Assembly: GCA_951406725.2 (NCBI GenBank)
Contig: OX597814.1
Coordinates: 146,258,001-146,322,000 of the forward strand
Reading direction: 5' to 3'
DNA: 64,000 bases
Source of the DNA: Octopus vulgaris
Lineage: Eukaryota
Part shown: positions 1-64,000 of the stretch, in pieces
Layout of the letters: the number at the start of each line of letters is the position of its first letter
Position numbering within the stretch: the first letter of the stretch is position 1
Position numbers and translations under genes: made by a program
The notes under the pieces: generated by a model
Told to the model about the DNA's origin: nothing
What the model saw: only the letters and a program-made list of their open reading frames with translations
The model's database searches: none

Positions 1-1540
1 GTGGAGAAACTCACTGGATGCTGGCTATATTCCAAAAAACCTTCTGTTCCAGTCTGTTGTCCCAGTTTTCAAAAAGGGAAACAAGTCCCTTGCAGTGAAT
101 TACCGTCCGATCTCACTCACCTCTCATATCATCAAGGTATTTGAGAGGGTGGTGAGATCTCGAATAACCCAATTTCTGGAAAGCAACAGACGGCTGATCT
201 CCAACCAACATGGGTTCCGTAATGGAAGGGACTGCCTAACGCAGCTCCTGCATCACTTTGAGGACATTTTGAGAGTTTTGGGAGAGGGCTCCAACACCGA
301 TGTCATCTACCTTGATTTCAGTAAGGCCTTCGACTGGGTCGATCACAAGATCCTATTGAAAAAACTATCCAACATTGGTGTCTCTGGAAAGTTACTGAAA
401 TGGATTAAGTGTTTCCTGACAGACAGATCTCAACATGTTGTAGTTGAAGGGGTAAAATCAAGCCCAGCCAAAGTCAGTAGTGGCGTTCCGCAAGGCACTG
501 TGCTGGGCCCACTTCTTTTCATCATTTACATTAATGACATCATCAAGCACAGCAACATAAAAATCTTTGCAGATGACTCCAAGCTACAGAAGGTCATAAA
601 TGAGGCGAGTGACCGGACATGCCTTCAGTCAGATCTACTGGCTGTTATCCAATGGGCAGAAAAAAACAATATGCTGCTGAACGAGGATAAATTTGAGCTA
701 ATCCACTTTGGAAAAGAGGATGCCCTGAAACTCCCATACTCCCTTCCTTCAGGTGAAACTCTCGCGGCGTCCAACAACATCAGAGACTTGGGAGTAATTG
801 TGGACAACAACGTAAGCTGGGCCACTCATATAAACACCAAAGTTGACATGGCCCGCAGAATTTGTTCCTGGATTCTCAGAACTTTCCAGTCGAGAGATAT
901 CCACACCATTATCCTTCTCTTCTCCACTTTTGCCCGACCCCACCTTGAATACTGTTGTCCACTGTGGTCTCCCCACACAATACAAGGTATCATAAAAGTT
1001 GAAGCACCTCAAAGGGCAATCACAAAAAAGATAGATGGCATGACAGGCCTCGACTATTGGGGTCGACTAGAAAAGCTAAAGCTAAAACTCTATTCTCTCC
1101 AACGTCGTCGTGAGCGCTACATCATCTGCATGATGTGGAAAATATTCCATCAGCATTGCCCAAATGATGTTGGCATCACCTTTAAGGTACATCCAAGGCT
1201 TGGGCCCCGTGCCATCCGCCCAAAACAAAAATCGCACTCTCATCTCATAACAACAATACGGCATAATTATTTCACCTCAATTGGCCCCGCTCTCTTTAAC
1301 ATTACACCAAAACACATTAAAACAGAAACTAACCCTATAGGGTTCAAGAAGTCTTTGGACAGATTCCTTCAAGAAATCCCGGATAAACTCCCTACACCCG
1401 GATATGTCTCTGTAAACAATAACTCTCTACTTGAGTGGGCCATAGTGCCCAAATTCTGACTTGAAAGACTTCACCAGGTGGTGCTATTAAGTTAGACATG
1501 GCCTGGGCCAATAATGGCCGAAACCTATCAAAGTATCAAA

Positions 1541-1541
<1 letters not shown>
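1..1541 (+). mobile_element. CR1-group LINE 3' half with short 3'UTR and tandem (ATCAAAGT) tail running into (TA)n
   Basis: RT ORF, about 80-nt UTR, terminal tatcaaagtatcaaagta; a short-repeat tail is typical of CR1-like LINEs. Confidence 0.85.
2..1459 (+). CDS. Non-LTR retrotransposon (CR1/L2 group) ORF2, reverse transcriptase and C-terminal region; 5' part lies outside the window
   Basis: Frame open from base 2 (WRNSLDAGYIP...PVFKKG...NYRPISLTS). RT motifs QHGFR, YLDFSKAFD, GVPQGTVLGPLLF, FADD, IRDLGV, RPHLEYC..WSP, SLQRRR. Confidence 0.93.
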   Translation, partial: WRNSLDAGYIPKNLLFQSVVPVFKKGNKSLAVNYRPISLTSHIIKVFERVVRSRITQFLESNRRLISNQHGFRNGRDCLTQLLHHFEDILRVLGEGSNTDVIYLDFSKAFDWVDHKILLKKLSNIGVSGKLLKWIKCFLTDRSQHVVVEGVKSSPAKVSSGVPQGTVLGPLLFIIYINDIIKHSNIKIFADDSKLQKVINEASDRTCLQSDLLAVIQWAEKNNMLLNEDKFELIHFGKEDALKLPYSLPSGETLAASNNIRDLGVIVDNNVSWATHINTKVDMARRICSWILRTFQSRDIHTIILLFSTFARPHLEYCCPLWSPHTIQGIIKVEAPQRAITKKIDGMTGLDYWGRLEKLKLKLYSLQRRRERYIICMMWKIFHQHCPNDVGITFKVHPRLGPRAIRPKQKSHSHLITTIRHNYFTSIGPALFNITPKHIKTETNPIGFKKSLDRFLQEIPDKLPTPGYVSVNNNSLLEWAIVPKF

Positions 1542-1598
<57 letters not shown>

Positions 1599-1777
1599 GT
1601 ATATATTCATATATATATCTTTATATATATATATACATATATGTACACACACACACACACATATATATACATATATGTATATATATATATATGTATATGT
1701 ATATATATGTATATGTATATATATGTCTATGTATATATATATATATATGTATATGTATATATACATGTATATATATG

Positions 1778-1832
<55 letters not shown>

Positions 1833-1885
1833 ATATATGTATATATATGTATGTATATATATATATACACATACATACACACGCA
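1542..1885. repeat. (TA)n/(TG)n/(CA)n compound microsatellite
   Basis: Direct reading. Confidence 0.95.
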
Positions 1886-2571
1886 CTCCCGCACATTCGC
1901 TTATAATAATATGCACATCGTCTTTGAAAATTTTTATTGTTAAACGTTATTCCATCTTAAAGGAGATATGTGTTAATATTAGGTAACTTAGTGACAAGGT
2001 AGTTCTGTGTTACGTAACCAATTATTCGTTGTTAGTTTTCTATGGGTGTTGAAGACGGAATTCTCATTATTAATGTTAAACGAATTAGATAGTCTCCCAG
2101 TCTTAGTGTCTGCCTTGTACTGAAGATATTTTTTTCTTAGTGTGTATCTTTTCACAGATGCGCCACATACGCACATTTTCTCACAGTCTTTTCTTCTATT
2201 TTCTTTTTTTTTTTTTTTTTTTGCTTTGTCTTGACATATATTCCATACGTACCTCATGGTGGTCTGTTAACTCAAATTCCAATCCATTTCCGTCTTTCTC
2301 AATCTCTATCTCTGTATGTTACTCGCGATTCCAGTGAACGGCCCTCGGTCGTCTGCTATTCGCATCTTGAAACTTCCTAATAAAGTTTTGAAGAGCTCTA
2401 GTCAACGGTAATGCATTTGATCTCAGTTAAAAACGAGCGGAGTCTAACACTTGACGACGAACAATTATCTAATTCATATTGTCAGCATCTGAGAACGGAT
2501 AGACAGACACTCGGGCACATCCAAACAGATATAGATATATTTTTGTGCATCAATTTACGTACGCATGTATG

Positions 2572-2594
2572 CATATATGTTATATATATATATG

Positions 2595-2653
<59 letters not shown>

Positions 2654-2741
2654 ATATATATACATATATATACATACATATATATATATACACATAGATA
2701 CATACATACATATATGTATTATGTATGTATGTATGTATGTA
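2572..2741. repeat. (TA)n/(TATG)n microsatellite
   Basis: Direct reading. Confidence 0.9.
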
Positions 2742-3205
2742 TTAAGAGCATGTAAGAGGTTACGGAATAAGATATCAGTTTTCTAATACATAAATCATTC
2801 TAGAACCTTTAGATACGGAGGTTATATAAGACATTACATACATCATTATACATGGGAGTGTGTGATGTTTTTTTTTCTCTGTGTGTATATGTGCGTGTAT
2901 ATTTGGGTTTAGAGAAAGGAGAAACGAAATGAGTGCAGTGCAAAATAATTCAAAGAAGAGACAACCGAAAATTCAATTGTGGACTACGAATAGGGCGAGG
3001 ACGATAGAAACATTAAGTTTCGGTAAAACGTGAAAACAGTTAGACATAAACAAATGAAACGACCAGAACAGAGTAAAAACAGAATCACCAGCACACATTT
3101 CTATTTATCATCGGTAGGATTCGGTTATCGCAGATTAACAACTGCATCGCCTGCTACAGTCTGTAGATTTATAGAAAGAATTTTGGTTAGCGTATTGAAC
3201 AGTGT

Positions 3206-3505
3206 GGAGGTGCAATGGCCCAGTGGTTAGGGCTGCGGACTCATGGTCGGATGATCGCGGTTTCGATTCCCAGACCGGGCGTTGTGTGTGTTTATTGAGC
3301 GAAAACAACTAAAAGCTCCACAAGGCTCCGGTAGGGGGCTTTGACGACCGTTGTTGTACTCTTTCGCCATAACTTTCTCTAACTCTCTCTTCCCGTTTCT
3401 TGAGTAACGCTGTGATGGACTGGTGTCTCGTCCAGCTGGGGGAAACACATACGCACAGAAACCGAGAAACCGGGACCATGAGCCTGGCTAAGCTTGAAAA
3501 TGGTG
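3206..3505 (+). mobile_element. tRNA-derived SINE, family B
   Basis: A box TGGCCCAGTGG, B-box-like GTTTCGATTCCC; near-colinear copy at 33433-33733. Confidence 0.85.
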
Positions 3506-5479
3506 ACGTTTATCGTTTATCGTATTGAACAGTAAAGTTGTACAAGAAGAAATTTTTGGGACCACGCAATACTTTCATAAGCTTAAAAAATTGTGGAAAG
3601 GATTCAGAAAAATTACGTACGGTAAATACTGAAATCTGTCGAATTGTCAAAAATGGTAAAGAAGAAAATAATTCTTTCTGTTGATACATATGTTGCTCTG
3701 AAGTTCCCACGGGGACACACACACACACACATATATTTATGTGTGTGTGTGTGTGTACACGTGTGTATAGTGCGTGTGCGTATGTGCGTGCATGCATCCG
3801 TGCGTGTATATGTGTGTGTCTGCGTGTATTTGTTCAGGTCTTTTGCGCGCGCCTATGAATAAAAACCCAAGTATAGAACTTTACTAGTAATTCAGCCTCT
3901 ATAATCGTACGTTACAAAATCTAATGTGTTATTGCAAGAGTAGCTGTGCTTTCCATAGCGTGTTGTCTTCTAAGTGAATGCTCTAGACAAGGAAATTTCA
4001 AGACATAGATTAGTATTCTAGTATTCTTATAAAGACTAAAAATGTCTGAATATATTGCATCTTATTAAGTTGTATGTAAAATCTATCTCGCATTGTCCAC
4101 TTCTTTTATTATCAACAGTCACGGACTGGTAAGTAAACATAGAATTAATTGAGTAAATTGATTGAAAGCATGCTTATACAGTCATTAGTTTACTTTCAAA
4201 AGTAAGAAAATGAAACTGTAGAGCACGCATTGAAGTGTTTTCAGATTCATGACGTTTGCTTTTACAATGATGTAAACTAAAGAGCAATCAAACAATTAAT
4301 TAATGCAAGTAATTAAAATATTCAAAGAAAATAATTAAGAATTAGAAAACAGTAAGAAAACAAATACGTACTGAGTGACTCTGTATATGTTTTCGATATT
4401 TCTTTGTCAATATAATGTTATGAAGTGTCTGAACGTTTTATAACCGTAAAAAATATATAATTCGAATACCACGAACATAACGGAAATATAGTAAACAATT
4501 CTATATTAAATATAATGATTTCTTAATTTCGATTAAACATTTTTCTGGTTCATCTCCATTAAAACAGATCACATTTATTTCATCATTATTCCGACATTCC
4601 CTGCTGATGTGTTCCATGATTCTTGGAATAAATGTTATTTGTTCGCAGTATTTTCTACTCCCATACACCTCCAGGCTAAAGTGCCTTTAAACAAGCGATT
4701 AAAAGATTCAACCTATTAAATTGTAAGTCAACACAGACCTAAGATAAATAAAAAAGCAATCAGAAGATAATTTCAAATGGTATATTTATTCATTGCATTG
4801 ATACCATTAACGATACTCCTCAAACGTTCCAAATCCTACATACTTTCACAGACGATGAGTTATTCAAATATTATTGAAGATGTGAGTTATTTAAGTGCTA
4901 TTCCAGTTTGTCTTCCAAAATAGCCGTTAAGGCCATGTGTGGCTTTCACGTAAAAGGAAATTATGAGATAACATTACTTGGTTACCTTAAGGGGCTCATA
5001 TGTGATTCATATTTGCAATCATTCAGGTAAAAGAATAAACTTTGTTCGACGGAAGTCGTATGGAGCAAGAATTATAAGTAATAAGGGTATGTAATTAAAA
5101 ATGGACAAAGTAGCGTTTATTGAACCCGCTATAATCAAATTAATTAAATTCATTAAAATGTAATTAGAGTTAGTGGAATTTAAACTAAAATCTCTTACAG
5201 GATTAACTAGCAGTGGGATGATTTTAGATTGTTACAAAGCAGATATCTGTCATTAACAATATATTAAATTAATTAAATATAAAAGAGTGATAGTTAAATA
5301 GATAGTGTCTTATATATTATGGCATGACAATAAGGTGAACCAAAAAGAAGTTTATATTTCGAAATTGCGTAATTATGTTCACAATTTACAGATATTTGTT
5401 TCGGGATATTACTTGCATACCCAAATATAATCATCATATTACCCGGCAGAAGTGACACAGCAAAGTTGCAGCAGATTAC

Positions 5480-6275
5480 AGGAGTTCACACCGGAAATTT
5501 TGATATTGCAAATAATAGTAAATCAAACGAAGATAATTAAAATTTTCAACGCATGGGCAATACCAATATTGAAACAGTGTACAACATTACTTCGGGAAAC
5601 TAAAAACAAATGAACTGAGGAGGTTTATCGAACAATAATCTAAATATGCGTATCGTTGTTAGGAATCTGTACCTATCAAGAAAATAGGGACAGAATGGAA
5701 TATTTAATACAATATACACGGTACAGTTAACAATTATTGAATTCGAGATGTACGTTAACAAATTGAAGAAAAGCGTATTTACGCATCCAGGAAAATAAAT
5801 ACCAAATACAAGATAGCATTAAAACTTTTAGAATCAAAATAGGAAAATTAGATGTTGAAAAGCATCAAGAAAATATGTTACAGATATAATCTGACAGACA
5901 AGCGAAAGGCAAATGGAATAAATGGTCATCTCAGCTGAAATATGCAGATCTGATGAGAGAAACGAAATCCTGATTAATGATTATTGACGACAAAGAAGGG
6001 AATACAACAATTATTGTTAATATATATATAGAGAGAATATTCAGCAAGATTCTGACAATGGGGCAATTGTCAAAACAGATGGCATTCACTACCCTGTGGA
6101 ATATAAATGTTGCTATATTACATATGCAGAAGACAGAGTCACAAAAACGTGAAGATCTGGAAATAGAGATTATAAAATGTGGATATTGAAAAAAGAAACT
6201 AATTAACATGACAATAACGAGGATTACATTGTCAATAAGAACAACGAAGGCTACCGCGACGATGATGATGATTAT
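5480..6275 (+). pseudogene. Heavily decayed R4/Dong-like (RLE) LINE, C-terminal part
   Basis: Remnant motifs KIFNAWAIPIL, LYLSRK, DLMRETK, DKEGNTTIIVNI, EDLEIEIIKC, followed by a short (GAT)n tail. Confidence 0.55.
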
Positions 6276-6749
6276 ATATTGGAAATTGTAAGATAATTTT
6301 CTAATAAATATATAATCTTACTACAGTATCTAAACATGCTACCAGCGAAGTATAGAACTATTGTGCAATGAACAAATTTATATATTAAATATGTTCAGTT
6401 TAATACAAAAAGAGTATGCTTCCAGGGGACAGAAAATCGGGATGTGTATTCACTGAGAATCCTCGTTGCTGATTTGAAAAGGTGTTTTCGGTAGAGGAAT
6501 ATGTGAAGCGGCTATGAAAATAGGTAACGTGATTAGAGAAGCAGATGGCTTTGAAGCAATGATTAGAAAATTGGGAAAAAAATGTGAAAAGAAATATAAC
6601 AAGCCTCTGTGAACTTTTAGTCGATCAAAATCGATACATATTTGAGGTGATTAAGGAGGTGATTAAGGAGCACCACATCTAAATACACACGTAGACAACC
6701 TCTAGTGTTGATGAACTGAGAAAGCATTGCTCAAATTCAGATCTCTTAA

Positions 6750-7515
6750 GATTGAAAATAGGCAACTAAAATGCTATCCTATAACTTAGAAACCATTTAA
6801 CAGTGTTGTTCACAGAAGATACATATATACCGTGCTAAAAGAATCACAATAGAAGTAATACAAACAGCAACTTTAAAGAAATATTGTAATTCCTGATAAT
6901 ATTGGAGGTATCGCCAGATATGCTTGTTTAGGAAATACTATAGTTATATACGTTGCTTGAATTTATTACTATAGGCTATCGGTGAAAAAGGAAAAGTTCT
7001 AAACAACAATTATACTAAGATTAATACTCCCGCACCACCACCATTTCACGAAACGCATTTACTTCATGCAATATGATGGTTTGATCATATTCAAGGTTTG
7101 TTACGCGAATTGCTTATTTCTGGTGAATAGTACATTCTTAGGAGCGGAAACAAGTAGAAAAATGTTGAGAGAAGTTAGAAACTATCAACAAAATGCTGTT
7201 ATCTTTATGGGGGAATAGCTTTCCCTGTTTGTTTTCCCTGATATATATGATACATTTAACGCTAATCTTAAACATATAAAGGCGAGCGTTTATATTTTTA
7301 AGGTCACGCAGCTTAACGTAAATCAACGTCTCATACGGATGATTTGAATCTTTTCGCAAATAATGAAAACAAACAGAGCATGGATTTAGTGAATATATTG
7401 TGATGGAATTTGCGATAAACTCGTGTGCAGTTTTAAGAGGAGGGAAAACGAAGTGAGATTATCAGATAAGGATATCATACAACAAGGAGGAAAGTAAAAG
7501 TATTTGGGTAAAGCA
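6750..7515 (+). pseudogene. Heavily decayed R4/Dong-like LINE, RT core fragment
   Basis: Remnants IF.G.S (about 7200), TDDLNLFANNE (about 7335; YMDDLKLFA equivalent), MEFAINSCA (MEFGLDKCA equivalent), KYLG (about 7500). Confidence 0.55.
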
Positions 7516-8124
7516 GTAACATTTATGATAAAGGAAACAATACTTCGTAATACTTCATTTTGGAACGTAGTTCTTTAGAAGTTAAAAACAGTAGTTAAGA
7601 TTAAATGAAAATGCAATCCAGCAGCTATTTCCCGATCAGCCACATATATTGTTATGGTTTAACTACACTTTTCACATGTCGAGAAGATGACTGGATATCA
7701 GTTTTTGTGCATGATAATAACAATAATTATGTATTGTACTATTTCCATTTTAAGATGGAAATGTGTAATCTGTATAGGATTTTGATTCGATTCCTACGCG
7801 ATTAAGCAACAGTACAGAAGTTCCCTTGTTGATGGTTGGGGACGTTGTTAACACATGTTGGTCGATAGATATGCTCTGCAAAGAGTACCTGTCAAAGCCA
7901 ATCAACGAGCATTACCAAGCATACACCTGGAATATTGAAATGTCAGGCAGGTTCCACGATATTGAATGATAGTAAAGGCAACAGTATTACGTTCGCGTAA
8001 ATTTTCAAGTCGACTGACCATCGGGTAGTTACACAGTAGGCCCCATTTAAACAGCTAAATTAACAAAGAGTTGTATTTGCCGGAGCATCAACAAAACATG
8101 GATTGCAAATTTATTAGGCAGTAA

Positions 8125-8360
8125 GTGGCACAACCGTTTTCAACGATCGAAATACTTAACGTCTGTTCTTCTGACTTTACGTTCTGTGTTCAAATGCCAC
8201 CGCGGTCCACATTGCATACATTCTTTCGAGGTCTATAAAATACAGTAACAATCAAATAGTAGTGGTGATGGTGTTGGTGGGTGTGGTGTTGGGGGACTCG
8301 ACGTAATTGATTGAAACGCTCTGCCGAAAAAATTCAGGCCTTGTGCCCATACCAGGAATG
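8125..8360 (+). mobile_element. Diverged SINE family C copy
   Basis: acgttctgtgttcaaatgccaccgcggtc...cgaggtc...ggccttgtgcc matches the 33986 and 39143 copies. Confidence 0.55.
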
Positions 8361-8537
8361 ATTATATACAGTATTTCTAGTCTCGTCTTGAAATAGAACG
8401 CTTTGGTAGATAGGAAATGGGAGTTTGCCAAAAGATTTATTTACTAATTAACAGCTTATTAACATTCGTTCTCCCCTGTTTTGAAGATTTGAATAGAAAC
8501 TGATGGAAACTTATCAACATAAAAAAGAAGATATATA

Positions 8538-8909
8538 GGCGTAGGAGTGGCTGTGTGGTAAGTAACGTGACACCTTGGGTAAGTGTCTTCTACTGTAGAC
8601 CCGGACCAACCACAGCCTTGTGACTGGATTTGGTGAACGGAAGCTTGAGGAGGCCCGTCGTATATATGTATATGTGTATATGTGTGTCTATGTATATATT
8701 TGTGTCTGTGTTTGTCTCCCAATATCGCTTGACAACCGATGCTGGTGTGCTTACATCCCCGTAACTTAGCGGTTCGGCAAAAGAGACTGATAGAATAAGT
8801 ACTAGGCTTACAAAGAATAAGTCCTGGGGTCGATTTGCTCGACCAAAGACGGTGCTCCAGCATGGCCACAGTCAAATGACTGAAACAAGTAAAAGACTAA
8901 AAAGAGTAA
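8538..8909 (+). mobile_element. tRNA-derived SINE family A with central microsatellite; B-box region deleted
   Basis: GGCGTAGGAGTGGCTGTGTGG head and gtcaaatgactgaaacaagtaaaaga tail, shared with about ten copies in the window. Confidence 0.9.
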
Positions 8910-9704
8910 GAATCATCCTACGCATTTTCTTTCTTTTCGTTTTTGTACAAATGTAAGAAATCTAGAATAGTTAATATGGTATCTTTTATAGTATCAATGC
9001 GGTATGGTTCCTCAATGTATAAACACGTGCATACACATACACAGACACTGACACAGACACACACACTCATTCACACACATATAATTAAATAACACTCGTG
9101 TGCATTTATGCAAAGCTTGTTCAGAGTTATTGGATACCTGATGTCATCAGTCAGTGAAAATGCGCACGTTACTATCATTAATCGCCGAAACCCAGCCTCC
9201 AAATACTGCAATTGGATCTGATACCTGTAATGTAGGAAGTAATCGACAGCAATCGTAGGGAGTAATCGACTGAGCGCAGAAACAGAAAATCAAGTCATTA
9301 AATGCTGGATTAAGAAGTGTATTTACTTGGAAAAATGAGTATACAAATTAAAGAATGATATAATCCAATGTCTCCTATATAACTGCTTCAGATGAAAAAT
9401 AGAGGAATGGTTTCAATATGGGTTATATTAAGTAATGATGTTTAATATTTCAAGTGTATGGGTTAGCGGATATTTTGAGCTATCCGTGATGTGAAACATC
9501 TTAAACAAGGCGGATATTCGCTTTCAACAAACGGAAAGTACAGCAGGCTATCTAGCTTGACGATATTCTTGTTAACCTGCTCAATGTGTCCTCTGGATGG
9601 CATATGACACTCGCACACAAACACACACACCACGTACACAAAAACACACACACGCACATATATAAGGGTAGAGTGAGCAACCACAATGCTAGAAATACAG
9701 TCAT

Positions 9705-10252
9705 AATTTCTATACGAAATTAGCATGCTGATATAATGCAACTCGCTTGCTGTGGGCAGGTTATCTTCCCCTGTCAGTTCAAATAGAACATGTGCTTTAT
9801 GTAGCGGAAGAGTTTATATCTCTTATTTCTAGCAATACTGGTGCTCACTGTACACTTGTTCACCTTTAGTGACGGTGCATTAATTCATTCATGGTTTAAA
9901 ATTGCGCCTAGCCACCTTCATTATTTTATTATTTTCACTTTACCATATTGTGGAATCATCAAATGATTCCTATGGTATTTTGTATATTACTGATAGGAGA
10001 GTATTCAAACTTACTATCTGTAATGGAGTGAGAATTACTGAAGAGTATTAATTTCTATGAAATTTGCATGCTAATCTAATGCAACTCGCTTCCTGTGGGG
10101 AGGTTGTTTTTCCCTGTCAGTTTAAATACAGTACATGCTTTATGTGCTTTATGTGGCTAAAGTGCCTATGACTTTTTTTAGCAATGCCCTTGGTCACATC
10201 TAGTCACGGTGAATTATTTCCTTTTTGGTTTAAAATTGCATCTAGCCACATT
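9705..10252. repeat. Diverged direct repeat, about 200 bp (9705-9915 vs 10052-10250)
   Basis: Shared gcatgct..taatgcaactcgctt..tgtggg..cccctgtcagtt..ggtttaaaattgc..tagccac. Confidence 0.75.
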
Positions 10253-10707
10253 GAATATATATATATATATGTGTGTGTGTGTGCGTAAAATCAAGGTGAT
10301 TACACGCAATTTTAAACCAAAAGAGAAATAGATATCCTTTATACAGTGGAAACTAATTTTAAGATTAGTCTATTATATGTTGCACTGTAAGCGCCCAGTG
10401 CATCACATATTAAAATTTGGTGTACATTAAGAGTTGATAATATATTTACACCAATGGTCTCTCCGCAGTCATCACTCACAATGAACATGCATCTTCCGTG
10501 AAATTGCTGGCCTTCTGCCAAAATTTGAAATCAATAGTATAACTCATTCTTAGTAGCGTCTCTAAATGATCGGATTGCTTGACTAAAATACAAAGTATCT
10601 TAAGTAATTCATTTCACTCTCACAGAAACAGCACACGTCTATTTTTTATACTCTGTGTACACTCTTTCCCTGCATTATGGAATTAATACAAGTCTTAATC
10701 TGAATAC

Positions 10708-11307
10708 AAATGGATTAAGTCGATTACATTGACGCCAGTGCGTAACTGTTACTTAATTAATCTAGCCGAAAGGATGAAAGGCAAAGTCGACCTCAGTGGA
10801 ATTAGAACTCAGAACGTAGCGGCAGACGAAATACCTATTTCTTTACTACCCACAAGAGGCTAAACACAGAGAGGACAAATAATGACAGACAAACGGATTA
10901 AGTCGATGATATCGACCCCAGTGCGTAACTGGCACTTATTTAATCGACCCCAAAATGATGAAAGGTAAAGTCGATCTCGGCAGAATTTGAACTCATCACG
11001 TAGTGGCAGACGAAATAGTGCTAAGCATTTCGACCGGCGTGCTAACGTTTCTGCCAGCTCGCCACCTTCGGCAGACGAAATACCTGTTTCTTTACTACCC
11101 ACAAGGGGTTAAACACAGAGGGGACAAACAAGGACAGAGAAACAATTATATCGACCCCAGTGTGTAACTGGTACTAATTTAATCGACCCCAAAATGATGA
11201 AAGGTAAAGTCGATCCCGGCGGAATTTGAACTCATAACGTAGCGGCAGACGAAATACCGCCAAGCATTTCGTCCGGCGTGCTAACGTTTCTGCCAGGTCG
11301 CCGCCTT
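10708..11307 (-). mobile_element. Tandem array of three SINE family C units
   Basis: Repeated cgacccc..aaaggtaaagtcga..ggaatttgaactc..cggcagacgaaatac; heads (GGCGGCGA..TGGCAGAAACGTTAGC on minus) at about 11065 and 11306. Confidence 0.88.
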
Positions 11308-12062
11308 CCTGAATACAATTCTATACATCTGAATGTATATCTGAATACATTTCTATATATTTTTACCTTATTCAATCTTCTTGAGGGTTAAACGATTATA
11401 GCAACACCAACATGTTACATTAAAGCCAGAGAAGTGGCTGCAGCTTATTTGACAGCCTGTGAACACCGACGTGTTAACTGTCAATGATGCAATTTTGAGC
11501 GAGTTTTGAAAACCAGCATGACCTACTGTGATGTTTTACTCTTAGTACTAGAACAATTTGTTTTCTTTAGGCTATGGAGCATACTTAAGTCACATAACTG
11601 TATAACATTTTGTGAGTATGATGTGTTATGCTGATTTATGTACACTATGCTTACGTTTAATTTTCGATTATATCGCTTCTATTCTATTCTGTTATTGTAT
11701 ATTTCAATTTCGACAATATTATCCAGTCTATCATAACGATCAGTAATCATAAAAAAAACCCCGCCAGTTCGCTGTCACCACCGAGTCGCAGTAAAACTTC
11801 TGCTTTAGTTTTAACGTTTAAAGTTTTTTCTTTTCCTTTTCTATCTACAAGCAGGAGTGGTGCGCAGTAAATTACTAGTCGCCATTTTAATCCGAAACAA
11901 ACAAACAAAAAAATCACGGTATATATACTTGCAGATTCGATCCTTACATCCAAAACGAGAAGCACAAGAAAAAACATTTAAAACTAAATATTCAGATTTC
12001 ATTGAAACTCCGTAGTAGTTCGCCGGTAGTTCGCTCGCTTGTATTAATTAATCGCAAGTGTA

Positions 12063-12417
12063 TTTATTACCCCCGCCTTAGTGAAGGCAGAGGTATTGTT
12101 TTCAGTCGTGATTGTTTGTTTGTTTGTCTGTGGACAAGTATCTCAAGAGCCGTTAAATGAATCCGAATGAAACTTTCAGGGATGTTTGGCTTCGCGACTG
12201 GCATGACCTGATTAGATTTTGACATCGATCGGGTATCGGACTACGATTCTGGATTATTTTTCCTGTTTTCTTTTTACTTAATTTTTGAGAGTGGTCGGGT
12301 TCATTTTTAGAATTTTGAGAGTAGTTGAGTTTATTTCAGATATTCTCATTTTTAAAATCATCTCTGGACGTTAGTGTTGCCTTGGTTGAGGTTTGCGCTC
12401 TCTGAGTGCTCTTGCTT
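12063..12417 (+). mobile_element. Helentron/DINE-1-like non-autonomous element
   Basis: 5' ttattacccccgcc with short hairpin, (TGTT)n, conserved aatgaaacttt block, 3' gaggtttgcgctctctgagtgct hairpin-like end. Confidence 0.65.
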
Positions 12418-12429
12418 ATATATGTATTC

Positions 12430-12482
<53 letters not shown>

Positions 12483-12799
12483 CGTGTGTATGCTAGCTTA
12501 AAAGCAACCCCATCGGGTGGCTTTTAAGCTAGCTCCTATGGAGAGCTCACCATTGGGCCATGAGCCCGATAATGACACTTCATCTATTGAGTACAGATTA
12601 AATTGACCAATATTTTTCAAGCAATGAACAATGTTCGTCAAGACAATGATGTAATATGTCGACTTCGAACTTATCGCAAAGCTTCGTGATAAATAACACT
12701 TTTTGTCTTCCCATTCAGGCGTCAGAACAATATTTCTAACAATATCCAGCCTCTTTCTTTCTTTCTTTCTTTCTCTTTGTCTCGTTCCTGTTGATTATT

Positions 12800-13125
12800 T
12801 TCAACCATTACTATCATCACAACCACCACCATCGCCACCACAACTGCCATACACACACCATTAATACTTTTGACACCACTACCAACACCACCACCAACAC
12901 CACCACCACCAACACCACCACCACCACCACCTCCACCACCACCATCTTCACCATCACCAACACGTTTGACTTTGCCTCCTTCCCTTCCACCACCATCACC
13001 AGAGTCTTTCCCATCCCTTTATATCACCGTCATGCTTGACCGCCTCAGCTACCACCATCACCACCATCATCACCGACGACTCCGCCTCTATCACAACTGT
13101 AGCTCATACTATTACTATCACCCCA
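12800..13125. repeat. (CAC/CAT)n low-complexity tract
   Basis: Direct reading. Confidence 0.85.
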
Positions 13126-13251
13126 TTGCCATCTCAACTGTTTTACTACAAACGCCCTCTATGCTTACTATTACTCTCACCTCAGCAAAAGGAGTAAAAG
13201 TGTCATTGAATAATGAGAGAGTGGGGTCAAAGTGTGACACACTTATACTGT

Positions 13252-13465
13252 TTACTCTCTCTTTTACTTGTTTCAGTCATTTGACTGCGGTCATGCTGGA
13301 GCACCGCCTTTAGTCGAGCAAATCGACCCCAGAACTTATTCTTTGTAAGCCCAGTACTTATTCTATCGGTCTCTTTTGCCGAACCGCTAAGTGACGGGGA
13401 CGTAAACACACCAGCATCGGTTGTCAAGCAATGCTAGGGAGACAAACACAGACACACAAACACAT

Positions 13466-13496
<31 letters not shown>

Positions 13497-13667
13497 CATA
13501 TATACGACAGGCTTCTTTCAGTTTCCGTCTACCAAATCCACTCACAAGGCATTGGTCGGCCCGGGGCTATAGCAGAAGACATTTGCCCAAGATGCCACGC
13601 AGTGGGACTGAACCCGGAACCATGTGGTTGGTTAGCAAGCTACTTACCACACAGCCACTCCTGCGCC
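13252..13667 (-). mobile_element. SINE family A, near full length
   Basis: Reverse complement of head with A box TGGCTGTGTGG and B box GGTTCAGTCCC; full tail. Confidence 0.92.
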
Positions 13668-13738
13668 TATACAGAAATTATAGACAGATATATGTATATA
13701 TACGTATATATATATGTGTCTCTCTCTATATATATATG

Positions 13739-13770
<32 letters not shown>

Positions 13771-15164
13771 CATACACAAAAACACACACACAGGCATGCA
13801 CGCACACACACACACAAATATACAAGATATGTACGATGAGCTTCTTTCGGTTTCCGGTCTACGAAATCTACTCACAAGATTTGGTTTTTAATTTTATGTT
13901 ATATATCCCTATACTTTAAAACTTTTATCTGTGAAAATTAGACTGTTTATATTTAAGGATTATAGCTGAATGGTATACCTGAAAACAAAACTTAACGACT
14001 AGTATTGTTAGCTATCATGAGTATAAATTTTGAAAAACACTATTCAAAGTAAAGAACATACAAATTCAGTTAGAGAAGTGAACATTTTGCGGTTATTCGC
14101 TTTCTTTTTTTGTTTTCGTTTTACTGTATTTGGTTTTATATTATTAACATCGACGTTATAACAGTGTTATGTTAGTACAGGTTAATGTTACATCCTAAAA
14201 CAATAATGAATCTCCTAAAATCGCATTCGTTATATTCAACAAAATATAATATTAATATCAATTAACATTATTTACAATGAAGGAAGCCATAACATTAAAT
14301 ATAAAAGAGCTATCAAAACGATTGAAATCCCTATTACATAATTGATATTTAGTTTGTTGAAGTTGTGATGATGAAAGGCAATGTGAATCTCACCAACATT
14401 ACTGCTGAAAAAGTTAATGAACTTAATTTGATACCACAAATTATCAATGTTCCGTTCTTACTTTTTTTTACATTGAAATCGCATTTCCCTCGGCTATTGA
14501 ACTTTATATTCAATCTAATCGAAACATTTACAACATATCTGTAAAATCACTGGAACCGATTTCAAATATTAATGAAATGGTATTAAGTCCGTTCCCGCTT
14601 CAATGATACTATATCGATCATGGTAACTTGCATGCTGCATTGCTATATATATCTATGAATGAAAAATGGAAAACTATTCAATCATTGCTTGGAGCAAAAT
14701 TTTACAGATTAATATCAAGCGTTATCTTACACAATTAGAAAAACTTGGAGAGAATTTAATGCTTAGCTCAACTCGAATAAATTCTAAACGATAAGAAATG
14801 TAATGATAGAACAAAAAAAAAAAGAAAACAAAAAATAGGAAGTTTTGAGTCTTTAAAAAATGTCATGCAAATGTCATTGAATGCCTAAATAAATGACATT
14901 TCGTCTCACGTAAACATCATGTTCTTATGAAATCTAAGACAAGGAGATTAATTAATGTAAATATCAGATATGCCCTATTTGTAAATGATTCACTGCGATA
15001 AGTATGTTTAAATACGTAATTACATATCACTGTATTTACGTACGTATATACGTCTGTGTATATGCATCTACGCATGAATGTACGTAAGTATGTAGCTATG
15101 TATAAATGGACATATCTATGTTTACCTACATATACATACAAATACACATACATATTCATACATA

Positions 15165-15292
<128 letters not shown>

Positions 15293-16030
15293 GTTTTAGT
15301 AAAATATCTTTTAAAAGAGGACAATGACGGAATATGGAATTTCGATAGAAGCAATATACAAAGTAGAATATTCCACAACGACTGGCATTTATAAATTATT
15401 TCCTCATGGAGAATAATTCCATCGTTGTGAATTCCGTGATACTGACATTTTCTAAATTTCCAAAGACTTTAACCGTGAAAATGAAGTAAAATCCTTTTAA
15501 ATGGCAAATAACCATCACGACTAAAACTTAAGATCCCTCCCTATTTCTCTTTCTCCTGCTTTATCTCTCCTTTCACTGCATACATCCCCACACATACGTG
15601 TATTTATTTTATATATATATATATATATATATAGGTGTGTGTGCTTGTGCGTGTGTGTCTACGTATGTGTGGTACGTGTTCATGTGTGTGTGTATGTGAA
15701 TATACATACGTTGAGCTAAACATTAAATACTCTTGACGTTTCGGAATTGTCTATAGGTATCTTGTCTGTCTGTATGAATGTATGTATGTATATATACATG
15801 CATGTACGTATGTAAACATGCATGTATATAGGTATGAATGTACGTGCGTATGTATGTGTGTATGTATGCATGTGTGTATGTATGAGATTCCACTTAGGTT
15901 TGTTATTTTCATGGAAATTCAACAATAGTAACGATACTACCACTAGAATAAAATTTCTTATAAAATTCTTTTTCCGTACCATTTCAAGTTTCGTTACACA
16001 TAAAATTCTTAATGTTTGTGGTATCAAATT

Positions 16031-16500
<470 letters not shown>

Positions 16501-16542
16501 GATGTTGGATTCAATAATTCAAGAATTTATCATGTACGTACT

Positions 16543-16701
16543 GAGGAGTGGCTGCGTGGTAAGTAGTTTGCTTACCAGCAACATGGGTCCGTTTTCAGTC
16601 CCACTGCATGGCACCTTGAGCTAGTGTCTTCTAATATAGCCTCGAACCGACCAAAGCCTTGTGAGCGGATTTGGTAGACGGAAACTGAAAGAAGCCCGTC
16701 G

Positions 16702-16766
<65 letters not shown>

Positions 16767-16985
16767 ATGTATGCTTGTGTGTCTGTGTTTGTTCCCCCCA
16801 ACATCACTTGACAACCGATGGTGGTGTGTTTACGTCCTCGTAACTTAGTGTTTCGGCAAAAGAGACCAATAGAATAAGTACTAGGTTTACAAAGAATAAG
16901 TTCTGGGGTCGATTTGCTCAAGGCGGTGCTCCAGCATGGCCACAGTCAAATGACTGAAACAAGAAAAAGAGTAAAAGTAAAAGAG
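16543..16985 (+). mobile_element. SINE family A
   Basis: Colinear with the 13252 and 44595 copies. Confidence 0.9.
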
Positions 16986-17385
16986 ACATCTAATAAAATT
17001 TTATTCATATTTGTTGTTCATATTCATGCTTTGGGAAAACCTATTATTTTCCCTATATCATTTTTGATTTAATTATGGAAATGATTATATCAGCTGGTAT
17101 TTCACATGACTTTACTTACGTCAGTAGTAGCCGATTTAAGGCAACGGTTGTGCGTATTAAGCTTATTGAGACGGAAACATTTTGCAAAAACTCTCCTCCA
17201 GTCTTCAGAAAATGAATCACAAAAATGGGGCTTTTTTCCTAATATGCAAGTAAAGTATAGAGAAAGCTTTATGTTTGAGATTACCAACTATTCTAATGAG
17301 GTTTCGGCCGCATTTTCGACTAGTCTTTTGTTTGACTTTCATTTACTGTGAAGATAGTTTCAAAAACTGAAGAATTTATTTTATA

Positions 17386-17602
17386 TACGAGGCTGAAAAG
17401 TACCTGCATTTAAGGGTTTGGCGAAAGGCCTGGTTGGTGGCCCAAACTTCCGTGATTTTTTACAGGCCTTAGAAAAAAATGAAGGACCGCTGCAATAAGT
17501 GTTTGAATCTGAGTGGGGTATATATTCAATAAAATCATAATTAAGTGAGCCTCCTGCATTATCTTTTACTCGAAGCCGGAAATATTTCAGCACCCACTCA
17601 TA
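17386..17602 (+). mobile_element. mariner internal-deletion derivative (MITE-like)
   Basis: TA-flanked imperfect TIRs (tacgaggctgaaaagt / atttcagcacccactcata). Encodes MKDRCNKCLNLSGVYIQ*, resembling the mariner C-terminal RW.KC...G.Y.E motif. Confidence 0.65.
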
Positions 17603-17606
17603 TATA

Positions 17607-17662
<56 letters not shown>

Positions 17663-18321
17663 TACACCGTCTGATAATTTTAATTTATTTAGGCATACTT
17701 AAATAAAACATGTACTTTATATCAGCAAAGCGTACACTTGAATGTGTACTAAACATATCATGTGTTATACAAATATTAAAGGGAAAGAGATGAAGCAAAT
17801 ATAGTGTGGCTGTCAGTATTGCTTTTCAAGTAGTATATGCTTAAGCTAAATGTAACTCACTTCGACATTGCCTGCATCATTTCGTGACAATCCTATGTTG
17901 TTAGTCAGGCGAAAGAACGATTGGACCATCTGTTGTATATAGCAATGATAATAAAAGTATTTGACGTCAATCTTCACAGATGAGCAGCAAAGAAGATTTT
18001 ACCTCCTTTGGAGATAGGAAATGGGCGCCAACACTAATGTCAGGCATTTATTCGCTCTGTTAAATATGCCTTTTCCCCTCGAGTTTTAGAGGTCAAATTT
18101 GGCAGAGTATGGAACCGATTTTTGCGTTTATATATTGAAATAATCATCATATTTGAGCTGTATTACACACAGAGACTGAAACATATAATTTCTCAAAAAT
18201 TGTTAGAACTATTGTTTGGTAAATGAAAAAATAATAAGAAACGAATAAAAAAGAGCACTATCTAAAAAATTCGAAGAATTACCCTTGAAATTTCTAATTA
18301 CATATTCATAAAAGAATTTAA

Positions 18322-18547
18322 AGGCTGTTGTCATATTTTACGTGGCTGTTGTATGCAGCGCAAATGTTACAATATTTTAACCACAGGAAAACATCTTCTC
18401 CCGCTGGCTAACGACACAACCCGTGTCTGTTTTATTGTAAACAAAGGTTGTGTGTCATTAGCCAGCGGGAAAAGATGTTTCCCTGTGATTAAAATATAGT
18501 AACATTTGTTCTGCATAAAACAGCCACGTAAGATGTGCCAACAGCCT
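18322..18547. mobile_element. Palindromic MITE with Kolobok/T2-like termini
   Basis: About 100-bp imperfect inverted arms; AGG...CCT ends flanked by TTAA and TTAC. Confidence 0.75.
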
Positions 18548-18747
18548 TTACTATTTAGCAATGTGAATCTCTCTCAGAGATTTAAACCAGCTATTTTAGC
18601 TTGTTAAATTACTATAGATTTGTTATTTATAGCGAACTGATATTTAGAGTACCTTATTTAGCGAACCGATATTTCAGTAACCTTATATGATGTTAACCAT
18701 CGGTGCATCTGAAATGACTTATTTATTTATGATCCATTTTTTGATCG

Positions 18748-18898
18748 GGGCTGTGTGTCAAAAAGCTTGCTTCTCAAATACAGGGTTGAAGGTTCAGTCC
18801 CACTGCATCGCAACTTGGACAGGAGTCTTTTCGTATAATCTCGAGCTCACCAATGCCTTATGAGTGGATTTGGTGAACGGAAACTAAAAGAAGACTCT

Positions 18899-18973
<75 letters not shown>

Positions 18974-19150
18974 CTATATAAATTTACGTGTGTGCATCTT
19001 CGTGTATGTGTTTGTCCCCTTTTTCTTAAGAGACCGATGGAATAAGTACTAGGCTTCAAAATAATAAAACCTAGGGTCAATTTCTTTGGCTAAAACCCTT
19101 TAAGGCGGTGCTGCGGTATGCCTGCAGTCAAATGAGTGAAACGTGTAAAT
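18748..19150 (+). mobile_element. SINE family A, diverged
   Basis: ggttcagtcccactgc, gagtggatttggtgaacggaaact, gcagtcaaatga landmarks. Confidence 0.82.
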
Positions 19151-19613
19151 GAACATCTCATATCTAGGGCATATTGGCGAAAATTTTATGCGCAGGCGTG
19201 GCTGTGTGGTAAGAAGCTTGCTTCTCAACCACACGGTGTTAGGTTCAATCTCACTGCGTGACACCTTCGGCAGGTGTCTCCCACAATAGTCTCGGGCCGA
19301 CCAAAGCCTTGCGAGTGGATTTGGTGGACGGAATATAAAAGAAGACCGTCGTATATATATATGTTTGTAAATATGAAAGTAATAGATTAAAATATTTTAT
19401 TACCAGTCATGAGCAAATATGAATAAAATTCATAAGACATAACATATTTAAAAAAATATAAGTGTGTATAAAATATTTTTTTAAACACAAAGAGGAGATC
19501 CTTTAAACGTCTCCATACATGCTAAAAAGTACGTTTAAAACCCAAACCACTAAAAATGACTTCATTGGGCACGCTGTTATAACACTAGAACGAACAAAAA
19601 AATGAATTAGATA

Positions 19614-19683
19614 ATCCCGAACTCGAGTTTCACTATTAATTGACAAATAAAGTAATTTGGAATCTGGAGATCATCAGCGAGAT
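19614..19683 (-). ncRNA. Type I hammerhead-like motif
   Basis: Minus strand: ATCTCG-CTGATGA-(weak stem II)-GAAAC-TCGA-GTT-CGGGAT. Confidence 0.55.
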
Positions 19684-20280
19684 CGCTAAGTAATGAATAA
19701 TTATGAAGTTGCAATTATTTACCGAAAACACGTGCGCAAGACTGCTACATATGGATTCGAACTTAGGATTCGAGCGTAAACATATAGTCAGGAGTAAATA
19801 AATTTAAGGCTGTATCCTATACGTCCTCAGAATTATAAATATTTCTATCGTAAGTATGAGGGTAATAAATTAAAATAATTTATTACCAGTAGTTAGCATG
19901 TTTAAATAAAATTATCATGAATTCATTTTTTTCATGGTTTGGGCTATAACTGTCCTTTTTAGCATGTAAGGAAACCTGTCAAAAGTCTCCTTTCTGTATA
20001 TAAAAATATTTTATACACACATTTTTTCAAAAAATATGTTATGCCTTATGACATTTATTTATGCATGCTAACCACTGGTAATAAATTATTTTCATTATTT
20101 ATGATGGTAATATTTGTTATTCCGAGGCTATATAGGTCCCACAGTTTTGAATCTACTTACTCCTGGACTATGTTAACACTCGCGCACTAAGTCCAAATCC
20201 ATAATGGATATAGATATAGCTGTCTTGCGCACGTATTTTCGGTACGTATTTTCAACTACATAATTATTCATTAATTACCG

Positions 20281-20350
20281 ATCGCGTTGATGATCTACAG
20301 ATTCCAAATTAGTTTTTTTGGTAGTTAATAGTGAAACTCGAGTTCGCGAT
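20281..20350 (+). ncRNA. Type I hammerhead-like motif (C3 mutated to T)
   Basis: ATCGCG-TTGATGA-TCTA...TAGT-GAAAC-TCGA-GTT-CGCGAT; 6-bp stem I. Confidence 0.5.
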
Positions 20351-21577
20351 TATCTGATTAATTTTTTGCTCGTTGTAGTGTTATAAGAGAGTGCCTCATG
20401 AATTCTTTTTTTCGTGGTTTGGGTTTTAACTGCCCTTTATAGCATATAGTGAGACCTGTCAAGGGTCTCTTCTCTGTGTTTAAAAATATATTATACACTC
20501 TTATATTTTTTAAAATATGTATATGTTTGTGCGTCTATCTTTGTCCCCACCTCGCTTGACAAGCGATGTTGATGTGTTTACGTCCCCTGTAACTTAGCAG
20601 TTTGGCAAAAGACACCGATAGAATAAATACTTGGTTTACTAAGAATAAGCCCTGGGGTCAATTTCTTCGACTAAAGGCGGTGCTCCAGCATAGCCGCAGT
20701 CAAATGACTGAAACAAGCAAAAGAATATAGAGTGGTCTTCTGAATTAAATCACGTTATACCACAAGAGCTATGAGTAGAAAATGGATCTTGAAGCAGACA
20801 ACATCTCCAACAGACACACATATGCACAAACACACACACGAACAAAACGCGCGCCCAGCCATGTGCAAACACATATAGTTGCATTTCAGAAGATTAAGAT
20901 ATTAAGGAAAAATTCAATGTGTGATGTTATCAACTGTGACAGGATGTCAAAATTTCAATCGATTTAAACCCACGAAACTTCATGTGATATGTGCCAAGCA
21001 TTTGTCACTACAATCGACTACTTTCCGTTTCCGCGCAGAAACCAGACAATACAGTACAGTCTTTCAAATTATCTGAAGCATGAAAAGCAACTATATGTAT
21101 ACATACATCGGTACACATCGTTTATCCCTGTCAATATTCGTTAAATGATGAGGCGCGTTGTCAAAGCACATACTATAACGACTTCTTTTCGTTCAGACTG
21201 ATAAGTTGTTGAATATACAGTAAACTAGGTACACCAACCTACCTAATGTAAACTATACCATAAGCTGTCCTCTGTAGGGAAATCTACCAATGCTGACAAG
21301 ATGTAAAATCTCTGATCTGTTAACAATTGAAGATCCTGATTGATAAAATATCACTAAATTTGCTGCTAGACTTAGACTGCACTTTCGGGTACCACAGAAA
21401 AATATGACTTGGTATGCTTTCAATCACAGGATTTGGAGTATAATGCGACCAACGATTCAGATGCACCAAAACCATACATTTCGTCCATTAATTTGAGTGC
21501 CTAACATAGGTTGATAATACTGTTTCTTCATTATGTTAGAGGAATCTTCCCTATAATACACTCATACACACACACGC

Positions 21578-21610
<33 letters not shown>

Positions 21611-21782
21611 TGTTAATTTATGTTTTTAGGTTCAGTTATCATAAAAGCAATTTTTGATTTATTATTCTTATATAAGACTGTTGTTGTCAGTGCCTGGTAA
21701 GTTTCAGCCGGCTGACACATCGTCCGAAGTCACTTTCAACAACATTCTTATATATGAATAATACATATACGTAAATATACAG

Positions 21783-22082
<300 letters not shown>

Positions 22083-22765
22083 AAACAGGAAAATGTAAAC
22101 AGTTTACATACTTTAAATATATTTTAAATGGAATAGCATTGTGATTGTCAACCGGTTCCACTATCGTTAATCATGTTATTGAGAGTGTTGTAATTTCGTT
22201 CCTTCTTAAGAAGGGTTTAGTCTGGACTCTTGTATGAAAGTTGGTGAATGATTCAACAAATACAAAAATCTAAGCGGTGGTAATTTTCTACTTGTTGATT
22301 CTATTGATTTGAATTTAAATCAGTAGGGCATGTTGTGGTGGTCTAGGTTGCAATTAATGCCTAATGAGGAAGAAAATTTGCGTAATACGGTATATATTAA
22401 TTGCTTGCAAGCACACGGTATTTCATATTGCGACCGTAATATACTAGCACATATCTTAAAGGTTTACAATTGAAATTATATCTTACTTTTTTGTTAGCAG
22501 TGTGGCATTCTCATTTTTTCTGCTTATCATTATAGATTTTCTATATAAAACAGAGCCAGCAAGACAAGTTACGAGGTGCGTCTGTATGCGTATTTGTGCG
22601 TGCGTGCATGCAAGCGTATCTTGTTTGTGTACGTATAAGATGCAACATCTCAGAGAGAAACTGCATTTTTGCCACTCGCCTTGTTCTGCTAAACCATTGT
22701 AAACGATTTGTGTAAATCTTTGTTTATATATATACGTGTGTGTTCGTGTATATATGTATGTATGT

Positions 22766-23311
22766 CAGGTCACTTTTGAGTGCTACTGGTAACATGTAGC
22801 CCAGTGCAACCTGTTGCATGATCGGGTCGTTGGCGACTAAACCGGCAACCCCACCAAGCTTGCTTGGTGAGAAGGGTGTTTATTGGACACTCTGCGAGAT
22901 GAAAAACAAAACCCGTCAAAGGGTGGATGAACTCTTGAGAGTCAAGGGCCATCCAATAAATGTCTTAAGGCTGTATCATGCGCGGGGACATAGAAATAAT
23001 CGGACTGAATACCCGATCGCGCGGTTAAACCATTGGGAGTGAAGGACTCCTAGCCTTTCTTAGGGCATCCTTCTAGGAGAAGGTAACTCAGGTAACTGGG
23101 ATAACTCCGACATAAAACCTGTGACTCAGTGGTTACCGATGATGTAGACTTGTTCTTCTTTACAGATTAAGGCTGCTGTTGCTTAGTGAGATTGACTCAG
23201 TGCACAGCCTTTCCTCACTTTAAAAAAATCTTCTTGCACAGGCATTGCACGATAACGACATTGATTAAGCTTCGAGCAATGGCCATACTCGATAACGAGG
23301 GGGCAGCCACC
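22766..23311 (+). mobile_element. GC-richer non-coding insertion in (TATG)n, probably an RTE-LINE-derived non-autonomous element
   Basis: (TATG)n on both sides; ggcatccttctaggagaaggtaactc resembles the RTE-type 5'UTR motif; no ORF. Confidence 0.5.
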
Positions 23312-23462
23312 ATGTATGTATGTATGTATGTATGTATGTATGTATGTATGTATGTATGTATGTATGTATGTTTGTTTGTTTGTATGTATGTATGTATGTA
23401 TGTATTTTTGTTTGTTTGTATGTATGTATGTATGTATGTATGTATGTATGTATGTATGTATG
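23312..23462. repeat. (ATGT)n microsatellite
   Basis: Direct reading. Confidence 0.95.
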
Positions 23463-23487
23463 TGAGCACCACCAGCAAAAAATTTTT

Positions 23488-23650
23488 TTTCCTCTGTCTT
23501 CCCTTCTCGGGATCTTTCCTTCTCCTTTGTTTCCGACGAAGAGCTCCGCTCGAAACGTTAAACCCGCCTTCCCTTCTTTCCTGAGCGTCAAATAATACTT
23601 TAATTGTTCCACGTCCTCGCGTTGCTGTGTTTTCTTGTTTGGATTAACTA
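23488..23650 (+). mobile_element. Short HHR-bearing repeat ending at (TA)n (probable solo PLE pseudo-LTR)
   Basis: Copies at 36270-36430 and 43132-43270; HHR-like motif at 23529-23563. Confidence 0.75.
23529..23563 (+). ncRNA. Minimal hammerhead-like motif with CCGA core variant
   Basis: GTTT-CCGACGA-A-GAGC-TCC-GCTC-GAAACGTT-AAAC; palindromic ACGT in stem III. Confidence 0.6.
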
Positions 23651-25779
23651 TATATATATATATATATATATGCGTATACATAGATTTGAAATAGCTTTGG
23701 ATAAGATTTGAGGTAGAAAGTACACGAACACATAAACAACATTGACCCTTATATGTATTTTATTCAACGTTTTGTGTGACTCCATATAAATAATCCCTGC
23801 TTAGCCATTTTTGCTCAAAAACAGACACAAAGACATACATGCACATGCACACCTACTTGTATACATGCGTATATACGTGCATACATATGTACATACACAC
23901 ACGCACGCGCGCACAGACATATACACATATATGCAAATGTGTGGAGACCTACACAACATTGTTATTTATAAGTGAAAAATTTATTCAGAATTGAGTAGAC
24001 ATGTATGTGTCTCCACACGCACATACACGAGCAAGACATATATATGTCTGTATGTGTGAAAGTTGTTTTGTGTATATGCGTATGTGATTGAGTGTCTCTC
24101 TATATGCATAAGAGAATGAGTTTATATATGTATACATACCCATGAATGGCTGTCGTTCTTTGTTTAAGGGAATATTCAGGAAATGGAAGTATTTATTATT
24201 TTGTCTTGTTGAGTATTCATATATTACTTCAATTTTATTTTCTACCCTATTGAAACTTCAGGATAATAAAAATACCGGTATCTTCCTTTCTGTATTTTCA
24301 ATTTTCTTCTCCTCATCATGCAGTATATTACTCTTCTACATTAATTCTCCAAATATCCAACCGTGTTTTCTGTTTGTTTCAACTCTGTATAAATCTTTAT
24401 TTAGCAATAAGGTAGCGTCTTAACCTGAATAAAAAAGCTATCAAACTATTTTATTGTATTTTCCTTGTATTTTCCTTTACAAAACTAGGGTCTAACATTC
24501 TTTTCTTGATCACTTGCTATTTCTTTATTGACATCAACTAGTTTTATGCTGACTTAATCTTTTGAAACGCTGCATCTCAAAATTTCATTCGATGCTGATC
24601 TATGCCTCGGCCACGTGACATTTGCATGCAATCATACTAATTTAATTGCCGTGCTCTTGACATAACCAAATTGATAGTGTTCGCTGTTCACCCTGAATGT
24701 AATTAGAGTTTGATTTATGATATGGCTTTAAATATTTTTTTCTCCGTAGAAATAATAGAAATCTCTGTAGTTTTAGAAAGCAGTAGATTTTGATGAATTA
24801 TCTCCTTTGAAGTGAATAAGTTCGTTTCTTCTCTCGAAATAAACTTGCCCTGTAGCACTTTACTGCAAACTGAATTAAGATTTAAGAACTTGATTAGTGT
24901 GTGGTATTAAAATACCTGTCTTCTTCCACACAGAGTAGGAAATAATAAACCGATATATTTTTTATCCCATGAAATTCTACCTTGTTAAAAGTAAACGATG
25001 TATTACATAAAAAATACCACTAAAGACTATGAATAAACAAAATATGGGCGTTTCAGAGCCAGAATTGTTTTGATAAATTTTTAACCAAGGCTGAGTTAAG
25101 CTGGGTTTGAGCAACAGCAAGAGCATCCTTCTGATTGTGTATCACATGAAACCAAACTGGCCAGCTGTCTATACACATAACACATTGAAAGTTTATCTCT
25201 GGAGTATAATTCAATACACACCAAAACAAGTGCTAACGGTTTTCTTTTCCTTTGTTTATACTCTTTCAGTAGTTGCAAGGATAGTGAATATAAATCATAT
25301 AACGCTGAAATGTTTAGGTATACGTTTCTCTATTTCTCTTTCGTCTCCCATTTTCCTACATGCATACGTACAGGCAAAAAAACATACACATGCACGCACA
25401 TGTATCTAACTATCAAAACACACATACACAAACACACGCACATATACATATGTGCGAACACACGCACACACACACACACACACACATGTATATACGGCGT
25501 TCGGGCTGAAATTTTGAAGTCCTTTTTATGTAATTGTTTTCGTCGGTAAACAGTCAACAGCGTTGGAGAGTATCAAAGGTAAATTTGTTATTAATAAAAC
25601 TTAGTTGTAGAACACCGCAAAAGAGTTACCTGGATGAAGATGATTCACGCTCAGCATCAAAATACTAGCAACATGACTACTGTTCAATGCTTTGTAAAAT
25701 ATCTAAAGGCAGCGGATCGTATCATGGACAGCTAAAACAGTGACTACAACACTACGGCCAGCAGGAAGAGACACAACAG

Positions 25780-26160
25780 GCGTTCTAGTTGCGTATCCAT
25801 GCAAAAATTCATCTCCCATATCTTTGAATATGGGTTTCTGCTCAATTCAGAGGGCTATAAAGCTGCTGGAAACATTAGTCAAACACTAACTCGAGACGGT
25901 TGCTGTTGCAGGATCGTATGTGTGGCAATAGAAATCGGCTAGGTGAGATACCCCCAAAAACTGTGAAATGTAGTTGTCGGAGATTTCTACGACATCGCCA
26001 GATTTAATATGTGACTCACGATTTCGCTTAATAGTGATCTCATGTTTTAATACGCATGGGATGCAGTTGAGAAATACATCAATACCTCTACCTAAAACAC
26101 CACGGTCAAGCTGATATTCAACATCAAAGAGATGTTCTTAGACCTTCCCAGCATCACTTA
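25780..26160 (+). pseudogene. Decayed Tc1/mariner-superfamily transposase 3' fragment
   Basis: Shares gtagttgtcggaga.tttctacga and gttgagaaa.acatcaa with 39620-40110. Confidence 0.45.
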
Positions 26161-27029
26161 CTTATATATAACACAGAGGCCTAACTCAGATACATAGCTC
26201 CAACTTCTGCTGTGAACTTGGAACCTAACGGATGACCAATTCTAGCACTTACCCAGTGTACCTATTTGTTTAAATCACCAGAAGAAAATATCATTTTCAA
26301 GAAAAGAGATTTTTCTGATTACAATAGAGAATGTCAAGGTTTTCTGAAAATATATAGTGTTTAAATCCCCAGTGTATGTGTGTGTGTGTGTTCGTGTGTG
26401 TGCTATGTACAGAGAGAGTGGTAGGAGAGAGACAAAAGGCTCAGACACGAAAGCGAATCGGGGAAGACGAAAATGTGTCAGTTTACCAAACATTGTCACA
26501 CATTTACCAGTATACTGCTGCATGAAACGGAATTCGGAAAATTGACCAGTAGTAGATAAGGAAACAAAATGGCTTCTCATAAAAAATAAAGAAGGCCCTA
26601 GATAGCGATCCATTATTTAGTAGAGGTGAATTATCATGTAGCAAACTTAATATCAGTACTTTAGAGGAAACAATTTAAAGTGGAGGTGAATAAGATCAGA
26701 ACAAGACATGTTACTGGAGTAATTTTTTAACCTACTGGTAATATAAAAATGCTGGAATACTGCTTTGTAGATTGTGGACGCTGTTTCAGCGTATATGAAT
26801 AAAGGAATCTAAGGCACTTTGCTGAGCGATGGCAAAACTTCACTTTGTATATTAGGAAGAAACTCGTCAGGTATAATGAACCCTGAATCATCTCCCAAAT
26901 AACAGTTAGATGTAAATCTTTTGAAAATACAACTGGTACATAAGCGCTTATTTTCTGAACGATGGGCAGCAAGTTTTGTGCAAATATTTGAAAAATATAT
27001 TACATCTTAGTCAGATGACCAGAAAGCTA

Positions 27030-27530
27030 AGTCGCCTTGATTATGAACTACTTATATTTGGCCAACTCATGTAGCTCACTCCATCATGCCCTCATACATG
27101 CACTGGTATACCTCTGTAGATATTTTCCCCACACATTACACATTAAGATAATAATGTCGACTCACTTTGCAGATTCGTTTAAAAACATACGAGTTTAAAA
27201 TCGTTTCCAAGACCTGGAGAAAGGAAACGTAAATTCCTGCACAGTTTCTGTCATTCTTTTCTTTATAGGAATAGATGTCTTTATGGCCACTGCTAAGAAA
27301 AAGGTTGACGGGCCAACAGTGGAGTCCTATACCTCCTGAAGACATCTTTTAGTTTCCTGGATGATCTCACGGTAACAGCCACAATCCGTATAGAGGTAAA
27401 ACGGTTGTTGATTGCTTGACCACGCAGAAACACAAGCGAGAATGAAGTTTAAGTCGAAAAGATCTAGGAAAATGTTGATCAGGAAATGCATATCACAAAT
27501 GAGATCGAGTTACACGTACAACAAGTGAGT
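27030..27530 (+). pseudogene. Decayed RLE-type LINE RT fragment (HERO/R2-group-like)
   Basis: FLDDLTVTA at about 27354, then ARMKFKSKRSRKMLIRK (cf. FMDDLTVTT...WARMKFKP.KSRSL). Confidence 0.6.
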
Positions 27531-30500
27531 GGAATCAGATCCATCGCAGCTGTGGTTTCGTGTGTAAAGTGACAGCTAAAATAGTTTCTTGCTGGTTATA
27601 TACTAACATACAGGAGCTACAGTGGAAACTTGAAGGGGAAGTAGAGTGATTTGACCACCACTGCCGGACAATCCAGGAAAGGGTGTTAGGTTCAGTTTAG
27701 GAAGTCACGATAATCGTTGAACATCGGTTGATTACATCGATTCCGTCTGATCAAGATTATTTTTATGAAAAGCAAAGATAAAAGAAATATATTTAGTTGT
27801 AACCAATCTCTCCCTTCAGCTCTCAGGAATATGTAAGTAAATTATTTTCAATAAAATGCAATATATTGCACTCAATTAGTACGTTATAGTGGAGTAGAGA
27901 TCTGTGGTAATCAAAGCTGATGAAATAATATTTAACAAAATACTCTTAACGCTGTACGTGTGTGAAAGATAGAGAGGGGCGAGAGGGAGAGAGAGAGCAG
28001 TTACTCTTTTCAGTTAGTACTGTCATTTTGCTGGAAGCAATGAAATTCTGTGTCGACCTGTGCGGGATTTAATCTCAATGAACAACGAAAGCTAAATAGC
28101 ACAAAGTCTTTTTGTCCAACACTGTAGTGCTTCTGCCAATTCACCAGTCTCCCGTTGAAAAATATTCATTACCTAAAAGAGACGAGACCAATAAAGAGGA
28201 TGCAGGAGAAAAATAAGAAATATAGCGATACACCATATCTAGTAATGATTATTATACTCAATGTATGAGCGATTCTCCCAGTTAACCATACCTCAGTGGA
28301 GCTATAATATAACAAACAAGGAAAGCAATGTAGATGATGGTGAATAAAATTGAGAACTATCGTTACACACCATTTCTAATAATAGTAATTATGATATTAA
28401 CAGTAATAAATTATAGTGATAAATTACATAAATATTATCATTTGTTTATCTAGTTAACCAGCTTCATTATTGGTTCAATACATTTACCGCTAGTACTATC
28501 TTAATCAGGAATATTCGAACAGATCTCGCCGAAGTTTTAGTATTACAAATACAGAATATTATTTAGAGTTACTGTGATATATGCTAATAATAAATTAGCT
28601 TCAGTATTTTAAAAATAGAACAAATATTTTCTTTCTTCATCTTGTATATTTTCATATGTAATGTGATATAAAACAATAAAAATATATATCGGATAATCTA
28701 CGGGAAAAACAATGCAAGATAGAAAGACATTCCCTACTACAACACCCATTACCAAAGTGAAAACAGTAAGGCAGCAGGAAGTCATACTTTTCTTTCATTG
28801 CAAGTTGTTCAGTAAGGAAGTATCACAGGTCACTCAGTGGGGAGTGAAGTCAGATATATTTCAAATAACTGACACGGTTAGAAAATTTGTAGTCTTACTT
28901 TTAAAGGCCAAAAGTCTCAGCAGAAATACCAAACGAAATCACGCTGTGCCATATGTCAAAACATCAGAAGAGTATTTCGATAGTAAAAATTCTTGAAATA
29001 TCAATAACCTAGAGATTCAGGAATTTTTGAAGCAAACAATCTTGCGTACAAAGAACATCATTAACTGACATAAACAAAGGAATTCACAAAATGTAAGGCG
29101 AGTGCGTAATCAAGTGCAATATTTGAATACTGTTATCAAAGGATCTTATAACTGAAAAATTGACGTGTGTTATTGTAGGAGTAAAAATACCAAGGGGCGC
29201 CTTTTGTAAGAACAACAGTCCCTACAGCAATGATATTTCATATGGTGTACCAATAATATTTATAAAGGATATACCAGTCCTGAGGACAAAAATTGGAATA
29301 ATTCCAATGAAGAAAGACAAAAAATAAATGAAGCGCTAAAACAGAATGTTGTATAGCGTTGAAATTTTTTTACAATATCTATCATAGCTATATCTGTATT
29401 ACAAGAAACACGTTAGAAATCCAAAGTGTTTCATTTGGGTTTAATTAACATTAGTAATATTTGGGATGTTAAATTATATTAGTGAAAATCATTACATATA
29501 TGCTGCACATTAAAATTAATACATTCTTGCCTTTAGTGTATATCTGGTAAATGTACTTACTTCTCATTTTGTTGTCCAACGAAACAGGGAATAAAAAGCT
29601 CAAATTTGAGGCTTACATGAACATACATTGTTACCACATTCCGTGCGGACCAAAAACATTCTTTCGTTAAGTAGATTAGATATATACGTAGAGGCATGAA
29701 TAAACTTATACCAACATAGATATATAGAGACATACGTACGCACATGCATATTTATATATACATGTAGTTATGTGTATATATAAATATATAAAGAATATAT
29801 ATTTATTTATACGTCTATATGCATACACATACATATATAAATGCATATATAGATATATGTGTGTGTGTGTGTGTGTATAAAACAAATGGTAGAGAATGAC
29901 AATTTAATGTATAGGAAGCTTTATTGCTCACAGCGAACGTTTCGCCATATCCTTCGGCGCAGAAGCGTCACGCCAGTTGATGCAACAAGAAGCGTTTTGT
30001 TAAATGAACTCTGCTTCGTTGGCGAAACGACCGATACGATCATTGTGAGCAATAAATTTTGCCGCGTATTCCATTTACCGTCTCTATCATTTGATTTACC
30101 TCCCATCGTGTTGTGAGGAATTCCTGAGATAGATCCGGCGGCAAGTGTGTAATTTCCACGGATGGCGTTTGCCAGCGAACGTGCTTTATCGGGGTACATC
30201 TAGAAACACACCCAACATTTAATATATATATATATATTCAAACTTACTGTTCACCAAAGTCGGGATGCGTGGCGTTCAGTTACTCAATAAATGAAACATG
30301 CATGAACTACTACAAAACTTACACGTAGAACAGACACACAAAGACCCTAATTCTTGATCAGTTATCGACCAAAATACTAATACTCTGTTACATACCTTAA
30401 ACGATAAAACTGAGAATTCGTATATTAGCGGTATCCGGAAAATTTACGGTGAATTAGGACTCGAACAAACAAAAGATACAAGGTGAACGTACGAAAGAAA

Positions 30501-30942
30501 ACAAATATAATTAAAAGCGATAGACGAAGACGGAATACGGACTTTCGGCCAAACACTTGACTGGGTGTAACGCCTATATATGTGTGAGTGTGTATATATA
30601 TATACATACATATATATAGTTATATATATATATATGTATAGTGTAAACAGAGTTAGCGGTTATGATAACCGACTAAGGGATAAAATAACCGTGTATACTA
30701 TTGGTATCCGTTTTCCGTTATCCAACTTATTAATGTGGTCCAATCGAAGTGTTTGTTAATCTGAGGCTTTCTCCATTTTCTGATTATTTGTAAATATATA
30801 TATATATATATAAAGCGGGTCCACAAAAGTGAGATATTAATGTATATATATATATATATGCATAACTGTATATGTTTGCAAACTAATACACCTAATTGTT
30901 GTTTATACACCAGTCTTCGACTTTTGTTTTACTGTAAATTTC

Positions 30943-30981
<39 letters not shown>

Positions 30982-31521
30982 CAGTAATATCTCACTTTAT
31001 GTGGACCCGCTTTATGAGACTCCGGGTTTACGAAATTTAGTTTTCAAGTCCCCAATTTTGCACGAAGTGCAAAGGTTTGTAGTACCATAGCAAATGCTCC
31101 TACCTGTTACCGAGAAATTTATAGACAATGAAGAAAAGCTCCTAAGCAACCAAATCTAGACTTCATTTGTAAAAAGAAATCTACAAGTCAGTCTACATGT
31201 GCTTGTGAATCGGTGATTGCGTCTTCAACTGATGGTGTGCGGGTGTCTAGAGCTAGTGAAAGCGCTTATGATAATATTTATTATTATAAATGATCTTGAC
31301 ATTATTCTTACCTTACAAAAATATTCTTTACATTCTACTTTTGTTTGATTGCCATTTATTTGCTAGTGATGTAAATTTTATTGGTAAAATAGTTTTTTTC
31401 TGGGAACGAATTACGATTTATAAATTGCAGCTACGGGAAATTGTTACTCTACTTCACGGTTTTCCGCTTTACGAGCGGCCTCCGTGAACAAATTAACTCA
31501 TATATCGAGGCGTGACTCTTC

Positions 31522-31524
31522 CCC

Positions 31525-31618
<94 letters not shown>

Positions 31619-31627
31619 ATATATATA
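31522..31627. repeat. (CT)n/(TCTA)n microsatellite
   Basis: Direct reading. Confidence 0.9.
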
Positions 31628-33432
31628 TTGTTTGTTATATATTTTCAGAAAATATTCACATTCTCTATTGTAATCAGAAAAATCTCTTTTCCCGAAATAT
31701 TTTCTTCATTGGAGCACCATTAATTAGCAAGTTCTTTAAACCTGCGGCTAACTTTGTATGAAATCTCTTGCATCTAATTTATCACCTTATTTCATAATCT
31801 GCTCACTTCTACAAAAATATATATTGTTTGTGTGATATCATTTGAATTGTCAAACATATGTATTAATGCTTTGATACATACGTACACTCAGGCACACACA
31901 CATATATATCTACTACACCTCGTCCGTGTAAATCGCGCCGGTTCTGCTTTTAAACAGTTTCACTCTACAAATTTATCTTCATAATAGCCAACTCTAAGAC
32001 CTACTATAAATTGCATCTATGTCTCCATGGAATCATATATATTTATATGCAGAATAGTCTAGTAGTGGAGGCAATGTTCCTTAAAAAATATATAGCAAAT
32101 TCACGTTAATGCATTTCGTCATAAGGCTGCTGCATTATGGGCGTCCTGCAGCTAAAGAAATCTCATTATAACACCGAGAACATTTTAATTCAATAAACTA
32201 AATGAACCTAACTGGCGCCATGATTTTAATTTTCTGTTTCATTTAAGAAATTCAGTATATAATGCAGTTGTAATTACTTAAACTTATCCAGGATCTGTCA
32301 TTGAGGATTATGTCTTGGCAATGCACAGAGACGCCATTTGCATTATTTTGTTTTGCACTGCCATATAATAGATATTAAAGAACATATCATATATATTCGT
32401 ATACTACAAAACTAAATATATATTCCATCCATTAATGTTCTTAGTTCGAAGACAACACAAATATGAAAAGTGATCTCAAATTTAACCACTTTCGTATATT
32501 ATTAGTTTTAAATCATTTACTCGCAACAGTGTAATGAAATACTAATTGATCATTGAAAATACTGAAATTCAAGTTGGGATGTAAAAATCGAAAACGAGTT
32601 AGAAAACGCCGCTTAATTGTCTCATATATTTTCATTTCTTAATTTCTTTGGAGATAGATATACTTAAAAAATGATATGATTCACAGTTTGATATTTTAGT
32701 ATAGAATGAATTTCTACTGGCGCCAGTTAAAGCAATATATCAAATGTAGGAAACCAAAACTAAGAAATAGAGACGAAACGTGTGTGTATATATGCTTCTG
32801 TGTGTGTGTGTGTGTGTTCGTTTCTGAGCAGAAGCGAATAAAGAAATATATTGCCACACGAAAATATTGAGGAAAATTAAAGATGTCAAGATTAAGATCA
32901 AATTAAAATTTTAATTAAAGTATGTCCTATTAAAAAAAAAGAACGGTATAATTTTAACTGGAAACGGAAATTCGTAAATGTGAAAATAATATTATTCGGT
33001 AATTCAGCTAAAATACGTAGAATATGGCAAACTATTAGACAACATCTGAGACTAGTTTAGAGGGCTTCGATGACTTTCTTATTTCTTTCAAAAACATGTT
33101 CCCGTATACTTACTACTATACATAACGGTATCTAATTAAACAAAAACTTCAAGAAGCATTCGTATTAGTTGGTTAAAGTCAAACGTCGCTAAACTCAAAA
33201 TATTTCTAGTAAAGAAAACTGCTACAGCCATATTTCAGAAAAGGAACGAAGTTTTTCCAGGCATTCAAAATTAATAGGAAATGAATATAAGAGAAATGCG
33301 GTCTCATTTGTTAGCGCATTTGCAATATTTAAAAGAGAAACATTTGAGCTGTGATGGGATGTAATAGCAAAGAATGCATAAGAAGCTGAGTTTCATATCC
33401 TGCCAATATTCCTTCCTGCTAAATGCACAAAC

Positions 33433-33733
33433 AGGAGGTGCAATGGGCCAGTAGTTAGTGCAGCGGACTCGTAGTCGGAGGATCGCGCTTTCGATTCCCA
33501 GTTCGGACGTTGTGTGTGTTTATTGAGTGAAAACACATAACGCTCCAAGAGGCTCCGGCAGGAGGTGGTGGCAACCCCTGTTGTAGGTTTTCGCCACAAC
33601 TTTCTCTCACTCTATCTTCCTGTTTCTTGAGTCACGCTGCGCTGGACTGGCGTCCCGTCCAGCTGGAAGAAACATACGCCACAGAAACTGGGAAATCGGG
33701 CCCACGAGCCTGGCTAGGCTTGAAAATGGTGCA
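33433..33733 (+). mobile_element. tRNA-derived SINE family B
   Basis: Colinear with 3206-3505. Confidence 0.85.
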
Positions 33734-33794
33734 TAAATATATAAATAAAAAGGCACAACGCCTGGAATTTTGCGGAGAATGGGATATATCAAAT

Positions 33795-33956
33795 ATATCG
33801 ACCGCAGTACTCGACTGCTACTTATTTTATCGACCCCAAAATGATGAAAGCCAAAGTCAACCCTGACCGCATTTGAACATTGAACTTAAAAAAAAAGAAC
33901 GAAATGCCGCTAAGTATTTTGCCAGGAACGCTAACCATTCTGCCAGCTTGTCGTCC
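33795..33956 (-). mobile_element. SINE family C, diverged
   Basis: tcgaccccaaaatgatgaaagccaaagtc...gctaaccattctgccagct. Confidence 0.75.
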
Positions 33957-33985
33957 TATTTCCTGTTAATATTATCATGATTATT

Positions 33986-34186
33986 AAGACAGTGAGCTAT
34001 CAGAATTGTTTGAACTCAGAACATAGAGACGTCCGTCTTTATGTTCTGAGTTCAAATTTCGCTGACTTTCAACTTTTCTTTCATTCTTTAGGGATCGAAG
34101 TAATAAGTACCAGTTGAAAACTGGAGTCAATATGATCGACTTACCTCTCCTTCGAAATTGCTGGCCTTGTGCCAAAATTTGACACC
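33986..34186 (+). mobile_element. SINE family C with 18-bp target-site duplication
   Basis: gttctgagttcaaatt B box; flanks aatattatcatga(t/a)tatt at 33968-33985 and 34187-34204. Confidence 0.8.
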
Positions 34187-36269
34187 AATATTATCATGAA
34201 TATTATTCTATTCAAATAGAAAAGATATATAGCGATGCTTAACCTTATGGTGGAATGCAGAATGTTTCTCTTCAAGTTGTTTGCTGAGAATAGAGTAACC
34301 CTGAATTTCTGGTTCGTATGGGTGGTCATCAAGAATTAAGAGTTGCTGCGGGGTCCACGAACGATCTGAAGTAAGCCTTCCACTTTATTTTGTATCACAT
34401 GATAAATTTATGTTTTCTGCAATTGCTAAGATAGTTGAGTCATCATACGGCACACGAAGGCAGACTGCACTGCCACTATACCTCTTACTTCTTCTTTTCT
34501 TTTACCTACCAACGTTACTGTTTCTTTTAATGTATTTGGACGGCTGATATGCGGAGAAAATAATTGAAATGATTAATTTTTAACAGAAATATATGCCATC
34601 TGTGTGTAGTGTAGTCGATCAGTTATTTCACAGAAAACGATATATTCGTGATTGGTATCGTGTCTGCTTTCCTTTTTGTCCTCAGAATTGTGATCTCTCT
34701 TTCTTGATGGCTATCATATTTACTCTTTCTATCTCTCTCTATATATACATATTTGCGTGTCTACATATGTATTTATGCGACTTTTCATTCGAGTTTGTCG
34801 CTCAAGTTTGATTTATTTGGAAAACACGTTCACATGGAATTCATTGACAATTTTCCTCAAAAGAATGAATATCATCTTTTCACCTTGTGTGGAAGGGTTA
34901 ACAACATTTTTAAAACGAATTGTTAAGACGAACGTCACTGTGAAATATAAGTTACTCTCCACCAAGCCCAGGAGAACTTGTTGCACAAACCTAAACGCTT
35001 ACACTACGCAGACCTCCGGCTACAATCTACTTTCTGTCTGAATTCGCTCCGCATATCTGCTCAGCACGCATAACATACAAAGAAAGAAACCGATCAATTG
35101 CCTTACTTTTTGACGTGAGGTCACTTTCTCCTGACGTCTCCCTTTTCTTCACCACAGCTTGTCATCCTATTTCAATATGTAATACGTACTAAAGATCCTA
35201 AATTAACAATATTAACTAAAACATACGCTGTCTTTGTCTAAGAATAAATAGCATAGCCAAATGTAATACAATGCATTAAAATTTAATGCTTGAATTATTG
35301 TGAAAATATTCCTGCCTTAGAATTTAATGTGATATGGTATGCTGAGAACTGTGACTACATCACACTATAATCCCACTGAACTTAAGGTATCGTCTTACTC
35401 TATATTTCACTACATTATTATAACTTAAGATGGCATTGTCAAAATATTCAAATTTATGTATATGTTTAGGCAATGCATTAAATTAATGCAGGCAATAGTT
35501 TTCATAAATAATTCTCCAATGAGATTATTATTGGAATCTCTTTCTTGTAGATGAATTGCAGCTGCCTATATCCCTGCAAATTAAATCTTGAGTTTGCCTG
35601 AAGTTCAAAGAGCATTTCATGCAACACTCTGTGGCTAGATTCGTTCAATTGAAATCTGTTATGGGATTTGAAGTGATTTTAAACTCTCTTTGTAGATTTC
35701 AACGAAATTATATCACGTTTCATTGAAGAGTCCTTCAAATATTTTCAAGCATAAGATTTTGAAGAAACATATTTATGTTCTCTATTGTTATATATCGCTA
35801 GAAGACATATTTTTGAGACATAAAATATTCACATTGTATCATCTGTTACAGAAATTACTTTATATTTCCCTGTTGGGAAATTTTAAGATCTTTTGTTAAC
35901 ATTTTGAAGAATAAGCATTTGCATTCTATTTCCTGTATTTCATTTTAGCTTTAACCTAGCAGCAATATTCTGCGTGGAAATATATATGTGTCACAAGTAA
36001 TTACTTTTCTAATTCCAAAGCTATTCTATCCGTATATACTGATAAAGTTTGCTTTAACATTAATATATTTCACACGACTGACTATTTTATAATCAATTAA
36101 TAATTGAATTCAGAAATACCTACATATACATGCACGGATACAGAACACCCACCCATACCATCGCAAAGTATTACAGACACACACATGCACACACCCACGC
36201 ATGCATACATATATACATGCACATACACGCATATGTGACTGCGTTTGTATCGTTTGCGATTTTCTTTCT

Positions 36270-36430
36270 CCGTCTTCCCTTCCTTGGATCTTTACTTTTT
36301 CTATGTTTCCGCTCGAAATGTTAAATCCTCCTTCTTTCTTTCCTTTCCTGAGCCTCCAATAACACCATACATATTCCACGTCCTCGCGTTGTTGTGTTTT
36401 CTCTTTGTGTTTTCATGTTTGGATTAACTA
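36270..36430 (+). mobile_element. Copy of the 23.5-kb HHR repeat with the ribozyme core deleted
   Basis: tgtttcc^gctcgaaatgttaaa lacks gacgaagagctcc; ends ggattaactatata. Confidence 0.75.
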
Positions 36431-36577
36431 TATATATACTTACGTACGCTGCTATATGCATATATAAATAGAAAAGATGCAGTAAGAACATAACAGACGA
36501 GACTAAAAGCTTACGAACAGATTGACGATACAAATACGGACAAGAAAAACAAGGATAGATCATTAGTAGCCTTCTAT

Positions 36578-37042
36578 TCATCAGTCAAGTTTCCAAATTA
36601 TCATTTCAGTTTCGGCCTGTTACACTTGAGACTGTTCAAAATTGGCTGACACCAAAAATTTAATCTAAGAGCATTGTTCGGCCAAGCATGCCCTTACTTT
36701 CTTAGCGCGCCCGCCATCCGTACAGCTCCTTTTATTTTCTTGTCTCCTGACTCTCATTTGTGTTCGTGCCTCACAGCTTTCACTCCACACACCAGTTTAA
36801 CTTGATTCGTCCTTATTAGTCGAAAGACATCAGCTGTTATTCTTTTGTTCTTTGTATTTGTAATTGTGCAATATTTTCTCCGTCTTCTCGTTTTTTATTT
36901 ACCTGTGTTGTCGTACACACTCGCTTGCTTTCTTCCGAAAATTTAATGCTCTTAGCTTAGATCTTTGGGGCCAGCCAATCTTGAACAGACTCAAGTATAA
37001 GAGGCCGAAATTGTAATGATAATTTGAAAACATGACTGATGA
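36578..37042. repeat. Imperfect 98-bp inverted repeat (36578-36675 / 36945-37042) around a 270-bp spacer
   Basis: tcatcagtca...tttcggcct...cttgag.ctgttcaa.attggctg...ctaagagcatt is the reverse complement of the right arm. Confidence 0.8.
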
Positions 37043-37054
37043 TATCTATCGATA

Positions 37055-37205
37055 TCTGTTGCAAAGCCGCTAAGTTACAGGAACGTAAAACACCAATGCC
37101 ATTTGTCAAGCGATACTTGTGGGGACAAACATAGACTGAAATACGCACACACATAGATACACACAGACACACACATATATATATACATGTATATATATAT
37201 GTATA

Positions 37206-37270
<65 letters not shown>

Positions 37271-37301
37271 GTATATATATATATATATGTATATATATGT
37301 G

Positions 37302-37336
<35 letters not shown>

Positions 37337-37476
37337 GGGATTCTCTCAGTTTCCTTCTACCAAATCACTTAGTAGTTAGTAGGCTTTAATCGGCCCGAGA
37401 AGACACCCGGCCAAGGTGCCACGCTGAGGAACTGAACACAGAAGCATGTGGTTTGGGAAGCAAGCTTCTTACCACA
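37055..37476 (-). mobile_element. SINE family A, diverged, with expanded (TA)n centre
   Basis: Family landmarks on the minus strand. Confidence 0.75.
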
Positions 37477-37964
37477 CAACAACATACATACCTTTGTATA
37501 TGTATATACCTATATGTTACTCACACAAACAGACACACAGATACACACATACTCATAGACTCACGCATACACAACCATGTATTTGATACAAGTAAGATGA
37601 AGGAATTTAGTGAATCCTCATTATTCGTTATTCTCGCATCGATACGACTCGGTTTCTAGTGCAATTGTGCGTCAATGATTGCACGTGAAAGGTTGCGCAA
37701 TATTGATTATATTGGAGTGACACTTCATCGGACCAGCAAGAAGATGTGAGCTCTTATATTGCGTGATCAATAAGAATAAAATTTTACTTATATGGGAAAG
37801 AAGCATGTCATGAAGTGTAAAATAGGACTAAGGAAAATGAAAAAAAAAAAAAAAGATAAAAGCATGTTAATGATATTTGCAGCGAAAGCATAAGGGAAGG
37901 GAATGATGATCAGGATGATGTGGATGTTGCCGACGGATGACGTCGAACTACGAGTAAGACGATT

Positions 37965-38092
37965 ACGACAATGAAGACAGCGACTACGGCAACGATGATT
38001 ACGACGACGATGACGATGACGACGATGATGATGATGGTGGTGGTGGTGGTGGTGGTGGTGGTAGTGGTGGTGGTGGGTGGTGGTGGTGGTGG

Positions 38093-38151
<59 letters not shown>

Positions 38152-38461
38152 GTGAAAATGGAGTAGAAGTGGAGGAGAGCAGGAAAATTGAGATTGAGGA
38201 GGAGGGGAAGAAGAAGAGGAGGAGAAGGAGAAGAGAAGGAGAAGAAGAAGAAGAAGAAGAAGAAGAAGCGGAGGAGAAGAAGAGGAGGTGGAGAATAAGA
38301 GGAGAAGAAGAAGAAGAAGAAGCGGAGGAGAAGAAGAGGAGGTGGAGAATAAGAGGAGAAGAAGAAGAAGAAGAGGAGGAGGGGGAGAAGAAGAGGAGTG
38401 GTAGAAGAAGAGGAGGTAGAAAAGAGCCGGGGGAGGAGGATAAGGAGGAGGAGAAGTTGAA

Positions 38462-38496
<35 letters not shown>

Positions 38497-38612
38497 AAAG
38501 AAGAAGAAGAAGAAGAAAAGAAGAAGAAGAAGAAAAGAAGAAGAAGAAAAGAAGAAGAGGAAGAAGTAGAAGAAGAAGAAAAGAAGAAGAAGAGAAGCAG
38601 GAGGAAGTGGTT
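37965..38612. repeat. Compound trinucleotide tract (GAC/GAT/GGT/GAG/GAA)n
   Basis: Direct reading; 38195-38607 is almost purely purine on the + strand. Confidence 0.95.
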
Positions 38613-39142
38613 GTAGGTTTGAAAATAATTCAACTCATACGTTTAAATGTACGTCTAAACATGTTTGCATGCATACCTATGTGTGTGCGTTGGGGTAAGT
38701 TAGGGTGTCTTGTTTGGCGTATATAAAAACAAACGTATATACCTTTATCGTATTGTCATATTCCTTACAATGTAGTAACGAACACTCTAAATTACGAACA
38801 TCGTCGCGAGTCGATAAAAAAATAACCAATTCAAGATGGAGAATTGACGGAACTATCAGACGTTTGCACACAAGCTGCGACACTTGTTTTAATATTTATT
38901 GCTTTCCGGTGTCTAAATCATGCCTTGAAAGAAATGTGTTGCAGACGTAACCCGTCACCTGATTCAACAATACTATCCAGTCGTTTGGCTAACTCTAATT
39001 GTTCGAGAACTTCTGTCTTAGATGTTTGTGCATAATAAGTCTGAATGTCAGTAGCCCTATGAGGGACCATAGGCACTGCCTTTCCTCAGGATATGAAAGA
39101 TAAGCTCGCACCCACACACTCATAGTTCCTCCACATATATAT

Positions 39143-39371
39143 TTCTTTACTACCCACAAGGGGCTAAACACGGAGAGGACAAACAAGGACAGACAAACGG
39201 ATTAAGTCGGTTACATCGACCCCAGTGCGTAACTGATACTTAATTAATCGACCCCGAAAGGATGAAAGGCAAAGTCGACCTCGGCGGAATTTGAACTCAG
39301 AACGTAACGACAGACGAAATACCGCTAAATATTTCGCCCGGCGCGCTAACGTTTCTGCCAGCTCGCCGCCT
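39143..39371 (-). mobile_element. SINE family C, near full length
   Basis: GGCGGCGAGCTGGCAGAAACG head, GAGTTCAAATTCC B box, CCTTTCATCCTTTCGGGGTCGAT core. Confidence 0.9.
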
Positions 39372-39407
39372 TGTTCCTCCACATATATGTATATTGTATC
39401 CCTGTAC

Positions 39408-39477
<70 letters not shown>

Positions 39478-39619
39478 GGTGTTTGGGCTAAGTTTATTGA
39501 TTTTTCTATGTCGCATTTTCAGGAAAAGCCTTGTAGAACATAAGGATTATTCACGTTCTAGTTCAGAAAAATGCGGACGTTATGACTGCTGCTCATTTCT
39601 CTGTTAACACAAAGACGTC

Positions 39620-40110
39620 AGATGCACATTATGTAAAACAAGTTCCCCCAAACTGTTGTGGTTTCTGTGTATGTGTGTCGAGTGAGGGTAACATCATGCC
39701 GCCCCACAACTTGAATACAGCATTAGGCTTTGTAATGCTATCTGGAGACTGTTGTCAAATCTTGGCTGGAGAGGGTTGCTGTTGGAAGTAATGTGTGGTT
39801 TCAGGATTTGGCTCCTTTCTACACTCGCGGAAAGAGTGAGAAGTAGTTGTCGGAGAATTTCTACGATTTAATCCACTCCGATTTATGTCCTAACTCCCCT
39901 GATTTTAACCTTATGGTTAAACCAATGTGCTGAAGGTATGGTTGAGAAAGACATCAACGGTTTTGCCTGTAACCCAAAGGCCGCGCTGATAGCCAAGAGC
40001 AAGGAGGAGTTCAAATATCTTCCCAAAAAGATAGCGAAGAAAGCATGCGCAGGTTTAGAAGCCGTGTTGAGACTGTAGTAGGAGCAGATAACGTCTTCTT
40101 TCCTAACCGT
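39620..40110 (+). pseudogene. Decayed Tc1/mariner-superfamily transposase C-terminal fragment
   Basis: CPNSPDFNLM at about 39885 (WPPNSPDLNP equivalent), followed by VEKDIN. Confidence 0.55.
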
Positions 40111-40273
40111 AATCTAGATGATATTTTTTTGATTTTTAAAAATACTTATAGTCTTCATTAGGATATTGTGCTTACTTTTCCTTTAAAGTAAAATAATTGA
40201 ACCTAAACACCCTGCATACACATATACACATGCATACATACATAAAACAAACATACATATATGTATGTATATG

Positions 40274-40378
<105 letters not shown>

Positions 40379-41021
40379 ATGTATGCTAGTATGTAATGTA
40401 TGTATGTATAAGTGTGTGTTATAATTGCTGGTACTTTGTGTTTTTCCTCTCACCTTTAAGTAGGAAGTATGAGTAAAAGAATTTTGTATGAAATTGATTT
40501 CAGGTCTCCCTACCTATTTCGTGACGTGCCAAAATATGGGAGTGTCAGACAGCAAATTCTTTTTCAATTGTATTCTGTTCTTCGGTCAGATTGCAGATGA
40601 GAAACACAAAAAAGTTCTCAAAATACAAATGGCATATGAAACTAAGAGTTACTAATTTTCATATTAAATGAGTCGTTCGTTATCGACAAAGAAAACGTAC
40701 AGATGTTGTAAGTTACATACCGTAAAAACTGAAGAGAAAATTCACTTCGAAGCTAAAAGCATGTGGAGGTCTCAGATGTTTACAAAGTGTTTACAATATC
40801 GGAAATTCAAGTCCAGCTGTTCAGTCAAAGGAATTTACATTAACGCTAAATGAAGCTACCAGGAACACGAAATTTAATTGGAAACTGAATCATGTCTGCC
40901 ATGTATTGCTTAATATTGTGTCGTCTGATATTTATTCGCGTATGAAAAATAAAGTAACGTAATTTCAAATTCTCCAAATGTGCATCTAATACGCGCGCGC
41001 GTATACACATACAAAAACGCA

Positions 41022-41095
<74 letters not shown>

Positions 41096-42095
41096 CATAC
41101 ATACACACAAACGCACAGATAGACACATGTATATATTTTATAAATGTATTGTGTGAATGGTCGCGTAGGCGTATGGGTTTTTTTGAAACTATCTTGTTTG
41201 TTGCTCTGAAAAACAAATGCTATTTTATTCTTTTAATAAAAGTTTGAAAATTAAAATGAAATTCAAGAATTGCGTACAATATTTTATTTTAATTTCGTGC
41301 ATGGGAAGAAGATATTACTTTTAAGTAAAAACGAAATTAATCTTATCCAGGATGAGATTAAATAAATATAATTTTAATTTCTTTTGAGGATACTTGTGGC
41401 AAGCAGGAACAATATCCTTGATCGTTAAAAGCCGTGAACAAAATTACTCTTAATAATATAGTGCGTCAACAAGCTGGAAACATTCTGCCTTCAATCATCC
41501 CTTGGAGGATAGATATAAGATCAATTATCGCTAAGTGAAAACTGTTTCCGAATCACACACTTCCTACAAATATAAATAGTTATTACTCACGTGCATACAA
41601 GATATTTGCTATGCTATTTTGAAATGTTTTAACAGCTTCTCAGATCATTGTGTTAAAATAGAAACATTAAAAAATTGTTTACACTTTCACTTGTTTGTCA
41701 TGAATTTCTACGCTTGTATGTTAATATTATGCTGGCTACATCATCTAACACCATCAATGCAGGTTTAAAATTTATTTATTTTTCAATTAACATTTATTCG
41801 ACGCTTAAGAGGTGCACTTTTGTTCCCGGAAAACAAGGGATCATATCACAAAACTTCATTAGTTATTTAGAATTTTCCTATTAACATCTCGTAAACACAC
41901 ATCAAGTTACAAATGTTTCAAGCCATATGATTATGGTAGATGTTGATAGCTAATTATGGTGTCATCCACGACAAAAGACGCAATATATCATAGTGTACAA
42001 GCTGTACTCCGAGCGGCAAGGCAAATCGTAGGCAAGCAATTCGTTACGTGGGTTTCAACGTGGTGAGAGGGGCGCCAGAAAAGCTTCATATATAT

Positions 42096-42516
42096 ATTAA
42101 TCAAAATAAAAACATGACGCCAAGAATTCAGTGGTACATATGATTTGGGCATTTATTAGACGGATTTATAACAATGCATAATGTGTGTCTATGGCCTTCT
42201 TCAGTCGCGCACAATTACTACTTCAAGGACATGTATTACATCAAAAATTCTACGTTGGGGATGCAAATCCTCTCTGTCGCTTACGACATAATGTGGCGTA
42301 CGAAATATGCTGGAGCCACATTATGTCGTATGCGACTGAGAGGATTTGCATCCCCAACGTAGAATTCTTGATGTAATACATATCCTTGAAGTAGTAACTG
42401 TGCGCGGCTGAAGAAGGCCATAGACACACATTATGCATTGTTATAAATCCGTCTAATAAAGGCCCGAAACATATGTACCGCTGAATTCTTGGCATCATGT
42501 TTTTATTTTGATTAAT
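42096..42516. mobile_element. 421-bp fold-back element: 202-bp inverted arms, 17-nt loop, outward HHR motifs
   Basis: Arms 42096-42297 and 42315-42516 are colinear without indels; the left end abuts (TA)n. Confidence 0.9.
42404..42481 (+). ncRNA. Type I hammerhead ribozyme with extended stem II
   Basis: GCGG-CTGAAGA-A-GGCC-A-TAGAC...GTCTA-ATAAA-GGCC-C-GAAAC-ATAT-GTA-CCGC; predicted GUA cleavage triplet. Confidence 0.75.
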
Positions 42517-42583
42517 TTAGTCCACCACCTACACCACCAAATGGTATATACAGGTGCTTACAATTATCAAGTACTCACCCTGA

Positions 42584-42674
<91 letters not shown>

Positions 42675-42675
<1 letters not shown>

Positions 42676-43092
42676 GAAAAGGTTTGCTTCGAAACGACAT
42701 TGTTCCAGGTTTAATCCTACCGCGTGAAACATTGAGCAATCGTCTTCTGTTATAGATTCGGGTCCACCGAAGCCCCGTGAGCGGATTTATTAGACGGAAA
42801 CTAAAAGAAGCCCTGTCGTATATATGCATATATGTTCATATATACGCGTGTGTCTTTGTGCATGTGCTTGCCCCCTCCCCCAAAGTGTTTGCTCCCTCCC
42901 CACCGATGCCGGTTGACAACCGGTATTGGTGGGTTTACGTTCCCGTAAAGCAGCAGTTCGAAATAGGGACCGCAAGAATAAGTACCAGGCTTAAAAAAAA
43001 GAGAAAATAAATCATGGTATCGATTTGTTTGACTAAATCCTTTCAAGGTAGTCCTCTCGCATGGCCGCACTAAAATGACAAATATAAGTAAA
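42675..43092 (+). mobile_element. SINE family A, diverged
   Basis: Family landmarks. Confidence 0.75.
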
Positions 43093-43131
43093 GGAATAAT
43101 ATGTTACCTCGTGAGTACCGTAGGCGAGTTT

Positions 43132-43270
43132 CTTCCTCTGTCTTCCCTTCTCGGGATCTTTCCTTCTCCTATGTTTCCGACGAAGAGCTCCGCTCGAAAC
43201 GTTAAAGCCTCCTTCTTCCCTTCTTTCCAGAGCGTCCAATAATACTTTATTTGTTCAACGTCCTCATTTG
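43132..43270 (+). mobile_element. Third copy of the 23.5-kb HHR repeat (motif intact at about 43173-43206)
   Basis: gtttccgacgaagagctccgctcgaaacgttaaa is identical to 23529-23562. Confidence 0.78.
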
Positions 43271-43278
43271 TTATAGCC

Positions 43279-43440
43279 TCAGGTGTGGCTGTGTCGTAAA
43301 AAGCAGACTTCCAAACCTCATGGTTCCCACGTCAGTTCTACTGCGCGGAAACTTAGGCTAGTCTTTTTACTATAGCCTCGGTCTGACCTAAGATTTGCAA
43401 GTGAATTTATTAGGCGGAATCTGAAAGTAGCCCGTCATAT
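43279..43440 (+). mobile_element. SINE family A, 5' half
   Basis: caggtgtggctgtgtcgtaa...ctatagcctcggtctgacc. Confidence 0.7.
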
Positions 43441-43577
43441 ACGTTTATAGAGTCAGCCACAACCACCAGCAACGACGACGATACAAAACTATGACAGGCG
43501 GTCAAGGATTCTACCGACATCAAAACACATGGGCTACTGGGCGAGATTAAAGGAACTGGGAGTCCACTACCTGGAGA

Positions 43578-43581
43578 TATG

Positions 43582-43640
<59 letters not shown>

Positions 43641-43641
43641 C

Positions 43642-43708
<67 letters not shown>

Positions 43709-43713
43709 TAATC

Positions 43714-43786
<73 letters not shown>

Positions 43787-43832
43787 TAATAATAATAATA
43801 ATAATAATAATGATAATAATAATAATAATAAT

Positions 43833-43927
<95 letters not shown>

Positions 43928-43939
43928 CAACAACAACAT
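43578..43939. repeat. (AAT)n microsatellite, about 360 bp
   Basis: Direct reading. Confidence 0.97.
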
Positions 43940-44112
43940 CGAAAAATACCTTAGGAATGAGAACCCGGGTTCGAAATTTCTCCTAAGACACCTGATGAAG
44001 GCCGGTGGGTATATCAACCAAACCTTTGTGATAACAACAAACAAGATGAGTACAAATATCACTCAATTGTAAATAATGTAAATAATATACATACTCATCT
44101 CTTAAATATAGA
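43940..44112 (+). mobile_element. Short repeat with degenerate hammerhead-like motif abutting (AAT)n (possible PLE pseudo-LTR)
   Basis: ACAC-CTGATGA-A-GGCCG-gtgggtatat-CAACC-AAAC-CTTT-GTG; GAAA core and stem II decayed. Confidence 0.45.
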
Positions 44113-44524
44113 AATGAATGGATGGTCTAGCTCCAAATTTCAGAATCGAAATCTACAACAATCCCCGAACTTGACGGCACTGCACAGTACCAAAGGTCCC
44201 ATGTTCTCCATCGAGGACACGAACCCAATAATAATAGCTTGGGATTCTCGAGATCTGCGAGGGGTAGACATGGAAGTCTTCTAAAAAATGTTTAGACAAA
44301 AGTTAAATGCTGTGGTAGATTTATCAAAATGGTACCCCAGCGTGGCCGCTGCCGCAGGAGCCTTAAATATATAAAATAACAGATGTGCGTGTATATATTC
44401 ATATGTGTATATACGCATGTATATATATATACACGCACCCGCGCTTACATAACATATATGTATATATATATATATGGATATATACCTATACATGTATATG
44501 TATATGTATATAAACATGCACATA

Positions 44525-44594
<70 letters not shown>

Positions 44595-44991
44595 GGCGCA
44601 GGAGTGGCTGTGTGGTAAGTAACTTGTTTACCAACCACATGGTTGCGGGTTCAGTCCCACTGTGTGGCAACTAGGGCAAGTGTCTTCTACTATAGCCTCG
44701 GGCCGACCAAAGCCTTGTGAGTGAATTTGGTAGCCGGAAATTGAAAGAACCCATCGTATATATATATACATGAGTGTGTGTTTTTGTGTGTCTGTGTTTG
44801 TCCCCCTAGCATTGCTTGACAACCGATGCTGGTGTGTTTATGTCCCCGTTACTTAGCGGTTCGGCAAAAGAGACCGATAGAATAAGTACTGGGCTTACAA
44901 GAGAAGTCCCGGGGTTGAGTTGCTCGATTAAAGGCGGTGTTCCAGCATGGCCGCAGACAAATGACTGAAACAAGTTAAAGAGTAAAAGAGA

Positions 44992-44993
<2 letters not shown>
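44595..44993 (+). mobile_element. SINE family A, near full length
   Basis: A and B boxes, central microsatellite, tail. Confidence 0.92.
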
Positions 44994-45050
<57 letters not shown>

Positions 45051-45559
45051 TATATACACACACATTTATATATATATACACACATATATGTCAATTGGCA
45101 GGGAGGGAGAGAAATAGAGGAAAAGAGAGAGAGAGAGACAGAGACAGAGAGAGAATCGCGTGTGTATGAGTGGTAGGTTCACATTAGAACACACACGAAG
45201 GATCAATGTATTTACTTACGTCAGATGTCACTGATAAACAGCTGTTTTCAGGCGGGGAACTATTTATTACTATCTTGATATTACGTCAGTGTCGTTTGAT
45301 AAAATCTGAATTACATTTCTATTTGGAACTGCACTCTTTAGCATTAACGCAGCATCTACCAAACGATGTTTACACAAACTGTGCCGGCAAGTGCAATTAC
45401 GAAAAGCTATGAACATTATACAAAATCTACTCTCTTCGTAATTAAATCTTAAAATCCTTTTGAAACAATAACGGAAGATATTATTGGATACCCTCTTTCA
45501 TATACTTCTCCGAAACTCCTTGCCTCACTCTCATGTTCTCTACAAACACATGCATGAAG

Positions 45560-45564
45560 ACACG

Positions 45565-45625
<61 letters not shown>

Positions 45626-45692
45626 GTATAAATATGTATAAATGTATGTTTTTATATATATATATATATGTGTGTGTATGTATATATATATG

Positions 45693-45754
<62 letters not shown>

Positions 45755-45764
45755 TATATGTATG

Positions 45765-45807
<43 letters not shown>

Positions 45808-45815
45808 ATATGTAT

Positions 45816-45846
<31 letters not shown>

Positions 45847-45856
45847 TATATATATG

Positions 45857-45905
<49 letters not shown>

Positions 45906-45914
45906 GTGTGTGTG
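45560..45914. repeat. (CA)n/(TA)n compound microsatellite flanking the palindrome
   Basis: Direct reading. Confidence 0.95.
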
Positions 45915-46067
45915 ATTGTGTATAGAAGAATATATTAATAAAAAGAATTCCAACCTTGTCTGATTTTCACGTTTTATTTACAATCTTATAATGATATATT
46001 ATAAGATAATATATTATAATTGAATAAAATAAAATGAAATAGTAGAATGTTAAATATTCATTCTGAT

Positions 46068-46112
46068 TGAACTAGTATTTTCATGCATTGAATTCTGCAA
46101 TCTTCGGGTTCA
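46068..46112 (-). ncRNA. Minimal hammerhead-like motif, left arm (stem III palindrome broken)
   Basis: Mirror of 53508-53552 but reads GAAAATACTA. Confidence 0.5.
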
Positions 46113-46606
46113 TGTAGTAGTGTTGACAGTCATGCTTCACAATTTTTGACTGTAGCAAGATGAGTGATTCTGTGCTATAAATACAGCTGGGTAGGCTCCA
46201 GAGTGCTAGGTTTTGCAAACTGTATTCTGACCAATCAGTGTGTAGTATCACTCAATTACTTAAGCTGATTGGTTGGTTGAGCTGATTGGTTTAGGCATCA
46301 CGCTTTGTTGGACAGGTCAAGAGTCCTGTATCTTGACCCTGGCCGAAGCAGCAATTGTTGGGTTATTTTTAGAAATGTTGTAAATATCCTTTGTCAGAGA
46401 TTTTTATATTTTTATATTTCAATTGTCATCATCATCATTGTCAGCACCTTAATTATTGTTGCTAGTGGTGATGGTGGTGGCAATAGAACTTTTAACCCTA
46501 AATAAGATAATTTTCCTGCTATCTTCGTCTTGATCACCTTTAGTATTGTTGTTGTTGTTAGTGGTCATGGTCGTAGCAGTGGAAGTAATACCTCTAAGTA
46601 TTATTA

Positions 46607-47086
46607 TTATTGCTTATTTAGCTTGGGTTCGAATTTATCAATAAAATTCTTTTCTCTGATTTTCCTCTCGATTTCACTTGGGCTGTGTAATTTGTAGAAT
46701 GGAAATATTATATATATTTTCCGACCACATGTTGCTAGGTGGTTACTCAAAGGTATCTGACGGACCTCTGGGTCTCTAATCTGTTGCCGGTGTACACGTG
46801 AGCGTTCTAATAGTGCGTTTCCCGTCTGACCTACATATATTTCTTCACAATTTGGGCATTTGATGCAGTAAATTAAATTTCTGCTTTTGCAGTTCATATT
46901 CGCGTTTGTGAATATTTTCCCGGTTTTTGTGTTTATATATTGACCGGTATGTATGAATTGGCATGTGCCACATCGGCTATCATTGCATTTAGATACCGTG
47001 AATGTTTGGTCTTTGTTGCTGAGGTCAAATTTTGCCTTTGTTAGTAATGTTTTCAAGTTTTTAGGCTGTCTTTTACTAAGCACCAT
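46607..47086 (-). CDS. PLE Cys-rich linker and GIY-YIG endonuclease, separated from RT by an in-frame TAA
   Basis: RQPKNL, CxxxxCxxC, NLIYCIKCPNC..IYVGQT, ER..H, NH, RE..FI motifs. Confidence 0.9.
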   Translation of the reverse strand: MVLSKRQPKNLKTLLTKAKFDLSNKDQTFTVSKCNDSRCGTCQFIHTGQYINTKTGKIFTNANMNCKSRNLIYCIKCPNCEEIYVGQTGNALLERSRVHRQQIRDPEVRQIPLSNHLATCGRKIYIIFPFYKLHSPSEIERKIREKNFIDKFEPKLNKQ

Positions 47087-47110
47087 AGCTCGATCCTTGA
47101 TTATGTCTTT

Positions 47111-48934
47111 TTATTCATTACTTTGGGCAATGATTGGTAGGTTTGCTTTGGCAATGTTGAAGATATTCTGGTGACATGGGTTGTGTGTCACTATGAATGG
47201 TATGACTTGTTCTTGTTTTCCTCTTCCTTGGGTTGTCTTAAGTTGTTGTATAGGTATTTTTATAGCCCGCTGTATGCCATTTTCTATAAGTAGAGATGGG
47301 TATTTTTGTTTGAGCAAAAATTCTCTTAGTTCTATTAGGCGTTTGTTCCTGATATTTGCATCTTCTACAATAGTACAAATTCTTCTGGCTAGGCAGTATG
47401 GGATGTTACGTTTTGTATGTGGTGGATGGCACGACTTAAAATTTAGGTATTGATGTGTGTCTGTGTGTTTATAGTATATATCTGTGGTGATGGTGGTGTC
47501 TTTTTTAATTACCATTATATCCAGGAATGGTAATTTGGTACTACTCATCTCCTTTGTAAATTTGAGAGATGGGTGTAGGTTGTTCAGGAGGATATTGAAC
47601 TCTTCCAGAGTATTTAGAGATTCTGTCCAGATTATGAAACAGTCGTCTAGGTATCTCTTCCATGCCTTTTCAATATACTTTCTAAATCCAGTGCCATAGT
47701 TTACCTCCACCTCTTGGTAGAGTTGTTCTTCTAAGTATCCCATTACAGAGTTGGCGTAAACGGGAGCAAACCTCGTTCCCATCGCCGTGCCTCTAATTTG
47801 GATGTAATTCTTTCCATTGAAGAAGAATGTGTTATTTTCTAGAATAAGTTTGACTGTGTCTAATATAAATGGCACTGTGAATCTGCTGGGAATCACTTCT
47901 CTATGTTTTTCTAACCAGTATTTAATCGCCTTTATTCCTAAATCGTGTGGAATATTGGTGTAGAGGCTTACCACATCAAAACTTAGCAAAACTGAATTTG
48001 TTTCTGTTGTTTTGGGAAGATGGGACAGGAAGTCGATGTCATCCCTGATGAAACTTGGTATGTAAGTACATAGTGGTTTCAAAACAATGTCAATAAAATT
48101 GCTTAGACGGTGTGTAGGGCATGCTGGACCAGCTATAATAGGTCTAAGTTTTAGGTCTTTTGGATGTAATAATTTTATGTACTCACTTTCTTGTTCTTTT
48201 ACTGCCTGTTGAATGATTTTTGATTTGTGTATTTTTGGTAAGCCGTAGAAGTTGCTGGGTTTTGGTTCAAAATTGGTGATGTAGTCTTTTTCATTATCCG
48301 TAAGTGAGTTGTGGTGTGTTGAAATCAGGTTGTTGATCTTTTTCATGATGTGGTGGTCTATATTTGCGGGTATTTCACAATAGAAGGTTGTATCCTTCAG
48401 TTGGTCTTCAACCAAATCCTTATAGTATTCGGTATCCATAATAACAATTGCACCACCTTTATCTGCTTGTTTAATTATTATTGTTTGATCGTTTTGTATA
48501 CGTTTACATGCAGACATCTCTGATTTGCTAATGTTTGGCCTAACATTGGTATTGCGTCTAAGGGGAAATTTAGACAGGATATCAATGTATTGGTAAAGGT
48601 AGTTATTTCTTCCTTTTGGTGGGGTGAAATTTGATTTATTCCTTACTAGGGATTCATCAATCTCATTACTTTTGTTAGCGAAGAATTCTACAAGTCGTAA
48701 TTTTCGACAGAATTTTTGGATATCCTCCTTTAATTCTTGGTGGTTGGCTGTTGGTGTAGGTGTGAATTTCAGTCCTTTTGACAGAAGTTGGATTTCATCA
48801 TTGTCAAGATCTCTTTTTGATAAATTAATTATTTTAGGATCTATACGTTCAGTTGTTTGGGGTATGTTTCCTCTTGGATTTTTTCTTTCTCCGGTGTTTG
48901 TTGTCCTGACGTAAAAAAATGGATTTTTTTCTGG
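47111..48934 (-). CDS. PLE reverse transcriptase (frame open from 48934; first ATG at 48517)
   Basis: IINLS..LLSKGLKFTP, ADKGG, FYGLPKIHK, RPII, SFDVVSLYTNIP, GTAMG, RYLDD, LPFLD, YL...SCHP. Confidence 0.95.
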   Translation of the reverse strand, partial: PEKNPFFYVRTTNTGERKNPRGNIPQTTERIDPKIINLSKRDLDNDEIQLLSKGLKFTPTPTANHQELKEDIQKFCRKLRLVEFFANKSNEIDESLVRNKSNFTPPKGRNNYLYQYIDILSKFPLRRNTNVRPNISKSEMSACKRIQNDQTIIIKQADKGGAIVIMDTEYYKDLVEDQLKDTTFYCEIPANIDHHIMKKINNLISTHHNSLTDNEKDYITNFEPKPSNFYGLPKIHKSKIIQQAVKEQESEYIKLLHPKDLKLRPIIAGPACPTHRLSNFIDIVLKPLCTYIPSFIRDDIDFLSHLPKTTETNSVLLSFDVVSLYTNIPHDLGIKAIKYWLEKHREVIPSRFTVPFILDTVKLILENNTFFFNGKNYIQIRGTAMGTRFAPVYANSVMGYLEEQLYQEVEVNYGTGFRKYIEKAWKRYLDDCFIIWTESLNTLEEFNILLNNLHPSLKFTKEMSSTKLPFLDIMVIKKDTTITTDIYYKHTDTHQYLNFKSCHPPHTKRNIPYCLARRICTIVEDANIRNKRLIELREFLLKQKYPSLLIENGIQRAIKIPIQQLKTTQGRGKQEQVIPFIVTHNPCHQNIFNIAKANLPIIAQSNE

Positions 48935-50085
48935 TTATGATTTATATTCCTGTTGATGTTTGCTTGATGAATTTTGCGTTTTGGTTGTGGTACTTTACTT
49001 GGTTTCGTTATGTTTTCTGTCTTGTTTTTGGTATTATGTATGCTACTTTTCAATTTCTTGTTAGCATTGTTTTTAACCACCTGGAGAAATGATCTGGGTT
49101 TACTTCTAGATCTAGATCGGTTTTTTGTCCAGTTTCTTGTGGGTAATCTCTGTTGAGGTCTTGAAAATGATCTCCTGTTATTTCTACTGCTAATGGTCTG
49201 TTCAAAACAATATCTATTTTGTTTGTGCTTTTTGTTCATGTTGTGTGCATTAGGGTGTTTGCATACAAAATGGGAAGAGTTCTTACCGTAGTTCGTCTTC
49301 GATTCGTGGTGAAACGGGTGTTCATGTTGCCACGTGTTCTGGTGTATGTTGCGTTGGTGAGGTTGTCCACTTTTAATGCTATTTCTCGGAGTTCTGGTGT
49401 CTTTACCGTAATTTGTAGCATATTTGTCGAGAAATAATTGTTTCCGCTGCCAAAACTTTCTTGATCTGCTTTCTTCTTTTGAGATATCTCTGATCCATAG
49501 TTCTCGCATTTTTTCTGCTATATTGCCGGTCGTTAGTTTGGATATTTCATCTCTGATTTGATCATCGATAGCTTCGTATTTGGCTTTGTAGCGGGATTGT
49601 TTAGACAGGGTAATGGAGATGTCGGTCCTGAATTTTATCAAACTAAGGTCCCATCGAAGTTTAGTTTCTTCCTCTGGTTCTCCTGCAATTTCTTTAATTA
49701 GGTACTTCCGAGGAAGTATGGGTGCCGCTAAAGATATCCATTTCGAAAGTATTTCAGCATATTTTTCGCATTTATATGCCTTCCAGAAGTTTTGTTTTCT
49801 TATGTTAAGGAGTTTTTTCCATGTCTTCTGTATCTCTTCTCTTTTTCGGTGTGCCTCTTTTTCCAGATTTCTTTCGTTTATTTCTGACATCCAAGGAGGT
49901 TGTGGTAGGCTTTCTCTTGTAGATTTTATAATTGTTGGTATCATTTCAGCTAAATTCTTAATTTCAGTGTTTATGTGTTCATTTCCAAGTTTTCCGTCTG
50001 TAGACTGTTTTTCTATTTCCTTTAAAATAGAGGATTGTGTGTCAATCATCGTGATGAGTGTTGATAATTTCGATGAAATTTCCAT
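48841..50085 (-). CDS. PLE upstream ORF (at least 414 aa): helical, coiled-coil-like N half and basic low-complexity C half; 5' end may be truncated by the fold-back
   Basis: Stop-free across spacer and left arm. Codons upstream of the ATG at 50085 are only the antisense of the right arm. Confidence 0.72.
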   Translation of the reverse strand: MEISSKLSTLITMIDTQSSILKEIEKQSTDGKLGNEHINTEIKNLAEMIPTIIKSTRESLPQPPWMSEINERNLEKEAHRKREEIQKTWKKLLNIRKQNFWKAYKCEKYAEILSKWISLAAPILPRKYLIKEIAGEPEEETKLRWDLSLIKFRTDISITLSKQSRYKAKYEAIDDQIRDEISKLTTGNIAEKMRELWIRDISKEESRSRKFWQRKQLFLDKYATNYGKDTRTPRNSIKSGQPHQRNIHQNTWQHEHPFHHESKTNYGKNSSHFVCKHPNAHNMNKKHKQNRYCFEQTISSRNNRRSFSRPQQRLPTRNWTKNRSRSRSKPRSFLQVVKNNANKKLKSSIHNTKNKTENITKPSKVPQPKRKIHQANINRNINHNQKKIHFFTSGQQTPEKEKIQEETYPKQLNV

Positions 50086-50779
50086 AACGACCGGCAATAT
50101 AGCAGAAAAAATGCGAGAACTATGGATCAGAGATATCTCAAAAGAAGAAAGCAGATCAAGAAAGTTTTGGCAGCGGAAACAATTATTTCTCGACAAATAT
50201 GCTACAAATTACGGTAAAGACACCAGAACTCCGAGAAATAGCATTAAAAGTGGACAACCTCACCAACGCAACATACACCAGAACACGTGGCAACATGAAC
50301 ACCCGTTTCACCACGAATCGAAGACGAACTACGGTAAGAACTCTTCCCATTTTGTATGCAAACACCCTAATGCACACAACATGAACAAAAAGCACAAACA
50401 AAATAGATATTGTTTTGAACAGACCATTAGCAGTAGAAATAACAGGAGATCATTTTCAAGACCTCAACAGAGATTACCCACAAGAAACTGGACAAAAAAC
50501 CGATCTAGATCTAGAAGTAAACCCAGATCATTTCTCCAGGTGGTTAAAAACAATGCTAACAAGAAATTGAAAAGTAGCATACATAATACCAAAAACAAGA
50601 CAGAAAACATAACGAAACCAAGTAAAGTACCACAACCAAAACGCAAAATTCATCAAGCAAACATCAACAGGAATATAAATCATAACCAGAAAAAAATCCA
50701 TTTTTTTACGTCAGGACAACAAACACCGGAGAAAGAAAAAATCCAAGAGGAAACATACCCCAAACAACTGAACGTATAG
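50085..50779 (+). CDS. 5'-truncated copy of the PLE upstream ORF (right arm)
   Basis: TTGNIAEK...YPKQLNV is identical to the left-arm product. Confidence 0.65.
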
Positions 50780-52509
50780 ATCCTAAAATAATTAATTTAT
50801 CAAAAAGAGATCTTGACAATGATGAAATCCAACTTCTGTCAAAAGGACTGAAATTCACACCTACACCAACAGCCAACCACCAAGAATTAAAGGAGGATAT
50901 CCAAAAATTCTGTCGAAAATTACGACTTGTAGAATTCTTCGCTAACAAAAGTAATGAGATTGATGAATCCCTAGTAAGGAATAAATCAAATTTCACCCCA
51001 CCAAAAGGAAGAAATAACTACCTTTACCAATACATTGATATCCTGTCTAAATTTCCCCTTAGACGCAATACCAATGTTAGGCCAAACATTAGCAAATCAG
51101 AGATGTCTGCATGTAAACGTATACAAAACGATCAAACAATAATAATTAAACAAGCAGATAAAGGTGGTGCAATTGTTATTATGGATACCGAATACTATAA
51201 GGATTTGGTTGAAGACCAACTGAAGGATACAACCTTCTATTGTGAAATACCCGCAAATATAGACCACCACATCATGAAAAAGATCAACAACCTGATTTCA
51301 ACACACCACAACTCACTTACGGATAATGAAAAAGACTACATCACCAATTTTGAACCAAAACCCAGCAACTTCTACGGCTTACCAAAAATACACAAATCAA
51401 AAATCATTCAACAGGCAGTAAAAGAACAAGAAAGTGAGTACATAAAATTATTACATCCAAAAGACCTAAAACTTAGACCTATTATAGCTGGTCCAGCATG
51501 CCCTACACACCGTCTAAGCAATTTTATTGACATTGTTTTGAAACCACTATGTACTTACATACCAAGTTTCATCAGGGATGACATCGACTTCCTGTCCCAT
51601 CTTCCCAAAACAACAGAAACAAATTCAGTTTTGCTAAGTTTTGATGTGGTAAGCCTCTACACCAATATTCCACACGATTTAGGAATAAAGGCGATTAAAT
51701 ACTGGTTAGAAAAACATAGAGAAGTGATTCCCAGCAGATTCACAGTGCCATTTATATTAGACACAGTCAAACTTATTCTAGAAAATAACACATTCTTCTT
51801 CAATGGAAAGAATTACATCCAAATTAGAGGCACGGCGATGGGAACGAGGTTTGCTCCCGTTTACGCCAACTCTGTAATGGGATACTTAGAAGAACAACTC
51901 TACCAAGAGGTGGAGGTAAACTATGGCACTGGATTTAGAAAGTATATTGAAAAGGCATGGAAGAGATACCTAGACGACTGTTTCATAATCTGGACAGAAT
52001 CTCTAAATACTCTGGAAGAGTTCAATATCCTCCTGAACAACCTACACCCATCTCTCAAATTTACAAAGGAGATGAGTAGTACCAAATTACCATTCCTGGA
52101 TATAATGGTAATTAAAAAAGACACCACCATCACCACAGATATATACTATAAACACACAGACACACATCAATACCTAAATTTTAAGTCGTGCCATCCACCA
52201 CATACAAAACGTAACATCCCATACTGCCTAGCCAGAAGAATTTGTACTATTGTAGAAGATGCAAATATCAGGAACAAACGCCTAATAGAACTAAGAGAAT
52301 TTTTGCTCAAACAAAAATACCCATCTCTACTTATAGAAAATGGCATACAGCGGGCTATAAAAATACCTATACAACAACTTAAGACAACCCAAGGAAGAGG
52401 AAAACAAGAACAAGTCATACCATTCATAGTGACACACAACCCATGTCACCAGAATATCTTCAACATTGCCAAAGCAAACCTACCAATCATTGCCCAAAGT
52501 AATGAATAA
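50686..52509 (+). CDS. PLE reverse transcriptase (frame open from 50686; first ATG at 51103)
   Basis: Same motifs as the left arm. Confidence 0.95.
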   Translation, partial: PEKNPFFYVRTTNTGERKNPRGNIPQTTERIDPKIINLSKRDLDNDEIQLLSKGLKFTPTPTANHQELKEDIQKFCRKLRLVEFFANKSNEIDESLVRNKSNFTPPKGRNNYLYQYIDILSKFPLRRNTNVRPNISKSEMSACKRIQNDQTIIIKQADKGGAIVIMDTEYYKDLVEDQLKDTTFYCEIPANIDHHIMKKINNLISTHHNSLTDNEKDYITNFEPKPSNFYGLPKIHKSKIIQQAVKEQESEYIKLLHPKDLKLRPIIAGPACPTHRLSNFIDIVLKPLCTYIPSFIRDDIDFLSHLPKTTETNSVLLSFDVVSLYTNIPHDLGIKAIKYWLEKHREVIPSRFTVPFILDTVKLILENNTFFFNGKNYIQIRGTAMGTRFAPVYANSVMGYLEEQLYQEVEVNYGTGFRKYIEKAWKRYLDDCFIIWTESLNTLEEFNILLNNLHPSLKFTKEMSSTKLPFLDIMVIKKDTTITTDIYYKHTDTHQYLNFKSCHPPHTKRNIPYCLARRICTIVEDANIRNKRLIELREFLLKQKYPSLLIENGIQRAIKIPIQQLKTTQGRGKQEQVIPFIVTHNPCHQNIFNIAKANLPIIAQSNE

Positions 52510-52533
52510 AAAGACATAATCAAGGATCGAGCT

Positions 52534-53013
52534 ATGGTGCTTAGTAAAAGACAGCCTAAAAACTTGAAAACATTACTAACAAAGGCAAAATTTGACCTCA
52601 GCAACAAAGACCAAACATTCACGGTATCTAAATGCAATGATAGCCGATGTGGCACATGCCAATTCATACATACCGGTCAATATATAAACACAAAAACCGG
52701 GAAAATATTCACAAACGCGAATATGAACTGCAAAAGCAGAAATTTAATTTACTGCATCAAATGCCCAAATTGTGAAGAAATATATGTAGGTCAGACGGGA
52801 AACGCACTATTAGAACGCTCACGTGTACACCGGCAACAGATTAGAGACCCAGAGGTCCGTCAGATACCTTTGAGTAACCACCTAGCAACATGTGGTCGGA
52901 AAATATATATAATATTTCCATTCTACAAATTACACAGCCCAAGTGAAATCGAGAGGAAAATCAGAGAAAAGAATTTTATTGATAAATTCGAACCCAAGCT
53001 AAATAAGCAATAA
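52534..53013 (+). CDS. PLE Cys-rich linker and GIY-YIG endonuclease, same frame as RT after TAA 52507-52509
   Basis: Reads aat gaa TAA aaa gac ata atc aag gat cga gct atg. Confidence 0.9.
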   Translation: MVLSKRQPKNLKTLLTKAKFDLSNKDQTFTVSKCNDSRCGTCQFIHTGQYINTKTGKIFTNANMNCKSRNLIYCIKCPNCEEIYVGQTGNALLERSRVHRQQIRDPEVRQIPLSNHLATCGRKIYIIFPFYKLHSPSEIERKIREKNFIDKFEPKLNKQ

Positions 53014-53330
53014 TAATAATACTTAGAGGTATTACTTCCACTGCTACGACCATGACCACTAACAACAACAACAATACTAAAGGTGATCAAGACGAAGATA
53101 GCAGGAAAATTATCTTATTTAGGGTTAAAAGTTCTATTGCCACCACCATCACCACTAGCAACAATAATTAAGGTGCTGACAATGATGATGATGACAATTG
53201 AAATATAAAAATATAAAAATCTCTGACAAAGGATATTTACAACATTTCTAAAAATAACCCAACAATTGCTGCTTCGGCCAGGGTCAAGATACAGGACTCT
53301 TGACCTGTCCAACAAAGCGTGATGCCTAAA

Positions 53331-53444
53331 CCAATCAGCTCAACCAACCAATCAGCTTAAGTAATTGAGTGATACTACACACTGATTGGTCAGAATACAG
53401 TTTGCAAAACCTAGCACTCTGGAGCCTACCCAGCTGTATTTATA
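53331..53444 (+). promoter_or_regulatory. Candidate pseudo-LTR promoter: three CCAAT boxes and TATTTATA (mirrored at 46176-46289)
   Basis: ccaatcagc twice (53331, 53348), ctgattgg (about 53382), TATTTATA at 53437-53444 (TATAAATA on minus). Confidence 0.4.
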
Positions 53445-53507
53445 GCACAGAATCACTCATCTTGCTACAGTCAAAAATTGTGAAGCATGACTGTCAACAC
53501 TACTACA

Positions 53508-53552
53508 TGAACCCGAAGATTGCAGAATTCAATGCATGAAAGTACTAGTTCA
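53508..53552 (+). ncRNA. Minimal type I hammerhead-like motif in the PLE 3' region, CCGA core variant
   Basis: TGAAC-CCGAAGA-T-TGCA-gaattcaa-TGCA-T-GAAA-GTAC-TA-GTTCA: 5-bp stem I, 4-bp stem II, palindromic AGTACT. Confidence 0.62.
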
Positions 53553-53719
53553 ATCAGAATGAATATTTAACATTCTACTATTTCATTTTATTTTATTCAA
53601 TTATAATATATTATCTTATAATATATCATTATAAGATTGTAAATAAAACGTGAAAATCAGACAAGGTTGGAATTCTTTTTATTAATATATATATATATAT
53701 ATATATATACATAAATATC

Positions 53720-53985
53720 ACTCCGTCGGTTACGGCGACGAGGATTCTAGTTGATCCGAATCAACGGAACAGCCTGCTCGTGAAATTAACGTGCAAGTGG
53801 CTGAGCACTCCACAGACACGTATTCCCTTAACTAAGTTCTCGGAGAGAATCAGCGTGACACAGTGTGGGGCAAGGCTGGCTCTTTCAAATACAGTACAAC
53901 AGACACAGGAAGAAACAGTGAAAGTTGTGGTGAAAAGTACAGCAGGGTTCGCCACCACCACGTGTCGGAAATTCGTGGAGCGTTA
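53720..53985 (+). mobile_element. GC-richer interspersed repeat fragment (probably SINE body)
   Basis: Sharp composition change after (TA)n; gcctgctcgtgaaattaacgtgcaagtggctgagcactccacagacacg recalled as a cephalopod repeat, not verified. Confidence 0.4.
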
Positions 53986-54075
53986 GATTTTTTCGCTAAA
54001 TAAACGCTTACAGTATTTTCATTTAATTTTATGCATTTTTTTGCTATTATTTTATAATAATTAGTTGTGTCAGCC

Positions 54076-55465
54076 ATGGATCCTAAGATGGTTAGTGCAA
54101 AGGATAATGCTGAGAAAAAAGAAAAAGCTGATTGCGATAGAATTGAAGAAGGAATTCTCTGATAAATAAGAGAGAGGAGTGTATGTAGTGGACATAGCAT
54201 ATTGATACGACCGAAACAAGTCGATGATCTTCACCATCCCGAATAAAAAAGGACGAGATCAAAGCCGTTGCAACAACATAGGATCTGTCCAGGCTCACTA
54301 AGCAACGCACATGTGACCACGAAATTATGGTAAAATAGTTCTATGGATCAACGAGAAGCAACCCGCAGCGCATACGATTACAGAGACCATCATCTGCGAG
54401 AAATCGCGAACGCTGTATTAGGATCTCCTGAAGCAGAACCCTGGAACATTACAGGACTGGTGTTTATAGCGTCGTCAGGTATGGAGAAGCAGCGAGTTGT
54501 GACACGAAGGCACCTGAATATTTCTTACGCAAATCCCGTCAGCTCATCGCAACCGAGGATTGCACCACACAACAAGTATTCAACTGTGCTGAAACTGGCC
54601 TCTTTTTGTGGGAAAAATGTCCAGACAAACCTACATAACTGTAGATCAGAAGAAAATGCCAGGCCACAAGCGTATGAAAGATAGGCTAACTCTCACCCTT
54701 TGTGCCAATGCGAGTGGAGACTTGAATATTAAGCCGCTCCTTGTCTACCATTTCAAGTCGCACAAAATTTTGTTGCAGGTCATATGGAGTGCAAACATCA
54801 AAGCCGGGGTCACCAGGCAATTTTTCTCCAAGTGGGTCAACCTTGTATTCGGACCAGCAATGGAAAAGTACCTTCTGGAGAACAATCTTCCTCTCAAAGC
54901 TTCTGCTCACCCTCCTAACCTCGAGGATGATATCCTGGACGAATTAAAATTTAGAAACGTTATTTACATTACTTGCAGCACCACCCCTACCTCGCAGCCC
55001 ATGGACTAACAGGTGATTTCTAATTTTAAAAAAAATTGTACACCATACAACTGTTTCGTCGGTGCTTGGAAGTCACCGAAAACACAAATCTAACCTTCCG
55101 TGACTTTTGGGAAGATTACTACAGCATAGGAAATTGCCTGAAAATCATCGATATGACCTGACAGGGTGTAACGCAGAGTTCTGCATGGAAGAAACTGCTG
55201 CTTGGCTGCATATCCGAAAGAAAATTCGAGGGGTTTCAGTGCGAGACTTGTCTCTTGGCAAGTCCATGGGCATCGAGGTTTGTTGAGGGAATATTAACGA
55301 TCCCGTCAAGGAACACTCAGTGGAGCTGACGACAGATGAACTCCTGCAGCATCAGGAGCAGCAACATTTGGATGCGGTGGAAGGGATTGGTTCTATGGCG
55401 GAGGACAGTGTAGCAGAGAATGTTATCACCACGAGTGACATAAAGGCAGTGATAGCAAAGTGACG
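54076..55465 (+). pseudogene. Tigger/pogo (TIGD1-like, DDE_1) transposase remnant
   Basis: MDPK..., QQVFNCAETGLF, TYIT..K.MPGHK.MKDRLTLTLCANASGD..KPLLVYH, QPMD; multiple frameshifts and stops. Confidence 0.88.
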
Positions 55466-55519
55466 TTACGAAAAGCTAGCAAATTCTATGGTTTATTAGT
55501 TAAAAACAAGAACTCACAT

Positions 55520-56877
55520 GTTGACAGCCAGAACATTAACTATCCTTAGTGATGTATTTTATCGCCACTTGACAGTTCTGAATCCACCAGAAACCGCTTT
55601 GACAGCATTTTTCAAATGCCAATGTGATCCGTTTGCCCGAACACTGTTGAAGACCCCGTGTACTATACCTGGGAACACAATAGATTGAACAGACGCAATC
55701 AAGGAACACTCGTTGACAGCTGGGAAGAAGATACTGTCTTCAGAAGTGCACCCTAATCAGCGGGAATGCTTCTTTCTGCGTCTATTGATGCACACTATCA
55801 GGAGACCTTCGAAGATAAATTGTGGACGTCTGCACGACCAAACATGGACTACTGGTGAACGATACACACTGGGACCAGACACTGGAGGAGGCAGCACCAA
55901 GTCAACTGCGCCAGCTATATTCTATCACGTTGATGACATGTGGTTTGGGTGAAACTCTCATGATTTGGGTGACACACGAAACGAGCATTCAAACAAAGGA
56001 TTCAAAGGCAAACCTCAGCGGAAATTGCAACGTTCAATAACGTCATTTACAATGAGGCATTACTTGACCTGGACACCCAAGTACAAGCTATGGAAGGTCA
56101 AAGCATTGCCACATTTGGTCTGCTTCAACTGGAGCAGGCGGCAAACAATATCGCAATTGAGTACCTGCGAGAAATCAGCTGTGATATCGAGGAAAAGACA
56201 GCATGTGTAGCTGATATCGAACACAAATTGATAGAGTACCAACTGGGGGTTTATAAGACCATTATTTCGAGCATTGAAAGTTAAAGGAGTCTTGTATTTC
56301 TAGCAGCTCCAGGTGGAACTGGCCAAACATTTATCATGAACTTTCTTCTGGCTAAACCGCGCCAAATGAAACACGTTGCCATCGCAGAGGCAAAGCTGCA
56401 ACTCTGCTAAGTGGTGGCCGCACAGCTCATTCCTGTTTCAGTGAATTATCCATTTGAATTCTTGAATAGTCAAACACCACCCGGTCTCCTACCTCACAAC
56501 TTTCACCTCAAGATTGGGGCACTAGTTATGCAGCTTCGAAATCTCGATCCACCAATGCTTTACAAAAGTACACGACTTATAATAAAGCAGATGATGCCAA
56601 CAGTCTTGGAGCATTATTCATTCCACTTATTTCCTAGGATATGCCTTTTCAGTACAAGTGCCTGTAATTCCCGCTGAAACCGAACTTTGCAATGAGCATT
56701 AACAAAGTACAGGGGCAGTTCTTGGATGTGGTAGGTCTGAACCTTGCGGAACCAGTTTTCTCCCATGACCAACTTTATGTGGGATGCTCAAGAGTCGACA
56801 ATCCTAAACATTTGTTTCTTTATGCCCCACAAGGAAAGACCAAAAATGTAGCTTATCAAGAAGTTCTGCAACTTTGA
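55520..56877 (+). pseudogene. Helitron RepHel (PIF1-like helicase) remnant with internal deletion
   Basis: VHPNQRECFFLRLL, FLAAPGGTGQTF, GGRTAHS, YPFEFLNS..PPGL.PH...LKIGA, FAMSINKVQGQ, VFSHDQLYVGCSRV, TKNVAY.EVL. Confidence 0.88.
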
Positions 56878-57491
56878 TAACACCAAATCATAAGGTATCT
56901 ATTATCTAGCTGTGATATTTGTAAGTGTTGTAGATATATTGATATTCTACATGCTATTTTATTTTAAAATCTATATGTAATTTTATTTGTATGTCTACTG
57001 TAAATCTAAATGTCAGTGTGTATCAACAATCATTTGTGAATCTCTTTCACCACAAGAACCCCTAAGGGTTATTTTCTCTATGAACGCACAAAAGCCCTTT
57101 TCAGAGTTATTTACTTTGAATTGTTATTATCTCATATCCGATTAGCCTGCTATTAAGTAACATGCTTCACGATTTTGGTATACATAAATTATTGGTATTT
57201 CCTCCTAAGTTCTATATACTTTGAGAACCCATTAAAGTAGCCCCGGAAAGAGGCTACTTTATTTCAATTCTTCCTATCGGGTATTATGTAGTTGACTTTA
57301 CGATTTGGGTATTCATAACTTATTGGGATTTCCTAAAAACAAATCCAATGTAAGACAGTTCGGTATTCTCTGTAAATGCACAAAAACCGTTTTAAGGGCT
57401 ACATACATTGTATTGTTGCTATTGGATTAGGGAAACAATTATTAGAATGGAAAAGCCCCGTTTTTACAGGAATTACGGTACGTCAGTTAAT

Positions 57492-57504
57492 ACACACACA
57501 CAAA

Positions 57505-57573
<69 letters not shown>

Positions 57574-57652
57574 CGTATATGTTTCTGTATGTGCATATGT
57601 ATATATATATGTACGTGCATATATATATGCGTGTGTGTGTTTGTGTGCATAT
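57492..57652. repeat. (TA)n(GA)n(TG)n microsatellite
   Basis: Direct reading. Confidence 0.9.
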
Positions 57653-60600
57653 AAAACCACATCCTAACATCTAATTACAAGAATCCATTCCTTTGCAAAC
57701 AAATTAAACACAGAAACATCAGGATTGTCACACTATGGGCATTTGTCCGATTAGACTATGAATTTGAGACCAACCAGCAGCAAAGATTCGAATGTAAATA
57801 TTTTCAATTGTTCTTACTGACGTTTCTAATTTCAAATACACTGAATAAAATTCAGGCAATTACATGGTAGGCTCCTTTCTAAATTGATATGCCCTCTAAC
57901 AACTTTGTGTTTTAGTAGATATTACTGAATATAAGAAAATGTTTCGCTGACATAAAAACAGAAAGCAGCCAAAAATATTCATCTATGCTATGTTGCTAAA
58001 CAGCCAAAATAGTTGAAAGTAAAGTATTATGATGCAATCTAATGTATAACTGCCGCCACTCTCAAACTAATTTGGCAACAAAATACGAAGTGATGATTAT
58101 TTAATATCCTAATTGCTCGGTAATGTGTTGTTCTATAACTGTTATATTGGCAACATTCCGTATCATGAATACCGATAAATATGTAGTAATTTTCATTGTA
58201 GCAAGGTAATGTTTTAGCATACTTAAATAACAAGTGAATGCATTCAAACTTATTTGTAACTTTTAGCCCATTTATATTTGATAAAAAAGAAGTAATTTAA
58301 ACGTAAACTATTAACCAATTCTCTCCTTGATTCGATTTACATTTTTGAACATGAGAATTTGACTTAAGTTCCTGTATCCTCAGATGATGTACTAATTATT
58401 AACCTTCTATACTGATGTAGGTAATCCAATTCTTATACGACATATTAGATCTGTAGTTTATATCTAATACGAAATAATTCTCAGATATTTATTTGTCGTT
58501 TCACCGAATACATACTTTGAGAATATTTGAGATATTTCAGTGAAGGTTCCAAAATGATAGAAAACATCCTGTAGCTGCATTTGTTTGATTCCTAAATCAC
58601 ATTTTAGTCTAATGAAAACAATTATATTTAAAGGAAAAATCACAGAATGATATTCACAATTATTACACATTTAATATCATTAGGAAGATTTTTTTTGTAT
58701 TTAATCAATTGGAAATTAGATTTCAATCCCTATAACAGCGAAATAAATATTTGTATTAAGATATTCCGATAAGTACAATAATTATGTATACGTTAACTTG
58801 CTTGTGCCTTTTATATATATTAGATTACAACTTTCGATTTTTCTCATTCAATTTTTTTTATAGCTCAAAATTATATTCGATGAATTATAATCCTCCCTAA
58901 CTTGCCATAAAAATCAGTTTTTGCTAAAATGCAATAAAACTGAGAAAAGCAAAGCATCAAATAAATTCCGTATGGTATTGGGTTCCTCAACTGACACATA
59001 AAAAGAAATTGAGTTCGTGAACGCTGTTGTATAGTTTGTATATCGTCTATAAACGGCAATTAATATGAAGGGGGAAAACGCTGAAGCAACAAATAACTAT
59101 AGTGCCTCCATTACACATGCTAGGCTAAAGAAAGTGACACGACGGAAAAATGCATGGAATAATGAAAGGAACATAATATTACTTATCTTTTATTACGTAC
59201 TTATCTACTTATCTTCTGTAATGAGAATTTCGCACCGCCGAGTTCTTGAACACAGTTATGAAGATCCTTACGCTGTTCTATTAATGATCGATAAATTTAG
59301 TGTTGTCAGCCTAAACTAATTTATTTTTGGTCATGCGTCCGTATGCATATACCATTGTTATTTAAATGCTTATAAGATAATAATTGTAATGATCTTTATA
59401 TACAACAGAATATTACAGGACAGATCTTAGAGAGGATAATTTAAATCGAGATGGAAATTATCAAAGAGAATACAGCTTTATTTGTTAATTTTATAGATGG
59501 TGCAAGATAATTATCTAAATGAAACAATGTATTACATGATATGTCATATTAAATACAAATTACATAATTGGAAATAACCATTAAAATGATGACCTCCAAA
59601 CTGAAATTCTGCACTTTGTCCTGAGACAAGATACATAAAGGAGATCAAGTTGTCGTTGTTTATGTCCGAAGAAACTCTAGAAAACCAAATGTGTGATCAC
59701 CCATATTATGGCCATCATCATGCTAACTTTATTTCAGATATATTCAGCAGATTACCAGAGAAATCAATGGACAATGTATCCTTTGTTCTAAACAGTAGCG
59801 TGTAATTTCATCGAAATATCTTTAGTAAGCTAAGTTTACGAGTTGTGGCTCCTGCAAAGGAAAGTTGATGAGGGTTCGAATCCAAGGAGTGTGGCGTCAC
59901 ACAATCTCTGTTACACTAGAGAATTTTTTTATGATATCACAACGTCGCAGCAGGCGATAACCATCATCACGACACTATATGTATCTAACCAAGCAGTTTT
60001 GTTCTTTTTTTTCCTAAATCAACAGATCCGAACTTATATTACTCAATATACAAATTCATGTTCAAATCATTAATTTTTATGAGCTAAGTTAATGTTCGCG
60101 TAAAACACAAGGAAATACAATAACAAATAGGAAAAAAAAAAATAGATGCTTTGCGGTATATGTGTTTTCCATCCTAAATGTTTTTTTTCTTTTGTTTTCA
60201 GTAAGACGAAACGATATTGATTTGAATACAAATACAATCAATCATGCATGAAAGATTCGTTACGGGTAAAAGTTTAATTATGTTGTGAACTGATCATGAA
60301 TATCTAATGAGACGCTAAAATATAATATCTCAAGTTGTGTTATGCCGACAAACTAATTCTAGATTACAATCTTTTATATCAAAGTGGATGATTCCTGAAA
60401 CATATTTTAATCCTTTAAATACTCAAATTTGTCCTGTTATGAATACTCAATAGGGCATCACAATTAGCTATAAATAATTTTTTTAATACAAAGCTCTAAT
60501 ACATTTATGTATGATAGAGCGCTTCTATTGTTATATGAGGATTAAAACAGACCCAAGCTGCAAGAATATCGTTTGCATTTCATCTATCATTATTACACAC

Positions 60601-60756
60601 AATTATAAAGACGAAAATTCCGATAATTTATGCCGCTTTCTGACTCTCTCTCTCTCGCGCTCTCTCTGACACAGAAATACACACAACCACATATTCATAT
60701 ATGTATAGATAAATATTTATATATTTGTTTGCGTGTGTACGCCTGTATATTGCAGC

Positions 60757-60865
60757 AGGCATTTCTGTGTTGTTACGAAACACGGTTTCCAACCACATAG
60801 TTCCGATTTCAGTCCTTCTGCATGTTACCTTGGTAAAGTCTCTTCTACAATAGCCTTGACCCAAA
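60757..60865 (+). mobile_element. SINE family A, 5' fragment
   Basis: ttccaaccacatagttccgatttcagtcc...gtcttctacaatagcc. Confidence 0.65.
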
Positions 60866-60889
60866 CAATGCTTTGCATGTCTCTTTCAC

Positions 60890-61095
60890 TCCTTTACTCT
60901 TTTACTTGTTTCAGTCATTTTGACTGCAGCCATGCTGGAGCACTGCCTTTAGTCGAGCAAATCGATCCCAGGACTTATTCTTTGTAAGCCTAGTACTTAT
61001 TCTATCAATCTATGTTGCCGAAACGCTAAGTTACAGGGACGTAGACACACTAGCATCGGTTGTGAAGCGATGTTGGGTGAGACGCAAGCAACAAA

Positions 61096-61150
<55 letters not shown>

Positions 61151-61326
61151 GTGTGTGTGTATGTGTGACGGGGTTCTTTCAGTTTCCGTCTACCAAATCC
61201 ACTCACAAGGCTTGGTCGGCCCGAGGCAATAGTAGAAGACACTTGCCCAAGGTGCCACTCAGTGGGAAGGAATCTGGAACCTGTGGTTGGGAAGCAAGCT
61301 CCTTACCACATAGCCACCCCTACGCC
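60890..61326 (-). mobile_element. SINE family A, near full length
   Basis: Colinear with 13252-13667. Confidence 0.9.
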
Positions 61327-64000
61327 TCTATATGTCTGTGTTTGTGTTTCTCCACTACCATCAATCGACCACTTCTGTTGGTTCGCTAACATTCTCTTGT
61401 TATAACGTTCGGCAAAAGTAACCAATAAAATAATTTCAAGTCTTTAAAAAATGCCGGGCTCCATTTGTTCTTCTTAAGTTGGCGCCCCAGCATTGGCACG
61501 GTCCAAGGCCTAAATGGTATTATAATATACATTGCAAATATAAATAAATAGATAAATAAAAGAAAACAAAATAAATAAAGCCAAATAAATGTAAATTACA
61601 TATGTTATATCATGGCTCTCTACAACACTGAATACGACCTGAAAGAGAATTATTTGGGCTTATTTGTAGTCACTCAATGTGTTGGCGCAATTTTCGTGTA
61701 AAAAATAGAACAACCCTTCCTTCTTTTTGCTATCTATAGTATTTAGATAGCATCTAACCAATATGTTGCGATGCATATGTGCTATCGTGTAGTTCTCCTT
61801 TTCAACATTATAAACAAGTGAGTACATCGTAGATGTTTGACAAGGGTTTCGTGCTTTCCCTTTTACGCGTGGTTGTAGAGCCGTAAATTCGTTCCCGATG
61901 AATTCCTCAGGTTTAAGTAGCGCACCTAATTATCTCACATGTATTTTCATTTCTCTTTACATAAAATGATTGACACTAGTTATAACATGTCGATGTTTGG
62001 TGGACGACATATTAACTCTGACCTTCACGGCTAGCCGTCTTAATGTAAGAGGATGAAGATCATTTTCTTGACACTAATATTGGACTTCTAATGAGTTTTG
62101 TGACAATCAACATTTGTCTTGCTCACCATGGGAATGATAAATAGCTTCTGTGACCTAATTCTTTTCGAAAATCTCTGTATTTGCGATTGTCTAAAACCCA
62201 TTGACCTTTTATGCTTTTGCTTTAAAAACTTACTGAACATTACTGGGCTGTTTCCAGATCTGCAGTGGAACGTTTAACACGGCTTTTCTTTTCATATTAA
62301 ATACCTTACTTTGCTTGGTATTAATTTTCGTTGCTGATATCGCTCTGCAGTTCTTGCATTGGTGAACGATCTCTAGCGAGACCCTGCTTTAGTATGTATA
62401 TCCTTGTGATTTTTCTCTGAATGTCCTATATCTGCTATACAAAACGAATACATCTACAAGTATGACATAATTGGGGTTCCGATGAACAGGAAATTATTCC
62501 ACCATTATTTATTACAAAGGAAAATTATGGCATATCCATACACGTGAAGTTGTTTCAAAGTACTGCAAAGTTAATATTCCTCCAGACATGCCGATCCAAA
62601 TACACGATGAGATCAATATTAATTCACCATAGATTTTTGCCTGGGACAACAGATAAGGAAGACCTTCCTTATGGTGTATTCGTTCCATGCAATACTTTCA
62701 CAGAAATGAAAAACATTTTGAAAAGCTAACAGAAAAAAAAAAAACGTTTAACCTTATACCAGAGAAAGGTCTCATAGTATGTCAAAACATTGTGAGGAAT
62801 AGTTTGTTGCGCACCAGCTGGAAGATCAGGGTTCATCCAGTGAATATTTCTAGTCAACTCTTAACGGCAAATGAATCATCTCGTAGTCCGAATATATAAT
62901 AGAGTTTCTATAAACGAAAGGGTGAAATTATCCAAGTATATATGTATAAATCTGGAAATATCGATAAGCAGAATGCGGTGAGTGAATATCAAAACAATCC
63001 CAGTAATATGCTTTTAGGACATGCTTAAAACAATGCAGGTGAAAAAAAAAAGCAAAAAGAAACACGTATTTAAACAGTATACTCAGTATTCAGTAAAGAA
63101 CATAACTACACTCTACATAGTGAATACGTTATGAAAAGCATATTCAATACAATAAAAATGATATACAATATATTGCATACAGCCATGAGCAGAAGAGACG
63201 AACTCAATAGTGAAGTGATAGTACGCATTACAAAGTCAGTCGCAGCAGTAATATTAAGAAGATAAATAAGAATAACAATAAGAATATATTCTATTTTTTC
63301 TTATGAATTTTCTGACGTTAAAGTAATATATTAATTTAATACAAAAGAAATAAATCGTGTGCATGAGCTTCTTATTATTAGAAGAACGAAATAAAAAAAT
63401 CAAACGCGTAGAACATAAACCATTTATGCATGATGGTGAAAGAGAGAAATAAAGAAAAAAAAAACATTTAGGGTATAGCTATATAATCAAATAAGATAAC
63501 GAAAGTACAAAATACACAAGCAGAATATCGTGCCTGCAGCGGGGGGAAAATAATAGATTATATGTAATAAAATATTTACACACCAACTCATCTAGTTTTT
63601 AGAAAATAACAGTTAAATTTTTCCTCCCTGAAATGTTCTTCCATGATCTCTGAAATATAATCCGTCTTACGGAATAAATTTTGTTACTTTACCGTAATAG
63701 CTTAGATTAATGCTGCAGAAAACAACAACAGCAACAATTGTTTAGACTTCCTATGATTATTAGAGTAATGAAAAGAGCTGAAACCTTATCACCCTAAGAC
63801 AGCGAACGTTATTTATGCACCAGTCATTTAAACGAATAATACAAACCAAAGAAATATCTTCTCCAAACAGCAACAATTGATTATAACACGCATTTATTCT
63901 TTTGCATACAAGGCAAGATGATAATACTCAGAACATTGTGTATCCACCATAACAATAAGTTGTGTTTGGAGATATTGCTGTTTGTTAAACAGATATGAAA

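Follow-up and report, generated by a model that had tools for sequence, protein, structure and literature searches.

A hammerhead-bearing hairpin in the Octopus vulgaris genome: head-to-head truncated ends of a Penelope-like element, probably from one double-primed insertion

An inverted truncated copy together with a tail at one end is described as typical of insertions of EN+ Penelope-like elements (PLEs) (PMC8557442; PMC3846280; PMC8969392). A paper of 2014 recorded hammerhead motifs of Schistosoma mansoni in pairs on opposite strands, with 100-700 bp between the members (PMC4209133). The layout of the octopus hairpin analysed here is thus one that is already published (PMC8557442, PMC3846280, PMC4209133). 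EN+ PLE insertions (Craig et al. 2021, PMC8557442; Pen2a_Av, PMC3846280) share with the hairpin the inverted truncated copy and the one-end tail, as well as a microsatellite target that hides the target-site duplication and a hammerhead in the pLTR (PMC8557442). The hairpin differs from them in that both of its copies are only ~200-280 nt long, and in its tail, which measures ~70 nt with longer variants in our family as against 30-40 nt in the published EN+ PLEs (PMC8557442). The Hydra clade of PLEs, as set out in section 11 of the same paper (PMC8557442), resembles the family of the hairpin in having DKT, a CxCx5C linker, CxxC and CxH around a conserved E and N, (TA)n insertion, a hammerhead and a single ORF with a C-terminal GIY-YIG, and apparently in lacking GxKF/Y, whereas our family has RWA for RWK and a length of ~4.7 kb, in contrast to 'generally <3 kb' in that clade.

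Three further systems bear on the locus. The minimal and palindromic-helix-III type I hammerheads that Cervera and De la Pena (2014, PMC4209133) described for metazoan PLEs have, like those of the hairpin, a short helix I, an extra nucleotide after A9 and a palindromic helix III suited to dimers; those of the hairpin differ in a long helix II extension and in a canonical G10.1-C11.1 pair that needs a bulged register. In the in vitro study of Poseidon_Ac (PAc) from Anolis (Frangieh et al. 2024, PMC11167929), the purified PLE protein is described as cutting AT-rich DNA on both strands and extending both, as starting at two sites that bound the tail, as a predicted dimer and as not needing hammerhead cleavage. 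PAc and our family share two fixed 3' ends bounding an AC-rich tail, an AT-rich target and copies that run through the hammerhead cut site, but they belong to different clades, and the tail lies upstream of the ORF start here and inside the ORF in PAc. Metazoan non-LTR retrozymes, as described in PMC7229834, are likewise small and non-coding with a type I hammerhead; however, they are tandem direct repeats processed to circles, whereas the present hairpin is an inverted, one-off pair of stumps from an autonomous element. A term search of the main text of a repeat annotation for an octopus genome (PMC13282606) gave no mention of hammerheads or Hydra elements, and a literature search, with older subscription Penelope papers and supplements outside its scope, found no PLE double-priming counts or cap signature.

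The hairpin lies in a stretch of 64,000 nt of O. vulgaris DNA, the whole of which was analysed and is called the window. Its parts are the following.

42088..42097, no strand: (AT)5 target microsatellite of the left side, read from the sequence and overlapping the AT-rich element end
42096..42297, minus strand: left copy, the pLTR end of a Hydra-type PLE, truncated on its 5' side, tailless and spanning family positions -201 to 0
42131..42208, minus strand: decayed type I hammerhead motif of the left arm, with G12>A at 42146, A15.1>U at 42143 and broken stem pairs
42298..42307, no strand: junction filler of ~8-10 nt between the copies, the junction itself occurring once in the genome
42308..42516, plus strand: right copy, a 5'-truncated pLTR end, family position ~-208 to 0
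42404..42481, plus strand: intact type I hammerhead motif of the right arm, predicted cut after 42477
42517..42586, plus strand: PLE tail, AC-rich, ~70 nt, on the right arm only
42587..42632, no strand: (TA)n target microsatellite of the right side, read from the sequence

The inverted repeat consists of arms at 42093-42297 and 42315-42519 that are 94% complementary, with 11 mismatches in 202 nt when 42096-42297 is compared with 42315-42516, and an ORF search with a threshold of 100 aa returned none that long. Arm alignment and ORF list (>=100 aa) agree with an earlier note on this DNA, which had given 202-bp arms, a 17-nt loop and no ORF. The boundary that it had placed at 42516 proved too short, as the right copy extends ~70 nt past this point to ~42586 and the extension is conserved in many other copies. 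This one-sided tail, which had been overlooked, is the diagnostic part of the insertion: with PLE tail on the right side only, the insertion is asymmetric, and in full-length elements the tail runs on toward the ORF start. About 7-9 nt of the 17-nt 'loop' are part of the right copy. A target-site duplication is unreadable at the hairpin because the AT-rich element end overlaps the (AT)n/(TA)n target. The left flank is single-copy in the genome, and there is therefore no empty site in this assembly; contigs of X15 and X16 (one study) follow the left flank to 42097 and then continue as (AT)n for 11 nt, which gives a weak hint of an empty site at the locus, and none of the contigs matching the left flank spans the loop. 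Both arms share four minority alleles of the family, and since none of the 11 differences between them has both alleles common in the family, these differences most likely arose after insertion.

A Penelope-like origin, as well as a check for copies continuing into a GIY-YIG ORF, had been proposed beforehand, and both were confirmed, as similar copies do continue into an ORF with RT and GIY-YIG. At one locus (L262), a frameshifted RT + GIY-YIG ORF (aa 16-836) is followed by a copy that matches the right arm and its tail at 96%; a second (L031) holds aa 618-836 of the ORF and, like L032, the EN end. The intact 836-aa frame was present in 3 of the 12 fetched loci, in a sister subfamily ~90% like the window's arm in which the ORFs start 191 nt after the cut site; the ORF-bearing copies were reached via a search with a long-tailed copy. 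The 836-aa product is a single ORF with YRDD and a C-terminal VIY..YIG, in which DKG is modified to DKT (PADKTGNW), the CxCx5C linker reads CNCRCASEC, and CxxC (CQLCCVE) and CxH (CIH) flank the conserved E and N; no N-terminal GxKF/Y was seen in the translation. The RWK position is RWA in the window's family and RWK or RWR in 5 of 7 relatives checked. With the exception of RWA for RWK, the parent element matches a Hydra clade PLE by its motifs. Because a Pfam search with the parent ORF gave no match to RT or GIY-YIG, the domain assignment is based on these motifs and on a protein atlas, in which the ORF sits beside clusters with GIY-YIG and HTH_animal families. The parent unit measures ~4.7 kb with a long microsatellite-rich 3' UTR, tandem copies of the family lie ~4.7 kb apart, and 77 of 82 copies on chromosome 1 end in (TA)n. 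Two loci (L072 and L073) show the order inverted copy, pLTR, ORF and pLTR, that is, a partial tandem plus an adjacent inverted truncated copy. Further Hydra-type families (L215-L234) share ~35-53% identity over the first 200 aa and have their own hammerhead stems each, some with open frames of 900-1,090 aa. At L039-L062, copies also end at ~+117 and +155 to +160 in addition to 0 and +70, giving more than two 3' ends.

The genome as searched comprises 2.8 Gb in 227 contigs. With one arm as the query, 922 candidates came up; among the 40 that were scored, the best had 95-97% identity. A 21-mer of the hammerhead motif had 1,818 exact matches genome-wide and its control 0, which puts the family at no fewer than 1,818 copies. 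By hand count among the first 100 matches listed, 26 outward-facing pairs closer than 10 kb were present, with spacings of 239-9,845 nt, as against one inward-facing pair; around half of these copies sit in outward-facing pairs of variable spacing. All 44 distinct pairs shorter than 1.5 kb, the window pair included, carry the tail on one arm and lack it on the other, and so do all 8 longer pairs; this makes 52 of 52 pairs in a sample that pools several searches, some of them chosen for the tail. Single copies carry a tail in 43 of 82 cases, and independence would give ~5e-14 for the pair pattern. The two arms of a pair differ little at polymorphic sites (0.2 differences per pair versus 2.0 against random copies in 25 pairs, and 0.33 versus 3.8 in a second set of 12), and none of 40 pairs mixes subfamilies A and B. 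Because the arms agree at polymorphic sites and subfamilies never mix, both arms of a pair are, as judged from these alleles, derived from the same source.

We read 42096-42586 as head-to-head 5'-truncated pLTR ends of a PLE, set in a (TA)n tract and bearing one tail, that are likely to stem from one double-primed insertion event (probability roughly 0.7). The endonuclease of the element would cut an AT-rich site on both strands, an activity that the purified PLE protein has in vitro (PMC11167929). Unprocessed RNA from one source locus would then serve as the template for both DNA ends, one of them priming at position 0, where the core ends, and the other at +70, where the tail ends. Both cDNAs would stop after ~200-280 nt and then be end-joined with 8-10 nt of filler, and the hammerheads would be passengers of the pLTR. 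Neither window copy is interrupted at the predicted cut site, so that their template would have been uncut RNA. A ribozyme-cleavage footprint was considered from the ends of candidate copies, 6 of 12 beginning and none of 15 ending at the cut site, and we make no claim from these counts, which lack a neighbouring-position control.

Alternatively, the second arm could have been made by self-priming (fold-back) of one nascent strand, the one-sided tail being left by endonuclease resolution. Both parts of this model are published proposals, fold-back for head-to-head PLE palindromes in PMC3846280 and a tail by EN resolution in PMC8557442, and a shared source of the arms is what such an origin would give. 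In 23 of 44 pairs no more than 10 nt separate the inner ends of the arms, as self-priming predicts, and in the window pair the tailed arm is also the longer inward (-208 versus -201), which permits fold-back here. However, a common stop near -250 accounts for most of this closeness, and outside this hotspot the inner ends show no significant correlation (rho 0.28, p 0.15, n 27). Of the 44 pairs, 22 have the tailed arm extending deeper and 19 the untailed arm, while in 3 the two arms are of equal reach. In these 19 pairs, which are non-nested, each arm has sequence that is absent from the other, and the untailed arm extends deeper by up to 189 nt; because each arm has such private sequence, a single fold-back cannot give them without later deletion. 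Later central deletions or gene conversion could be an alternative cause of both the non-nesting and the arm concordance, and two candidate young, undeleted non-nested pairs (L086 and L189) have arms that are 100% identical over short overlaps. Thus, of the fold-back unit that the earlier note had envisaged, repeated formation stands, while a simple one-cDNA fold-back fits poorly with the extra sequence on each arm in 19 of 44 pairs. The one-tail rule and the non-nesting favour two priming events over one fold-back, and we regard the latter as unlikely.

The right-arm hammerhead motif reads GCGG (42404), CUGAAGA (42408), A, GGCC..GGCC, C, GAAA (42466), C-AUAU-G and UA^CCGC, with UAGAC/GUCUA as the stem II extension. 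It has a 4-bp stem I, an additional A after A9, an extended stem II and a 1-bp palindromic stem III (CAUAUG), and the core elements CUGAnGA, GAAA and UH occur in order around three helices. The minimum free energy fold predicted for the isolated 80-mer has hammerhead topology, with pair probabilities of 0.93-0.96 for stem I, 0.93-0.96 for stem II and 0.28 for the C-G pair of stem III. The hexamer of stem III is palindromic, and pairing at -9.0 kcal/mol is predicted for two 10-mers around it. The most stable register of helix II leaves an additional C before G12, and the G10.1-C11.1 pair that closes helix II is possible only in a bulged register (+1.1 versus -9.7 kcal/mol). The intact core that had been claimed for the right arm is thus upheld by the sequence and by the isolated fold, with cleavage itself predicted only, and so is the decayed minus-strand copy claimed for the left arm, which has lost G12 (42146), A15.1 (42143) and three stem pairs, one in stem II and two in stem I. 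The motifs point outward, although the distance from the predicted cut to the core end is 39 nt and not the ~35 nt from the ends first stated. An Rfam scan of 42050-42570 up to E 10 gave no hammerhead family, only hairpin-shaped miRNA models, and no hammerhead was present in the best 150 of 177 rows for the whole window.

Across family copies, CUGAAGA is changed at 3 of 585 sites compared with 385 of 7,128 upstream; a core lacking conservation, which the earlier note had named as evidence against its reading, was not what we found. The same core with different but still paired stems was present in related families at 8 of 20 loci examined, the motif lying 186-256 nt before the ORF where an ORF was found. 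Because the related families keep the core while stems change yet stay paired, the comparison supports the hammerhead motif as a conserved RNA structure. We also considered whether the left hammerhead had been selected against, 5 of its 8 private changes falling in 37 structural positions (p 0.007), but did not retain this reading, as the test was post hoc and two of the changes are CpG changes. In a read-through RNA of the hairpin the arms are predicted to form a duplex of -340 kcal/mol, with a hammerhead pair probability of 0.0, and the outward orientation of the motifs means that transcription always reaches the antisense copy before the sense motif. A read-through transcript of either strand is thus predicted to hold its hammerheads locked in a 200-bp duplex, so that the expected product of the locus would be double-stranded RNA and not a ribozyme that cuts. 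In Drosophila, inverted copies of Penelope are reported as a source of siRNAs (PMC3681739), which is a parallel only, the hairpin being known here from sequence.

The small size, the absence of an ORF and the hammerhead motifs could also be those of a hairpin, retrozyme-like or miniature and non-autonomous, that would be transcribed and moved in one piece; it has been suggested that metazoan retrozymes derive from PLE pLTRs (bioRxiv 10.64898/2026.07.22.740005), and pair spacings do cluster near 400-417 nt. However, the 19-mer across the window junction has one exact match in the genome, two more at 2 mismatches being at control level, and pairs spaced near 407 nt have junctions that differ at the base level, which rules out this spacing cluster as a mobilised unit. 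The copies are inverted, whereas retrozymes are defined by hammerhead-bearing monomers of 150-450 nt in direct tandem; none of the 15 candidate copies ends at the cut site, and in the hairpin RNA the motifs are predicted to be unable to fold. Both the miniature mobile unit and the retrozyme-like unit of the earlier note thus gave way to an inverted pair whose loop position varies from pair to pair, the outcome that it had linked to repeated fold-back rather than mobilisation as a unit, and whose junction occurs once; we consider either highly improbable. Because spacing varies, the window junction is unique and the ~407-nt junctions differ, hairpins of this family are, on these comparisons, formed repeatedly rather than copied as units, and the present one was likely built once at its landing site and not moved as a unit. 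Long inverted arms, no ORF and TA-rich flanks could suggest a DNA-transposon MITE or foldback element driven by a DDE transposase, and the risk of misannotation as a MITE was rightly foreseen, but the probability of such an origin is negligible, given asymmetric ends, lengths of 0.1 to 10 kb in place of a uniform-length unit with symmetric TIRs in many copies, termini and sequence that are those of an RT + GIY-YIG element, a link to an RT ORF that refutes the DNA-transposon reading, and a motif core conserved while stems change in related families. Among other arrangements, insertion and flank are common to both members at ~96% in L003/L004 and L011/L028, which are segmental duplications carrying the element; the junctions of L150 and L151 (C1 ~113.26 and ~113.52 Mb) hold repeated leader pieces of 200-290 nt, like repeated template switching; and at L045-L046 (C4 ~23.559 Mb) a ~230-nt tandem unit joins ORF-start sequence to the hammerhead 3' side in an inverted arrangement.

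Of 82 copies, 23 begin between -238 and -258 at their 5' end (at least one may be an alignment break), six of them exactly at -250, the A of TCATTC, a sequence that we take to resemble an initiator (Inr) element. The piling up of 5' ends at this Inr-like site is the small addition made here, and it possibly marks a capped RNA start. A non-templated base before the -250 A was present in 70 copies, with truncation at this point in 29 of the first 30. This base was G in 35 of the 70 copies versus 9 of 36 at the control position -246 (p 0.02), a comparison in which the opposite arm can have supplied the template for many of the Gs and TA flanks inflate the control; the apparent cap-G excess is suggestive only. 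The window copies stop short of the -250 site. Tentatively, and somewhat against the odds, the short hairpins might be paired run-off cDNAs of a capped leader, with -250 as the start and the G as the copied cap, made by a dimeric RT that would prime both cut ends at two fixed sites on RNA of one source.

The window also contains, at 45904-53699, a 7.8-kb head-to-head insertion of a different PLE with an upstream ORF and GIY-YIG, whose RT is Neptune-like by motif (DKG, GxKF and a Cx4CxxC linker). Its 3.6-kb arms differ at one internal site, which falls within its hammerhead motif, a variant with the core CCGAAGA (GAAAG at 53542 versus GAAAA at 46078). A TAA between RT and EN is common to both arms, and a ~26-nt AC-rich tail, which recurs at L016 and L204, is present on the left arm only. 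The likeness formerly seen between the hairpin end and this large palindrome amounts to AT-rich ends; kinship of the two was ruled out, DNA similarity being at chance level and the RTs 23% identical. Elsewhere in the window, a 221-nt inverted pair (13442-13662 and 16544-16764), whose members are 86% alike with 2.9 kb between them, has the look of a dispersed short repeat present twice.

The hairpin locus is thus an ordinary one, a dead stump among about 1,800 or more copies, and it shows clearly how inverted-repeat finders could take PLE debris for a MITE. Its family, with the one-tail rule holding in 52 of 52 pairs, provides a large sample from nature for the question of how head-to-head PLE insertions are made, and with intact parent ORFs available for assay it is of modest use as a well-sampled test case. 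Should the short hairpins indeed be paired run-off cDNAs of a capped leader, the octopus genome would preserve, in statistical form, a record of how PLEs insert, and would have been seeded with hundreds of self-silenced hairpins that form double-stranded RNA.

Follow-up and report, generated by a model that had tools for sequence, protein, structure and literature searches.

A long palindrome in Octopus vulgaris as a single two-copy insertion of a Penelope-like element, with a family-wide tail census suggesting priming from both target ends

How two almost identical retroelement copies come to lie head to head is the question raised by a palindrome within a window of 64,000 nucleotides (the whole stretch of Octopus vulgaris DNA analysed, from contig OX597814.1). 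A sequence-only reading had described the palindrome's geometry, and sequence comparison confirmed it: the arms, 45930-49535 and 50085-53690, are exact reverse complements of 3,606 bp each, with a coordinate sum of 99620, no indels and a sole mismatch (46078 T / 53542 G). Two Penelope-like element (PLE) copies with 3′ ends facing outward to AT DNA had also been recognized, and both arms indeed encode a reverse transcriptase (RT) and a GIY-YIG endonuclease, with (AT)n outside. The further claim of identical 3′ ends at both chromosome junctions did not hold, since the left copy continues into a tail while the right copy enters (AT)n directly. The palindrome is asymmetric, with a tail at the left end only and a spacer that belongs to the left copy. 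Its features are as follows.

45560..45883, no strand: left flank with the target tract, a (CA)n/(AT)n microsatellite; no exact border with the AT run of the tail can be drawn
45884..45929, minus strand: tail, the opening ~46 nt of a following monomer, made of 26 nt of unique sequence and an AT run
45930..50085, minus strand: left copy, monomer 116-4271, 5′-truncated, without upstream pLTR
46068-46112, minus strand: mirror of the hammerhead-like motif; the lone arm mismatch sits in helix III
47110-46607, minus strand: GIY-YIG part, mirror copy in the left arm
48934-47111, minus strand: RT part, mirror copy, the same ORF2 RT in the left arm
48841..50085, minus strand: left-copy ORF1 (~430 aa from ATG in the family)
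49536..50084, minus strand: spacer, the unpaired 5′ portion of the left copy, in the ORF1 region; carries 2 locus-private substitutions
50072..50085, no strand: inversion junction; exact microhomology of 1 nt, at 50085
50085..53690, plus strand: right copy, monomer 666-4271, 5′-truncated, tail-less
50686..52509, plus strand: RT part of ORF2, 607 aa; RVT_1 E 1.5e-6, slightly below the Pfam cut-off; ends at a premature TAA
52510..53013, plus strand: GIY-YIG endonuclease with linker CX4CXXC and CCHH residues, 167 aa; GIY-YIG E 2.3e-6
53508..53552, plus strand: type I hammerhead-like motif (pattern match), core CCGAAGA...GAAA, palindromic GUAC helix III
53691..53709, no strand: right flank, (AT)n, then a very high-copy interspersed repeat

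The tail corresponds to monomer 1-46 (window ~45884-45929), with its non-microsatellite portion at 45904-45929. The 549-bp spacer is element sequence, monomer 116-665, that extends the left copy 5′-ward. At ~4.2 kb plus the tail for the left copy and 3.6 kb for its partner on the right, both fall below the full length of the 4,271-bp family monomer. The 13 nt preceding 50085 match monomer 650-662 at 12 of 13 positions, with a 3-nt offset. A target-site duplication is unreadable within (AT)n. The locus is a single insertion of a young EN+ PLE into (AT)n, made of two 5′-truncated copies head to head. That one event produced both copies, as had been proposed, is upheld by four substitutions common to the arms and absent from all others of the 149 sampled segments. 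In itself the locus is an unremarkable specimen of an established class of element, has lost its coding capacity and lies towards the upper limit of family sizes.

Long palindromes are a known class of assembly artefact, and the junction of this one is known from the assembly sequence alone. In contigs of four of four sequencing runs, 49536 connects to 50085 with a change of strand, like the family's continuous sequence, and over 49536-53900 the contigs of these runs carry family alleles at locus-private sites and probably derive from other individuals. The same runs gave no contig crossing the inversion junction on the same strand, such contigs dropping single-copy variants of high-copy repeats. 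An assembly or fold-back chimera is extremely unlikely given that the symmetry ends exactly at the element 3′ end, the flanks differ, the tail is one-sided as at 28 other loci, and one arm holds a private mismatch.

An inverted 5′-truncated copy, a one-sided tail and a target of (TA)n together make up a layout already published for Penelope-like elements. In the available text of two studies of EN+ PLEs (PMC8557442; Pen2a_Av, PMC3846280), the copies likewise lie head to head with outward 3′ ends, a tail at one end and partial tandems, in (TA)n targets without discernible duplication; the one-sided tail is described there qualitatively, without counts. The octopus family has the corresponding partial tandems forming pLTRs, 5′ truncation and inverted 5′ copy, and the optional 30-40 nt tail at one end is here 26 nt of unique sequence plus an AT run, up to ~46 nt. 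Outward 3′ ends enter AT repeats at nearly all printed loci, the exceptions being L027 (truncated) and L044 (N gap). While the same texts give an inverted pLTR of ~200 bp, described as a variably truncated copy, the octopus inverted copy is 3.6 kb; unlike the published elements, the palindrome locus has no direct upstream pLTR.

The coding regions point to a Neptune-type element. RT is followed by a C-terminal GIY-YIG domain, and a sibling copy reads as one 775-aa ORF. ORF2 is uninterrupted in 48 of the 57 segments covering it; at the palindrome locus, a premature TAA separates RT from endonuclease in both arms. The translation has a C-X4-C-X2-C linker upstream of GIY-YIG, within the Neptune pattern CX2-5CxxC, and by eye the CCHH residues appear as a CxxC within the GIY-YIG core, with a pair of His further downstream. 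Domain order, both zinc-finger-like motifs and microsatellite targeting are shared with Neptune-type PLEs as described in the available part of PMC8557442, a likeness of motifs and targeting rather than of position in a tree. The octopus element differs from these in having an ORF1 that precedes ORF2 and overlaps it in the −1 frame, and in a hammerhead-like core with C for U4. CCHH and the 4,271-bp monomer separate it from the Hydra clade (no CCHH, <3 kb), and the C-terminal endonuclease from Naiad/Chlamys, where that domain is N-terminal. The nearest named proteins are bivalve (Mytilus, Saccostrea, Pinctada), at 50-63% identity.

Other copies and their orientation, which the sequence-only reading proposed to check genome-wide, were sampled from top matches, a set weighted towards long and nearly identical copies from large contigs; 30 of the 104 sampled insertions are two-ended. 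Before counting, L018 (overlapping L017) and L037 (overlapping L065) were dropped and L048 and L049 merged; segments below 94% identity or 70 bp were excluded. The shorter arm spans 221-3,716 bp across the 30, one of which has longer arms than the palindrome locus. Long inverted copies are therefore routine in the octopus element family, and not rare as had been implied. According to the available text of PMC3681739, Drosophila virilis Penelope, which belongs to another clade in another host, is likewise a young, expanding family with long inverted repeats, and siRNAs map to its inverted regions in transgenic flies.

Tails follow a strict rule in this census. Exactly one tail is present in 29 of the 30 two-ended insertions; none has two, and L006 alone has none. 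Single-ended copies comprise 36 with a tail and 34 without, and independence would predict one-tailed pairs at 0.50 (p 2.8e-8); L027, L044, L088 and L104 were left unclassified. The shorter arm bears the tail in 16 pairs and the longer arm in 13, and arm lengths are uncorrelated (rho 0.01).

These data bear on a simple fold-back, in which the cDNA primed at the target would fold onto itself and be copied as far as its other end. Such a model accounts for near-identical arms, for the four private changes they have in common and for the imperfect 13-nt homology at the palindrome junction. A copy cannot hold sequence absent from its template, however, so fold-back cannot give the shorter-arm tails, and in L039, L064 and L076 the small loop is part of the tail-less arm. 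As a general mechanism, simple fold-back is contradicted, and it is highly improbable overall; it could still apply to the palindrome locus alone, since there it is the longer arm that bears the tail. The sequence-only reading gave two mechanisms: priming from both target ends fits the census, while simple fold-back fails on the shorter-arm tails and on the mixed sub-lineages described below.

Arms overlap by 0-6 nt at 23 of 29 junctions (mean 2.0, versus 0.67 for random joins), and six of 29 carry inserts, one of which (L069, 164 nt) does not align to the element. An apparent 27-nt insert at L064 proved to be a mismatch close to the junction, with no filler. Truncation points lie within 20 nt of each other in three of 29 pairs (permutation p 0.009); in those three the tail arm ends 3-17 nt before the tail-less arm, as expected of a chasing RT.

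Excluding substitutions within 25 nt of the 5′ truncation, 28 arm pairs have 23 lineage variants and 16 locus-private variants common to both arms, indicating that the arms are usually of one source. At L006 (two sites), L007 and L075, the arms differ at markers found in 7-40 loci, so two templates are needed. A private-looking pair of variants at L046 recurs in L093 on a different contig, so apparently private variants can derive from a source copy. Private variants are shared versus unshared at 16:17 in inverted arms and 5:18 in direct partial tandems (Fisher p 0.053). Among the best 40 of 305-1,005 candidates per genome search, no other copy has the alleles shared by the palindrome arms, and none matches L051 or combines the two L085 alleles.

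The palindrome locus carries 7 private changes in 4.1 kb, versus 0.65 per kb in single-unit loci. Such a load, as in an older copy, would suit two separate adjacent insertions later homogenized by gene conversion, and adjacent independent-looking insertions do exist (L064 has two). Since there is no target DNA at the junction between the copies, and since the one-tail rule would fail for independent events, this origin is barely plausible.

A hairpin intermediate addresses the rule more directly. Here the cDNA would copy itself, and staggered nicks by the endonuclease at two AT tracts of the stem would leave the tail on a random end, accounting for exactly one tail on either arm. The model also explains why arms have private variants in common: 16 across 45.5 kb of overlapping arms, and four at the palindrome locus. 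In their available portions, PMC8557442 explains the tail by an intermediate that the endonuclease resolves, and PMC3846280 favours self-priming on the antisense template. Against this, the arms belong to different sub-lineages at L006, L007 and L075, the L069 filler is foreign, and loops reach several kb with mostly 0-3 nt of microhomology; discordant changes show no clear enrichment in the shorter arm (13 vs 10). The hairpin model is therefore considered unlikely.

The one-tail rule, arm lengths independent of tail side and short junction microhomology suggest double-ended priming. Reverse transcription probably began from both 3′ ends of the cut target, in one case at the AT run of the pLTR end and in the other at that of the tail end. 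The endonuclease would cut both strands of the self-complementary (AT)n, and the target ends would each pair with a different AU tract, the two tract positions being ~46 nt apart in the element and the template usually one RNA or RNAs from the same source copy. The tail-primed RT would displace the first cDNA, and the two cDNA 3′ ends would be joined via a template jump or microhomology end-joining, followed by mutual fill-in. Single-ended insertions would be events where one cDNA survived, and the four arm-shared changes, stop included, would trace to mobilization in trans of a source copy that had mutated, or to later arm-to-arm gene conversion. L1 twin priming, as reportedly described by Ostertag and Kazazian in 2001, also has both target ends priming on the element RNA, and its inversions show short stretches of microhomology. 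The second L1 primer is said to start internally, giving two non-overlapping parts, whereas both octopus primers would start at the 3′ end, so that the 3′ region is duplicated.

The closest biochemical parallel is the Poseidon protein of Anolis carolinensis, which, in the available part of PMC11167929, cleaves and extends both strands in vitro and is predicted to form a dimer. Two RT start sites bounding the tail, cutting and extension of both strands and an AT-rich target would be common to both systems. The proposed AT-annealing step differs from the Anolis case, since the Poseidon start sites lie at an AC-rich stem-loop without target homology and both proposed octopus sites fall on AT runs that match it. 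Inverted products are undiscussed in that text, and the available part of a preprint (10.64898/2026.07.22.740005) has nothing on inversions or tails. While the census favours double-ended priming, the missing source for the shared alleles fits copied first-strand errors equally well, inverted arms have private variants in common somewhat more often than direct partial tandems do, the 12/13 junction match is as compatible with fold-back as with two cDNAs pairing, and the lineage-discordant arms could stem from later ectopic conversion.

The significance is at the family level: the available text of PMC8557442 calls the formation of tandem and inverted PLE ends undefined, and that of PMC11167929 leaves open the steps after first-strand synthesis. 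With one tail in 29 of 30 pairs and no dependence of arm length on the side that bears it, fewer mechanisms stay in play, and a direct in vitro test becomes available. It is an even bet that PLEs insert by double-ended priming on one RNA, with two start sites 46 nt apart each used once per RNA, a rule that would yield the inversion, the one-sided tail and the 50:50 split of single-ended copies. If true, the rule is checkable from genome sequence alone, in hundreds of near-identical marked copies. With about 3 in 10 sampled insertions palindromic, the family is a predicted source of hairpin RNA in the host.

Several minor observations concern expression of the element. Family ORF1 has no Pfam match. 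A donor-like GTAAGA at monomer 915, with in-frame AG options, makes a candidate intron, and contigs of four presumed RNA runs on the full monomer showed no spliced joints. RNA editing at monomer 2214 was rejected because the G allele co-occurs with the 3063T lineage, as was selenocysteine read-through, the stop being a TAA private to the palindrome locus. An Rfam scan returned no hammerhead, only microsatellite-driven miRNA matches below their thresholds; helices I and II of the pattern-matched, hammerhead-like motif are predicted to fold, with C replacing U4 in the core. ORF1 overlaps ORF2 in the −1 frame across the octopus family, and a candidate slippery heptamer is followed by a weak predicted structure (−6.9 kcal/mol over 80 nt).

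The arms of the palindrome, at 45930-49535 and 50085-53690, are reverse-complementary over 3,606 bp each, with no indels and a single mismatch at 46078/53542; this position-by-position comparison bears out the coordinates given in the sequence-only reading. In each arm, a TAA separates an RT frame of 607 aa from a GIY-YIG frame of 167 aa. Measured against the 4,271-bp monomer of this Penelope-like element (PLE) family, a natural unit taken from the tandem locus L017 (L-numbers denote other sampled insertions of the family), the copies are as follows.

Left copy: monomer 116-4271, minus strand, taking in the "spacer"
Right copy: monomer 666-4271, plus strand

The copies are joined with 1 nt of exact microhomology, before which 12 of 13 positions match at an offset of 3 nt. 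A tail (monomer 1-46) extends the left end and is absent from the right, so the two chromosome junctions are unlike, and not identical 3' ends as had been proposed. On structural grounds, the locus is judged to be a real insertion rather than an artefact, because the symmetry ends where the element does, the sequences on either side are unlike, and a tail at one end only is also seen at 28 other loci. Nearby lie a separate self-inverted repeat (42093-42519, ~425 bp, 92% identity), broken DDE_1 transposase fragments (54334-55009, E 7e-11) and an ORF (55973-56284) that may resemble a piece of Helitron helicase.

The family census drew on 105 stretches, the top matches of several genome searches. 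Merging overlaps gave 104 insertions including this locus, 70 single-ended, 30 two-ended (head-to-head pairs with both 3' ends outward) and 4 unclassified. The sample favours long copies of near-identical sequence that sit on large contigs; one search also enriched it for a single sub-lineage. The shorter arm of two-ended insertions spans 221 to 3,716 bp, with L085 the longest and this locus second. The tail is present in 36 of 70 single-ended copies; among two-ended insertions, 29 of 30 have one tail, none has two and one has none (binomial p 2.8e-8 versus 0.50). The tail lies at the left end (assembly plus strand) in 22 of 29 two-ended loci (21 of 27, p 0.006, in another count), a bias absent by eye from single-ended copies.

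We infer every step of a mechanism beyond these sequence patterns. A self-complementary (AT)n target would be cut and both ends would prime, each at its own start site. Such double-end priming would yield the one-tail rule, independent arm lengths, a usual shared source and end-joining-like junctions. Tailed and tail-less arm lengths are uncorrelated in two-ended insertions, and both kinds of end stop in an element AT run matching the target. The model agrees with in vitro work on an Anolis element (PMC11167929), in which both strands are cut and extended and synthesis begins at two sites that delimit the tail; those start sites are not target-homologous, whereas the octopus element ends in AT runs matching its target.

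Simple fold-back, in which a cDNA copies itself, one of the two mechanisms offered in the sequence-only reading, predicts a tail on the longer arm only. It is contradicted by the 29 one-tail pairs, where the tail sits on the shorter arm 16 times and on the longer arm 13 times. The main rival to double-end priming is a hairpin intermediate resolved via staggered endonuclease nicks. Truncation points lie 20 nt or less apart in 3 of 29 pairs (permutation p 0.009), and in these the tailed arm ends 3-17 nt before the tail-less arm, a shortfall that is only suggestive (n=3). Inversion junctions show overlaps of 0-6 nt in 23 of 29 cases (mean 2.0 versus 0.67 for random joins) and inserts of 1-164 nt in the other 6.

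Both arms of a pair usually come from one source, because they share multi-locus and locus-private substitutions: across 28 arm pairs (45.5 kb), 23 multi-locus and 16 private substitutions are common to both arms, and 23 are discordant, six at multi-locus sites. At L006, L007 and L075, the arms are discordant at markers found in 7-40 loci, which self-copying cannot produce unless conversion followed. This locus has four private changes in both arms, three missense and one nonsense. A search for sibling copies was run for four loci. The private pair of L046 recurs in a copy elsewhere, and another copy bears one of the two alleles of L085; no other copy with the L051 alleles was found among the matches listed, nor, in two genome searches that each scored 40 copies, a second copy with the four changes of this locus. 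Private variants in direct partial tandems were shared in 5 cases and discordant in 18, a rarer sharing than in inverted arms that falls short of significance (p 0.053). Shared private variants are therefore compatible with any of a mutated source, fold-back or conversion. L017 and L048-L049 are tandem arrays with three or more units; at the latter, two full units have private variants in common and the third departs from them at one site, the outcome expected of post-insertion unequal exchange.

In L1 twin priming, the second priming is internal. The inverted segment at L027:651-3288 (monomer 2079-3024) stops before the element's 3' end and is nearer to this type.

The locus is a coding-dead member of an already known kind of insertion. 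Inverted 5'-truncated copies with a one-sided tail are reported for PLEs in PMC8557442 and PMC3846280, and long inverted Penelope copies give siRNA according to PMC3681739. Neither a one-tail-rule count nor a double-ended priming model for PLEs was found in the literature searched, which comprised papers outside subscription. The family-level rule renders an open question about PLE integration testable, and the interest lies there rather than in the locus.

Searching the octopus genome gave at least 73 matches at 99-100% identity (24 scored of 2,277 candidates). The more diverged copies L102, L104 and L105 (15-22 substitutions) indicate an older layer alongside this near-identical burst. Monomer ORF1 (~430 aa, no Pfam match) overlaps the 775-aa RT-EN ORF2 in the -1 frame, a family trait seen at 50686-50779 (monomer 1267-1357); the overlap contains a U UUU UUU heptamer in the ORF1 frame with a donor-like GTAAGA upstream. 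ORF2 lacks an early Met and may be accessed by -1 frameshifting or through an intron. By its features, namely a CX4CXXC linker, CCHH residues and (TA)n targets, the element resembles the Neptune type as PMC8557442 lists it. A candidate hammerhead-like motif lies ~140-180 nt from the monomer 3' end, and the sole arm mismatch falls in its helix III, where G has changed to A in the left arm; minimal dimeric hammerheads are described in PMC4209133. The Leu codon that is TAA in this locus has independently become a stop (TGA) in L004, at monomer 3089. A 4,301-nt contig from run X9 (presumed RNA) circles the monomer once head to tail on L023:4885-9155, fitting tandem or circular templates.

Follow-up and report, generated by a model that had tools for sequence, protein, structure and literature searches.

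A start-less reverse transcriptase frame, probably reached by -1 frameshifting from a separate ORF1, in a Neptune-like Penelope-like element of Octopus vulgaris

Does an endonuclease-bearing (EN+) Penelope-like element (PLE) encode a separate protein upstream of its reverse transcriptase (RT) and, if so, how is the RT frame translated? The question is raised by a 64,000-nucleotide stretch of the Octopus vulgaris genome (contig OX597814.1; the window), in which an earlier note, made from the sequence alone, had pointed to a 414-codon stop-free ORF upstream of an EN+ PLE RT, possibly encoding an ORF1-like nucleic-acid chaperone. The ORF was confirmed as an ATG-to-TAG frame on the minus strand containing both motifs quoted there (EKEAHRKREEIQKTWKKLL at 49863-49807 and RSRSRSKPRS at 49119-49090), and a stop-free run of 414 codons would arise by chance, given its base composition, with a probability of about 1e-12. 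It does precede the RT, but it is not clear of it, since the two frames overlap by 94 nt with the RT in the -1 frame. The features of the locus are as follows:

45884..50085, minus strand: longer insertion arm with 3' pseudo-LTR and a tail that terminates in (TA)n
50072..53707, plus strand: inverted, more 5'-truncated arm with the C-terminal part of ORF1, heptamer (50701-50707), ORF2 and terminal (TA)n
48841..50085, minus strand: ORF1, 414 of 430 codons, 16 5' codons lost at the inversion junction
49399..49896, minus strand: all-helical conserved core (residues 80-245 of full ORF1), predicted with a pLDDT of 95-99
48925..49398, minus strand: basic, N/S/H-rich ORF1 tail, predicted to be disordered (K+R 23%, D+E 2.5%)
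48841..48934, minus strand: ORF1/ORF2 overlap, 94 nt, ORF2 in the -1 frame
48913..48919, minus strand: candidate -1 frameshift site, a U_UUU_UUU heptamer placed in slip register (ORF1 ..H-F-F, ORF2 ..P-F-F-Y)
46607..48934, minus strand: ORF2 with RT, CX4CX2C linker (46987-46961) and GIY-YIG endonuclease, first ATG at residue 140
53508..53552, plus strand: pseudo-LTR motif resembling a hammerhead, with CCGAAGA in the core in place of CUGANGA and a palindromic helix III

In the window the element forms an inverted pair, arranged head to head, with arms 99.86% identical. ORF1 is 5'-truncated here because it is cut at the inversion junction, and 28 of 29 other ORF1 copies have 16 additional 5' codons (MSGKQ..., 430 aa). 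In each arm RT and endonuclease are separated by a TAA (47111-47113) that was absent at all 66 other genomic sites examined; since it splits the two domains, the window copy cannot make the full enzyme, and in most full copies the RT and the C-terminal GIY-YIG domain form a single 775-aa frame. That the RT bears an endonuclease, as had been claimed, was borne out by a Pfam GIY-YIG match above the curated cut-off in the RT frame, the RVT_1 match lying below its cut-off. The zinc-finger-like linker between the domains reads CNDSRCGTC, the endonuclease CCHH motif IYCIKCPNC...HRQQ...NHL, and the N-terminal RT motifs GLKF and ADKGG are present. According to the passages of Craig et al. 2021 (PMC8557442) that define the Neptune clade of EN+ PLEs, a CX2-5CxxC linker between RT and endonuclease is a defining feature, and the clade shares with our element the C-terminal GIY-YIG with CCHH, this linker, the GxKF and DKG motifs, pseudo-LTRs, an inverted 5'-truncated arm, a short tail and a (TA)n target. 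All of the latter, together with partial tandems, were found in the element or its family. The Neptune1_Ap rows of that paper's supplement are close to the element RT, as judged by eye only. A Naiad/Chlamys layout, which has an N-terminal endonuclease, was ruled out by the C-terminal position of the domain. The same passages describe Neptune as single-ORF, whereas in the element a helical ORF1 of 430 aa is encoded separately and the RT frame, which lacks a starting ATG, overlaps it in the -1 frame; because two frames were found at 59 of 71 distinct junctions in the same genome and at all six ORF1 loci of other genomes, we class it as Neptune-like, not as canonical Neptune. It is a young, high-copy Neptune-like EN+ PLE carrying ORF1.

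Structure prediction, one of the checks proposed in the earlier note, describes ORF1 as a confidently predicted helical bundle followed by a basic tail with a pI of 11.4 that is predicted to be disordered, an architecture with which the proposed role as nucleic-acid chaperone would be compatible. ORF1 belongs to a large, widely conserved, uncharacterised protein family (578 clusters in a profile search at E<=0.001). Among the 150 top-ranking clusters there was no RT-sized protein, the longest having 706 aa, and a search for ORF1-containing forms of 754-2150 aa found none, which is weak evidence. The 706-aa Mytilus model P0005 is not a true long form, as the upstream sequence fused to its ORF1 fragment is unrelated, and no ORF1 was present at the N-terminus of the 120 RT relatives listed (433-899 aa). 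The concern that ORF1 might be the N-terminus of a described single-ORF family is thus not borne out. No Gag, capsid, RRM, zinc-knuckle or esterase (SGNH) Pfam family matched any of 124 members scanned, and searches of Pfam, of sequences of solved structures, of the PDB and viral sets with Foldseek and of VIA wide gave no significant match to ORF1. Fold searches returned generic helical bundles only (best Z 9.6 with an rmsd of 5.0, short of the helical-bundle threshold), and Foldseek gave no match at E<=0.001, an absence that is no proof of a new fold. The N-terminal 105 positions weakly match designed coiled coils (best E 0.00026). Language-model neighbours among named clusters were mostly Gag or coat proteins at 0.79-0.84 with low shared features and are leads only; atlas neighbours all scored under 0.9, and scans of metagenome and viral contigs for the ORF1 pattern gave no match. 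In the literature we found no description of this ORF1 family or of a Neptune slippery site, which older Athena/Terminon work and Repbase may contain.

Purifying selection on ORF1 is supported by sequence comparison of its relatives: dN/dS is about 0.12 for L138/L146 versus 0.115 for ORF2 (dS near saturation), which upholds the idea that an EN+ lineage carries ORF1 as a distinct, conserved gene. Private ORF1 changes among 37 young copies are neutral (21 nonsynonymous, 9 synonymous and 1 stop, with 21.4, 7.5 and 2.1 expected), and an A-to-G excess looked for in the private changes of the element family was absent.

What the earlier note missed is that the RT frame lacks a start codon and that a conserved candidate site for -1 slippage links it to ORF1. 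The first in-frame ATG of ORF2 lies beyond the conserved IINLS and GLKF motifs, and the frame opens just upstream of the U_UUU_UUU heptamer; no other slip-type heptamer read in the ORF1 frame falls within the overlap. A programmed -1 signal calls for an X_XXY_YYZ heptamer that is in register where the 0 and -1 frames overlap, which the element has, and for a stimulatory hairpin or pseudoknot 5-9 nt 3' of it. Another heptamer, A_AAA_AAC, occurs at codon 336 of ORF1 but was rejected as shift site, since it precedes the stop codon closing the ORF2 frame and a slip there would terminate. An assembly error in the homopolymer was likewise ruled out: contigs from seven of eight short-read runs, which include two other organism labels and are only guessed to be RNA, span the frame offset without indel or joint. 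Short-read run X9 had no cover over ORF1. The downstream RNA of this element folds no better than shuffled sequences (z about -0.5), and no conserved 3' stimulator (hairpin or pseudoknot) was found across eight heptamer sites, z<=-2 being obtained only at L139 and L142 and a pseudoknot score reached by at most 1 of 30 shuffles at only three of the eight in a crude scan.

Relatives carry the same signal. Among 123 foreign loci fetched, 69 had the RT N-terminal motif and six of these an ORF1 match; in all six the RT is in the -1 frame, with no Met before the RT motif and with U6(A/G) in register. This set of traits occurred in only 2 of the 63 loci without an ORF1 match. The U-run is in register at seven of seven ORF1-bearing DNA sites, the window element included, and the conserved heptamer has the form U_UUU_UU(U/A/G). 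In the proteins, of 84 homologs with lengths of 340-500 aa, 78 have F-L or F-F within their last 70 residues, whereas the two 70-residue windows before that contain it in only 13 and 27; inclusion of the tail motif in the profile may have enriched for it, although the best stretches of many matches stop before the motif. The residue preceding the pair had a codon unable to end in U in 0 of 76 homologs (background 20%). RT trees with 29 single-ORF loci (quick tree) and 16 (bootstrapped tree) separate these from the ORF1/heptamer group by a branch of 0.61 with a support of 100/100, two loci deviating: L144 lies within the group yet has no heptamer in register, and L105 has one yet lies outside. 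In the same genome the T7 run is kept at all 71 junctions, a set deliberately enriched for fused copies.

Since ORF2 lacks a start codon of its own, the RT-endonuclease frame is likely to be reached from ORF1 by a programmed -1 frameshift at the conserved heptamer of this two-ORF Neptune-like PLE, in a gag-pol-like manner. Splicing would offer another route, with ORF2 translated from a spliced RNA, ORF1 from the unspliced one and the U-run serving as pyrimidine tract of a 3' splice site. Introns are retained in PLEs according to passages of PMC8557442 and PMC3846280, five of eight DNA sites read TTTTTTAG, which also resembles a 3' splice site, the window element has TTTTTTTACGTCAG/G, and the single-ORF relatives L167, L168, L171 and L173 open an ATG-less RT frame directly after a TTTCAG/TTTACAG-like site. 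Splicing, however, needs no fixed codon phase of the U-run in a fast-evolving tail, and the phase is fixed in 78 of 84 proteins and at 7 of 7 DNA sites. No AG adjoins the run in L092 and L175, and while the codon after the heptamer begins with G in 57 of 76 homologs, the other 19 cannot have an AG there; no donor of at least 6/9 lies in the phase required by the best acceptor, and no joint appeared at the junction in seven runs (contigs guessed to be RNA, rare forms dropped). We therefore consider splicing unlikely.

Routes to ORF2 that need no slip of the ribosome, namely internal initiation at a non-AUG codon, reinitiation after the ORF1 stop or an extra U from polymerase slippage in the T-run, are quite improbable. 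T-runs can promote slippage of RNA polymerase, and the failure to find a stimulator structure would agree with such a route, but the run has merely 6-7 nt and maintains the X_XXY_YYZ register, no ORF2-frame AUG is close to the ORF1 stop, and assembled contigs, in which rare forms would be lost, contain no inserted T. A truly single-ORF family, in which in-frame copies are active and a defective two-frame majority is mobilised in trans, could be argued from at least 7 of 104 ORF1 matches in the genome that are fused in frame and open for 633-1214 aa across the junction. These seven arose by four different indels in or near A-runs, the three sharing an indel differ in private substitutions, -1 deletions in the same A-run occur at 4 of 71 junctions, and the older copies L078 (97%) and L084 (98.5%) are two-frame, as are the six foreign loci; this reading is very improbable.

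With the programmed frameshift as preferred reading, the majority of ribosomes would terminate at the ORF1 UAG and yield the 430-aa protein, and a minority would slip back one base at the U-run to give a fusion of ORF1, RT, zinc finger and GIY-YIG about 1175 aa long. The abundant ORF1 protein might then oligomerise via its helical bundle and use its basic tail to coat the RNA of the element; the few fused enzymes would thereby be carried into the same ribonucleoprotein, as in Gag/Gag-Pol or LINE ORF1p. We give this weaker part of the model about an even chance; the putative role, that of an abundant first product with an oligomer-like core and a basic region, would be shared with these proteins without detectable homology to either. 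It is possible, if not what we expect, that the frameshift is right and ORF1 does not package RNA, but merely provides the fusion with a scaffold or a targeting domain, or interacts with the host. The failure to find Gag, capsid, RRM, zinc-knuckle or esterase families among the 124 members scanned and the purely generic fold matches reported above would suit such a function; the strongly basic tail, the standalone protein as presumed major product and the Gag/coat leads speak against it.

A frameshifted ORF1 belongs to the layout of the EN-minus Athena elements. Unlike Athena/Terminon, the element has GIY-YIG attached within the RT frame. Frameshifted ORF1s in PLEs are already in print (a figure of PMC8557442), so the element varies a known theme rather than founding another: it shares with them an ORF1 joined to the RT by a frameshift and helical or coiled-coil character, and differs in keeping its endonuclease and in that a conserved pseudoknot was not found. 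The premise that EN+ PLEs are single-ORF holds as the description given in PMC8557442, but passages in print report extra upstream or accessory ORFs, namely a zinc-knuckle ORF1 in the EN+ PLE Chlamys-2_cBra, Neptune-like esterases in fish and mollusc PLEs (PMC5408684) and a 420-nt ORF1 in the killifish Neptune repeat.CL27 (PMC12602865). In ORF1 of our element neither knuckle nor esterase was found, its length is roughly threefold that of the killifish ORF, and an RT overlap at a slippery site is not reported in those passages. Most relatives of the element have the very heptamer given for the HIV shift site in a passage of PMC5009743, U_UUU_UUA. Retroviral or LTR Gag-Pol and LINE ORF1p differ in that neither a capsid or RRM match nor a conserved downstream structure was found in the element, and in that its RT is of the Penelope type and carries a GIY-YIG nuclease.

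Being conserved, encoded by itself and present in a family that is very young and high in copy number, ORF1 is a candidate structural protein for EN+ PLEs, and the 7 nt at the junction are a candidate recoding signal short enough for a simple reporter. We know of no established replication intermediate of EN+ PLEs. The two-frame layout with an ATG-less RT accounts for the ragged internal starts of RT gene calls and for the hundreds of unnamed ORF1 clusters. Whether there is a large, hitherto unrecognised EN+ PLE subclade of marine invertebrates with retrovirus-style Gag-Pol logic, in which a new helical ORF1 family would pack the element RNA into particles and the RT-nuclease would be obtained only when ribosomes slip by -1 at a bare U-run lacking any conserved downstream structure, we regard as doubtful; a clade-wide -1 frameshift without conserved stimulator would, if true, be of interest to the recoding field. 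The hammerhead-like motif has a mirror copy with one substitution at about 46068-46112; a search of Rfam gave no credible match, also for this motif, and canonical hammerhead cores are present in the relatives L138 and L092.

ORF1, the upstream frame of the Neptune-like Penelope-like element (PLE), is an ATG-to-TAG frame of 414 codons (50085-48841, minus strand) and contains both motifs quoted in the earlier note, which had claimed at least 414 codons; the chance probability of such a frame is about 1e-12. It sits in a head-to-head inverted insertion in which 45930-49551 is mirrored by 53690-50072 (99.86%), with (TA)n at both ends. The following features are located in the window:

2-1459, plus strand: non-LTR (LINE-type) RT, truncated, matching Pfam RVT_1 at E 1.8e-28; it has no connection with the ORF1 finding
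42093-42519: 425-bp self-inverted repeat (92% identity), probably a MITE-like element
47111-47113 and 52507-52509: premature TAA between RT and the endonuclease (EN), in both arms of the insertion
48919-48913, minus strand: U_UUU_UUU heptamer in slip register (CAT TTT TTT ACG), five codons into ORF2
54593-55009, plus strand: decayed DDE_1 (pogo/Tigger-like) transposase piece, directly right of the insertion

The premature TAA is private to the window, TTA being present at 66/66 other sites; as it is common to both arms, one template gave rise to both, and the change predates or accompanied this insertion. Because of the inversion junction, antisense ORF1 and the plus-arm ORF1 tail form a chimeric frame of 395 codons (49592-50779, plus strand), whose antisense 186-codon part is found again in every full copy examined.

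Searching the octopus genome (2.8 Gb) at the DNA level yielded 351 candidates, and the 40 scored were all ~100% identical. Thirty loci were retrieved, the window copy plus 29 others in order of similarity to it. The ORF1 stop is identical in each, and all but one of the 29 others possess 16 further N-terminal codons after a GCCAACATG start, resulting in 430 aa. RT-EN is usually a single stop-to-stop frame of 775 codons (twenty 10-kb regions). The repeat unit comprises 4271 nt, and the partial tandems and inverted arms described for PLEs occur likewise in the octopus element. Among 37 young copies, changes private to one copy are neutral, the expected outcome after insertion. Two public short-read runs under other organism labels (X15 and X18) contain >80% of the sampled words of the element, compared with locus L031; the family is therefore common to close species or recently moved.

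ORF2 lies in the -1 frame relative to ORF1, with which it shares 94 nt; it opens after a TAA, and its first ATG is residue 140, past the conserved IINLS/GLKF region. The T7 run is kept in all 71 distinct junctions, a set purposely enriched for fused copies, of which 59 have the reference length, six are +1, four -1, one -2, and one -17. Of 104 matches from a protein search without such selection, at least 7 are open across the junction; these trace to four different indels and so look secondary. Assembly error as the source of the frame offset was ruled out by public runs: in 7/8, under three organism labels, a single contig spans the junction and shows neither indel nor joint; these contigs are only guessed to be RNA and have little bearing on splicing and none on expression.

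RT-pattern scans led to 123 foreign loci, 69 of which contain the RT N-terminal motif. An ORF1 profile match was found in six of the 69 (L092, L138, L139, L142, L145, and L146), and in all six RT is in the -1 frame, TTTTTT(A/G) is in register, and Met is absent before the RT motif. A comparable run occurs in two of the 63 loci without ORF1 match: L175, whose 0-frame is open for at least 110 codons, lies inside the ORF1/heptamer RT group, and L105, with 36 codons, lies outside it, its run being probably due to chance. In RT trees (quick, 72 RTs; bootstrapped, 37), which were midpoint-rooted only and left out the degraded L145, a group with the query and six heptamer loci is set apart from every single-ORF locus (29 rows in the quick tree, 16 in the bootstrapped one) by a branch of 0.61 with full support. 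The heptamer group also includes L144, which has no visible heptamer, and four further, 5'-truncated members. The ORF1s of L138 and L146 (59% identical, 378 codons) show a dN/dS of 0.12 (dN 0.30, dS ~2.5), similar to that of their ORF2s. The ORF1 suspected in an EN+ PLE lineage is real and conserved in a two-ORF Neptune-like subclade.

A word search for ORF1 returned four relatives, three of which end like the query, with IHF(L/F)..G.Q.PE and then a stop. A profile built from four sequences matched 578 clusters at E<=0.001 (277 at 1e-10), the longest among the best 150 having at most 706 aa; a weak search for forms of 754-2150 aa found none. ORF1 is also not the N-terminus of a single-ORF family, as no ORF1-sized extension is present in the 120 listed of 428 RT relatives, among which called starts are ragged. 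Where named, the relatives of ORF1 and RT originate from bivalves or represent host DNA within symbiont assemblies. Many PLE contigs among the foreign loci L091-L137 are in bacterial genome bins and are evidently mis-binned host DNA. AlphaFold2 (124-row alignment) predicts helices at 11-241 and a disordered tail (K+R 23%, pI 11.4), pLDDT being 95-99 at positions 80-245. Fold searches returned nothing beyond generic bundles. W105, R112, P141, K143, E152, and W213 are nearly invariant. A Pfam scan of 124 members revealed no family common to two, and the named language-model neighbours, mostly Gag and coat families (all <0.9), are leads only.

ORF1 is likely joined to RT-EN by a -1 frameshift, and a slip at the heptamer would give a fusion of about 1175 aa. 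Among 84 of 152 proteins kept for their length (340-500 aa), F-L or F-F occurs in the last 70 residues of 78, compared to 13 and 27 in the two preceding windows. In the 76 homologs whose pair falls within the final 45 residues, it is never preceded by K, E, Q, M or W (background 20%); codons for these cannot end in U, and a U there is what N-UUU-UUA requires. Synthesis of ORF2 via splicing is the main rival: TTTTTTAG is present at 5/8 sites and the RT frame of some single-ORF relatives apparently begins behind an acceptor, but the codon phase of the run is fixed, some sites have no AG, and the octopus element offers no fitting donor, making splicing rather improbable. Programmed -1 frameshifting is, with good probability, the best mechanism; its weak point is that no conserved stimulator was found. 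Frames, register, and conservation are observed, and from these we infer the slip and the roles of both products. In a separate group (L162, L167, L168, L171, L173, and L178), the RT frame opens directly after a TTTCAG/TTTACAG-like site and is ATG-less in four; these relatives probably have an intron where the ORF1 clade has the slippery site.

Canonical EN+ PLEs are described as single-ORF (PMC8557442), as opposed to two-ORF EN-minus PLEs (PMC6431247). The Fig. 1 legend of PMC8557442 states, as does its preprint, that a frameshift with pseudoknot can separate ORF1, the clade being unnamed in the text; a zinc-knuckle ORF1 in an EN+ Chlamys is also mentioned. Other papers mention Neptune-like PLEs with esterases in fish and molluscs (PMC5408684), a killifish Neptune with a 420-nt ORF1 (PMC12602865), minimal and variant hammerheads in pLTRs (PMC4209133), and the HIV frameshift site (PMC5009743, whose first 300,000 characters do not mention Penelope). 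Passages from PMC3846280, PMC5718144, PMC13282606, PMC9004415, and 10.64898/2026.07.22.740005 added no ORF1 information. This ORF1 family was not found described in the literature searched, which lay outside the key Arkhipova papers and Repbase.

Outside the ORF1 clade, the foreign locus L098 has a 363-codon upstream frame (2808-3896) overlapping an ATG-less RT frame (3701-5797) in -1 phase, with no ORF1 match and no U6 run, and may represent an independent two-ORF arrangement. In two related contigs, a 680-codon ORF adjoins a PLE RT (L168:3109-5148 and L178:601-2646).

Follow-up and report, generated by a model that had tools for sequence, protein, structure and literature searches.

An imperfect 13-nt inverted match at the junction of a head-to-head Penelope-like retroelement in Octopus vulgaris

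A 64-kb stretch of Octopus vulgaris DNA (the window; animal DNA, rich in microsatellites) carries a Penelope-like retroelement (PLE) with a reverse transcriptase (RT) plus, at its C terminus, a GIY-YIG endonuclease, inserted head-to-head. Its two copies meet at an imperfect inverted match of 13 nt, and the junction was very probably created by base-pairing there. The homology sets the position of the inversion, and the pairing possibly took place within a single molecule. We put the probability that the dimer arose by fold-back of a truncated first-strand cDNA at an (AT)n tract at about one half; the weights given to this and to the other mechanisms are judgements and were not computed. Inverted PLE copies and the idea of self-priming have already been published; the junction at this locus is real and well resolved, and the structure that contains it is of a known kind.

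The window contains a single long inverted repeat, consisting of two arms of 3606 nt each, at 45930-49535 and 50085-53690, and a single-copy spacer of 549 nt (49536-50084, minus strand). The left arm, sense on the minus strand, represents the 3′ 3606 nt of the PLE. The spacer is native ORF1 sequence located immediately 5′ of this arm, as judged from contigs of public sequencing runs and from an alignment of ORF1 homologues. The right arm (plus strand) is a second, inverted copy that is more 5′-truncated. The arms are arranged head-to-head, with their 5′ ends facing each other and with the 3′ end of the element, at ATATAT, as the outer end on both sides. The flanks beyond the two arms are mutually unrelated, and the inversion ends at the element 3′ end on each side. 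No second copy of the element was found elsewhere in the 64-kb window. The locus shows the inverted 5′-truncated copy adjoining the 5′ end that characterizes endonuclease-containing (EN+) PLEs. A direct repeat (pLTR tandem) is absent from the insertion, as expected with 5′ truncation; the native contigs stop 47-99 nt upstream. Compared with each other, the arms are identical at 3605 of 3606 positions, the sole mismatch being 46078/53542. Since one mismatch in 3606 nt implies a short time, the insertion is very recent.

ORF1 (48841-50085, minus strand) is 5′-truncated at an internal Met and ends where five homologues end. The RT frame (50686-52509, plus strand; mirror 47111-48934 on the minus strand) lies in -1 relative to ORF1 and matched RVT_1 with an E-value of 1.5e-6, slightly below the curated cut-off. 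It closes with an in-frame stop, behind which a Cys-rich linker and the GIY-YIG endonuclease (52510-53013, plus strand; mirror 46607-47110) follow in the same frame; the endonuclease matched PF01541 above the cut-off (E 2.3e-6). This stop between RT and endonuclease is present in both arms (52507-52509 and 47111-47113), and relatives read through. Relatives with up to 66% identity carry both the RT and the GIY-YIG domain, and the nearest named protein relatives of the element are molluscan. The CCHH signature of EN+ PLEs was recovered (Cys pairs inside the core, IY...YVG, together with His at 106 and 123, in conserved columns), and the linker between RT and endonuclease fits the CX2-5CxxC definition for Neptune and Nematis (PMC8557442). 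On these sequence features, the element is classified as an endonuclease-containing PLE whose linker is of the type defined for the Neptune and Nematis clades.

In all seven overlaps examined, ORF1 overlaps the RT frame in -1 (window 50686-50779 with its mirror 48841-48934, and the related loci L001, L002, L003, L008, L009, and L081; L007, L013, and L061 were too broken to judge and were omitted). Five of the seven carry, in the ORF1 frame, a slippery heptamer of the strict type, and the remaining two read T TTT TTG. In the window, the heptamer at 50701-50707 (plus strand), in the ORF1 frame and within the ORF1/RT overlap, is a candidate -1 frameshift site. No significant downstream structure was detected at five sites (z between -0.96 and +1.54). 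The offset between ORF1 and RT fits programmed -1 frameshifting. Its interpretation as damage or as a new feature was rejected because the offset is conserved and because the legend of Fig. 1 in PMC8557442 already notes a -1 ORF1/RT frameshift.

At the junction, the initial annotation had read the native element on the minus strand (49551-49531) as GATGAAATATCCA-AAC-TAACG and the joined sequence on the plus strand (50072-50089) as GATGAAATTTCCA-TAACG; both strings were confirmed at these coordinates. The last 13 nt of the antisense strand (site A, 50072-50084, plus strand), which include an 8-nt palindrome at 50075-50082, are complementary at 12 of 13 positions to their annealing partner (site B, 49539-49551, plus strand), with 520 nt between the sites. 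Three nucleotides (49536-49538, plus strand) are skipped at the junction and missing from the right arm. They are followed by a single shared base, T50085 (plus strand), found both in the native antisense sequence and in the right arm, so that the exact microhomology is 1 nt. The annotated 12/13 inverted match with a 3-nt gap was correct, with the homology past the gap limited to this T. Likewise, the segment described as 13 nt of antisense spacer is native antisense sequence but measures 14 nt, since T50085 belongs to both sides.

The native order was examined in 4 of 20 public runs containing the stretch (X8, X1, X6, and X10), compared over 49536-51000. In each of the four, one contig links 49536 to 50085 on opposite strands, and spacer followed by arm is thus the native order. 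The contigs of all four runs also extend behind 50085 by 47-99 nt; the first 30 letters are alike and begin TAGAATT, not AACG. With the native sequence reading TAGAATT, an extension of the homology over the 3-nt skip by native upstream sequence was rejected. Read by eye, these 30 letters are in the ORF1 frame and give TKLTESERIL versus TRITESERIL in the homologue P0002, just before the aligned residue. As the native frame continues upstream of 50085, the ATG at the junction is internal and the insertion copy is 5′-truncated there. The same run contigs and P0002 alignment led us to reject this ATG as the start of ORF1. The suggestion that the motif is native and continues upstream was hence borne out: the spacer is native 5′ sequence, in frame and, in four of four runs, unlike the junction.

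The window's own junction was in no contig among the pieces listed (19 of 22) for the four runs, a weak observation because contigs drop rare variants. No run on record as RNA was listed among those containing the stretch, which has no bearing on expression. Two spacer bases, 49748 and 49968, differ from all four public runs, and the base at 49748 extends a 6-nt palindrome to 8 nt. The segment 50085-51000 exactly matches three of the four runs and shows no private changes against them. Two differences in the spacer versus none in the arm stretch is not a significant contrast (Fisher 0.14).

As a null model for the match, every (stop, resume) pair in the first strand of the element was scored, allowing a skip of at most 5 nt and trimming of 1 nt. 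A score of 10, as observed at the junction, was reached by 135 of 8,427,565 pairs (1.6e-5); four alternative scoring rules gave fractions of 2.9e-5 to 2.1e-4. Only 0.4% of 3′ ends had a site scoring at least 10 anywhere upstream, and for the observed 3′ end, site B was the top site (10 versus 7 for the next). Sites A and B also form the best duplex by DNA energies (-11.1 versus -9.5 kcal/mol), which was equalled by 1 of 150 random 14-mers. Within the folded single-stranded spacer, the A/B duplex has a probability of about 0.5%, and a local hairpin at 50066-50080 competes with it. It is the combination of a match far beyond chance with a native motif that makes base-pairing at the site the very likely cause of the junction. 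The earlier proposal that microhomology explains the inversion by an intramolecular template switch was thus sustained in part: the homology is non-random (1.6e-5, or 2.1e-4 at worst) and native, but the same 13 nt also fit intermolecular joining.

A survey of inverted junctions covered 87 related loci (80 of 405 metagenome matches and all 7 genome matches). An inverted arm flanking a PLE frame was found at six of the 87 loci. Since L052 and L060 share the same junction, five are distinct; inverted repeats of L021, L028, and L087 do not adjoin the PLE frame and were omitted from the count. The five junctions scored 2, 1, 1, 4, and 1, versus 10 at the window locus; they come from distant families, with proteins 26-31% identical to those of the window. 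For two of them, another copy supplies the native upstream sequence and the exact overlap can be read: 3 nt at L052 (upstream sequence from L050, loop of 1.1 kb) and 0 nt at L035 (from L059, loop of 1.8 kb). At L039, the spacer measures 5.3 kb and is possibly non-native. An enrichment of microhomology at other inverted junctions, proposed as a check in the initial annotation, did not appear in these distant families (a long match at none of five), which indicates that PLEs do not as a rule have long imperfect matches at such junctions. One distant PLE, L022, has a hairpin (26 bp, 4-nt loop) where its RT frame starts, the sole such hairpin beside a PLE frame among the 87 loci.

According to the fold-back model, the endonuclease would nick the plus strand near 45930, at the (AT)n tract, and the RT would copy the RNA from its 3′ end to 50085, halting inside ORF1 so that the copy is 5′-truncated. 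This first-strand cDNA would then anneal to itself, its free 3′ end pairing at 49539-49551 (12/13 pairs) and closing a loop of 520 nt. By slipping three template bases, its last T would come to pair with A49535, and the annealed 3′ end would prime synthesis back along the cDNA up to the starting nick. The 3′ end of the resulting second, sense arm would land beside the nick, where it could be joined to the right flank. We infer the order of these events, the pairing within one molecule, and the polymerase, which may be the element's own RT or one supplied by the host, for example Pol theta.

Several observations favour fold-back. The arms, identical at 3605 of 3606 positions and with a common in-frame stop that may be private to this insertion, look as expected if one templated the other. 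The homology is non-random and the best in the strand, the spacer is native and truncated exactly at the junction, and the inversion ends at the element 3′ end on both sides, between unrelated flanks. The hairpin of L022 has a shape that two 3′-primed cDNAs cannot give. Furthermore, self-priming has been inferred for head-to-head palindromes of rotifer PLEs (PMC3846280), and Pol theta snap-back extends minimally paired 3′ ends (PMC8391894). Other observations disfavour it. Pairing at the 3′ end is poor, with one base pair behind a 3-nt template bulge; self-priming in register would retain AAC, whereas the actual product lacks these 3 nt. The A/B duplex is improbable in the folded spacer (about 0.5%), and none of the five other distinct junctions has a long match, their overlaps of 0-3 nt being better suited to end-joining of two cDNAs. 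The single base by which the arms differ is explicable only by later mutation or error, and no contig in the four runs showed the junction.

The same match could also have joined two molecules. If both target strands were nicked and each 3′ end primed an antisense cDNA from an RNA's 3′ end, the two cDNAs could anneal at the 12/13 site and prime each other's second strand, a route that we regard as possible but doubtful. In vitro, the PLE protein of an anole, modelled as a dimer, nicks both strands and extends them, and the tail is defined by the two neighbouring sites on the RNA at which it starts (PMC11167929). At the window locus, such double priming is in line with the joining of both flanks to the element 3′ end and with an AC-rich stretch of 26 nt outside one arm only, and elsewhere with the overlaps of 0-3 nt across long loops at the other inverted junctions. 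The inactivating stop common to both arms would, however, call for two RNAs of one defective source or for later conversion, and the 26 nt, which occur once in the window, may be target DNA instead of element. Rather improbable, in our judgement, is a later central deletion, by which microhomology-mediated repair would have removed the centre of an initially longer or spacer-less palindrome and left the stabilising 549-nt spacer. Sites A and B would then be imperfect direct repeats across the centre, on the plus strand of the presumed longer palindrome. Instability is greatest in long palindromes whose arms are nearly identical and lie close together around a short spacer (PMC7999016), and Penelope copies of rotifers commonly show deletions mediated by microhomology (PMC3846280). 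Yet two events would have to fit into the short time implied by 1 mismatch in 3606 nt, and the former centre left no trace.

A library or assembly artefact (a fold-back chimeric read, an amplification chimera, or a mis-resolved repeat) is unlikely as the source of the junction, at long odds. Amplification chimeras also use microhomology, and the absence of the junction from the contigs of four runs would agree with an artefact, if weakly, as contigs drop rare variants. A fold-back read, however, would mirror the flank too, whereas the inversion halts at the element 3′ end, left and right, and gives way to unrelated flanks; moreover, the arms are not identical, and the layout is that of a textbook PLE (PMC8557442). 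Hardly any weight is left for coincidence, in which randomly placed truncation points would have been end-joined bluntly or through 1 nt, and the 12/13 match would have been aided by the palindromic core and by the E-I-S encoded at both sites. The exact crossover overlap is indeed only 1 nt, as at other junctions, and the finding was chosen post hoc out of a very large scan; but a null built from the element's own sequence includes such features, and the fraction is still 1.6e-5 to 2e-4. A single junction cannot decide which joining route acted.

Extending fold-back beyond this locus, PLE dimers might arise from a single nick: a truncated first-strand cDNA would pair imperfectly hundreds of bases back, copy itself to the nick, and be ligated as a giant hairpin, without antisense RNA or a second cleavage, and inverted matches in ORF1 would be recurrent hotspots. 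We offer this generalization tentatively and consider it doubtful. If true, pre-existing inverted matches in ORF1 would fix the position of the inversion.

In L1 twin priming, a non-overlapping 5′ piece is inverted through internal priming, and two cDNAs are joined through microhomology. Two primed cDNAs and microhomology at an internal inversion junction are points of likeness to the present locus. An inversion of the L1 type was nevertheless rejected because the 3′ 3606 nt are present in each arm, so that the 3′ part is duplicated. In inverted duplications and foldbacks associated with L1, a self-annealed 3′ end likewise primes the inverted duplication, but it is flanking DNA that is duplicated, in most cases with a small hairpin and a microhomology of about 2 nt, whereas here it is element cDNA and not the flanks (bioRxiv 2024.12.14.628481; PMC10191854). 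EN+ PLEs with an inverted 5′-truncated copy (PMC8557442; PMC3846280) resemble the locus in RT and C-terminal GIY-YIG, 5′ truncation, head-to-head copy, AT-microsatellite target, and a possible one-sided tail. Their inverted copy is a pLTR of 200 bp and the junction a small palindrome, whereas here the inverted copy spans 3.6 kb (87% of the longer copy), with a 520-nt loop, an imperfect 13-nt match, and no direct pLTR tandem.

For rotifer PLEs, head-to-head repeats have been ascribed to self-priming on an antisense template (PMC3846280). This Penelope model shares with ours a strand that primes on itself and gives head-to-head repeats; there, the antisense template is tied to bidirectional transcription, whereas here it would be truncated first-strand cDNA, cut inside ORF1. 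Snap-back and microhomology-mediated end-joining by Pol theta similarly extend, in cis or in trans, 3′ ends with minimal pairing, and full-length Pol theta prefers intermolecular joining to snap-back (PMC8391894). A literature search, mostly without subscription papers and without supplements, returned no report of a PLE inverted junction at which an imperfect microhomology spans a long loop, and the available part of bioRxiv 2026.07.22.740005 holds nothing on inverted junctions. The origin of tandem and inverted PLE structures is named as open in PMC8557442, and steps after first-strand synthesis are described as unvalidated in PMC11167929. The dimer is very young, its junction is resolved to the base, and the native sequence is known; it therefore offers a concrete substrate on which sites A and B could be tested both in cis and in trans, a good test case rather than a new system.

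At the left end of the insertion, the 26-nt AC-rich stretch (45904-45929, minus strand) lies outside the left arm only and may be a PLE tail or target DNA; EN+ PLEs have an optional tail of 30-40 nt, and the one-sided stretch seen here is a single occurrence in the window. The right end lies at the (AT)n target tract (53685-53711). A target-site duplication may be represented by the ATATAT found at 45930-45935 and again at 53685-53690, but this is ambiguous because ATATAT is self-complementary. Within the 3′ terminal region, a hammerhead-like motif with a variant core was read by eye at 53508-53551 (plus strand). Its stems I and II fold, but not significantly (z -0.18), and it had no Rfam match; Rfam matches near the locus were discarded as microsatellite noise. 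The arm mismatch 46078/53542 lies inside this motif, directly behind its GAAA. The right-arm base at 53542 yields a short palindrome, as in L001, and owing to this resemblance the left-arm base at 46078 looks derived or an error.

Among the surveyed loci, L052 (1-10092) and L060 represent a PLE dimer that is distant from the window element but shares its topology, with a spacer of 1101 nt. The inverted arm of L052 holds an inserted element of 6.4 kb with direct repeats of 518 nt at its ends and a frame of 1541 aa. A near-perfect palindrome of 346 nt with a very small loop was noted in L028 (2269-2614), about 4 kb from the PLE frame, and may be unrelated to the PLE. No relatives were found in viral contigs among 115 pattern matches. 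L081-L087 are PLE relatives on short contigs of bacterial MAGs, and several protein matches are labelled as bacterial symbionts; the PLE relatives in these bins are most likely host DNA. In the neighbourhood of the insertion, a decayed DDE_1 (pogo/Tigger-like) transposase fragment lies to the right (54593-55009, E 7e-11), and a separate inverted repeat is located at 42093-42519, with arms of 205 nt that are 94% complementary and a spacer of 17 nt.
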